DNA from: Nannocystis bainbridge
GTDB taxonomy: Bacteria > Myxococcota_A > Polyangia > Nannocystales > Nannocystaceae
Assembly: GCF_028368995.1 (NCBI RefSeq)
Contig: NZ_JAQNDL010000001.1
Span: 4,448,001 to 4,512,000, forward strand
Reading direction: 5' to 3'
DNA length: 64,000 bases
Positions 1 to 64,000 of the stretch are shown in pieces. The position numbers and the translations under genes are program-made. The notes under the pieces are model-generated. The model made no database searches. It was not told the origin of the DNA and saw nothing but the letters and a program-made list of their open reading frames with translations. How positions within the stretch are numbered: the first letter of the stretch is position 1; every line of letters begins with the position of its first letter.

Positions 1-25343: not shown

Positions 25344-27170
25344 GTGATCACCGCCCAGAATCACTACAAGAGCAACCTGCGCGACATCTTCTTCAATCTG
25401 TTCGAGGTCCTGAAGATCCAGGAGGGGGCCCTCGGCAAGGGGGTCTATTCGAGCATGGATGAAGAGACGGTCCGCTCGACGCTCGAGGGCTACGAGGAGT
25501 TCTGTCAGAAGGAATTGGCGCCGTCGTGGGCGCTGTCGGATCGGGTCCCGCTCGAGCTCGACAAGGAGACCGGCAACGTCACGCTGCCGCCGCCGGTGGC
25601 GCGAGCGATCCGCACGACGCTCGAGCAAGGCTGGCCGCTGCTCAACCTGCCCGAGCACCTCGGAGGCAGCGGCGCGCCGCACTCGGTGGCGTGGAGCGCG
25701 TTCGAGCTGACGGCCGGCGCCAACGCGGCGGTGGCGTTCTATCTGCTCGGGCCGCTCATCGCCCATATCATCGACCGCCTCGGCACCGAGGAGCAGCGCC
25801 GGCGCTTCGCCAAGCCGATGATCGACGGCCAGTGGGGCGGCTCGATGGTGCTGACGGAGCCCGACGCGGGCTCGGACGTCGGCGCGAGCCGGACCCGGGC
25901 GCGCCAGGTCGAGGGCGGGGTGTGGGAGATCGATGGCGTCAAGCGCTTCATCACCAACGGGGACTTCGACGCGGCCGACAATATCGTGCACCTGGTGCTG
26001 GCGCGCCCCGAAGGCGCGGGCCCGGGGACGAAGGGGCTGTCGATGTTCATCGTGCCCAAGTTCTGGGTGAACGAGGACGGCAGCCTCGGCGAGCGCAACG
26101 GGGTCTACTGCACCAACATCGAGCACAAGATGGGGATCAAGGCCTCGGCGACCTGCGAGATGACGTTCGGCGAGCGTCACCCGGCCCGCGGCTTCCTGGT
26201 CGGCGAGGTCCACGACGGCATCCGCCAGATGTTCCACGTCATCGAGCACGCGCGCATGGCCGTCGGCGCCAAGTCGATGGCGACGCTGTCGACGGCGTAC
26301 CTCAACGCGCTCGAGTACGCGAAGATCCGCGTGCAGGGCTCGGACCTGCTGCGCGCGACCGACAAGACGGCGCCGCGCGTGCGGATCATCGAGCACCCCG
26401 ACGTGCGCCGGATGCTGATGCTGCAGAAGTCGTTCGCCGAGGGCATGCGCGCGCTGACGCTGTTCACGGCGTCGGTGCAGGACCAGATCGAGCTGACGGG
26501 CGGCCACGGGGCGGCGGCCAGCGACGACCTCGACAAGCTGAACGACCTGCTGCTGCCGCTGGTGAAGGGCTACTGCTCGGAGAAGGTGTACGAGCTGCTG
26601 GCGGTGTCGCTGCAGACGTACGGCGGCTCGGGCTACTGCCAGGACTACCCGATCGAGCAGTACATCCGCGACCAGAAGATCGACTCGCTGTACGAGGGCA
26701 CGACGCACATCCAGGCGCTCGACCTGTTCTTCCGCAAGATCGTGCGCGACGGCGGGTCGACGCTGCGCAGCCTGATGGGCCGCATCGAGGCGACGCTCGC
26801 CGAGGTCGATGCGAAGGGGCCGCTGGGGGTCGAGCACGCGGCGATGTCGCGGGCGCTGGCCGACCTGCAAGGCATCTACATGACGATGCCGGCGAAGCTG
26901 CAGGAGTCGCTGTACCACGTCGGCTTCCAGGGCAACCGGATCCTGTTCGCCACCGCCGAGGTGGTGATCGGCTGGCTGCTGCTGCGCCAGGGCGCGGTGG
27001 CGGCCGAGCGGCGCGAGACGGCGACCGACAAGGACCGCGACTTCTATCAGGGCAAGCTGGCGGCGGTCCGGTTCTACGCCCGCAACGTGCTGCCGGGCGT
27101 CACGCTGACGCGCAAGTTGATCGAGCAGGGCACGCTCGAGCTGATCGAGGTGCCCGAGGCGGCGTTCTGA
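25344..27170 (+). CDS. Acyl-CoA dehydrogenase (FadE5-like, ~600 aa)
   Basis: HYKSNLRDIFFNLFEV, MVLTEPDAGSDVG, G.KRFIT.GD, EHKMGIKAS.TC, RDQKIDSLYEGTTHIQ; GTG start inferred. Confidence 0.92.
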   Translation: MITAQNHYKSNLRDIFFNLFEVLKIQEGALGKGVYSSMDEETVRSTLEGYEEFCQKELAPSWALSDRVPLELDKETGNVTLPPPVARAIRTTLEQGWPLLNLPEHLGGSGAPHSVAWSAFELTAGANAAVAFYLLGPLIAHIIDRLGTEEQRRRFAKPMIDGQWGGSMVLTEPDAGSDVGASRTRARQVEGGVWEIDGVKRFITNGDFDAADNIVHLVLARPEGAGPGTKGLSMFIVPKFWVNEDGSLGERNGVYCTNIEHKMGIKASATCEMTFGERHPARGFLVGEVHDGIRQMFHVIEHARMAVGAKSMATLSTAYLNALEYAKIRVQGSDLLRATDKTAPRVRIIEHPDVRRMLMLQKSFAEGMRALTLFTASVQDQIELTGGHGAAASDDLDKLNDLLLPLVKGYCSEKVYELLAVSLQTYGGSGYCQDYPIEQYIRDQKIDSLYEGTTHIQALDLFFRKIVRDGGSTLRSLMGRIEATLAEVDAKGPLGVEHAAMSRALADLQGIYMTMPAKLQESLYHVGFQGNRILFATAEVVIGWLLLRQGAVAAERRETATDKDRDFYQGKLAAVRFYARNVLPGVTLTRKLIEQGTLELIEVPEAAF

Positions 27171-27367
27171 GCCGTCGCTCAGACGAGGCGGCCGCGCACG
27201 GCGGCCGCGCACGGACCGGCCTCTGCGGGGCGACGCAGGGCCGGTCTTTCTCGTGTCCGCGGCCCCGCGACCGCAGGTCGCAGCGGGGGCGCTCACGATC
27301 GCCGCTCGCCCGCCGGCTCGCGGAGGGACGCGCGCGTGCGGAGGAAATTGCTACTCTCCGCGCGACC

Positions 27368-28120
27368 ATGACTCACCGCGCTTCGCTCGTCCTCTCGCTC
27401 CTCGTGTTCGCCTGTCAAAATCCCGCGGGGCCGCCGGCGGCCAAGACGGGGCCGGAGGTCAAGGCGACCGAGCCGCCGGCGAAGAGCGACCCGCACGCGG
27501 TGAACCCCCACGCCGCCGATCCGCACGCGGGCAACCCCCACGCGGCCGGGCCGCACGGGGCGGAGCCGGCGGCGGAGACGTCGCGGCCGGCGCGTGAGCC
27601 GGTCAATCCGCACGAGGTGACGCCGAGCGGCAAGACGCGCGAAGAGGTGGTGCCCGGGCTCAACTACAAGGTGCCGGAGGAGTGGACGCGCAAGCCGGGC
27701 TCGTCGGCGATGCGCCTGGCCGAGTTCGTGCTGCCGGGGCCGGGCGGCGACGCGGAGCTGGCGGTGTACCGCTTCGCCGGCGGTGGCGGCGACGCGAAGT
27801 CGAACGTGCACCGCTGGCGCACGCAGTTCGCCAAGTCGGACGGGTCGCCGCTCGGCGACAGCGACGGCGAGGTGCAGGAGGTGACCCGCGAGGCGCTGAA
27901 GCTGACGCTGGTCGACCTGAAGGGGACGTACATCGCCCAGGTGACGCCGGGGGCGTCGGAGCGCTACGCCGACCCGAACTACCGCATGCTGGCGGTGATC
28001 GTCGAGGGCGCGGGCGACCCGTACTTCTTCAAGGCGGTCGGGCCGGAGACGACGCTGAACGTGTGGAAGCCGACCTTCACGTCGTTCGCCGACGCGATCG
28101 AGGTCATCACGGCGAAGTGA
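27368..28120 (+). CDS. Lipoprotein with xPHAx His repeats and a conserved unknown C-terminal domain
   Basis: MTHRASLVLSLLVFAC lipobox; DPHAVNPHAADPHAGNPHAAGPHG; C-terminal 250 aa of the 25526-28120 ORF. Confidence 0.78.
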   Translation: MTHRASLVLSLLVFACQNPAGPPAAKTGPEVKATEPPAKSDPHAVNPHAADPHAGNPHAAGPHGAEPAAETSRPAREPVNPHEVTPSGKTREEVVPGLNYKVPEEWTRKPGSSAMRLAEFVLPGPGGDAELAVYRFAGGGGDAKSNVHRWRTQFAKSDGSPLGDSDGEVQEVTREALKLTLVDLKGTYIAQVTPGASERYADPNYRMLAVIVEGAGDPYFFKAVGPETTLNVWKPTFTSFADAIEVITAK

Positions 28121-28122
28121 GC

Positions 28123-28176
28123 TGTCCTTCGGGACAGGAGATCATGAGGACATGTCGTGAAGGACATGTCCTCGGG
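28123..28176. repeat. 14-bp unit array
   Basis: TGTCCTTCGGGACA...GGACATGTCGTGAAGGACATGTCCTCGGG between convergent stops 28120 and 28185. Confidence 0.8.
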
Positions 28177-28184
28177 TGCAGGCT

Positions 28185-28781
28185 TCAGGCCTGGGCCCAC
28201 AGGGCGGTGAAGGCGGCGACCTCGGCGTCGAGCAGGATGTCGAGGTCGGGGCCGTCGTGCATGCAGAGCAGGCGCTTGCGGCGGACGTCGAGGACGGCGA
28301 TCGCGGCGTCGCGCGGGGTCTGCTCGCCGAGGACGCGGGCCATCAGTCGGGCGGCGATGTCCGAGAGGGTGTGCGGCAGCGGGTCCTCTTTGAAGTAGAG
28401 CTTGATGACGTGCGGGCGCCCTTCGATCTCGAGGCCGAGCTCGGGGTTGACGCTGATCGGGAGGCCCTGAAGGCTGCCGATCTGCCAGCCGGGCTCGAAC
28501 CACTCGATGCGCCGCTGACCCCACCAGCCGAGATACGCCTCGGCGATGTTGTCGAAGCGACCGCCAGCGTTGGCCCGGGTGAGGTGGTCACGCAGCTCCC
28601 ACTTGGTGGTGGAGGCGGCGTGGGTGCGGATGATGGCCTCGCGCACGGGCCGGTAGAGGTCGCCGGTGGCGGTGTAGGGGCCGCGGTGCTTGATGTCGCG
28701 CACCTTGGCCAGCTTGCCGGTCATGCTGGGCCGGCCGACGAAATCGACGAAGTCGGTCAACGAGATGCGAGTCGAGTCCAT
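28185..28781 (-). CDS. Conserved hypothetical protein (198 aa)
   Basis: Globular-looking composition and good codon bias; SD GAGGGAG upstream; ISVNPELGL...VIKLYFK...VLDVRR motifs. Confidence 0.75.
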   Translation of the reverse strand: MDSTRISLTDFVDFVGRPSMTGKLAKVRDIKHRGPYTATGDLYRPVREAIIRTHAASTTKWELRDHLTRANAGGRFDNIAEAYLGWWGQRRIEWFEPGWQIGSLQGLPISVNPELGLEIEGRPHVIKLYFKEDPLPHTLSDIAARLMARVLGEQTPRDAAIAVLDVRRKRLLCMHDGPDLDILLDAEVAAFTALWAQA

Positions 28782-29263
28782 ACGCTCCCTCAGTCGAAGA
28801 AGAACGTAGGCGATGGCTTTGATCCGCTGCGGATCAAGCCTGCGAGGCCGTGGAACGGCGAATTCAGGGCGTCTGCGCGATCACCCGGGCGCTGATCCGG
28901 ATCAGATCAGGGGGCCGTGAATAGCGCGGCCCAAAAAATGCGCGGTGAACGGTGAGCGCGGCGAAGGTGCGAAGGCGACGACGCGGGCAGGCGAGCGGCC
29001 GCGAGGCCCGTCCTACCGAGGTCGCGGCGGCGCATCCTCTTCAGCGGTCGTAGAGGTGGCTGCGAGCGAGCGGCGCGCCGAGGAGTCGCCCTCGGGCGCG
29101 AGGCAGGTCGCCGGCGTTGCTGTCATCCTCGCGGGGCGGCGGTCGCTGACGCCGTCGCGTGGGTGCTGGCTTGGCTGTCATCCGCGAGGCGCGTGGCATG
29201 CGAGGTCGTCGATTCGACGTCCTCAAGCGCTACCGGTGCGAGGTAGCGATGCGCTCGAGGGGC

Positions 29264-29704
29264 TCAGGCGCAGCGGGCACACTGGCCCTTGATGAGGATC
29301 TCGGAGATGTTGCCGACGACCGACTTGTTCGAGCCCGGGGCGGGGGTGAGCTTGACGCGCACGGTCGAGAGGCAGGTGACCTCGCCGCACTGGGTGCAGA
29401 CGAAGTGCGGGTGCTCGGGGTGATGGGCCTCGCGGGCGCGCAGCTCGAAGCGCCAGACGTTGTCGCCGAGGTTGATGCGGTTGAGCAGGCCGGCGCGGGT
29501 GAGGTCGATGAGGTTGCGGTAGAGGGTGGCGGCGTCGAAGCCGTGGTGGGCGAGGGCCTCGACGAGCTCGCCGTGGCTGGAGGGGGTGCCGGTGCCGTGG
29601 AGGTGCTCGAGGACGGCGATCCGGGGGCCGGTGACGCGGAGGCCGGCCTCGCGAATGGCGTCGCGCAGGAGGTCGAGCGAGGCGCGGGCTTTGGGGCGCG
29701 GCAT
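29264..29704 (-). CDS. Fur-family transcriptional regulator
   Basis: GLRVT.PRIAVL, ATLYRNL, HPHFVCTQCG and GQCARC zinc motifs; C-terminal 146 aa of the 29264-30262 ORF. Confidence 0.92.
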   Translation of the reverse strand: MPRPKARASLDLLRDAIREAGLRVTGPRIAVLEHLHGTGTPSSHGELVEALAHHGFDAATLYRNLIDLTRAGLLNRINLGDNVWRFELRAREAHHPEHPHFVCTQCGEVTCLSTVRVKLTPAPGSNKSVVGNISEILIKGQCARCA

Positions 29705-29809
29705 GCTGCAAGAGGATAGCACCGGCGGCCCAACCGCAGCAGCAGCCCGGGGCGGGCTCACGCGGGCCGGCCGCAGCGGAGGTCGTGGCTGTGGTATGCG
29801 GGGCTCGCC

Positions 29810-30376
29810 ATGACGATCAAGTCTGACCGCTGGATCCGCCAGATGTCGCAGGAGCACCGGATGATCGAGCCGTTCGAGCCGTACCAGGTGCGCGAGACGG
29901 ACGGTCGGCGGGTGGTGTCGTTCGGCACTTCGAGCTACGGCTACGATGTCCGCTGCGCGCCCGAGTTCAAGATCTTCACGAACATCAACTCGGCGGTGGT
30001 CGACCCGAAGGACTTCCAGCGGAACAGCTTCGTCGACTTCACGGGCGACATGTGCATCATCCCGCCCAACTCGTTCGCGCTGGCCCGCACGGTCGAGTAC
30101 TTCCGGATCCCCCGCGACGTGCTCGTGATCTGCCTCGGCAAGTCGACGTACGCGCGCTGCGGGATCATCGTCAACGTGACGCCGCTCGAGCCCGAGTGGG
30201 AGGGCCACGTGACGCTCGAGTTCTCCAACACGACGCCGCTGCCGGCCCGGATCTACGCCCACGAAGGGGTGGCGCAGATGCTGTTCTTCCAGTCCGACGA
30301 GGCGTGCGAGACGTCGTATGCGGATCGCGGCGGGAAGTATCAGGGCCAGCGCGGGGTGACGCTGCCGCAGGCGTGA
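29810..30376 (+). CDS. dcd: dCTP deaminase
   Basis: [59 protein letters not shown]. Confidence 0.97.
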
Positions 30377-30385
30377 AGGGCCGGC

Positions 30386-30784
30386 TCAGACGGGCGTCTT
30401 CGGGCTCGACGGCGCGACGGGAGCGCTCGGGGCCTCGCTCGGGGACGTCGGCGGGCGGTTCGAGGTGGTGCCGGGCGAGGCGGGTTTGCCCATGAGGCAA
30501 CCACCGCCCGCGAGGGCGCCGAACGCGAGCGCGGCGGCGGTGGCGAGGCGCGGCAGGAGGCCGACCCGGTCCTTGAAGACGATGTCGCCCCGGGCGTCGT
30601 GGACGTAGCGAACGCAGGGCTGGTCGCCGGCGGCGAGCAAGGCCTCGGCCTCTCCCTCGCTCATGGTCGAGAGGTCGGTGACATCCTTGCGGCACAGGCG
30701 ACAGAACCGCGCGCGGCCGTCACCGTCCATCCGCTCCCAATCCGCGCTGCAGGGTTCGACGATCCGGAGGCTGTCGCTTCGCAT
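30386..30784 (-). CDS. Small protein with PC..W..M.G....RFC..C...V.DL Cys-motif domain and a hydrophobic segment
   Basis: LRIVEPCSADWERMDGDGRARFCRLCRKDVTDLSTM...CVRY; then LATAAALAFGALAGGGC. Confidence 0.7.
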   Translation of the reverse strand: MRSDSLRIVEPCSADWERMDGDGRARFCRLCRKDVTDLSTMSEGEAEALLAAGDQPCVRYVHDARGDIVFKDRVGLLPRLATAAALAFGALAGGGCLMGKPASPGTTSNRPPTSPSEAPSAPVAPSSPKTPV

Positions 30785-30925
30785 GCAGGGGCCGAACGCG
30801 CGCGACGTGGGTCCGCTTTCAGGCCGGTGAGTGCGCGGAGTCCTGGTGGCGTCCCGGCCGAGGCTCGTTGCCGCGCTCACGGGCGCAGGCCGCATCCGAA
30901 GATGGGGGCGAACCGCGGCTCGGGT

Positions 30926-31087
30926 GAAGACATGTCTTCGAGGACATGCCACGTGCGCGACCCGGCGGAAGGATGGGACGCGGCCCATGGCTCGCGTGAC
31001 GACAGGTCTTCGAGGGCGTCTTCGTTGCGGGCGCAAGCCGCCACGAATAGATGTGTCTTTGAGGGCATGTCCTGAGGGACATGCCGT
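30926..31087. repeat. Two 14-bp unit clusters
   Basis: CATG at 30931/30945; TGTCTTTGAGGGCA-TGTCCTGAGGGACA at 31054-31081. Confidence 0.75.
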
Positions 31088-31093
31088 TCGCGG

Positions 31094-33496
31094 TCAGCGG
31101 ACGCTGAAGCGGGTCGACTCGAGGCGGACGGCCTGGCGGGGGTCGGCGGGGCGGGCGAGGACCTCGTGGTCGCCCGGTTCGGCGGCGATCTTCAGCTTGT
31201 AGGGCCAGTCGCTGCGGCCGACCTCGTGGCCGTCGACGAGGAAGGCGAGCGGGCCGAAATCGACGCCGCTGCCGTCGAGCTCGGCGCGGACCTCGATGGT
31301 CTGGGCGGCGCGGCGCTGGTCGAGGGCGAACACGGTGCCGGGGGCCGGGGCGACGACGCGCAGGGTCGGGATCGCGGCCGGGCGGTCGTCGCAGCCGGGC
31401 ACGCGGGCGCGCGGGAGCCAGGGGCGGCCGAACAGGTCAGGGGTGTCGCCGCCGGCTGTCCTGAAGGACAGCCACTCGTCGTAGGCGGCCGGGAACACCA
31501 CGGCGGTGACGGAAGCCTTCGCATCGCAGCGCAGGCCGGCGGGGGCGCTGCGGTCGGGGCGGACGTGGACGTGGTAACCGCAGCTGTCCTCGGGGACATG
31601 TCCTCGGGAGAACTTGCGGTGGACGCGTTCGTCGCAGGCGGGGCCGACGGGGGCGCCGGACAGCGCGCAGACCTCCACGTCGACCAGCAGCTCGGGCTCC
31701 CACAGCGGCCGGCGCTGCGGGACGTCGGCCATGGCGCGGCGCATGACGTCGGCGAACAGCGGGCCGGCCCCGGAGGCGCCGGTGAGGCGAGCGGTCGGGG
31801 AGCCGTCGGCGTTGCCGAGCCAGACGGCGACGGTGCGCTCGCGGGTGTAGCCGACGGTCCAGGTGTCGCGGTAGCCGGACGAGGTGCCGGTCTTGACGGC
31901 GACGGGGTAGGCCAGCGCGAACGGGCCGCGGCCGTGGAGGCCACGCACGCGCGCGAGCGGGTCGGAGAGCGCCTCGGTGACGACGGCGGCGACCTCGGGC
32001 GTGAACACCTGCGCGGGCGCGGCGGGGGGATCGGTGGTGGTGAAGCGGAGGGCGATCGATTCACCGCCGCGGGCGAGGGCTACGTAGGCAGCGGCGAGCT
32101 CGCGCAGCTCGATCTCGCCGCTGCCGAGCGCGAGGGCGAGGCCGTAGTGGTCGGCGTCGCGGTCGAGGCTGCGCAGGCCGAGGTCCCGCAAGGTGCGGAG
32201 GATCGCGGCGGGGCCGAGCTCGGCGGCGAGGCGCACGGCGGGGATGTTGAGCGAGCCGGCGAGGGCCTCGCGCAGGGGGATCGGTCCCTCGAAGCCGCGG
32301 TCGAAATTCTCGGGGGTGTAGCTGCCGCCGCCGGGCTCCTGAAAGGTGGTGGGCACGTCGGCGGTGAGCTCGGGGCCGTGGTGACCGGCGGCGAAGGCGA
32401 GGCCGTAGACGAAGGGCTTGAGGGTGGAGCCGGGCTGCCGGCGCGCGCGGACCATGTCGACCTGGCCGCTGATCTCGTCGCTGTGAAAGTCGGCGCTGCC
32501 GACGTAGGCGAGGACCTCGCCGGTGCCGTTGTCGACGACGAGCACGGCGGCGTCGCTGGCCCCGCGATCGGCGATGGCGGCGAGGTGGACGCGCACGGCG
32601 CCCTCGATGTCGCGCTGGAGGTCGAGATCGAGGGTGGTGGTGGTGGCTGTCCCCGGGGACAGGCGGCCCTCGAGGCGGAGGGCATCGACGAGGTGAGGGG
32701 CGAAGAAGGGGCGGGTGAGCGGCCGGAGCTCGATCGGCTCGGCGACGGCGCGGTCGTGCTCGCGATCGGTGAGCTCGCCGGCGTCGCGCAGGGCGCCGAG
32801 GAGGGCGCGCTGGCGCAGGAGGACGCGATCGAGGTAGGCGTATGGATCGAGGTAGCTGGGGGCGCGCGGGAGGACGGCGAGGAAGGCGGCCTGGGCCCAG
32901 CTGAGGTCGTGCGGGGCGACGCCGAAGTAGCCGCGCGCGGCGGTCTCGGGGCCGGTGAGGCCGTGGCCGTAGGGCAGACGGTTGAGGTAGGCGAGCAGGA
33001 TCTCGTCCTTGCCGAGCAGCTCCTCGAGGTTCTGGGCGCGGGCGACCTCGAAGAGCTTGTCGGTTAGGCCGCGAGCGCGGGCCTGACCGCGAGCGTCGAG
33101 CATCTTGACGAGCTGCTGGGTGATGGTGCTGGCGCCGCTGACGAGGCGACCATGGCGGACGCTCTGCAAGAGGGCGCGGGCGACGGCGCTGGGGTCGAGG
33201 CCGTCGTGGTCGAAGAAGGCCCGGTCCTCGCTGACGAGGGTGGCGGTGAGGAGGCGCGGGCCGATGTCGTCGAGGTCGCGCGGCTGACCGCGCAGGCCGA
33301 GGTCGCTGGTGAGCTCGCGCAGGAGCCGGCCGCGCCGGTCGAGGACGCGGTGACCCTCGTGCCAGGTGTCGCCGAGCGCGGCGGTGGGCTCGCCGGCGCG
33401 GCTACGGATCACCGACCAGGCGCCGCAGGTGAGGGCGGAGATCGCTGCTGTCCCGAGAGACAGGCCGAGGAGCCAGCGGCGGAGGCGAGGTCGCAT
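31094..33496 (-). CDS. pbpC: Penicillin-binding protein 1C
   Basis: Transglycosylase EDRAF..H.G and GASTITQQL; transpeptidase STLK, SLN, KTGT; BiPBP_C-like tail; downstream of alpha-2-macroglobulin. Confidence 0.9.
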   Translation of the reverse strand: MRPRLRRWLLGLSLGTAAISALTCGAWSVIRSRAGEPTAALGDTWHEGHRVLDRRGRLLRELTSDLGLRGQPRDLDDIGPRLLTATLVSEDRAFFDHDGLDPSAVARALLQSVRHGRLVSGASTITQQLVKMLDARGQARARGLTDKLFEVARAQNLEELLGKDEILLAYLNRLPYGHGLTGPETAARGYFGVAPHDLSWAQAAFLAVLPRAPSYLDPYAYLDRVLLRQRALLGALRDAGELTDREHDRAVAEPIELRPLTRPFFAPHLVDALRLEGRLSPGTATTTTLDLDLQRDIEGAVRVHLAAIADRGASDAAVLVVDNGTGEVLAYVGSADFHSDEISGQVDMVRARRQPGSTLKPFVYGLAFAAGHHGPELTADVPTTFQEPGGGSYTPENFDRGFEGPIPLREALAGSLNIPAVRLAAELGPAAILRTLRDLGLRSLDRDADHYGLALALGSGEIELRELAAAYVALARGGESIALRFTTTDPPAAPAQVFTPEVAAVVTEALSDPLARVRGLHGRGPFALAYPVAVKTGTSSGYRDTWTVGYTRERTVAVWLGNADGSPTARLTGASGAGPLFADVMRRAMADVPQRRPLWEPELLVDVEVCALSGAPVGPACDERVHRKFSRGHVPEDSCGYHVHVRPDRSAPAGLRCDAKASVTAVVFPAAYDEWLSFRTAGGDTPDLFGRPWLPRARVPGCDDRPAAIPTLRVVAPAPGTVFALDQRRAAQTIEVRAELDGSGVDFGPLAFLVDGHEVGRSDWPYKLKIAAEPGDHEVLARPADPRQAVRLESTRFSVR

Positions 33497-33557
33497 CGCA
33501 GAGAGAACGCGGGAGAGGCCGGGAGTGATTCTCGCGCGAGAGGGAAAGAGCGGTGCG

Positions 33558-33709
33558 CGGGATGAGAGGCGGTGAGGCGCGCGAGACGGACGGGCGGGAT
33601 GAGAGGAGACGGGATGAGAGGAAGTGAGGCGCGCGAGACCTCGGGCGGGACGAGAGGAGACGGGATGAGAGGAGGTGAGGCGCGCGAGAAGTCGGGCGGG
33701 ACGAAAGAG
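33558..33709. repeat. Three tandem 51-52 bp purine-rich repeats
   Basis: CGGGATGAGAGGNNGTGAGGCGCGCGAGA...CGGGCGGGAYGAGAGGAGA starting at 33558, 33610, 33661 (third copy diverged at its end). Confidence 0.85.
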
Positions 33710-33781
33710 TGATTTTCGCTGGCGAATCACTCGCTGCGTCGAGCGGCGCGCGAGGGAGGTCGCGCGCCGCTCGCGGTCGGC

Positions 33782-36700
33782 TCAGGGCTTGATCTCGACC
33801 TTGCCGGCGGTGCTGTAGCCGTGGCTGCCGCCGACGTACATAAACTCGGCGGAGGCGGGCGGGAGCACGAAGGTGCCGGGGGTCGAGGCGCGCACGAGGT
33901 AGGTGGCGACGACGCGCTCGCCCCAGACGCGGTCGAAGTAGACGTAGACGCGGTCGTCGCGGAGCTCGACGTAGCTGGCGTCGCTGCCGCCCCAGCGTAG
34001 CTGCTCGTGGAACGGGTGCTGGTCGGTGAGCTCGGGGGCGCGGGCGACGGTCCAGAGGTCAGGCTGGATCGGCTCGAAGCCGGCGGGCAGGCGGTCGGTG
34101 ACGGCGAGGTAGTTCATCTGGTTGCCGTCGAGCTCACTGAGGGGCAAGTCGGCGAGCAGGGCGACGCGCAGGACCTGGCCGGGCTTGACGGTGGTGAGGT
34201 CGATCGGGCCGCCGCGCGCGTCGGTGATGGCGCGGTAGATGTCGGGGCCCTGCTTCGCGGTGGTGGCGACGAGGCCGCGGGCGTCGTCGAGCGGCCGCTT
34301 CCAGGCGCCCTCGACCATGAAGGCGATGGCGGCGGTGCTGTCGCTGGCGAGCCGGAGGGTGGCCTTCTTGCCGCGCAGGTCGGCGACGGCGATCCGGTAC
34401 TCGAGGGCGCCGGCGCCGAGCTCGGCGGCAGCAGTGAGGGCGATGCCGTCGAGGCTGGCGGTGACGCCGGCGCCGGTGGCGGGCTGGTTCTTGAGCTGCT
34501 CGGCGATCGCCATCAGCGAGTAGGCGGTGGCCTGGGTGGTGTAGCTCTCGGTGGTGTCGGCGAGCCTCTGGGTGAGCTTGGCCTTGAGCACGGAGCTCGG
34601 GCGCAGGCGGCCGAGGGTGATGACGGTCTGCGCCATCGTGCGCGTGGTCGAGCCGAAGTAGTAGAAGTCGCGGTACCCGGCGGTCTTGGCCAGCGTGCCG
34701 TCGGCCTCGTAGCTGGCCTCGACCTCGTCGACGAGCTGTTTGACGCGGTCTTCCTGGCCCTTGAGGCTGTTCAGGGCGATCGCCAGGCTGGCGAGGCCGA
34801 ACACGCCCATGTGCTCCTTGCGGTCGAACAGCGGGTCGGCGGCGCTCTCGGGCAGCGCGCCGAGCTCGCCGAGAGTGTGGGCGATCGCGGCCTGGACCTC
34901 GGCCTCGGTGCCGTCGGACAGGAGCATCTCCTGGAGATACGAGGTGACGCCCTCGAGCAGGCCGTCGGGCAAGGTGAGGCCGGCCTGCTTGGCGGCGACG
35001 AGGGCGCGCACGGCGTAGGCGGTGCCGTAGACGTTGGGGACGCTGTCGCCGGGCCAGTAACCGAGGCCGCCGGAGGCGGTGCGCATGCCGGCGAGCCGCT
35101 TGAGGCCGACCTGGATCCGCTTGTCGAGCTCCTCGCGCGACATGCCGCCGATGCCGATGCGCGGCAGGATGTCGCGCGCGGCCAGCAGCGGCAGGGTGCC
35201 CGAGGTGGTCTGCTCGACGCAGCCGTGGGGGTAGTCGAGCAGGTACTGCAGGCGGGCGCCGAGCTCGGGCCACAGGTGCTGGCCGGCGAGGACCTTGATG
35301 TAGTCCTTGTCGCCGCGACCGACGAGGACGCCGGCGGGGATCTCGAGCGCGATCTCCTGGGCGCCGACGAAGGCGCCGTCGAGGTGCGGCCGCTCGGCGA
35401 GACCGGGCACGTCGACGGGGATGATCGACTCGACGGCGTCGCGCACGGTGCCGCCGTCGCGGACGTTGAAGTTGAGCTTGAGCTCGCCGGGGACGGCGGC
35501 GGTCAGCGGGAAGCCGACGCGCTGGTGACCCTGCGGCGGGACGGTGACGGCCTGGGTGGCGTCGTTCATCGCCACGGTGGCGGCGAGCGGCAGGTCGGTG
35601 TTGTTGTGGACCATCGCCGCGGCCTCGAAGCTGTCGCCGGTGGCGGCGAAGCGCGGGACGACGGGGATCATCATGACCGGCCGACGCACTGTGAAGTCGC
35701 TTTCGACGGCGGCGCCCTTGCCCTGCTTGTCGATGACGACGGCCATCATGCGGAAGCGGGTGAGGTTGTCGGGCAAGGTGAACTTGACGGTGGCCTTGCC
35801 GCTGGCGTCGGTGCGCAGGTCGGGCTTCCAGAAGGCGGTCTGGACGAAGTTCTTGCGGGTGTTGGTGACGGAGGCGCTGGCGTCGCCGTCGCCAGCGGTC
35901 TGGCTGTGCTTGAGCAGGGCAGCGAGCAGGTCGCGCGAGTCGCTGACCTCGAAGGCCAGCGGCTGACCGGGGCGCAGGGCGGCTGCGGGATCTTCGGCGT
36001 GGAAGTTGGTCATGCGCAGCACGCCCTCGTCGACGACGGCGAGCGCGACCTCGGCCCCGGCGACGGGCTTGCCTTTGTGGTCGACGTCGACGGTGATCTC
36101 GACCTCTTCGCGCGGCTCGTAGGTGGCCTTGTCGCTGGCGACGGTGGCGGCGAGTCGGACGTCGTCGAAGGTGACGGGGATCCGCGCGACGCCGATCTTC
36201 CAGTCGGTGCGCTCGTCGCCGCTGCCGATCGGGAGCAGGGTGACGGTGGCGTGGACGTAGGGGGCGTGGCTGGCGTTGACGGGGACTTCGAAGAGGGCGG
36301 CGGCCTCGTCGAGGCGGCGGACTTCTTGCTTGAGGAGGCCGCCCTGCTCGACGGTGAAGATGGCGGTGGCGGCGGCGAAGGGGCTGCGCACGAGCAGCTT
36401 GGCGGTCTCACCGGGGGCGTAGCGGGCTTTGTCGGGGGTGAGCTCGACGGTGCGGCCCTTGCTGGGGACGACGGGCTGGTCGCCGCCGTGACCCCAGGCC
36501 CACAGGTCGGTCATGCCGCCAGGGCGGCCGTCGACCTCGGCGCGGACCTCGTAGGAGCCGGAGGCGGGCGGGACGAGGTCGCAGGTGGCGGGGACGCTGG
36601 TGCTGGTGGCGGTGCAGTGGCCGACCTCTTTGAGGGTGCGCTGCCACTGGTAGTCGTAGCCGCCGCCCTTCATCGGCTTCTTGCTGTAGGTCCAGTCGAC

Positions 36701-39508
36701 CCGGTGCATGCGCGCGGTGACGGGCACGCCCTCGACCGACTTGCCCTCGGGGTCGACGACGCCGAGCTGGATGTGGACGGGGGCGCCGACGTCGCTCCAC
36801 GGCTGCTCGACCTTGAGGCCGGCGTAGCGATTGGCCGGGTGGACGACGACGGCGCCGCGGCCGGCGATGTGGCGATACGAGGTGTCGGCGACGTCGGCCT
36901 CGAGGGTGAAGCGCTGCGGGCCGACGGTGCCGGCGAGGTCGAGCTTCTGCGAGACCTTGAGGGTGCCGTCAGGGCCGAGCTCGCCGCTGCCGGCGCGCGA
37001 CCAGTCCTCGTCGCCGTTCTCCTCCTCCCACCACGCGTGCTCCCGCTCGGAGAAGACGAGGCCGGCGTCGACGAGGGTGCCGGAGGGCAGGGCGGCGGAC
37101 TCGCGCGTGACGGTCCACTCGACCTGAGCCTTGTCCATGGCGGCGCCGAACAGGTACTTGCCGACGACGGTGGCCGCGAGCACGCCCTTGGCCTCGCGGG
37201 CGTCGACGTCAACGGTGAAGCGCGGCGGCTCGAACTCGGCGACCTGGACCACGGTCTCGTCGAGGCGCCGGTCGCTGTTGGCCTCGTAGACGGCGATGAT
37301 GTGGCGACCGAGGCGCGCCTCGGCGGGCACGTTGTAGTCGGCGGCGACGCTGCCCATGTCGTCGGTGACGAGCGGGAAGGTCGCGAGGTCCTCCTCGGTC
37401 GGGCCGATGACCTTGACGACGACGGGCTTGCCAGCGAGCGGGGCGATGTCCTCGCCGATGCGCTGGCGCAGGCTGGCCTTGAGGTGGACGACGGCGCCGG
37501 GGCGGTAGATGCCGCGGTCGGTGATCACCATGCCGCGACGGTCGCCGAGCTGCGGCGCGGACTCGGCCGAGAAGTGGGGGAACAGCCGGTTCTCCCGCGA
37601 GGGGTTCTTGAGCTGGACGGTCAGCGCGGCGGCGCCACCCTCGACCCGCACGGCGGTGCTGCCGGCGCGATCGAGGCCGATCGGGAGGACGGCGAAGCCG
37701 TTGGCGTCGGTGGTGCGGCCGGCGACCTTGTCGCCGTTGAGAGCGAAGCTGGCCCCAGAGACAGGTTCACCGGTGGCCAGGCGAGCGACGTGCACGAGGG
37801 TGACCTCGGGCAGGACGTGGGTGTGGACGGCGAGGGCCTGGTCGTCACCAGGGGTGACGAGCGCGAGCGGCTGCCGCGAGGCGCTCATCCACGCCGGGTA
37901 CTGGACCGGCTGGGCGCCCTCGGCGGGGGCGACGAGGTTGACGGCGAGGACGTAGTTCTTGCCGGCGCTGAGCTTGGCGAGCAGGTCGACCTGGGTGGTG
38001 ACGAACTTGTCGGGGTCGGCGGCGGGCTCGAAGGCGATGGTGGTGGTGGGCGCGCCCTCGGGCGGGGTGCGGCGCTCGAGCTGCTCGCGGGCCTGGTTGA
38101 GCGCGGCGGCGTCGTCGGCGACCTCCCAGGCGGTGATCTCGCCGCGGGCGACGTTGCGCGAGGTGACGGTAAAGGCGCGGCTGGCGGCGCCGTCGAGGAT
38201 CAGGACGCCCTCGGGCATCGACACGCTGGCGGCCAGCGGGGTGGTGTCGAGGGTGATGGCGGTCGGCGGGACGGTGTTGCCGTAGATGTCCTTGAGGCCA
38301 GGTAGCGCGAGGCGGTAGGTCCGCGACGGCAGGAAGTTGCCGGACACGACGACGCGGCCGTTGCTCTCCCAGGTGTCGTTGACCCACACGCTGAGGTTGT
38401 CGACCGCCGGGGTGACGCGGACCTGGTTCTTGAGGTCGGCCTGGGCGACGTCGAGGCGGTTGGTGAACTCGAGCGCGACCTCGCGGCCGTCGGTGCGCAG
38501 GCGCGGGCTGTCCCACTCGCACACGCTGCGGTCCCAGGCGTAGCCGCAGCTGGCCCGGGTGAGCTCGAGCGGGCCGGCGACCTCGTAGCGCTTCTCGAAG
38601 TCGTCACCCTTGTGGCCGCGGGCCTTGAAGACGACGGCGGACTCCTCGTTCATCCGCGCGGCCGGCTTGACCTCGACGATCTGGCGCGGGTTGACGGTGT
38701 AGCCCTCGAAGCGGCTGCTCTTGAGGTGCGCGAGGGTGACGGCGATCTTCTCGCCGTTCTCGTAGGCGAGCTCGACGAGGCCCTCGACCTTCTTGAGGTT
38801 GACGGGCTGGTCGAAGACGACGAAGAAGCTGGCGTCGTTGCGGACGCGGCCGCCCCACTGCGGGTAGACGTTGACGGCGCCGTACTCGCCGGGGGTCGGC
38901 AAGTAGGTGATCGTCTTGCCGGCGACGTCGATCCGCGGCTCGGCGACGAAGCCGGCCTTCCACGGCTCCATGGCGCCGCCGTCCTCGGTGGTGAGGCCCT
39001 GGACGGTGATCGTGTAGGTGACGGCGGGGTCGAAGGGCTTGGCGGCGCGGAACTCGAGCGAGCGACCCTGGGTCCACGCGGCCTTGCCGGCGACCGGCGG
39101 ATCGATGGTGAGGGTGCCGGCAGCAGCAGCGACGGGCTTGTCCTTGACGATCTTGGCGGGCAGCTTGACGCTCCGGTTGAAGCGCAGGCGCACGACCTGA
39201 CCCTCGACCTCGAACTTGCCGTCCTCGACGGTCGGCCAGCTGACGGTCAGCGGCTGGTCGCTGCCGACATCCTCGCCGCCGATGTCGAGCTCGGGCCGCG
39301 CGTGGCGATCGGTGAGCGGCGGCGGGAAGACCAGGGCGGCGCCGGTCTGGGCCGGGATCGTGCGCACGAGCGAGTCGCCTTCGGGCTGCTGCTCGTCGGT
39401 GGCGCCGACGTCGACCGCGGGCTTGGACACGGGCTGGCAAGCGACGAGGGCGAGCAGCGCCGGCGAGAGGGTGAGCAGACGAAGACGAGGGCCGCGTGGG
39501 TGCTGCAT
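33782..39508 (-). CDS. Bacterial alpha-2-macroglobulin (YfhM-type) lipoprotein
   Basis: Lipobox LALVAC; TDRGIYRPG (MG2), LAVVDEGVL, LPDNLT, thioester YPHGCVEQT, DRLPAGFE, ELRDDRV. Confidence 0.95.
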   Translation of the reverse strand: MQHPRGPRLRLLTLSPALLALVACQPVSKPAVDVGATDEQQPEGDSLVRTIPAQTGAALVFPPPLTDRHARPELDIGGEDVGSDQPLTVSWPTVEDGKFEVEGQVVRLRFNRSVKLPAKIVKDKPVAAAAGTLTIDPPVAGKAAWTQGRSLEFRAAKPFDPAVTYTITVQGLTTEDGGAMEPWKAGFVAEPRIDVAGKTITYLPTPGEYGAVNVYPQWGGRVRNDASFFVVFDQPVNLKKVEGLVELAYENGEKIAVTLAHLKSSRFEGYTVNPRQIVEVKPAARMNEESAVVFKARGHKGDDFEKRYEVAGPLELTRASCGYAWDRSVCEWDSPRLRTDGREVALEFTNRLDVAQADLKNQVRVTPAVDNLSVWVNDTWESNGRVVVSGNFLPSRTYRLALPGLKDIYGNTVPPTAITLDTTPLAASVSMPEGVLILDGAASRAFTVTSRNVARGEITAWEVADDAAALNQAREQLERRTPPEGAPTTTIAFEPAADPDKFVTTQVDLLAKLSAGKNYVLAVNLVAPAEGAQPVQYPAWMSASRQPLALVTPGDDQALAVHTHVLPEVTLVHVARLATGEPVSGASFALNGDKVAGRTTDANGFAVLPIGLDRAGSTAVRVEGGAAALTVQLKNPSRENRLFPHFSAESAPQLGDRRGMVITDRGIYRPGAVVHLKASLRQRIGEDIAPLAGKPVVVKVIGPTEEDLATFPLVTDDMGSVAADYNVPAEARLGRHIIAVYEANSDRRLDETVVQVAEFEPPRFTVDVDAREAKGVLAATVVGKYLFGAAMDKAQVEWTVTRESAALPSGTLVDAGLVFSEREHAWWEEENGDEDWSRAGSGELGPDGTLKVSQKLDLAGTVGPQRFTLEADVADTSYRHIAGRGAVVVHPANRYAGLKVEQPWSDVGAPVHIQLGVVDPEGKSVEGVPVTARMHRVDWTYSKKPMKGGGYDYQWQRTLKEVGHCTATSTSVPATCDLVPPASGSYEVRAEVDGRPGGMTDLWAWGHGGDQPVVPSKGRTVELTPDKARYAPGETAKLLVRSPFAAATAIFTVEQGGLLKQEVRRLDEAAALFEVPVNASHAPYVHATVTLLPIGSGDERTDWKIGVARIPVTFDDVRLAATVASDKATYEPREEVEITVDVDHKGKPVAGAEVALAVVDEGVLRMTNFHAEDPAAALRPGQPLAFEVSDSRDLLAALLKHSQTAGDGDASASVTNTRKNFVQTAFWKPDLRTDASGKATVKFTLPDNLTRFRMMAVVIDKQGKGAAVESDFTVRRPVMMIPVVPRFAATGDSFEAAAMVHNNTDLPLAATVAMNDATQAVTVPPQGHQRVGFPLTAAVPGELKLNFNVRDGGTVRDAVESIIPVDVPGLAERPHLDGAFVGAQEIALEIPAGVLVGRGDKDYIKVLAGQHLWPELGARLQYLLDYPHGCVEQTTSGTLPLLAARDILPRIGIGGMSREELDKRIQVGLKRLAGMRTASGGLGYWPGDSVPNVYGTAYAVRALVAAKQAGLTLPDGLLEGVTSYLQEMLLSDGTEAEVQAAIAHTLGELGALPESAADPLFDRKEHMGVFGLASLAIALNSLKGQEDRVKQLVDEVEASYEADGTLAKTAGYRDFYYFGSTTRTMAQTVITLGRLRPSSVLKAKLTQRLADTTESYTTQATAYSLMAIAEQLKNQPATGAGVTASLDGIALTAAAELGAGALEYRIAVADLRGKKATLRLASDSTAAIAFMVEGAWKRPLDDARGLVATTAKQGPDIYRAITDARGGPIDLTTVKPGQVLRVALLADLPLSELDGNQMNYLAVTDRLPAGFEPIQPDLWTVARAPELTDQHPFHEQLRWGGSDASYVELRDDRVYVYFDRVWGERVVATYLVRASTPGTFVLPPASAEFMYVGGSHGYSTAGKVEIKP

Positions 39509-39788
39509 GACGGGGGAGTGCGGCGGAGGCCGCGGCGACAATGGTGCATGCGAGACGGGTCCGCCGGAAAGGTCGAGCGCTCGCAGATGCACGCTGTTCG
39601 GTCAGCGAAACGCGTGACCACGACGACAAAATCCCGCGCCAGCGGCGCGGAACCGCCCGAGGGCGAGCGATTTCTCGCGCGGTAAGTTCGGCCGGGAGCC
39701 TTGGCGCGAGCGAACGCGAGGCGGCCGCCGTGGGCGGCGAAGGGCGGAGAACTCGGGATGCGCGGGCAAGAAGCGGGTGCGGGACGGC

Positions 39789-40170
39789 TGTCCGCGAGGA
39801 CAGGGCGGGCTCACGCGAGTGCGCGGCGCGCGAAGAGGCGGATGTCCGCGAGGACAGGTGGTGTGGCGTGCGCGGTGCGGATGTCCGCGAGGACAGGCGG
39901 AGTCGCGTGCGCGTGCGGATGCCCGCGAGGACAACAGTCGTGCGCGAGCGAGGCGGGATGTCCGCAAGGACAGGTGGGCCGCGCGAGCGTGCGGTGTCCG
40001 TGAGGTCAGGGATCGCAGCGCGCGCGAGGCGAGGACCGGCGACGCTCACGCGCGCGAGGCGGGATGTCCGCGAGGACAGGCGGCCCTCGACGGGCGCGTA
40101 TGTCCGCGGGGACAGGTCGGCCGCGTCTCGTAGTCAGGCGAACGTCCCTGAGGACATGTCGTAGAGACCA
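39789..40170. repeat. Spaced array of (GGA)TGTCCGCGAGGACA(GG) repeats separated by variable spacers
   Basis: Unit starts at 39789, 39843, 39882, 39920, 39959, 39995, 40065, 40101, 40143, 40157. Confidence 0.9.
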
Positions 40171-40194
40171 GGCGGGCGAGAGCCCTGCGCCGGC

Positions 40195-42246
40195 TCAATC
40201 GTCGTCGATGATCGGGACGCGGGCCGGGACGTCCATCGTGATCGGCTTGCTCAGGTCGACGGAGGAGGCGTGGCGGGTGACGATCACGGCCGGCTTCACG
40301 TCGCTCTGCTCGCTGCTGGCGGCCTTCTGCGGGCGGCGCCCGACCAGGAAGTACGTACACAGGGCGCCCTTGCCCTTGACGTGGATGATGCCGCGGCGCT
40401 GAAAGGCGTACTTGTGGCGCAGGCGCTTGTAGGTGGCCTCGGTGACCTGGACGGCGTTGGCGATGCCGTGCGACTCCATGCGGCTGGCGATGTTGACGGT
40501 GTCGCCCCACAGGTCGTACGCGAACTTCTTGGTGCCGATGATGCCGGCGGTGACAGGGCCGCAGTTGAGGCCGATGCGGATCCGTACGCCGCGGTTGCGC
40601 TTGGCGTTGAAGCGCTCGATGATCGCCAGCATGTCGAGCGCCATCTCGGCCATCGCCTCGGCGTGGTCGGGCCGCGGCATCGGCAGGCCGCTGGCGGCCA
40701 TGTACTCGTCGCCGATGGTCTTGATCTTCTCGAGGCCGTGCTTCTCGGCCAGCTGGTCGAACATCGAGAAGATGCGGTTGAGCATCGCCACCAGCTCGGC
40801 CGGCGGCAGCTGCTCGCTCATGCGGGTGAAGCCGACGAGGTCGGCGAACAGCACCGTGACGTCGGGGAAGACGTCGGCGATGGTCCGCTGGCCCTCCTTG
40901 AGGCGCTCGGCGATCGGCCGCGGGAGAATGTTGAGGAGCAGCTGCTCGCTGCGCTCCTGCTCGCTGCGGAGCTTGCGGACGTAGGCGCGCTCGCGGTCGC
41001 GGAGGCGCTTCTTCTCGAGGCAGGCGCCGATGCGGGCCCGCAAGATGACCGGGTTGAACGGCTTCGGCAGGTAGTCTTCGGCGCCGAGCTCGATCGACTT
41101 GACGACGGTGTCGATCTCGTCGAGCGCGGAGATCATGATGACCGGCAGGCCGCGGAACTTGTCGTCGGCGTGCAGCTGCTCGAGCACCTGATAGCCGTCC
41201 ATCTCCGGCATCATGACGTCGAGCAGGACGAGGTCGAAGTCCTGGCTGCGCAGCATGTGCAGGGCGCTCTTGCCGTTGTCGGCGAGCTGCACGGTGTGGC
41301 CCTCGCGCTCGAGCCGGCGGGCCAACATGCTGCGGTTCGACTCGTTGTCGTCGACGACGAGGATCCGGCCGGTGTCGGAGGTCGCGCGCGGGATGCTGGT
41401 CTGCCGCGGCAGGCTCGGCGCGACGGTGGTCTGGCTCGGCTCGGGCGCCGGCTTCGAGGTGTGGAGGATCTTGTTGACCGCGCCGCCGCTGACGATCTCG
41501 TCGAGCCGCTGCACCGCGTCGAAGATCAGCTCGACGTCGGCGCTGACCTCGTCACGGTCGTTCTGCTTGAAGATCTGGACCAGCCGCTCGACGTGGGTCC
41601 GCAGGTGCGCCAGCGGGAACAGCAGGTCGCGGTTGAGCCGCTCCTGGCTCGGCCGCTGCGCCTTGGGATCGAGCAGCTCGTCGATGACGCCGAGCAGCTG
41701 GCGACCGTCGCTGAGCAGCTGGCGGACGTGCGCGCCGACGAACTCGTCGTGCTTCTCCTCGGCGTCCTCCAGCAGCATCTCGCTGTAGCCGAAGATCTGG
41801 TTGAACGGCGTGCGCAGGTCGTGGCGCAGCTGCGCGGACGACGAACGCTTGGTCGTCGAGGTCGGGAGCCGCGGCGCGTCAGGCTCGGGCCGCGAGATGG
41901 CCCGCGGCAGCGGCTGCGAGACGCCACGCGGGATCGGCGCGACGATCGAGTTCTCGCCGCTGTTGATCAGGAAGTTGGGGAATTGCGAGCCCGCTTGCTC
42001 GTCGTCGACGTCGATCGAGACGTCGGTCGGCGAGTCGTCGGTGGCGATGCCGGTGAAGTCGAGCTCCGAATCGTCGGCAGCGGCCTCGACGGCGTGGCTC
42101 GGATCGGGCTCCTCGATGATGCTGCCCTTGAACGGATCGTCGTCGTCGTCCGGGATGCCGATCCGCGGATCCTGACCCACCAACGGCTCGCCTGCGGGGT
42201 CCTTGGCGACCTTGTTGCCGCGGCTATTTGGATCCTTTTCTCGCAT
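40195..42246 (-). CDS. Class III adenylate cyclase with HisKA-like and receiver domains
   Basis: HDLRTP H-box; REC ILVVDD...LLDVMMPEMDG...KPF; cyclase FADLVGFT, KIKTIGD, YDLWGDTVN.ASRMES (K/D pair indicates ATP). Confidence 0.92.
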   Translation of the reverse strand: MREKDPNSRGNKVAKDPAGEPLVGQDPRIGIPDDDDDPFKGSIIEEPDPSHAVEAAADDSELDFTGIATDDSPTDVSIDVDDEQAGSQFPNFLINSGENSIVAPIPRGVSQPLPRAISRPEPDAPRLPTSTTKRSSSAQLRHDLRTPFNQIFGYSEMLLEDAEEKHDEFVGAHVRQLLSDGRQLLGVIDELLDPKAQRPSQERLNRDLLFPLAHLRTHVERLVQIFKQNDRDEVSADVELIFDAVQRLDEIVSGGAVNKILHTSKPAPEPSQTTVAPSLPRQTSIPRATSDTGRILVVDDNESNRSMLARRLEREGHTVQLADNGKSALHMLRSQDFDLVLLDVMMPEMDGYQVLEQLHADDKFRGLPVIMISALDEIDTVVKSIELGAEDYLPKPFNPVILRARIGACLEKKRLRDRERAYVRKLRSEQERSEQLLLNILPRPIAERLKEGQRTIADVFPDVTVLFADLVGFTRMSEQLPPAELVAMLNRIFSMFDQLAEKHGLEKIKTIGDEYMAASGLPMPRPDHAEAMAEMALDMLAIIERFNAKRNRGVRIRIGLNCGPVTAGIIGTKKFAYDLWGDTVNIASRMESHGIANAVQVTEATYKRLRHKYAFQRRGIIHVKGKGALCTYFLVGRRPQKAASSEQSDVKPAVIVTRHASSVDLSKPITMDVPARVPIIDDD

Positions 42247-42794
42247 TCAGGCAGCAGTCGCGGACGCGGAGAGGGAGAGTCTAGTGAAGCCGCGCGGGCT
42301 GGAAAAAGCTGGAGGCTTCGATCGTAGCGCGAACACCGTGAGTGCGATCACCCCTCAAAACCAGGTCGCGCGAGCACCACTCTCGCCGCCTCGGGGGCGA
42401 AGGACAACCCTCGGTGTCGGTCAAAACACCCATGGACCGTGCGGGAACGCTCCCGCAAGCCCGCGCTCCCGCCCGGCGGACCTCTGCGGCCGGGATTGCG
42501 AGATCGCCGTGCGCCACGACCGCCAGACCGTTCCCCACCACGCTCACAGTGTACGACTGTTCGCGAGCCGACGTCCTCGGAGCGGGACACCGCCCGGCAG
42601 ATCGGCGGAGATCGATGGGCCGACGGACGCCGCGGCGCGGGAGCGCGCGAGGAGGGGCCGCGGCTCGGGCGAAATCTCCGCCGTGATCACCGGTCCTTTG
42701 GGACATCGTCGCGCCGCAATGGCGCTTGACCGCCAAAGTCGCCAGCCTCGAAGATGTCGCGGCCGGGCGCGCGAGCGCCGGCAAGCGGAAGAAT

Positions 42795-43688
42795 ATGAAG
42801 AGTTTTCGCGACGAGTACACCTTGCAGGCGACGGATTCGGTGCCAGAAGGCGTGGCCTTCGATGCGAGGACAGGGCGCTTCTTCGCGACCGGGCTGCTGA
42901 GCGGCACCATCACGCAGATCGACGCGGGGACCGGGGAAGAGCGGCCGTTCTTCGCGCCTGCGGGGCAGCCGCAGCAGCTCACGGGCGCCAAGGTCGACGA
43001 GGTCAACCGCCGCTTGTGGGTCTGCTATTCGGAGATCCAAAACATGCTCGGCGGGGTCCACGTGTTCGATGTCGACACGGGTGCGCGGCTGGCGAGCTTC
43101 GAGCTGGCGCGCGGCGGCATCTGCAACGACGTCGCGCTGGCACCGGAAGGGGTCGCGTACGTGACCGACTCCTTCCAGCCGGTGATCTACCGGGTCGACC
43201 TGGCGTCCGGGGCGGCCGACGAGTTCGTGCGCGACGCCCGGATGTCGGCGCCGATGGGCCAGTTCGGGCTCAACGGCGTCGCCGTCAGCCCCGACGGGGC
43301 GTACGTGATCGGCGGCTTCACCTCGCCCTCGAAGCTGTTCGTGGTCCCGCGCGCGGGCGGAGAGGTTCGCGAGATCTCCCTCGACGGCGACCCATTCGCG
43401 CCCGCCGGCGACCCGCACTTCCTCGGCGCCGACGGCATCCTCTTCATCGACGACGCGCTCTACGTGATCCACGACGGCGGCGTGCAGCAGGTCCGCTTCA
43501 CCGCGCCGGAGTACCGCGCCGGGACGGTCAGGAACCGCCTGGTCCCCGAGCCCGGGCTGTCGACCGCGACCGTGGCTCACGGCCAGCTCTACGTGATCAA
43601 GAGCGAGGTCGTGCGGATGGTCCACATGAAGCAGGCGCCGCGCCTGCCGTTCAAGATCTACCGGGTGCCGCTGGCGGTGTTCGCCTGA
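42795..43688 (+). CDS. SMP-30/gluconolactonase-like beta-propeller protein
   Basis: PEGVAFD, CNDVALAPEG.AYVTDS, LNGVAVSPDG, ADGI blade motifs; start 42795 inferred (alt. 42726). Confidence 0.8.
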   Translation: MKSFRDEYTLQATDSVPEGVAFDARTGRFFATGLLSGTITQIDAGTGEERPFFAPAGQPQQLTGAKVDEVNRRLWVCYSEIQNMLGGVHVFDVDTGARLASFELARGGICNDVALAPEGVAYVTDSFQPVIYRVDLASGAADEFVRDARMSAPMGQFGLNGVAVSPDGAYVIGGFTSPSKLFVVPRAGGEVREISLDGDPFAPAGDPHFLGADGILFIDDALYVIHDGGVQQVRFTAPEYRAGTVRNRLVPEPGLSTATVAHGQLYVIKSEVVRMVHMKQAPRLPFKIYRVPLAVFA

Positions 43689-43691
43689 GGC

Positions 43692-43733
43692 TGTCCCTCG
43701 GGGCATGCTCCCAAGGACATGCCCCGAAGGTCA
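43692..43733. repeat. Three tandem 14-bp units
   Basis: TGTCCCTCGGGGCA-TGCTCCCAAGGACA-TGCCCCGAAGGTCA; the final TCA is the helicase stop codon. Confidence 0.85.
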
Positions 43734-45797
43734 TAGCCCTTTGGCCAGGTTGGCGAGGAAGGCCTCGGCCCGCGAGGCGACGTTGTCGTGGCCGAGGCGC
43801 TCGTCGCGGGCGATGTCGTGGACCTGGATGTCGGCCTCGGGCAGGTCGTCGAGGAAGCGGCTCGGCTTGCGCGGGACCTCGGCGCCGCGCTCGAGCCGGG
43901 TGGCGGCGCGGGTGATGTAGAGGCGGTCGCGTGCGCGGGTGATGCCGACGTAGAACAGCCGCCGCTCCTCCTCGAGGTCACCGGCGATGGCGTCGCTGAT
44001 GCGCGGGGCGCTGACGCGCTTGTGCGGCATGATGCCCTCCTCGCAGCCGATCAGCAGCACGAGCGGCCACTCGAGGCCCTTGGCGCTGTGGAGGGTCGAG
44101 AGGGTGATCTTGCCGCCCGCGCCGTCCTCGTCCTCCTCCTTGTCCTTGCTGGCGTTCATGACCTGGAAGAAGTCGTTGTAGCGGGCCTGGCCGCCCTTGG
44201 CGCGGGCGCGCTGCTCGAACCGGCCGAGCGCCTCGAGCAACCACACGACGCCGTCCCAGCGGGCGGTCGCGGCCGCCTCGGAGCCGGCCTCCTTGAGCAC
44301 GTACTCGCGCAAGCCGACGCCCTCGAGCAGGCCCTGCAGCGGCGCGACCGCGGAGCCGCTGGTGTAGAAGTGCGCCTGGGCGCGCTTGATCGCGGCGGAG
44401 AAGCTGCGCAGGCCGGTGGCCGCGCGGCTCGGGATGTCGGCGATCTCTTCGCTGCGGTGGATCGCCTCGGCGAGCGAGAGGTTGCGGTGGCGCGCGAACT
44501 CGCTGAGGTGCTCGATCGTCTTGAGGCCGACGCCGCGCGAGGGGACGTCGAGCGCGCGCCGGGTCGCGAGGTCGTCCTTGGGCGCGATCATCACCTTGAG
44601 GTAGGCGAGGGCGTCCTTGACCTGCTTCTTGTCGTAAAAGGCCTGGCCGCCGAGGATCCGGTAGGGGAGCCCGTGCTCCTGCAGCAGGGCCTCGATGGCG
44701 TCGCACTGCTTGGCGCTGCGGTAGAGGACGGCGATGTCCTCGGGCTTCATGCCGCGGTCCTTGATCTCGCGATAGATGGTGCGGCCGATGAAGCGCGACT
44801 CCTGCTCGCCGTCCGGGGCGACGACGACGGTGACCTTGTCGCCGCCGCGGCGCTGGGGGACGAGGCTCTTCTCGTGGCGCGAGGTGTTGCGCTGGATGAC
44901 GGCGTTGGCGCAGCGGCAGATCGGGGCGTACGAGCGGTAGTTCTGCTCGAGCTTGATGGTCTGCGCGCGCTTGAAGTACATGTCGAAGCCGAGGATGTTG
45001 GCGACCTTGGCCCCGCGCCAGCCGTAGATGGCCTGGTCGTCGTCGCCGACGACGCACACGTTCTCGCGCTCGCCGGCGAGGCGGCGCACGACCTCGAGCT
45101 GGGCGCGGTTGGTATCCTGGTACTCGTCGACCATCAAGTAGCGGAACTTGGCCTGCCAGTAGGCGCGCGCCTCGGCGTTCTCCTCGAGGGTGGTGGCGAT
45201 CCGGCAGATGAGGTCGTCGAAGTCGACGGCGCCGAGAGCCCGCAGCCGCTCCTCGTAGGGGCCGTAGACGGCGGCGGCGGCCTCGTCGTACTCGGTCTCG
45301 AAGTACAGGCCCTGGGCGTCGGCCGGCGAGACGAAATCGTTCTTCCACAGCGAGACCCGCTGGACGATCGCGCCGAGGTCGAAGCGCCGCTCGGCGCCCT
45401 GACCGGTCAGCCCGAGGTCGCGCAGCACGGCGCGCACGAGCCCGTAGACGTCGCCCTGGTCGAGGATGCCGAACTTCTTCGGCACGCCGAAGTGGTCGGG
45501 CTGCTCGCGCATCATCGCCGCGCCGACGCTGTGGAAGGTGCCGAGCACCAGCGAGTCGGCGATCGCCTTGCCGGTCATCTTGTGCAGCCGCTCGCGCATC
45601 TCGTCGGCGGCCTTGTTGGTGAAGCTGAGCGCGACGATGTTGCCGGGCGGCACGCCGCGCTCGAGCAGGTAGACGACGCGGTGGGTGATGACCCGCGTCT
45701 TGCCGGAGCCGGCGCCCGCGAGCACGAGCAGGGGGCCTTCGGTGGCGCACACCGCGGCGCGCTGTTCGGGGTTCAGTCCGCTGAGATCGAGGGCCAT
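43731..45797 (-). CDS. UvrD/Rep/PcrA-family ATP-dependent DNA helicase
   Basis: LNPEQ, LAGAGSGKT, FTNKAA, VDEYQDTN, VGDDDQAIYGWRGA, LEQNYRS, TLHSAKGLE, EERRLFYVGITRA. Confidence 0.95.
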   Translation of the reverse strand: MALDLSGLNPEQRAAVCATEGPLLVLAGAGSGKTRVITHRVVYLLERGVPPGNIVALSFTNKAADEMRERLHKMTGKAIADSLVLGTFHSVGAAMMREQPDHFGVPKKFGILDQGDVYGLVRAVLRDLGLTGQGAERRFDLGAIVQRVSLWKNDFVSPADAQGLYFETEYDEAAAAVYGPYEERLRALGAVDFDDLICRIATTLEENAEARAYWQAKFRYLMVDEYQDTNRAQLEVVRRLAGERENVCVVGDDDQAIYGWRGAKVANILGFDMYFKRAQTIKLEQNYRSYAPICRCANAVIQRNTSRHEKSLVPQRRGGDKVTVVVAPDGEQESRFIGRTIYREIKDRGMKPEDIAVLYRSAKQCDAIEALLQEHGLPYRILGGQAFYDKKQVKDALAYLKVMIAPKDDLATRRALDVPSRGVGLKTIEHLSEFARHRNLSLAEAIHRSEEIADIPSRAATGLRSFSAAIKRAQAHFYTSGSAVAPLQGLLEGVGLREYVLKEAGSEAAATARWDGVVWLLEALGRFEQRARAKGGQARYNDFFQVMNASKDKEEDEDGAGGKITLSTLHSAKGLEWPLVLLIGCEEGIMPHKRVSAPRISDAIAGDLEEERRLFYVGITRARDRLYITRAATRLERGAEVPRKPSRFLDDLPEADIQVHDIARDERLGHDNVASRAEAFLANLAKGL

Positions 45798-45883
45798 GCG
45801 TCGGAGCGGCGCAGACATACGGCGCATCGGTGGCGCGCCGCAAGGGCTTGAGTCGGAGGCGGCAGATGTGCTCCCCTGCGGGG

Positions 45884-46546
45884 GTGACGGAGCGGTCGGC
45901 GCGGGCGGGAGATGCGCTCGAGATCGTGCAGCTGGAGGTGGGGCTGCTGCAAAACTTCTGCGAGGTGATCGGCTGCCCGCGCACGGGCGAGGCGGCGCTG
46001 GTGGACCCAGCGTTCGAGGTCGACCGGCTGCTGGCGGAGGTCCGCCGGCGAGGCTGGCGAGTGACGACGATCTTCCTCACGCACACGCACGACGATCATG
46101 TGGCAGGCCTCGACGAGGCGGCGGCGCTGACGGGTGCGGTGGTGCGCTGTCACCCGCTCGAGGTGGCGACGGCGCGGCGGCTGGCGCCGCAGGTGCTGGC
46201 GGTGGCCGACGGGGAAGAGGTGGGGCTCGGCGAGGGCCGGGTGCGAGCGATCTTCGCCCCCGGCCACACGCCGGGCTGCGTGTGCTGGTTCGTCGCCGAG
46301 CCGGCGGCGATCGTCACCGGCGACGTGCTGTTCGTCGGCTCGTGCGGGCGCGCGAGCGATGTCGAGGCGATGGTCGATACGCTGCAGCGCAAGCTCGGTG
46401 GATTGCCGGAGGAGACCCGCGTGTTCCCGGGCCATGACTACGGCAAGACGGCCACGAGCACGCTGGGGTACGAGTTCGCGACGAACCCGGCCCTGCGCGC
46501 GGAGACGCCGGCGGCGTTCCGGCGCTGGGCGCAGGGGCGCGGCTGA
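45884..46546 (+). CDS. MBL-fold metallo-hydrolase (glyoxalase II-like)
   Basis: THTHDDH, PGHTPG, TGDVLF, FPGHDYG; start uncertain (45830-45884). Confidence 0.88.
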   Translation: MTERSARAGDALEIVQLEVGLLQNFCEVIGCPRTGEAALVDPAFEVDRLLAEVRRRGWRVTTIFLTHTHDDHVAGLDEAAALTGAVVRCHPLEVATARRLAPQVLAVADGEEVGLGEGRVRAIFAPGHTPGCVCWFVAEPAAIVTGDVLFVGSCGRASDVEAMVDTLQRKLGGLPEETRVFPGHDYGKTATSTLGYEFATNPALRAETPAAFRRWAQGRG

Positions 46547-46549
46547 GGA

Positions 46550-46760
46550 TGTCCTTGAGGACAGGTCGGGCCGGGAGCGAAGCGGCAGGTCGCCTGGGGT
46601 GAGCGCGGGAGGCGTCTCCGTGGGGACGCCTCGGAGGTGGCGACGTGTCCGGGTGTTCGTGGCGAATGGGACATGTTTTATAGGACATGTCCCTTGACTC
46701 GCATCGCGTGACATGTCTCTTTGGGCATGTCTCTTTGGACATGTCGTGAGGGACATGCTC
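46550..46760. repeat. 14-bp unit clusters
   Basis: TGTCCTTGAGGACA at 46550, then GACATG/GGCATG junctions at 14-nt spacing across 46668-46760. Confidence 0.8.
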
Positions 46761-46769
46761 AGAATTCGC

Positions 46770-47618
46770 TCATCCTGGCGCAGGTTGCCAGGGGCCGACA
46801 GTGTCGCCGGGGGGAGGCGGCGCGGCCTCGGGCGTCGGGGTCGCGGAGGGCGTCTCGGGGGTCGAGACGGGCGCGGGCGGCGAGGCGACGGAGCCGGACT
46901 CGGGCGTGAGGACGGGTGTCGGCAGGGTGGGCAGCGAGGAGGGCGGCGAGGCAGGCGCGGGGGCCGGAGCAGGCTTCGGCGGCGGCGGTGCGCGGCCAGG
47001 GATGAGGTCGAAGGAGACGCCGAGGCTGGCGAGGAAGGTGACGAGCACCCGGTCGGCGCCGGCGTCCTCCTGCAAGGTGGTGCGACGCGAGCGCGGGCCG
47101 ATGACGAGGCCGGCCCACAGCTCACCGGCGAGGCGCGGGGTGAGGTACTTGCGGACGCCGCCGCTGACCATGCCGGCGGACCGACCCCACACGTCGCGCC
47201 CGGCCTCCTTGTCGTAAAACGGCGGCCGGTAGGTGCTGGGGCCGAAGGTGGGCACGAACATGTACTCGACGCGGATGAAGGCGAGGCGTGAGTAGACGCC
47301 GAGCCCGAGGCCGATGTCGACGAGGCCCTTGTGGGCGCCATAAGGCCGCGGGCGGACGTTGCCGATGACGGCGCCGCGGGCGTGGAAGAACAGCGGACCG
47401 ACGGCGCGCGCGCGCAGCTCGAGGTTGGCGCCGACGCCGAAGAAGTTGCCGGTGTGCTCGCAGCGCTGGACGCCTTCGCGGGTCTGACAGGCGGCCTCGC
47501 CAGGGGCGTGCGGGCCGAACAGGGCGCCGCCGGCGATCACGAGGCGCGGAGGGGGCGGCGGGGCCTCCGGGGCGGGGACGCCCGCGGCCGCGGCGAGCGC
47601 GAAGATCCAGCAGAGCAT
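46770..47618 (-). CDS. Hypothetical secreted protein, possible small outer-membrane beta-barrel with Pro-rich tail
   Basis: Signal peptide; alternating beta-strand patterns (GVGANLELR, IGLGLGV, LASLGVSFD); C-terminal P/A/T-rich segment. Confidence 0.6.
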   Translation of the reverse strand: MLCWIFALAAAAGVPAPEAPPPPPRLVIAGGALFGPHAPGEAACQTREGVQRCEHTGNFFGVGANLELRARAVGPLFFHARGAVIGNVRPRPYGAHKGLVDIGLGLGVYSRLAFIRVEYMFVPTFGPSTYRPPFYDKEAGRDVWGRSAGMVSGGVRKYLTPRLAGELWAGLVIGPRSRRTTLQEDAGADRVLVTFLASLGVSFDLIPGRAPPPPKPAPAPAPASPPSSLPTLPTPVLTPESGSVASPPAPVSTPETPSATPTPEAAPPPPGDTVGPWQPAPG

Positions 47619-47966
47619 GCGAGGATGGTGCCGGAGGCGAAGGAGGCTGACCAGGGGCGCGGATGTCCCGAAGGACAGGGCGCAGCGAGCGGCCGTCCGG
47701 GACTGGGTTTCGAGAGCGGCGCGCCCAGGGCAGGGGAGGCCTCGGCGGCCGGCTCAGGGCGGTGGGTGGCCGCGCAGGTCCGATCACGGTCGGGTGACCC
47801 GTGGCCTCGCCGCACGCGGCCGCGAGTGCGCCCGGCCTGGTGCACATAGCGAGGTCGGGGGATGCGAGAAGGCGGAGGTGGATGGGGTCGGCAGGCGCGA
47901 GGGGTCGCGGCGGGAGGCGCTTCGACGGGCCGTGACCCGCGTGTTACGCTGGCCGCCGCGGCGCCG

Positions 47967-49442
<1,476 letters not shown>

Positions 49443-49458
49443 GCGGGCGTGAGATTGA

Positions 49459-49556
49459 ACATAGAACATGTTCGATGGGATATGTTCGATGGGACATGCT
49501 CCAGGCGCCATGTTCGTTGGGGCATGTCCATGAAGGCATGTTCAAAGTCACGTGCT
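49459..49556. repeat. 14-bp period array between xdhA and xdhB
   Basis: CATG-type junctions at 49467, 49481, 49495, 49509, 49523, 49537, 49551. Confidence 0.85.
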
Positions 49557-49569
49557 GGGGGGTAGTGCC

Positions 49570-51990
49570 ATGACCGACGTCTCGCAATCGCCGCTGGGGC
49601 GGCCGGCCGTCCACGAGAGCGCGCAGGGGCACGTGACGGGCGCGGCGCGCTACGTCGACGACCTGCCGGCGCCGGCGGGCATGCTGCACGGGCTGCCGGT
49701 CGGCTCGCCGGTGGCGCGCGGGCGGCTGGTGAAGCGGAGCGCGGCGCGGGCGTTGGCGCTGCCGGGGGTGCACGCGGTGCTGTTCGCGGCGGACGTGCCT
49801 GGGCACAACCGGATCGGGCCGATCGTGCACGACGAGCCGCTGCTGGCCGAGGACGAGGTGTTCGCCGAGGGGCAGACGGTCGCGCTGGTGCTCGGCGAGT
49901 CAGTGGCGGCCTGCCGCGCGGGGGCCAAGGCGCTCGAGCTCGAGTTCGAGGAGCTGCCGGCGATCCTGACCATCGCCGACGCGCTGACGGCCGGCTCGTT
50001 CCTGTGCCAGCCGCACGAGATGCGGCGCGGCGACGTGGCGGCGGCGATGGCCCGCGCGGCGGTGATCGTGGCCGGCGAGCTGCACACGGGCGGGCAAGAT
50101 CACTTCTATCTCGAGACCCAGGCGACGCTGGCGATCCCGGGCGAGAACGACTCGATGCACCTCGAGAGCTCGACGCAGCACCCGTCGGAGGTGCAGATCG
50201 CCTGCGGCGAGGTGCTCGGCTGCTCGCGCAATCAGGTGGTGGTGTCGGTGCCGCGCATGGGCGGGGCGTTCGGCGGCAAGGAGTCGCAGGCGTCGCCGTT
50301 CGCGGCCCTGGCGGCGGTGGCGGCCCGGCACACCGGTCGCCCGGTCAAGGTGTGGCTGAGCCGCGACCTCGACATGACGATGACGGGCAAGCGCCACCCG
50401 TTCTGGTCGCGCTACCGCGCCGGCCTCGACGCCCGCGGGCGGCTGCTCGCGCTCGAGGTCGAGATCGTGGCCGACGGCGGCTGGAGCGTCGACCTGAGCC
50501 CGGCGATCCTCGACCGCGGGATGTTCCACCTCGACAACGGCTACTTCGTGCCGAACCTGCACTTCGTCGGCAAGGCGGTACGCACCCACAAGGCCTCGAA
50601 CACGGCCTTCCGCGGGTTCGGGGGGCCGCAGGGCATGGCGGTGATCGAGGAGGTGCTGTCGCGCGCGGGCGAGCGGCTCGGGCTCGACCCGGCGGAGATC
50701 CGTCGCCGCAACTATTATGGCGACTGTCCCGACGAACATGTTCCGGAGAACATGGTCGAAGTGCCAGTCCCGGACGACGAGCAGACCAGCGCCGGGGCGA
50801 GCGTGATCAGCCTGGTGCGGGCGCGCTGCCTGACGCCGTACTACCAGGAGGTCCCGCACTGCCGGCTGCCGCGGATCCACGCCGAGCTGCTGGCGCGCTG
50901 CGACTGGGACGCGCGCCGGGCCGAGATCGCGGCGTGGAACGAGCGCTCGCGCTGGCAAAAGCGCGGGCTCGGCTTCATGCCGGTGAAGTTCGGGATCTCG
51001 TTCACCAACACGATGCTCAACCAGGCCGGGGCGCTGGTGCTGATCTACGCCGACGGCAGCGTGCAGCTGAACCACGGCGGGACGGAGATGGGCCAGGGGC
51101 TGCACACCAAGATGGTGGCGGTGTGCGCCCACGAGCTCGGGGTGAGTCCGGCGCAGATCCGCTGCATGGCGACGGCGACCGACAAGGTGCCCAACACTTC
51201 GGCGACGGCGGCGTCGAGCGGGTCCGACCTCAACGGGATGGCGGTGCGCAACGCGTGCGCGGAGCTGCGGGAGCGGGTGCGGCCGCTGGCGGGCGAGCTG
51301 CTCGCGGCGGCGCCGGAGGCGGTGCAGTTCGTCGGCGGCGCGGCGGTCGGGCCCGACGGGCGCAGGCTGCCGTGGAGCGACCTGGCCAAGGCGGCGTGGA
51401 TGCGGCGGCTGTCGCTCAGCTCGGCCGGCTACTACGCGACGCCCAACATCGCCTACGACCGCATGGCCGGGCGCGGCAAGCCGTTCCACTACTTCGCGTA
51501 CGGGGCGGCGGCGGTCGAGGTGGAGGTCAGCGGGCTGACCGGCGAGCACCGGCTGCTGCGTGTCGACATCCTCCACGACGTCGGCAACTCGCTGCTGCCG
51601 ACGATCGACATCGGCCAGATCGAGGGCGGGTTCATTCAAGGGGTCGGCTGGGTCACCGGTGAGGAGCTGCTTTGGGACGCGAAGGGCCGGCTGCTGACGC
51701 ACGGGCCTTCGACCTACAAGATCCCGGCGATCGGCGACTGCCCCGCGGTCTTCAACGTCGCGCTGCTGGAGCGCGCCGAACAGGACAGCACGATCCACGG
51801 CAGCAAGGCCGTCGGCGAGCCGCCGCTGATGCTCGGCCTCGGGGTGGTCTCGGCGCTGCGCCAGGCGGTGGCGGCGTTCGGCCCCGGTGAGGTCGAGCTG
51901 GGCATCCCCTGCACGCCCGAGGCGATCTTGCGGGCGGTCAGCCGCCAGCGCGCAGGCGCGGTGACGCGGGCGGTCGACGCGGCGGAGTGA
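49570..51990 (+). CDS. xdhB: Xanthine dehydrogenase molybdopterin-binding subunit
   Basis: HESA..HVTG.A.YVDD, QDHFYLE, RMGGAFGGKESQ, AFRGFGGPQG, GGTEMGQGL, ATAASSGSD, SKAVGEPP. Confidence 0.95.
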   Translation: MTDVSQSPLGRPAVHESAQGHVTGAARYVDDLPAPAGMLHGLPVGSPVARGRLVKRSAARALALPGVHAVLFAADVPGHNRIGPIVHDEPLLAEDEVFAEGQTVALVLGESVAACRAGAKALELEFEELPAILTIADALTAGSFLCQPHEMRRGDVAAAMARAAVIVAGELHTGGQDHFYLETQATLAIPGENDSMHLESSTQHPSEVQIACGEVLGCSRNQVVVSVPRMGGAFGGKESQASPFAALAAVAARHTGRPVKVWLSRDLDMTMTGKRHPFWSRYRAGLDARGRLLALEVEIVADGGWSVDLSPAILDRGMFHLDNGYFVPNLHFVGKAVRTHKASNTAFRGFGGPQGMAVIEEVLSRAGERLGLDPAEIRRRNYYGDCPDEHVPENMVEVPVPDDEQTSAGASVISLVRARCLTPYYQEVPHCRLPRIHAELLARCDWDARRAEIAAWNERSRWQKRGLGFMPVKFGISFTNTMLNQAGALVLIYADGSVQLNHGGTEMGQGLHTKMVAVCAHELGVSPAQIRCMATATDKVPNTSATAASSGSDLNGMAVRNACAELRERVRPLAGELLAAAPEAVQFVGGAAVGPDGRRLPWSDLAKAAWMRRLSLSSAGYYATPNIAYDRMAGRGKPFHYFAYGAAAVEVEVSGLTGEHRLLRVDILHDVGNSLLPTIDIGQIEGGFIQGVGWVTGEELLWDAKGRLLTHGPSTYKIPAIGDCPAVFNVALLERAEQDSTIHGSKAVGEPPLMLGLGVVSALRQAVAAFGPGEVELGIPCTPEAILRAVSRQRAGAVTRAVDAAE

Positions 51991-52072
51991 GGGCCCGAGG
52001 CTCGGGCGGCGCTGCCGCCGGGCAGCCGGGCGGTCGTTCAGCCGATCATGGTTGCTCCGGATTCAGGATCTA

Positions 52073-52216
52073 GACATGTCTTCAAGGGCATGTCGTCGAG
52101 AGCATGTCGTCAAGGGCATGTCCCGGACGACATGCTGCTGGGGGCATGTCCTGAGGATGGCCGGTGTCGCCCGGGCTTGCGCGTGACATGTCGCGATGGA
52201 CATGTCCTCAGGGTCA
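52073..52216. repeat. 14-bp period array
   Basis: CATG at 52075, 52089, 52103, 52117, 52131, 52145; last unit TGTCCTCAGGGTCA (52203-52216) contains the stop of the next gene. Confidence 0.88.
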
Positions 52217-54010
52217 CTCGGGCGGCAGCAGCGCGAGGTCGAGGCCGCCCGGGTACCAGTAGCTGCCGTAGTCCATCACGCCGTAGGTGCTGACGCCGAA
52301 CTTCACGTTCGAGCTCATGCTGTGGCCGCCGGTGGCGGTGTCCGGCAGCTCGAGGTGGGCCATCGAGTAGCCGGCGCCGATCGGCTTGAAGCCGGTGACC
52401 ATCGCGCCGTCGACGGTGATCGTCGCGCCGTCGGGGGCGATGATGTCGGCGAAGTTCTGGACCCACAGCTTGTTGGCGTAGACGATGTAGTTGTCGCGGT
52501 ACTGCAGGATGGGGACCGCCTGGACCATCGCGGGGTCGCTGGTGCCGTAGCCGGCCTCCTGGCTGACCATGTACTGGACGACGAGGACGCGCTTGTCGGC
52601 GTCGACCTTGAAGCGGGCCACGGAGGTGGCGATCTCGATGAACTCGCCGGCCTTGGCGATCTTCTTGGCCGCGTTCTGATCGGGGGTGTAGACGAGGTTG
52701 GTGTCGTCCTCGGCGGCGATGATGCGGACGAAGGTGGCCTTCTCGAGGGCGTTGTCGGGGGTCTGGACCGGCGGGCCGACGAAGTACTCGCCAGACAGGG
52801 TCTCGAGCGGGAACAGCGACTCCTCGAGGTGATCGCAGGCGACGACGCCGATCGGGACCTGGGTGCATTCGTGGCCGCCGATGACCTGGACGGGCTTGTC
52901 GGCGTGCACGAACGAGCCGGTGAGGTCGCCGCCGGCCGCGCTGTAGACGGTGAGCACGTCGCCGGTGTTGAGCAGGGCCATGCCGCTGCCCTTGGCATCG
53001 ACGCCGCCGCCGGCCTGGGTGTTGGTGCCGCCGGGCGGACCCTGCAGCTTGACGATGGTGTTGTCGCGGCTGGCGACGACCGAGTAGAAGCCAGGCAGCA
53101 GGTAGTCGTCCCAGTACTGCCAGGAGGCGACCACGTAGTTGCCGGTCCAGGTGTTGACGGGGAGCAGCAGCGAGGCGTCGTTCGACTGGGACGCGTTGAG
53201 CGGCATGAACTGGTAGACGGTGACGGGCTTGGTGGCGCGCAGGCGGTAGGCGCCCTTCTTGGCGTGCTTGGTCGGACCTGAGCCCTGGATCAGCTCGGGC
53301 ACGAACGGCAAGGTGATGACCTTGACGTCCTCGGCCGGCACGGTGACCTGGGCGACGAGCTCGTCGCCGCGGGTGATGGTCACCATGGCGGTGGCTTCGG
53401 CGGCGTTGGAGATGGCGACCGCGAACGGGTTGTTGAGGTCGAAGATGTCGTACTGCTGGGTGACGGTCGGGTAGTACTCGCAGCCGATGTAACTGAGGCT
53501 GCCGAGCTTGGCGCAGGCGCCGACGCAGCCGCCGCCCTGGCCGTCGCAGCTGAGGCCGAGCAGCGGGTCGCAGTACTGGCCGGGCTCGTAGGCGGTGCCC
53601 TCGGTGTTGCAGACGAGCTCGTCCTGGCCGTCGCACTGCTTGGTGCCAGGCACACAGTCGACGCAGCCGATCCCGGGGGCGCAGGCGCTGGAGCACGCGG
53701 TCTCGTCGCTGAACCCGCCCATGCCGTCGCACACCTGCGCGAGGTCGCCAGCGCACACGATCTGGCCCTGGGGACACGGACCGGGCGGCGTGGTCGTCGG
53801 TTCGCTCGCGGTCGAATCACTCGTGCCGGTCGCGCTCGAGGTGGTCGGCTCGCCGCTGGTGACGTCGCTCGTCGGCGGCTCGCCGGTGGTGCTGCTGGTC
53901 CCCGGCGCGGTCGCGCTGGTGGGGTTGGCGCTGCCTGTCACCTGACCTGTGCTGTCGCCGCAGGCCGCGAGCACGAGGGCGAGGGGCACACACGAGAGAG
54001 AGCGGACCAT
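52214..54010 (-). CDS. IgGFc-binding-protein N-terminal-domain lipoprotein
   Basis: Lipobox LVLAAC, Thr-rich stalk, Cys-rich repeats, SYIGCEY, SNDASLLLP, GDLTGS, CDHLEE, GSYWYPGG. Confidence 0.82.
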   Translation of the reverse strand: MVRSLSCVPLALVLAACGDSTGQVTGSANPTSATAPGTSSTTGEPPTSDVTSGEPTTSSATGTSDSTASEPTTTPPGPCPQGQIVCAGDLAQVCDGMGGFSDETACSSACAPGIGCVDCVPGTKQCDGQDELVCNTEGTAYEPGQYCDPLLGLSCDGQGGGCVGACAKLGSLSYIGCEYYPTVTQQYDIFDLNNPFAVAISNAAEATAMVTITRGDELVAQVTVPAEDVKVITLPFVPELIQGSGPTKHAKKGAYRLRATKPVTVYQFMPLNASQSNDASLLLPVNTWTGNYVVASWQYWDDYLLPGFYSVVASRDNTIVKLQGPPGGTNTQAGGGVDAKGSGMALLNTGDVLTVYSAAGGDLTGSFVHADKPVQVIGGHECTQVPIGVVACDHLEESLFPLETLSGEYFVGPPVQTPDNALEKATFVRIIAAEDDTNLVYTPDQNAAKKIAKAGEFIEIATSVARFKVDADKRVLVVQYMVSQEAGYGTSDPAMVQAVPILQYRDNYIVYANKLWVQNFADIIAPDGATITVDGAMVTGFKPIGAGYSMAHLELPDTATGGHSMSSNVKFGVSTYGVMDYGSYWYPGGLDLALLPPE

Positions 54011-54286
54011 GCACGCATGGTAGGAGGCCGGACCGCCAGGGCCCCGGCGAGAGGCCGTGAGTTACGGAGGGAGGTCGAGGCGACATGTCCTTTGGGCAAG
54101 GTGGATCGGCGGGCTTCGACAGGGGCAGCGGCGCCGATCCTGGCGGAGGGCGAGATCGCGCAAACGCGTTCACGGTGCTGGCGCACGCCCGGCGCGGCCG
54201 TCTGCGCGTGGCGACATCCGTCGAGCCACCGCGGGCGAAGCCCGGGGGTTCGCTGTCCCGCGGGACAGGTTCATATTTTAGAAGAA

Positions 54287-56191
54287 TTACTCGGCGGCGG
54301 CGCGGTCGTCTCCGCGGTGGAGGCGGAGGGTCTCTTCGCTCAGCTCGCGGATCGCCGGGCTGTCGGCCAGGCCGTTCTCGAGCAGCTCGCTGAACTCGCC
54401 GTCGAGCAGGCGGCGGGCGGTGGCGTAGCGGTCGCGGTCGTCGTTGGAGCGGATCGCCCGGAAGCGGTCGGCGATCCGGCGGCGGGTCTGGCAGGCGAAG
54501 GCGTCCGCGAGCTCGACCGCGGCTGTCCCTTCGGGCAGGCCGGTGCGCTGGAGGACCTGGGCGCGGCTGATCGCCGCCGTCATGGCGAACAGGTCGGCGC
54601 CGATGTCGACGCAGCGGAACAGCAGGGCCTGGCGCTTCTCGAGGCTCGCGCCCTTGGCGACCATGAGGTGGAAGATCGTGCGCGAGAGGCGTCGGGTGGT
54701 GCGCTCGCACCAGCGGACGTGAGGCGCGAGCGCGCCGAACTCGGAGTAGCGCGGCCAGCGGCCCCAGCCGAGCCAGCGCGTCGGATACCAGCCGGCGTAG
54801 AACGCCCCGACCTGCGGCAGTTTGGCCAGCTTCTGCTTCATCGGCACCTTCGCGTCGACCAAATCGCCCGCCACCGCGAGGTGACGGTCCAGTGCTTCGC
54901 GGGCGATGAAGAGGTGCAAGATCTCCGAAGAGCCCTCGAAGATCAGGTTGATTCGGAAGTCGCGCATCATGCGTTCGACCGGGATCGGCGGCTCGCCGCG
55001 GGCCGCGAGCGACTGGCTGGTCTCGTAGCCGCGGCCGCCGCGGATCTGCAGCGTGCGGTCGATGATCTTCCAGCCCTCCTCGCTGTTCCACATCTTGGCG
55101 ACGGCGGCCTCGAGGCGGATGTCGCGGTCGCCGAGGTCGGCCATCGACGAGGCGAGGTCGCTCAGCGCGTCCATGGCGAAGGTCGTCGCCGCCATGTCGG
55201 TGAGCAGCTGCGCGATCGCGTCGTGCTTGCCGATCGCCTGGCCCCACTGCACCCGATGGTTGGCCCACTGGCGGCAGATCTCGATCGCGCGCTTGCTGGC
55301 GGCCGCGCACGAGGCGGGCAAGGTGAGGCGGCCCGTGTTGAGGGTGACGAGCGCGAGCTTGAGGCCGCGGCCCTCCTCCCACAGCAGGTTCTCCTTGGGC
55401 ACGTGGACGCCGGTGAAGCGGATGACGGCGTTCTCGATGGCGCGCAGGCCCATGAAGCGGCAGCGCTGGACGACCTCGACGCCGGGCCAGTCGCGCTCGA
55501 CGATGAAGGCGGAGATCTTGCCGGTGTCGGGGTGCCGGGCCATGACGACGTAGAGCTCGGCGATGGTGCCGTTGGTGCACCACAACTTCTCGCCGTTGAG
55601 GATGTAGTCGCCGCCCTCGGTGCGCTCGGCGGTGGTGTGCAGGTTGCCGGGATCGGAGCCGACGTCGCGCTCGGTGAGGGCGAAGGCGGACACGGCCCCG
55701 CGGGCGCACCGGGGCAGGTACTTGGCCTTCTGGGCGTCGGTGCCGAACAGCTTGACCGGCTGCGGCACGCCGATCGATTGATGCGCGGACAGCAGGGCGA
55801 CGAGGTTGCCGTCCTGGCTGGTGATGAGCTTGATGACCTCGCAGTACTCGCGCTGGGTGAAGCCGAGGCCGCCGTACTCGACGGGGATCTTCATGCCGAA
55901 GGCGCCCATGGCCGCGAGCTTGTCGATGACTTCCTGGGGGATCTGGCCGTCGCGGTCGATGGCCTCGGAGTCGACCTCGTCGGCGAGGAAGCGCCGCATC
56001 CGCTCGTAAAAGGCGCGGAAGGTCGGGCGCTCGGGCGGGACGTCCGGGAACGGGTGCACGAGGTCGAGCCGGAAGTTGCCGAGGAACAGCTCCTTGAGGA
56101 AGGAGGGCGCGCTCCACTCGGTCTCGCGGGACTCCTCGGCGACCTGGCGCGCCTCGGCTTCGGTAAACGTCTTCGCGGGGCGAGTCGTCAT
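54287..56191 (-). CDS. Acyl-CoA dehydrogenase (long, VLCAD/ACAD9-like)
   Basis: LLSAHQSIG, AFALTE..VGSDP, LNGEKLWCTNG, LNTGRL, RGGRGYE, RDFRINLIFEGSSEI. Confidence 0.92.
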   Translation of the reverse strand: MTTRPAKTFTEAEARQVAEESRETEWSAPSFLKELFLGNFRLDLVHPFPDVPPERPTFRAFYERMRRFLADEVDSEAIDRDGQIPQEVIDKLAAMGAFGMKIPVEYGGLGFTQREYCEVIKLITSQDGNLVALLSAHQSIGVPQPVKLFGTDAQKAKYLPRCARGAVSAFALTERDVGSDPGNLHTTAERTEGGDYILNGEKLWCTNGTIAELYVVMARHPDTGKISAFIVERDWPGVEVVQRCRFMGLRAIENAVIRFTGVHVPKENLLWEEGRGLKLALVTLNTGRLTLPASCAAASKRAIEICRQWANHRVQWGQAIGKHDAIAQLLTDMAATTFAMDALSDLASSMADLGDRDIRLEAAVAKMWNSEEGWKIIDRTLQIRGGRGYETSQSLAARGEPPIPVERMMRDFRINLIFEGSSEILHLFIAREALDRHLAVAGDLVDAKVPMKQKLAKLPQVGAFYAGWYPTRWLGWGRWPRYSEFGALAPHVRWCERTTRRLSRTIFHLMVAKGASLEKRQALLFRCVDIGADLFAMTAAISRAQVLQRTGLPEGTAAVELADAFACQTRRRIADRFRAIRSNDDRDRYATARRLLDGEFSELLENGLADSPAIRELSEETLRLHRGDDRAAAE

Positions 56192-56469
56192 GCCGCGAGT
56201 CTGATCGCACTTGCGCAGGCTCGCCCCGGCGCCCCGAGCGCTCACGGCCTGGCGGGCAGAAGCAGACCCGTGCGGCTGCGGGCTTTGCGCCGGTCGGCGC
56301 GGCGGGCAGGGCGGCGCGTGGCGTGTGCACCCGCTCGTGCGCCGCGATCTGCCACAGGCGCTCGCGGCGTTTCGCCACGGCTGTCCGCGAGGACATGTCT
56401 GATGGGACAGTGACTCCAGGGATTGCTCGGGTTTCGGGGCTGGCCCGCGAGGTGATAATAGAGGCGCTC

Positions 56470-57534
56470 ATGCGTAGCTTGATGGTCTCTTGTTTGGCGC
56501 TGCTCGCCGCCTGCCCGGGCGACGAGGCGACGTCTGTCTCTTCGGCCAGTTCGACGGCCGATCCGCCGAGCACCGGCGGGCCGGCGACGGACGCGAGCAC
56601 CGGGGGGACGCCGACGACCGGCGCGACGGAGGCGAGCACCACGGACGCGATCACGTCGGAGGCGAGCACCGCGGAGGCCCCGACGAGCACGACGGGCGAG
56701 GCCGGAGTGGCGGGGCTCGAGTTGATGCAGCGGCTGGCGGGCTTGTGGAGCGGGCCGGCCTCGATGACGCCGCTGGGGACGTTCCCGCTGCTGAACATGG
56801 ACCTGCGCGCGGCTTCGGGGCAGGTGCTGTTCAGCCGCGTGGACCTCGACGCGAACAACAGCCTGCGGTTCGCGTTCGCGGTCGAGGACCACGGGTCGGG
56901 GCCGACGCTGGTGTACCGCAACGGCGGTTATTTCCTGGGGATGCTCCGCGACTCGCGGGCGGCGCTGACGGAGCACACGGACTCGAGCTGGCGGTTCTGC
57001 TCGGTCACGAAGGGCTGCGAGTACATCGACGCGACGTTCGCGTTCGACGGCGAGGACCACGTGATCCTCGACGTGAAGGTGAAGGGGATCCAGCACGTGT
57101 ACTGGGACGCGCTGCGCGAGGAGACGCGGGCGCTGCCGGAGCCGTTCCCGGCCGAGGCGCCGCCGCTGGCCCCCGACGCGCCGTTCCCGACGATGCCGAG
57201 CCTGAAGGTCGATGTGTCGTGGGCGGAGCCGCTGGCGGTGGACGGCGGGGTGTGGGCGATCGTGACGACCGAGCCGTGCGACCTGCAGTTCACCTGCAAG
57301 CACAGCCGCTCCCTGCTGGCTTCGGCGCCGGCAGGGGCGACTTCGGCGTCGCTGACGATGGAGCAGATCCACACGGGGCCGTACAAGCTGACGGTGGTGC
57401 TCGACCGCAACGGGAACATGGACGAGACGCTGTTCCCGGACGCGGGCGACGGAGTGTCGCTGCCGAACCAGGCGGTGATGGTGGCGCCGGCAGGCGAGAC
57501 GAGCGTGAAGACGGCGATCGTCGTCGATCTTTGA
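56470..57534 (+). CDS. Hypothetical lipoprotein with Thr/Ser-rich stalk
   Basis: MRSLMVSCLALLAAC lipobox; T/S linker; two beta-rich domains with a DRNGN...D Ca-binding-like loop. Confidence 0.75.
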   Translation: MRSLMVSCLALLAACPGDEATSVSSASSTADPPSTGGPATDASTGGTPTTGATEASTTDAITSEASTAEAPTSTTGEAGVAGLELMQRLAGLWSGPASMTPLGTFPLLNMDLRAASGQVLFSRVDLDANNSLRFAFAVEDHGSGPTLVYRNGGYFLGMLRDSRAALTEHTDSSWRFCSVTKGCEYIDATFAFDGEDHVILDVKVKGIQHVYWDALREETRALPEPFPAEAPPLAPDAPFPTMPSLKVDVSWAEPLAVDGGVWAIVTTEPCDLQFTCKHSRSLLASAPAGATSASLTMEQIHTGPYKLTVVLDRNGNMDETLFPDAGDGVSLPNQAVMVAPAGETSVKTAIVVDL

Positions 57535-57601
57535 ACGTTGGGACATGTTCAAGGGGGCATGTCCTGATGGGCATGTCCTGTCGGGCATGTTCTTTGATGC
57601 G
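57532..57601. repeat. Five tandem 14-bp units starting at a stop codon
   Basis: TGAACGTTGGGACA-TGTTCAAGGGGGCA-TGTCCTGATGGGCA-TGTCCTGTCGGGCA-TGTTC... Confidence 0.85.
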
Positions 57602-57699
57602 ATCCGGGTCGGGATCCGCCGGGGCATGGCCGGGGTCGGGCTCGCGGATGAATCGAAGCGGGCGCGGCTGCCCGGTCCTTCGGGGCGGCAGGAGGTGCT

Positions 57700-58647
57700 A
57701 TGCTCGCGCGCGTGTCGCCCGAGGTCCTGCGGCTCGCCGCCTTGCTCGAAGAGTCGCTCCGCGCGCTGGCCGAGGTGCCGCTGGCGGAGCTGGTCGCGGG
57801 GCGAGCGCTGCCGGAGCCGAGCGCGGCGCTGGTGGAGCACCTGCGGGCCCACCGGGCGGGGCTGGCGGGCTGGCTGCGCACGCCGGCCTGCGCCGAGGCG
57901 CTGTGCGTGCGGCTGGCCCGGTGGCTGTGGAGCCGCAACCAGTACGTGCGCCTCGATCGCGCGGCGCTGACGGCGGCGTGCGCCCGGGCGGCCGAGGCGC
58001 TGGCCGAGGGGCTCGAGGGCGAAGCTGATCCGAAGGACATGTCCGAACGGCTAGTACGCACGGGACAGGAGCTGCAGGCCCGGGTGGCGGCGCTGGTCCG
58101 CGCGGGCGGGGGCAAGACGGACGTGGTCTGCAGCGAGTACGCGGTGACGCTGCAGCGCGACGCGCTCGGGCTCGGCGACGCGCCGCTGGCAGCGCCGGTG
58201 CTCGACGTCGGCTGCGGGGCGTCGGCAGGGTTCGTGCGCGCGCTGCGAGCGGAAGGGGTGGCGGCGACCGGGCTCGACCGCGAGGCGCCAGAGGACGTGG
58301 CGCTGGTGGGCGACTGGTTGAGCTTCCCGTTCGGGCAGGATCGCTGGGGCACGATCGTGTCGCACCAGGCGTTCTCGCTCCACTTCGTGCATCAACACCT
58401 GGCGCAGGGGCCGGAGGCGTACGCGTACGCGCGGGTGTACATGGCGATGCTGCGAGCGCTGAAGCCGGGCGGGCGGCTGGTGTACGCGCCAGGGCTGCCG
58501 TTCGTCGAGGGGATGCTGCCGAAGGCGACGTACCGCTGCACGCGAGTGCCGCTGCCAGAGGCGATGATGAGCGAGGCGGTGCACGCGCTCGAGCGCGCGG
58601 CCGGGTTCGAGCTGGCGTACGCAGCCCACGTGGAGCGGCTGGCCTGA
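57700..58647 (+). CDS. Class I SAM-dependent methyltransferase-like protein
   Basis: VLDVGCG motif I, GLD motif II, GDWL, LKPGGRL. Confidence 0.75.
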   Translation: MLARVSPEVLRLAALLEESLRALAEVPLAELVAGRALPEPSAALVEHLRAHRAGLAGWLRTPACAEALCVRLARWLWSRNQYVRLDRAALTAACARAAEALAEGLEGEADPKDMSERLVRTGQELQARVAALVRAGGGKTDVVCSEYAVTLQRDALGLGDAPLAAPVLDVGCGASAGFVRALRAEGVAATGLDREAPEDVALVGDWLSFPFGQDRWGTIVSHQAFSLHFVHQHLAQGPEAYAYARVYMAMLRALKPGGRLVYAPGLPFVEGMLPKATYRCTRVPLPEAMMSEAVHALERAAGFELAYAAHVERLA

Positions 58648-58668
58648 GGTTCGTGGTAGCCTCCGGCT

Positions 58669-59988
58669 GTGGGGATCCGCGAGGAGCGTCGCCGCCTGCC
58701 GATCGTGGCGTTGGCCCCGCCGACGCGCTCCCGCAGGGCGCTGCCGATCGCGGCCGGTCAGGCCCCGGTGCCGCGGATCGTGGTGTGGGAGTTCACGAGC
58801 GCGTGCGACCAACACTGCGCCCACTGCGGGCCGCGCTCGGGCAAGCGACGGCGCGATGAGCTGACGACCGAGGAGGCGCTGCGCCTGTGCGACGAGCTGG
58901 CGGCGGCCGGGGTCGGCGAGGTGACGCTGATCGGGGGGGAGGCGTACCTGCGCCCGGACGTGCTGCAGATCGTGCGAGCGATCCGCGAGCGCGGGATGAG
59001 CTGCACGATGACGACCGGCGGCTACAGCCTGACGGCCGAGATCGCGGAGGCGCTGGTCGAGGCGGGGGTGCAGAGCGTGTCGGTGTCGATCGACGGATTG
59101 GCGGCCTGCCACGACGCGCTGCGGGGGCGACCGAAGAGCTTCGAGCGGGCGTTCGCGGCGCTGCGCCACCTGAAGGCGGCAGGCTCACAGGTGTCGGCGA
59201 ACACGCAGATCAACACGAGGACGCTGCCGGACCTGGAGGGGCTGCTCGAGCTGCTGGCGCCGGAGGGGATCCACAGCTGGCAGGTGCAGGTGACGATGGC
59301 GCACGGGGCAGCGGCGGACCACCCGGAGATCTTGCTGCAGCCGTACGAGATGCTGGCGGCGTACGAGGTGGTGGAGCGGCTGCTGGCCCGCTGCGAGGCG
59401 CTGGGGATCCGTCTGTACCCGGGCAACAGCCTGGGATACTTCGGTCCGCTCGAGCACCGGCTGCGCCGCAACTCGACGCAGCGCGGGCACTACTTCGGCT
59501 GTCAGGCGGGGATCTCGGGGGCGGCGGTGTCGAGCCACGGCGAGGTGAAGAGCTGCCCGAGCCTGGGGGATGAAGGGGTGGGCGGGTCGTGGCGCGAGCA
59601 CGGGTTCGCGGCGCTGTGGGAGCGCGCGCCGGAGATCGTGTACATGCGCCAGCGGACCCGCGCGGAGCTGTGGGGGCTGTGCGCGAGCTGCTACTACGCG
59701 GCGGTGTGCATGGGCGGCTGCACTTCGATGAGCGAGCCGCTGCTCGGCCGCCCGGGCAACAACCCGATGTGCCACCACCGAGCGCTCGAGCTCGACCGCC
59801 AGGGGCTGCGTGAACGCATCGAGCCGGTCCGCGCTGCGCCAGGGCAGCCGTTCGACCACGGGCTGTTCCGGCTGATCCGCGAGCACAAGGACCCGGAGCA
59901 GCGGGCGCTCCACGGGCCGGTTCACGTCGACGAGCCGCGGAGGTCCCGGGTCGAGGAGCCGCGCGGGTCAGGCTCGCCGCTCGAGTGA
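58669..59988 (+). CDS. Radical SAM/SPASM peptide maturase, resembling the nif11-class maturase 3 / PlpX splicease family
   Basis: WEFTSACDQHCAHC, EVTLIGGEA, MTTGG, VSVSIDG, NTQIN, PGN..GY.GP, GCQAG, CPSL, LWG.CASC....VCMGGC, GNNP.CHHRAL, G.PFD.G.F. Confidence 0.85.
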   Translation: MGIREERRRLPIVALAPPTRSRRALPIAAGQAPVPRIVVWEFTSACDQHCAHCGPRSGKRRRDELTTEEALRLCDELAAAGVGEVTLIGGEAYLRPDVLQIVRAIRERGMSCTMTTGGYSLTAEIAEALVEAGVQSVSVSIDGLAACHDALRGRPKSFERAFAALRHLKAAGSQVSANTQINTRTLPDLEGLLELLAPEGIHSWQVQVTMAHGAAADHPEILLQPYEMLAAYEVVERLLARCEALGIRLYPGNSLGYFGPLEHRLRRNSTQRGHYFGCQAGISGAAVSSHGEVKSCPSLGDEGVGGSWREHGFAALWERAPEIVYMRQRTRAELWGLCASCYYAAVCMGGCTSMSEPLLGRPGNNPMCHHRALELDRQGLRERIEPVRAAPGQPFDHGLFRLIREHKDPEQRALHGPVHVDEPRRSRVEEPRGSGSPLE

Positions 59989-59992
59989 GGGC

Positions 59993-60075
59993 TGGGCTTC
60001 AGGACATGTCCTGAAGAATGTCGAGTTTCGAGATGGTCGCGAGGACATGTCTGACGCGACATGTCCTCAGGGACA
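59993..60075. repeat. 14-bp unit clusters between convergent genes
   Basis: CTTCAGGACATGTCCTGAAG perfect palindrome; GGACATGTCTGACGCGACATGTCCTCAGGGACA. Confidence 0.8.
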
Positions 60076-60085
60076 ATCAGGACGG

Positions 60086-60664
60086 TCAGTGCAGGTCGTC
60101 GATCTGGGCCGGCGGGGCGCCGTAGGGCAGCGGCAGGGTGTCGAAGGTGTCGTTGGTGGTCGAGTCGGTGTCGGTGCCCGTGCTCGTGGTGGTGGTGCCG
60201 TCGGTGTCGAGGGTGGTGGTGCCCTCGGTGTCGCCGGTGGTGGTGGTGGTGTCGAGGGTGGTGGTGCCGTCGGTGTCGAGGGTGGTGGTGCCCTCGCTGG
60301 TGACGGTGGCGCTGTCGGAGGCGGTCTCGGTCGGGTCGCCCGGGCCAGTCGTCGAGGCGCCGGTGGTGGCCGAGGTGCCGGTGTCACTGGCAGTGCCGGT
60401 GTCGCTGACCGTGCCGGTGTCCGTGGTGGTGACGGGCTCCTGGGTGGTCTGCGTCCCCTGCGAGGTGCCGCTGTCGCTGCCGTCGCTGTCGCTGCCGACC
60501 GTCTCGTTCTTCGACGGCTCGGAGCAGGCGGTGAGGCCGAGGCCGAGCACCGCGCCGAGCACGAGGGCGGGGAACGTCGGGGCCGAACGCAGCGGCGCGG
60601 CGCAGAAGCAGCAGGTGGCGACGTCGCCCAGGATGTGACGGGAGCACGCGGGACAGAGCTGCAC
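60086..60664 (-). CDS. Zinc-ribbon leader plus lipoprotein-like Thr-rich protein ending in PLPYGAPP (candidate radical SAM substrate)
   Basis: GTG start; CPAC-x10-CCFC; hydrophobic stretch ending GLTAC; Thr/Asp repeats; terminal LPYGAPP. Confidence 0.75.
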   Translation of the reverse strand: MQLCPACSRHILGDVATCCFCAAPLRSAPTFPALVLGAVLGLGLTACSEPSKNETVGSDSDGSDSGTSQGTQTTQEPVTTTDTGTVSDTGTASDTGTSATTGASTTGPGDPTETASDSATVTSEGTTTLDTDGTTTLDTTTTTGDTEGTTTLDTDGTTTTSTGTDTDSTTNDTFDTLPLPYGAPPAQIDDLH

Positions 60665-60873
60665 GGGGGCAGCATAGGCGAGTTCGCGGGCGCCGAGTAG
60701 ACCGCGCGATCGTCGGCGAGCGCGGGATGAGAGGAATGCCGGCTGCGCGCAGCGCGAGCTACGAGCGCGATGGGGAGGTTCGCACGCGCCACGGTCGAGC
60801 ACGCTCGCGGCTCCCAGGCCGGAGCGGCGAGGGAGCCCCCGACCCGGGCGGACTCGCGCGGAGGCGAATCAGA

Positions 60874-60933
60874 TGTCCCGCGGGACAGGTGGCGAGGTTT
60901 CGTGATGTCCTCGAGGACATGTCCTCGAGGGCA
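60874..60933. repeat. 14-bp units
   Basis: TGTCCCGCGGGACA (60874) and TGTCCTCGAGGACA-TGTCCTCGAGGGCA (60906-60933). Confidence 0.85.
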
Positions 60934-60951
60934 TATCGACGCGCAGCGCGC

Positions 60952-61680
60952 TCACGGGCACTCGGGCAGGGGGCCGTCCATGCAGGGCTCGAAGCCGGGG
61001 GGCGTGCAGCCGGAGGCGACGTCGAAGGCGAGGGCGGGCTGGTCGAGTGGGCAGACGGTGACGACGGCGGGCGGGCAGGGCGGCTGCAGCTTGTCGCAGG
61101 CGAGGAACTGCGGGGCGTCGAAGTCGGCGCAGAGCATCATGTCCTGTTCGACGTGGGGGGCACCGAAGTGGGCGGTGCAGTTGGGATCGATGGCGCACTC
61201 GGCCTCGTTGACTCCGAGGCAGTCCTCGCCGCACAGGGTGACCATGGTGGTGCAGGGCTCGAGGCCGGGCGGGATGCAGGTGTCGTCGAGCAGGTAGATC
61301 TCGAGGCTGTCGGGGCGGCAGGCGATGGTGGGCGTGGCGGCGCAGTCGGTCTGGACGATGCAGCCGAGGAAGGCCAGGTTGGGGGTGCAGCCGGGGAATT
61401 CGTAAGGGGTGCCGAGGACGGCGCGGCAGCCGGGTGTGGCGCTGCAGGCGAGCTCGTCGAGGTCGGCGCAGGCGAGGCCTTCGGTGGTGCTGCCGGTGGT
61501 CGGTTGCGCCTCGGTGGTGGTGCCGTCGGTCGTGGTGGTCTCGCTGGCGGTGCCCGTGGCGGTCGTGTCGGGCTCGACGGTCGAGGCGTCGCTGTCGCTG
61601 TCACCGCCCGAGTCCTTGGGATCGCCGACGATCTGGCAGGCGGACAGGACGAGGAGGAGCGCAGGGTGGAAGAACCGCAT
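60952..61680 (-). CDS. Cys-rich lipoprotein with Thr stalk and two internal repeats
   Basis: LLLVLSAC lipobox; two ~75-aa modules C..L.E..C...P.C....G.P ... C.PPG.EPC. Confidence 0.78.
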   Translation of the reverse strand: MRFFHPALLLVLSACQIVGDPKDSGGDSDSDASTVEPDTTATGTASETTTTDGTTTEAQPTTGSTTEGLACADLDELACSATPGCRAVLGTPYEFPGCTPNLAFLGCIVQTDCAATPTIACRPDSLEIYLLDDTCIPPGLEPCTTMVTLCGEDCLGVNEAECAIDPNCTAHFGAPHVEQDMMLCADFDAPQFLACDKLQPPCPPAVVTVCPLDQPALAFDVASGCTPPGFEPCMDGPLPECP

Positions 61681-61891
61681 GGGCGCAAGCATAAGAGATG
61701 GGTCGCGCTCGCGGTTCGCGGAGGCTGTCCTTTGGGCAAGGTCGAGCTCGCCGGGGTGCGGGCAGGCGGCCGCAGGCGCGGGCTGCGAGGGGCGGTAGAT
61801 CGCACTCGCGCGAGGGGCGCGAGGGCGCGCTCGCGGGACGCATGCGTGACGCGGCGGAGCGAGGCGGCGATCGGTGCATAATGCGGACACG

Positions 61892-62683
61892 ATGGCCACG
61901 TCCGAGTCCGCCCCGAGCGATGCCCCGTCTCACGCCGCCGAGGCGGCCCTCGCCGACGCCGAGCGGCGACTGGCAGCGCTGAGCGCCGAGCTGCAGGCGA
62001 CGCGCGAGTCACTCGACCGCGAACGTTCGCAGCGCGCGGGGTGGGACCTCGAGCGCGGCGGGCTGCGGGGCGACCTGGCCGAGGCGCGCCGTCGACTCGA
62101 CGCGGAGGCGCAAGCGCACGCGCAGACCCGCGGGGCGCACGACCTGATCGAGAGCCGGGTGGCGGCGGCGGAGACCGAGGTGGCCGACGCGCGGCGCGAG
62201 GCGAACCGTCAGCGCGAGCGCGGCGACAGGGCGCAGCGCGAGCTGGACGAGGCGCGCCGCGAGCTCGAGGCCGAACGCAGCAATCACCGGGCGACGCGCG
62301 AGCGGACGGAGGCGCTCGAGGGCGGGCGCGCGAAGGCAGGACAAGAGCTGACGAGCTTGCAGGCGCAGGTCGAGCGGGCGGTGGCGGACGCGAACGAGCT
62401 GCGGCTGAAGTTGACGGCCGATCAGACGGTGCTGCTCGAGGCCCAGGCGCGCTGCGAGGCGCAGGCGAAGGAGCTGACGCTGCTCGGCGAGCGAGCGGCG
62501 GCGGCGAAGCGCGCCCTGGCCGACGAGACAGGGGCGCACGCGGAGACGCGGCGCCGGCTCGAGGAGCTGCGGGAGTCGCTCCACGAGGACGAGCGCCGTC
62601 GCCAGCGCAAGACGATCGCGGGGGTGGTGGGCGGTGCAGCGCTCGGTGCGGCGCTGTTCCTGCGGCGCCGGCTCGGCGGGTGA
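61892..62683 (+). CDS. Coiled-coil protein with C-terminal membrane anchor
   Basis: A/E/R/L-rich heptads; terminal IAGVVGGAALGAALFL followed by RRR. Confidence 0.75.
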   Translation: MATSESAPSDAPSHAAEAALADAERRLAALSAELQATRESLDRERSQRAGWDLERGGLRGDLAEARRRLDAEAQAHAQTRGAHDLIESRVAAAETEVADARREANRQRERGDRAQRELDEARRELEAERSNHRATRERTEALEGGRAKAGQELTSLQAQVERAVADANELRLKLTADQTVLLEAQARCEAQAKELTLLGERAAAAKRALADETGAHAETRRRLEELRESLHEDERRRQRKTIAGVVGGAALGAALFLRRRLGG

Positions 62684-62705
62684 GCGGGACGGCCGTCGCC
62701 GATAG

Positions 62706-62829
62706 TTATCTCGGGGACATGTCGTTCGGGACATGTCCGGTTCGGCGGTGAGCGGGGCGGCCGTCGCCGATCGGTGAGGATCGATCGTTGTCTTGGAGAC
62801 ATGTCGTTGTGGACATGTCGTTTGGGACA
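62706..62829. repeat. Two 14-bp unit clusters between convergent genes
   Basis: CATG at 62718/62732 and 62800/62814, CAT at 62828. Confidence 0.82.
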
Positions 62830-62844
62830 TCTATATTAAAGAAC

Positions 62845-63624
62845 TCAGCGGTTGAAGAACACAGGCAGCTCGGCGATGGGGACGAAGCCGAGGCGGGCGA
62901 GGATCGGGGCGGAGGTGTCGGCGCGGGCGTGGGTGGTGACGAGCTTCAGGCCGCGAGCGGCGGCGTGGCGGACGCGGGCGGCCAGGAGCGAGCGGTAGGC
63001 GCCGCGCGAGCGGTGGCCTTCGAGGATGACGGCGCCGATGAGGAAGGCCGAGCGCGCGAGGGCGCTGTAGTTGCCGATGCCGACCGGCTCGCCGCCACGA
63101 CTGGCGAGGAAGAAGTGGTTGCGATCGTCGGTGGGGTCGGCGAGGACCGAGCGCTGATAGGCGAGCAGCGGGGCCGGGTCGGTGTTCCAGCCGCGGCCTG
63201 TGACCTCGGCGTGGAGCTCGACGTTGTGAGGACCGACGCGCTCGACGAGGATGTCGTCGGCCTCGGGGATCTTCAGGGCGTCGATGGCGGCGGCCATGAC
63301 GATGCAGGAGTCGCGGCGCAGGCCGCGGCGCGCGAGGCGATCGGCGAGGTCGAGGGGGCGGCAGTCGGGGGTGACGGTCCAGCGGAAGCGCAGGCCTTGG
63401 GCTTCGTACTGGGCGAGCGTGGCGTCGATGACGGCCTCGACCTCGTGGTCGCCGAGGCGAGCGAAGGCGACCTCGTTGAAGCCGCCGCGGCGGAAGGAGG
63501 GCGTGAGGATCTGGAACCAGTCGGGGCGCTCGTAGACCTGGATGTCGGCGAAGCCGCCGCGCGCGAGGCGAGGCGAGACGAGGGCCTCGTGCAGGAGTTC
63601 GTCGCGGGTGAAGCCGGCGAGCAT
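62845..63624 (-). CDS. GNAT-family N-acetyltransferase
   Basis: GAVILEGHRSRGAYRSLL acetyl-CoA motif A; SAPILARLGF motif B; start at MLAGF. Confidence 0.82.
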   Translation of the reverse strand: MLAGFTRDELLHEALVSPRLARGGFADIQVYERPDWFQILTPSFRRGGFNEVAFARLGDHEVEAVIDATLAQYEAQGLRFRWTVTPDCRPLDLADRLARRGLRRDSCIVMAAAIDALKIPEADDILVERVGPHNVELHAEVTGRGWNTDPAPLLAYQRSVLADPTDDRNHFFLASRGGEPVGIGNYSALARSAFLIGAVILEGHRSRGAYRSLLAARVRHAAARGLKLVTTHARADTSAPILARLGFVPIAELPVFFNR

Positions 63625-63697
63625 GGGCGCAGGGTAGACGAATTCGGGGCGGCAGGCGCGGCCGGGCCGGCGGAGGTCGCGGCGCCCCGGCGTCACA

Positions 63698-63739
63698 TGT
63701 CGGTGAGGACATGTCCATCGGGACATGTCGTGAGGGGCG
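63698..63739. repeat. Three tandem 14-bp units
   Basis: TGTCGGTGAGGACA-TGTCCATCGGGACA-TGTCGTGAGGGGCG directly after the stop at 63741. Confidence 0.82.
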
Positions 63740-63740
63740 C

Positions 63741-64000
63741 TCAGCGGTCGCGGGCGCGCTCGACGAGGGCGACGGCGACGTAGACGAGCAGGGCGGCCCC
63801 CATCGACACCAGGAACGGGGCGGGGGTGAGGTCGGCGTAGCGGCCGAGCAGCCACAACACGAGGCCGACGAGCAGGGCCGCGAGGGCGCTGCGCGGGCCG
63901 CCGAAGCGGCTCCACAGGGCGAAGGCGAACACGACCACGAGGCCGCCGCCGGTGAAGCCCGAGGCGTCCTCGACGAGGTCGTGGACGCCGTCGGCGGCGC
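63741..64000 (-). CDS. C-terminal end of a membrane transporter, probably sodium:solute symporter family (partial)
   Basis: Frame open to the window edge: GVHDLVEDASGFTGGGLVVVFAFALWSRFGG...; three TM helices resembling SSS C-termini. Confidence 0.55.
   Translation of the reverse strand, partial: AADGVHDLVEDASGFTGGGLVVVFAFALWSRFGGPRSALAALLVGLVLWLLGRYADLTPAPFLVSMGAALLVYVAVALVERARDR

Follow-up and report, generated by a model that had tools for sequence, protein, structure and literature searches.

A radical SAM/SPASM gene and a convergent zinc-ribbon lipoprotein gene of Nannocystis bainbridge as a putative splicease-type enzyme-substrate pair

[quoted passage not shown] The type I systems PlpA/PlpX/PlpY and PcpAXY of Pleurocapsa (family TIGR04103) combine a radical SAM/SPASM enzyme with a required Y protein (a truncated RRE) and a precursor that has a Nif11/NHLP leader and one or several x-Y-G sites in a P-x-Y-G-x-P context, and they yield a released peptide. 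Two further enzyme groups are related by profile or by concept. TIGR03913 (GDL motif peptide-associated radical SAM/SPASM maturase; Pseudomonas, Pyrinomonadaceae) carries a zinc ribbon plus a helix at the enzyme C-terminus (model positions ~393–477) and neighbours cytoplasmic DUF1842–DUF1843 proteins (e.g., Pseudomonas L087). The Bacteroides families TIGR04133/TIGR04134 ('lipo_with_rSAM') pair a radical SAM/SPASM enzyme with a lipoprotein. TIGR04134 proteins carry a YG-x-P motif, and a zinc ribbon is not known from that family. The type II systems of Rheinheimera (RhaA/RhaX, RasA/RasX and RcsA/RcsX) have two components, and the available part of one report describes such non-cyanobacterial binary spliceases without a Y protein (PMC11414181). 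Their leader is an activator that acts through an alpha-helix and also works when moved to the enzyme C-terminus, according to the accessible portions of two sources (PMC11414181; PMC11626197); their products, in the same portions, are small disulfide-bridged peptides. The natural end products and roles of spliceases are called elusive in the part of a review available to us (PMC9811515).

We examined a 64,000-nucleotide stretch from the genome of the soil myxobacterium Nannocystis bainbridge (the window), in which a gene for a radical SAM/SPASM enzyme converges on a gene for a putative zinc-ribbon lipoprotein (Table 1). Our main reading, to which we give a probability of roughly 0.6, is that the pair is a binary, spliceotide-type unit of enzyme and substrate in which an extended lipoprotein signal peptide is the leader. 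The unit shares with type I systems the enzyme superfamily, the context of the tyrosine site and the potential for several sites in one precursor, but it differs from them in having no Y protein (85 loci), in carrying a zinc ribbon within a lipoprotein signal peptide where they have a Nif11/NHLP leader, in a product predicted to be a lipid-anchored protein, and in the occurrence of Y-A variants of the site. It shares the two-component organization of type II systems, with RhaX likened here by its description only. However, a zinc ribbon predicted to bind a GYFGPLE loop and a CYY motif of the enzyme takes the place of the activating helix, and the predicted product would be unlike the type II peptides. 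TIGR03913 is an equal-best match of the enzyme and has a homologous ribbon, but the window enzyme covers only positions 16–392 of that model and has no DUF1842–DUF1843 proteins among its neighbours.

Table 1. Coordinates of the two genes and their features in the window.
Feature	Position	Strand	Basis
Radical SAM/SPASM enzyme, splicease superfamily (Nannocystaceae clade), 439 aa	58669..59988	+	ORF with GTG start; NCBIfam, Pfam, tree
Radical SAM cluster motif CxxxCxxC (C46, C50, C53)	58804..58827	+	Invariant in 5 paralogues and a 45-sequence alignment
Main predicted ribbon contact, residues 258-264 (FGPLEHR)	59440..59460	+	Complex-model interface
SPASM region (C278, C296, C338, C341, C347, C351, C368)	59500..59772	+	Invariant alignment columns; Pfam
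Second predicted ribbon contact, residues 342-343 (YY)	59692-59697	+	Complex-model interface
Spacer between convergent stop codons, 97 bp, with GGACATGTCC-type palindromes	59989..60085	.	Palindrome 60002-60011; degenerate pair 60044-60070
Gene for the putative substrate (192 aa), with a zinc ribbon, a signal of lipoprotein type, a Thr/Asp stalk and a PYG site in the C-terminal part	60086..60664	-	ORF reading
Candidate modification site LPLPYGAPP (Tyr181 = 60122-60124)	60110..60136	-	Conserved motif; likeness to splice tags
Low-complexity Thr/Asp/Ser/Gly stalk, residues 48-176	60137..60523	-	Sequence composition
Remaining signal peptide: Arg-containing linker, hydrophobic segment, lipobox LTAC (Cys47 = 60524-60526)	60524..60601	-	Cys47 invariance; lipobox regex
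Zinc ribbon C4-x2-C7 ... C18-x2-C21 = CPACSRHILGDVATCCFC	60602..60655	-	Cys invariance; HMM; predicted docking

The enzyme was compared with its paralogues, with loci from other genomes and with Pfam and NCBIfam profiles. Its scores against TIGR03913 (389 bits; cut-off 591.75) and TIGR04103, the PlpX family (388.8 bits; cut-off 725), are each ~230 bits above that of the third-best NCBIfam family (157 bits); TIGR04133 scores 157.1 bits against a cut-off of 425. True TIGR04103 members from Cyanobacteriota reach 805–862 bits, and TIGR03913 members 1020 bits (Pseudomonas L087) or 624 and 630 bits (L076 and L079). Pfam finds Radical_SAM with 92.2 bits and SPASM (residues 278–342) with 19.7 bits, just below the cut-off of 21.5; the CxxxCxxC motif and the seven cysteines of the SPASM region are unchanged in 45 relatives. 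A tree of 107 sequences places the enzyme within a 58-member clade (SH-aLRT 100) whose sister, with a rooting that depends on three very long outgroup branches, is a 44-member clade (support 95) that includes true TIGR04103 (15), TIGR03913 (6) and a 17-member Polyangia clade whose enzymes have ribbon partners. Judged by its sequence, the enzyme is thus a member of the PlpX/TIGR03913 superfamily outside TIGR04103, in a Nannocystaceae clade that is probably sister to the one that holds TIGR04103 and TIGR03913. The preliminary description, which associated it with PlpX and TIGR04103, was right about the superfamily and wrong about TIGR04103 membership. Of 401 Myxococcota genomes sampled, 92 have a homologue at E ≤ 1e-90. 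The literature searched yielded no characterized member of the clade. Among solved structures, no relative was found beyond the generic radical SAM core.

The pairing of enzyme and ribbon protein recurs across families and phyla and is beyond chance. Indeed, all five paralogous enzymes of this Nannocystis genome have an ORF with ribbon, lipobox and stalk 104–295 bp away. The search for ribbon paralogues that had been proposed for this genome returned seven such ORFs (six-frame regex scan), five of them beside the paralogous enzymes. In other genomes, a ribbon/lipobox partner lies within 1.5 kb of the enzyme, on either side and either strand, in 61 of 80 related loci, and the zinc-ribbon lipoprotein can therefore be regarded as the partner that it was first taken to be. 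The other 19 loci comprise six of a fused type, three with a partner 1.8–3.5 kb from the enzyme and about ten that are unexplained, some of them on short contigs. No other conserved neighbour family was found among 85 loci. This includes a PlpY/RRE-like third gene, whose absence had been noted at the window locus and is usual for spliceases from outside the cyanobacteria. A methyltransferase-like gene upstream of the enzyme, once considered a tailoring enzyme on position alone, lies outside the cassette because the syntenic locus of N. exedens is the only other one of the 85 loci to share it; its family matches fall far below their cut-offs, and a tailoring role was ruled out. A promoter/terminator scan of 57400–61200 returned no promoter-like site and one terminator-like site (at 57563), a count not above that in shuffled sequence.

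The convergent ORF extends over 60086..60802 (−) at full length, and a GTG at 60664 gives a protein of 192 aa. This start agrees with the paralogous partners, in which the ribbon lies 3–6 residues after the start. The full-length ORF has tyrosines at residues 43 and 227. The first of these precedes the start at 60664, which leaves Tyr181 as the sole tyrosine of the 192-aa protein. The reading of the ORF thus bears out the architecture first described for it: a ribbon, a lipobox cysteine, a Thr stalk and a sole tyrosine in LPLPYGAPP, within the C-terminal part TLPLPYGAPPAQIDDLH. An orthologue that is 73% identical lies beside the N. exedens enzyme, and the orthologous enzyme of N. exedens DSM 71 shows 95% identity. 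Profile searches returned no Pfam or NCBIfam family for the partner and no match to TIGR04134, either on the partner or in the genome. Its nearest Atlas clusters are from Myxococcota and are unnamed or merely 'zinc-ribbon domain-containing'. The Atlas held no structural match above TM 0.34, and its model of the whole partner is of low predicted confidence (mean pLDDT 0.38).

Beyond the signal region, the tyrosine site is all that the partners conserve. The motif count covers 160 tyrosines in 71 partners; it leaves out 9 of 80 partner ORFs in which the lipobox regex failed (e.g., ...LGALETAC) and includes one pilin-like false match (L066_1) and one row cut by a contig end (L068_0). The residue after the tyrosine is Gly in 96 and Ala in 32 of the 160, proline occupies +3 in 97 of 153, and Y-[GA]-x-P accounts for 97 of the 160. 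By comparison, Y[GA]xP holds only 28 of 1990 tyrosines (1.4%) in 547 ribbon-less lipoprotein-like ORFs of the same genome, an approximately 40-fold difference. The YG motif was expected to be conserved in precursor homologues, and Y[GA]x[PA] is indeed present in 64 of 71 partners, with Y-A at ~20% of the sites and Y-S or YGP in a few partners. Display of the site at the tip of a stalk, as first pictured, applies to the window's orthologue group but not to other partners, which have one to five internal sites or a Cys-rich domain beyond the site. As a separate observation, the motif class changes 24 times on the enzyme tree, whereas 200 shuffles average 36.9 changes and never fall below 28. The difference hints at co-diversification, but relatedness alone could give it.

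The nature of the reaction is where the best-surviving alternative lies. The pairing and the tyrosine site could be right and the chemistry another: a cross-link, hydroxylation, epimerization, or cleavage at the Tyr side chain without rejoining of the backbone. SPASM enzymes catalyze many reactions, as the list of NCBIfam matches illustrates. This alternative would also accommodate the separate clade of the enzyme, its score far below the TIGR04103 cut-off and the Y-A, Y-S and YGP variants of the partners; we found no statement on the acceptance of Y-A by spliceases in the literature searched. We nonetheless consider it unlikely. The window site has the P-x-Y-G-x-P pattern of known splice tags, given as GPIRP[L/G]YGLPI in the available part of PMC10533398. 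Furthermore, the motif grades continuously into the sites next to true TIGR04103 enzymes: true TIGR04103 loci, taken as a positive control, encode Nif11 precursors with QP[LM]YG sites, and intermediate enzymes adjoin QPKYGLP repeats or ribbon partners with QPVYGAP. The Gly and Ala residues at +1 and +2 offer little side chain for a cross-link, and the two splicease-related families are closer to the enzyme than any other. Triceptide-like cyclophane and sactionine chemistries were set aside, as positions +1 and +2 are mostly Gly/Ala and no Cys is conserved at the site.

In the spliceotide-type reading, the ribbon is the part of the substrate that the enzyme recognizes. Its four cysteines are invariant in 36 aligned partners, with P19 and F20 at ≥90%. 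Six TIGR03913-type enzymes carry the same C-x2-C-x-R-H...CPFC ribbon as an in-frame C-terminal fusion. When a 24-column ribbon HMM was used to rank 120,667 sequences (the six-frame ORFs of the genome plus 80 locus enzymes), five of the six fused enzymes came directly below the genome's own partners. A model of the enzyme with the ribbon segment alone predicts a complex with an ipSAE, a measure of model confidence, of 0.83 (best control, 0.02). Among solved complexes, 116 of 157 attain this mark, as do 2 of 215 mismatches; these counts are rough, since our own alignments were used. Three runs shared 100% of the predicted contacts (partner pLDDT 81–82), which involve ribbon residues 7–10, 12 and 19. 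On the enzyme side, GY[FY]GP is common to the whole superfamily and CYY is confined to ribbon-associated clades. The natural fusions and the complex model thus support the ribbon as a putative recognition element, the role already suspected for it. A parallel is RhaX, which according to the available text (PMC11414181) retains activity when the RhaA leader is moved to its C-terminus.

The window partner has a hydrophobic h-region that ends in ...LGLGLTAC, in line with the lipobox pattern [LVI][ASTVI][GAS]C. All 36 aligned partners share Cys47, at the end of this segment, mostly in a lipobox-like context, and the regex matched a lipobox-like Cys in 71 of 80 partner ORFs. The invariant cysteine implies, as a correction to the preliminary description, that the ribbon would be cut off with the signal peptide and be absent from the displayed protein. 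A folded domain of 30 aa in the n-region is unusual for a lipoprotein signal. The hydrophobic segment could instead be an uncleaved signal anchor that leaves a bitopic partner, with a cytoplasmic ribbon tethering the enzyme and a modified stalk on display. The atypical n-region would fit such an anchor, as would the stable ribbon-enzyme binding that the model favours and the frequent combination of a zinc ribbon with a transmembrane helix in bacteria (Atlas Zn_Ribbon_1 rows). Yet an anchor leaves the lipobox-like cysteine unexplained, and we regard it as improbable, more so than a different chemistry.

Could the zinc-ribbon protein instead assist or regulate the enzyme, for instance as its membrane receptor or chaperone, with the true substrate encoded elsewhere? 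TIGR03913 provides the precedent: there the ribbon belongs to the enzyme itself, and the substrates are probably separate DUF1843 proteins, whose domains next to a TIGR03913 enzyme begin with [PL]-Y-[GA]. Against this stand the enrichment of the Tyr-Gly motif over control lipoproteins, its standing as the one conserved element beyond the signal, its match to the known target of the enzyme family and the lack of any other conserved neighbour, which together make an accessory role very unlikely. A purely accidental adjacency of an orphan radical SAM gene to a Thr-rich lipoprotein gene, conceivable in a genome with ~209 stalk-type lipoprotein-like ORFs, is refuted by the facts that only seven of these have the ribbon, that five of the seven flank the five paralogous enzymes and that the pairing repeats in 61 of 80 loci, leaving it a negligible probability.

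Under the preferred reading of a binary enzyme-substrate unit, the 192-aa precursor would be made in the cytoplasm with a zinc ribbon, a basic linker, a hydrophobic segment and the lipobox Cys at its N-terminus. The ribbon would dock on the enzyme through contacts with the conserved GYFGPLE loop and with CYY in the SPASM region, and it would serve as leader or activator. The x-Y-[G/A]-x-P site, LPLP-Y-GAPP in this protein, would then be acted on by the enzyme. We assume that this action precedes export, as expected for a cytoplasmic radical SAM enzyme. The modified chain would undergo Sec export, lipidation at Cys47 and a signal peptidase II cut that removes the ribbon leader. The mature product would be a lipid-anchored, disordered stalk with the modified site. 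The excision of tyramine, the order of events and the cleavage of the signal peptide are all putative in this scheme, as is the biological role of the partner, for which a tethered protease inhibitor and a reactive handle are candidates.

More tentatively, and at somewhat less than even odds, the family may represent widespread backbone-spliced lipoproteins of Myxococcota, with relatives in Sericytochromatia and Planctomycetota, that use as the leader a signal peptide extended by a ribbon, which docks on a splicease and activates it, and that become lipid-anchored stalks bearing electrophilic ketoamide residues. A limited literature search found no pairing of a splicease with a lipoprotein and nothing relevant on TIGR03913, TIGR04103, TIGR04133 or TIGR04134; among the spliceotide papers listed, no title or opening of an abstract mentions a zinc ribbon or a lipoprotein. 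If the ribbon-extended signal peptide is the leader, signal peptidase II would double as the leader peptidase. The ribbon would also have moved naturally between the substrate N-terminus and the enzyme C-terminus, as in TIGR03913, and that fusion would be the natural counterpart of the engineered RhaX-leader fusion. The ~25-residue ribbon, with natural examples in both places, would be a compact docking module that bears on current work towards leader-independent splicing tools. Furthermore, lipoprotein substrates would place the modification at the cell envelope of predatory myxobacteria, a location that would give it a testable function, for example as a tethered protease inhibitor or a covalent handle.

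The elements first described for the radical SAM/SPASM enzyme and its convergent partner were all recovered, at the coordinates given, in the ORF listing and translation of the window, which has a G+C content of ~72% (see table). Pfam matched the enzyme to Radical_SAM (92.2 bits) and, borderline, to SPASM (19.7 bits versus 21.5). Furthermore, C46, C50, C53 and seven cysteines of the SPASM region are invariant in 45 relatives. Two NCBIfam families tie as its nearest: TIGR03913, the GDL motif peptide-associated maturases (389 bits, below the cut-off of 591.75), and TIGR04103, the PlpX family of spliceases (388.8 bits, below the cut-off of 725). The third-best, TIGR04133, scores 157 bits. By these scores, the enzyme is thus an equivalog member of neither family, yet much closer to both than to any other. 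The closest solved structures (SkfB, BlsE, PqqE) match it in the generic core alone.

Features of the window, paralogue loci (same genome) and orphan partners
Feature	Position or distance from enzyme	Strand or orientation	Description
Enzyme ORF	58669-59988	+	439 aa
Convergent ORF (partner)	60086-60802	-	192 aa when started at GTG 60664
Partner ribbon	partner N-terminus		four-Cys, MQL-CPAC-SRHILGDVAT-CCFC
Partner linker	after ribbon		Arg-containing
Partner hydrophobic run			ALVLGAVLGLGLTAC, ends with lipobox-like Cys
Partner stalk			~130 residues of Thr/Asp/Ser/Gly
Partner C-terminal stretch			...TLPLPYGAPPAQIDDLH, holds the sole Tyr of the protein
Window locus	104 bp (97 bp between the two stop codons)	convergent	site LPLPYGAPP
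Paralogue locus L011	112 bp	convergent	SFYGGCP, Cys-rich domain after site
Paralogue locus L010	168 bp	tandem	FIYAAPD, Cys-rich domain after site
Paralogue locus L012	206 bp	convergent	EP[ED]YGVP x4
Paralogue locus L009	295 bp	convergent	TYAGPD, TYAGPD, TYAGAD
Orphan, contig C1 (genome G000)	2357728-2358150	-	ribbon/lipobox; Tyr-Gly site straight after lipobox Cys (LSGCLVTAVYGVPATE)
Orphan, contig C4 (genome G000)	322262-322624	+	ribbon/lipobox; Tyr-Gly site straight after lipobox Cys (CNLSDPQPEYGSPD)
Lipoprotein-like gene	52214-54010	-	Thr/Ser/Asp-rich stalk, without zinc ribbon
Lipoprotein-like gene	56323-57534	+	Thr/Ser/Asp-rich stalk, without zinc ribbon
Lipoprotein-like gene	60952-61899	-	Thr/Ser/Asp-rich stalk, without zinc ribbon
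Methyltransferase-like ORF	57700-58647	+	VLDVGCGASAG SAM-binding motif
Palindrome GGACATGTCC	18895, 28162, 31594, 46683, 48451, 52198, 58035, 60002, 60915, 62729, 63707		11 copies in window

We placed the enzyme in a tree of 107 sequences, with three other SPASM enzymes from the genome as the root (IQ-TREE quick search, LG+G4, SH-aLRT support only). Cyanobacteriota supplied the true TIGR04103 genes, with matches above cut-off in 16 of 301 genomes. The enzyme falls among Nannocystaceae sequences, in a clade of 58 (support 100) whose sister is a clade of 44 (95). The latter comprises TIGR03913 (6; 100), a Polyangia/Labilithrix clade whose partners have the ribbon (17; 90) and a clade of cyanobacterial enzymes (21; 99), 15 of which group together as true TIGR04103 (100). 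Long branches lead to two basal sequences, that of L012 and one from Sandaracinus. The PlpX-type identity proposed in the preliminary description thus survives as nearest kinship, next to the clade that holds TIGR04103, and not as membership of the family or of that clade, in a tree whose very long outgroup branches make the root insecure.

The candidate modification sites point to the same kinship. As a positive control, true TIGR04103 loci have Nif11-type precursors with sites [IV]QP[LM]YG[VI] and, in one case, VRPMYGLPP. Intermediate enzymes adjoin 190-200-aa proteins in which VQPKYGLP is repeated 4-5 times, QPVYGAP occurs in the ribbon partner of a Sericytochromatia enzyme, and the PlpXY splice tags of protein engineering read GPIRP[L/G]YGLPI in the available excerpt of PMC10533398. 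Judged from these motifs, the partner sites thus belong to the same P-x-Y-G-x-P series. Two cyanobacterial proteins of 190-201 aa (L112 458-1060, -; L113 3095-3664, +), with 4-5 repeats VQPKYGLP[MA] or LQPMYGLP[TS], are candidate protein-sized, multi-site substrates; their enzymes score ~630 bits on TIGR04103, below cut-off. The lack of a separate PlpY gene (the Y protein of cyanobacterial systems) is expected, since spliceases outside cyanobacteria have no Y protein according to the excerpt available of PMC11414181.

The enzyme and partner are consistently paired within the genome. Its 11 Mb encode three close enzyme paralogues (58-60% identity) and one at 43%. In 13 kb of sequence around each, a ribbon/lipobox/stalk gene adjoins every enzyme (5/5 loci, window included). 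Scanning the genome in all six frames for ORFs in which a hydrophobic run follows a ribbon returned 83, of which 40 have coding-like GC3. A search for such paralogues was proposed in the preliminary description; only seven of the 83 ORFs have this architecture, namely the neighbours of the five enzymes and two orphans. The C1 orphan lies 502 kb from the nearest paralogous enzyme and contig C4 carries none of the five; one of these enzymes may serve both proteins in trans.

The pairing extends to other genomes. With each species represented by one genome, an alignment-based scan yielded 520 relatives, from which 80 loci were kept; the best relative, from Nannocystis exedens DSM 71, has an orthologous enzyme 95% identical to that of the window. 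In 61 of the 80 loci the enzyme has a ribbon/hydrophobic ORF no more than 1.5 kb away, regardless of side or strand. The remaining 19 include three with the ribbon ORF at 1.8-3.5 kb and six with the ribbon inside the enzyme; no partner turned up in the DNA covered for ~10, some on short contigs. Of 401 Myxococcota genomes sampled, 92 contain a homologue at E <= 1e-90, as do 68 of 255 genera. Six loci (L015, L048, L057, L065, L078, L083) have two or three tandem ribbon/Tyr-Gly genes per single enzyme, at 204, 815 and 1391 bp in L083, a multi-precursor arrangement analogous to RiPP clusters.

When all flanking ORFs from 85 loci were clustered, nothing besides the partner emerged as a conserved neighbour. 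The methyltransferase-like gene upstream, once suggested as a tailoring enzyme, clustered solely with the syntenic N. exedens locus and was rejected as a member of the unit. Its protein matches Pfam and NCBIfam families weakly. A copy of the 10-base palindrome (58035-58044) lies within this long ORF and provides an in-frame ATG at 58039, so the gene may start there (~203 aa, MSERLVRTGQ...). The palindrome exceeds its expected 0.04 copies in the window and recurs 956 times genome-wide (86.5 per Mb). The copies examined (60002, 60915 and degenerate ones near 60044-60070 and 57563) are intergenic, and in wrong frames the palindrome yields recurring 'MS..TCP.GH' pseudo-ORF starts. It resembles either a REP-like repeat or a site for a regulator.

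Invariance across 36 aligned partners is confined to the ribbon's four cysteines and the lipobox cysteine; P19 and F20 (CPFC) reach at least 90%. Past the signal region the proteins are low-complexity and hardly alignable save around the tyrosine. We counted motifs in 71 partners with a recognisable lipobox, leaving out 9 of 80 ORFs on which the lipobox regex failed. Tyr is followed by Gly in 96 of 160 cases and by Ala in 32, and Pro stands at +3 in 97 of 153, against frequencies in the same sequences of 16.8% (Gly), 9.1% (Ala) and 7.3% (Pro). The position before the Tyr is variable (T, A, L, P, D, E). Y[GA]x[PA] occurs in 64 of the 71 proteins, and the expected conservation of YG among precursor homologues is thereby borne out, with YA as a variant. 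The seven exceptions are L057 twice (LYGPI/LYGPV), L063 and L064 (PYSCPP), L018 (EYSVAD) and two artefacts, one a pilin-like false match and the other an ORF cut by a contig end. Furthermore, 97 of 160 partner tyrosines lie in Y[GA]xP versus 28 of 1990 in 547 ribbon-free lipoprotein-like ORFs of the same genome (10 of 749 in the ~209 stalk-type ones). By sequence comparison, the Tyr-Gly site is the feature conserved among the partners past the signal region.

We modelled the enzyme (alignment A2) in complex with partner residues 1-32 (alignment A3), an input that ends before the Tyr-Gly site. The model reached an ipSAE of 0.83 (runs 0.83, 0.82, 0.85; best of three controls 0.02). Of 157 solved complexes, 116 meet this mark, as do 2 of 215 mismatched pairs; the counts are rough because our own alignments were used. 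Contacts agree 100% between runs, with a partner pLDDT of 81-82. They are predicted to join enzyme residues 258-264 (FGPLEHR), 272, 274, 342-343 (YY) and 346 to partner residues 1, 3, 7-10 (C-S-R-H), 12 and 19. The model supports binding of the ribbon by the enzyme. GY[FY]GP is kept across the whole superfamily. CYY is kept in the ribbon-associated groups (61 Nannocystaceae, 17 Polyangia and six fused TIGR03913 enzymes), and true TIGR04103 (15) has CEF, a distribution consistent with a ribbon-specific contact. Enzymes with ribbon partners (window, 58669-58800; L009-L011; L057, L067, L078 and L080 of other genomes) also carry a ~35-aa N-terminal extension with R-R-R-LP[IV]V or RRxLPL motifs, absent from true TIGR04103; TIGR03913 has a different one (ARYLS..D). 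The extension is a possible second docking element and was not among the contacts of the modelled complex.

At six loci (two Pseudomonas, three Pyrinomonadaceae and one other Acidobacteriota) the ribbon is in frame at the end of the enzyme, which continues into ...LCRGC.RHV......CPFC... and a ~40-aa helical tail. Three of these enzymes were scanned and score 1020, 624 and 630 bits on TIGR03913, above cut-off, with the model spanning the ribbon. We searched 120,667 sequences (six-frame ORFs of the genome and 80 locus enzymes) with an HMM of the partners' 24 ribbon columns. Six of the genome's own partners ranked first (E 3e-8 to 6e-5), and five fused enzymes came directly after (0.0024-0.0088), the remaining one having an E of 0.31. 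This natural placement on substrate or enzyme parallels an engineered fusion: moving the RhaA leader to the RhaX C-terminus gave an active, leader-independent enzyme, and the authors conclude in the excerpt available that the leader is mainly an activator (PMC11414181). At the Pseudomonas loci L087 (2292-3807) and L091, the true TIGR03913 enzymes follow a 63-aa DUF1843 peptide and two DUF1842-DUF1843 proteins, which are presumably the 'GDL motif peptides' of NCBI. Each DUF1843 domain starts at [PL]-Y-[GA] (VVPYGVAI, SALYAAPI), suggesting that cytoplasmic proteins undergo Tyr-directed chemistry of the same sort.

Spliceotide systems, binary ones included, are already known as a kind. According to a review passage (PMC10849128), ORFs rich in YG beside rSAM-SPASM genes were mined in 189 genera by Scott et al. 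2022, with 27 pairs confirmed; the available part of PMC10533398 mentions 939 predicted systems. The ribbon-partner loci may already be catalogued in the study of Scott et al. No Pfam or NCBIfam model matched the partner family, its nearest Atlas clusters are unnamed or merely 'zinc-ribbon domain-containing', and our literature search found no paper joining 'splicease' with 'lipoprotein'.

Comparison and modelling support a first stage in which the precursor would be made in the cytoplasm and its ribbon would bind the enzyme; we infer the later steps. The enzyme would excise a tyramine equivalent at x-Y-[G/A]. The chain would then be exported, its invariant cysteine lipidated and the ribbon-bearing signal peptide removed by signal peptidase II. 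What is left would be a disordered stalk, anchored by its lipid and bearing at least one ketoamide residue, with a single one near the C-terminus in the orthologue group of the window. By analogy with what ketoamides do in other spliceotides (PMC11626197 and PMC9811515, in the excerpts available), the sole basis for such a role, the stalk could act as a tethered protease inhibitor or reactive handle.
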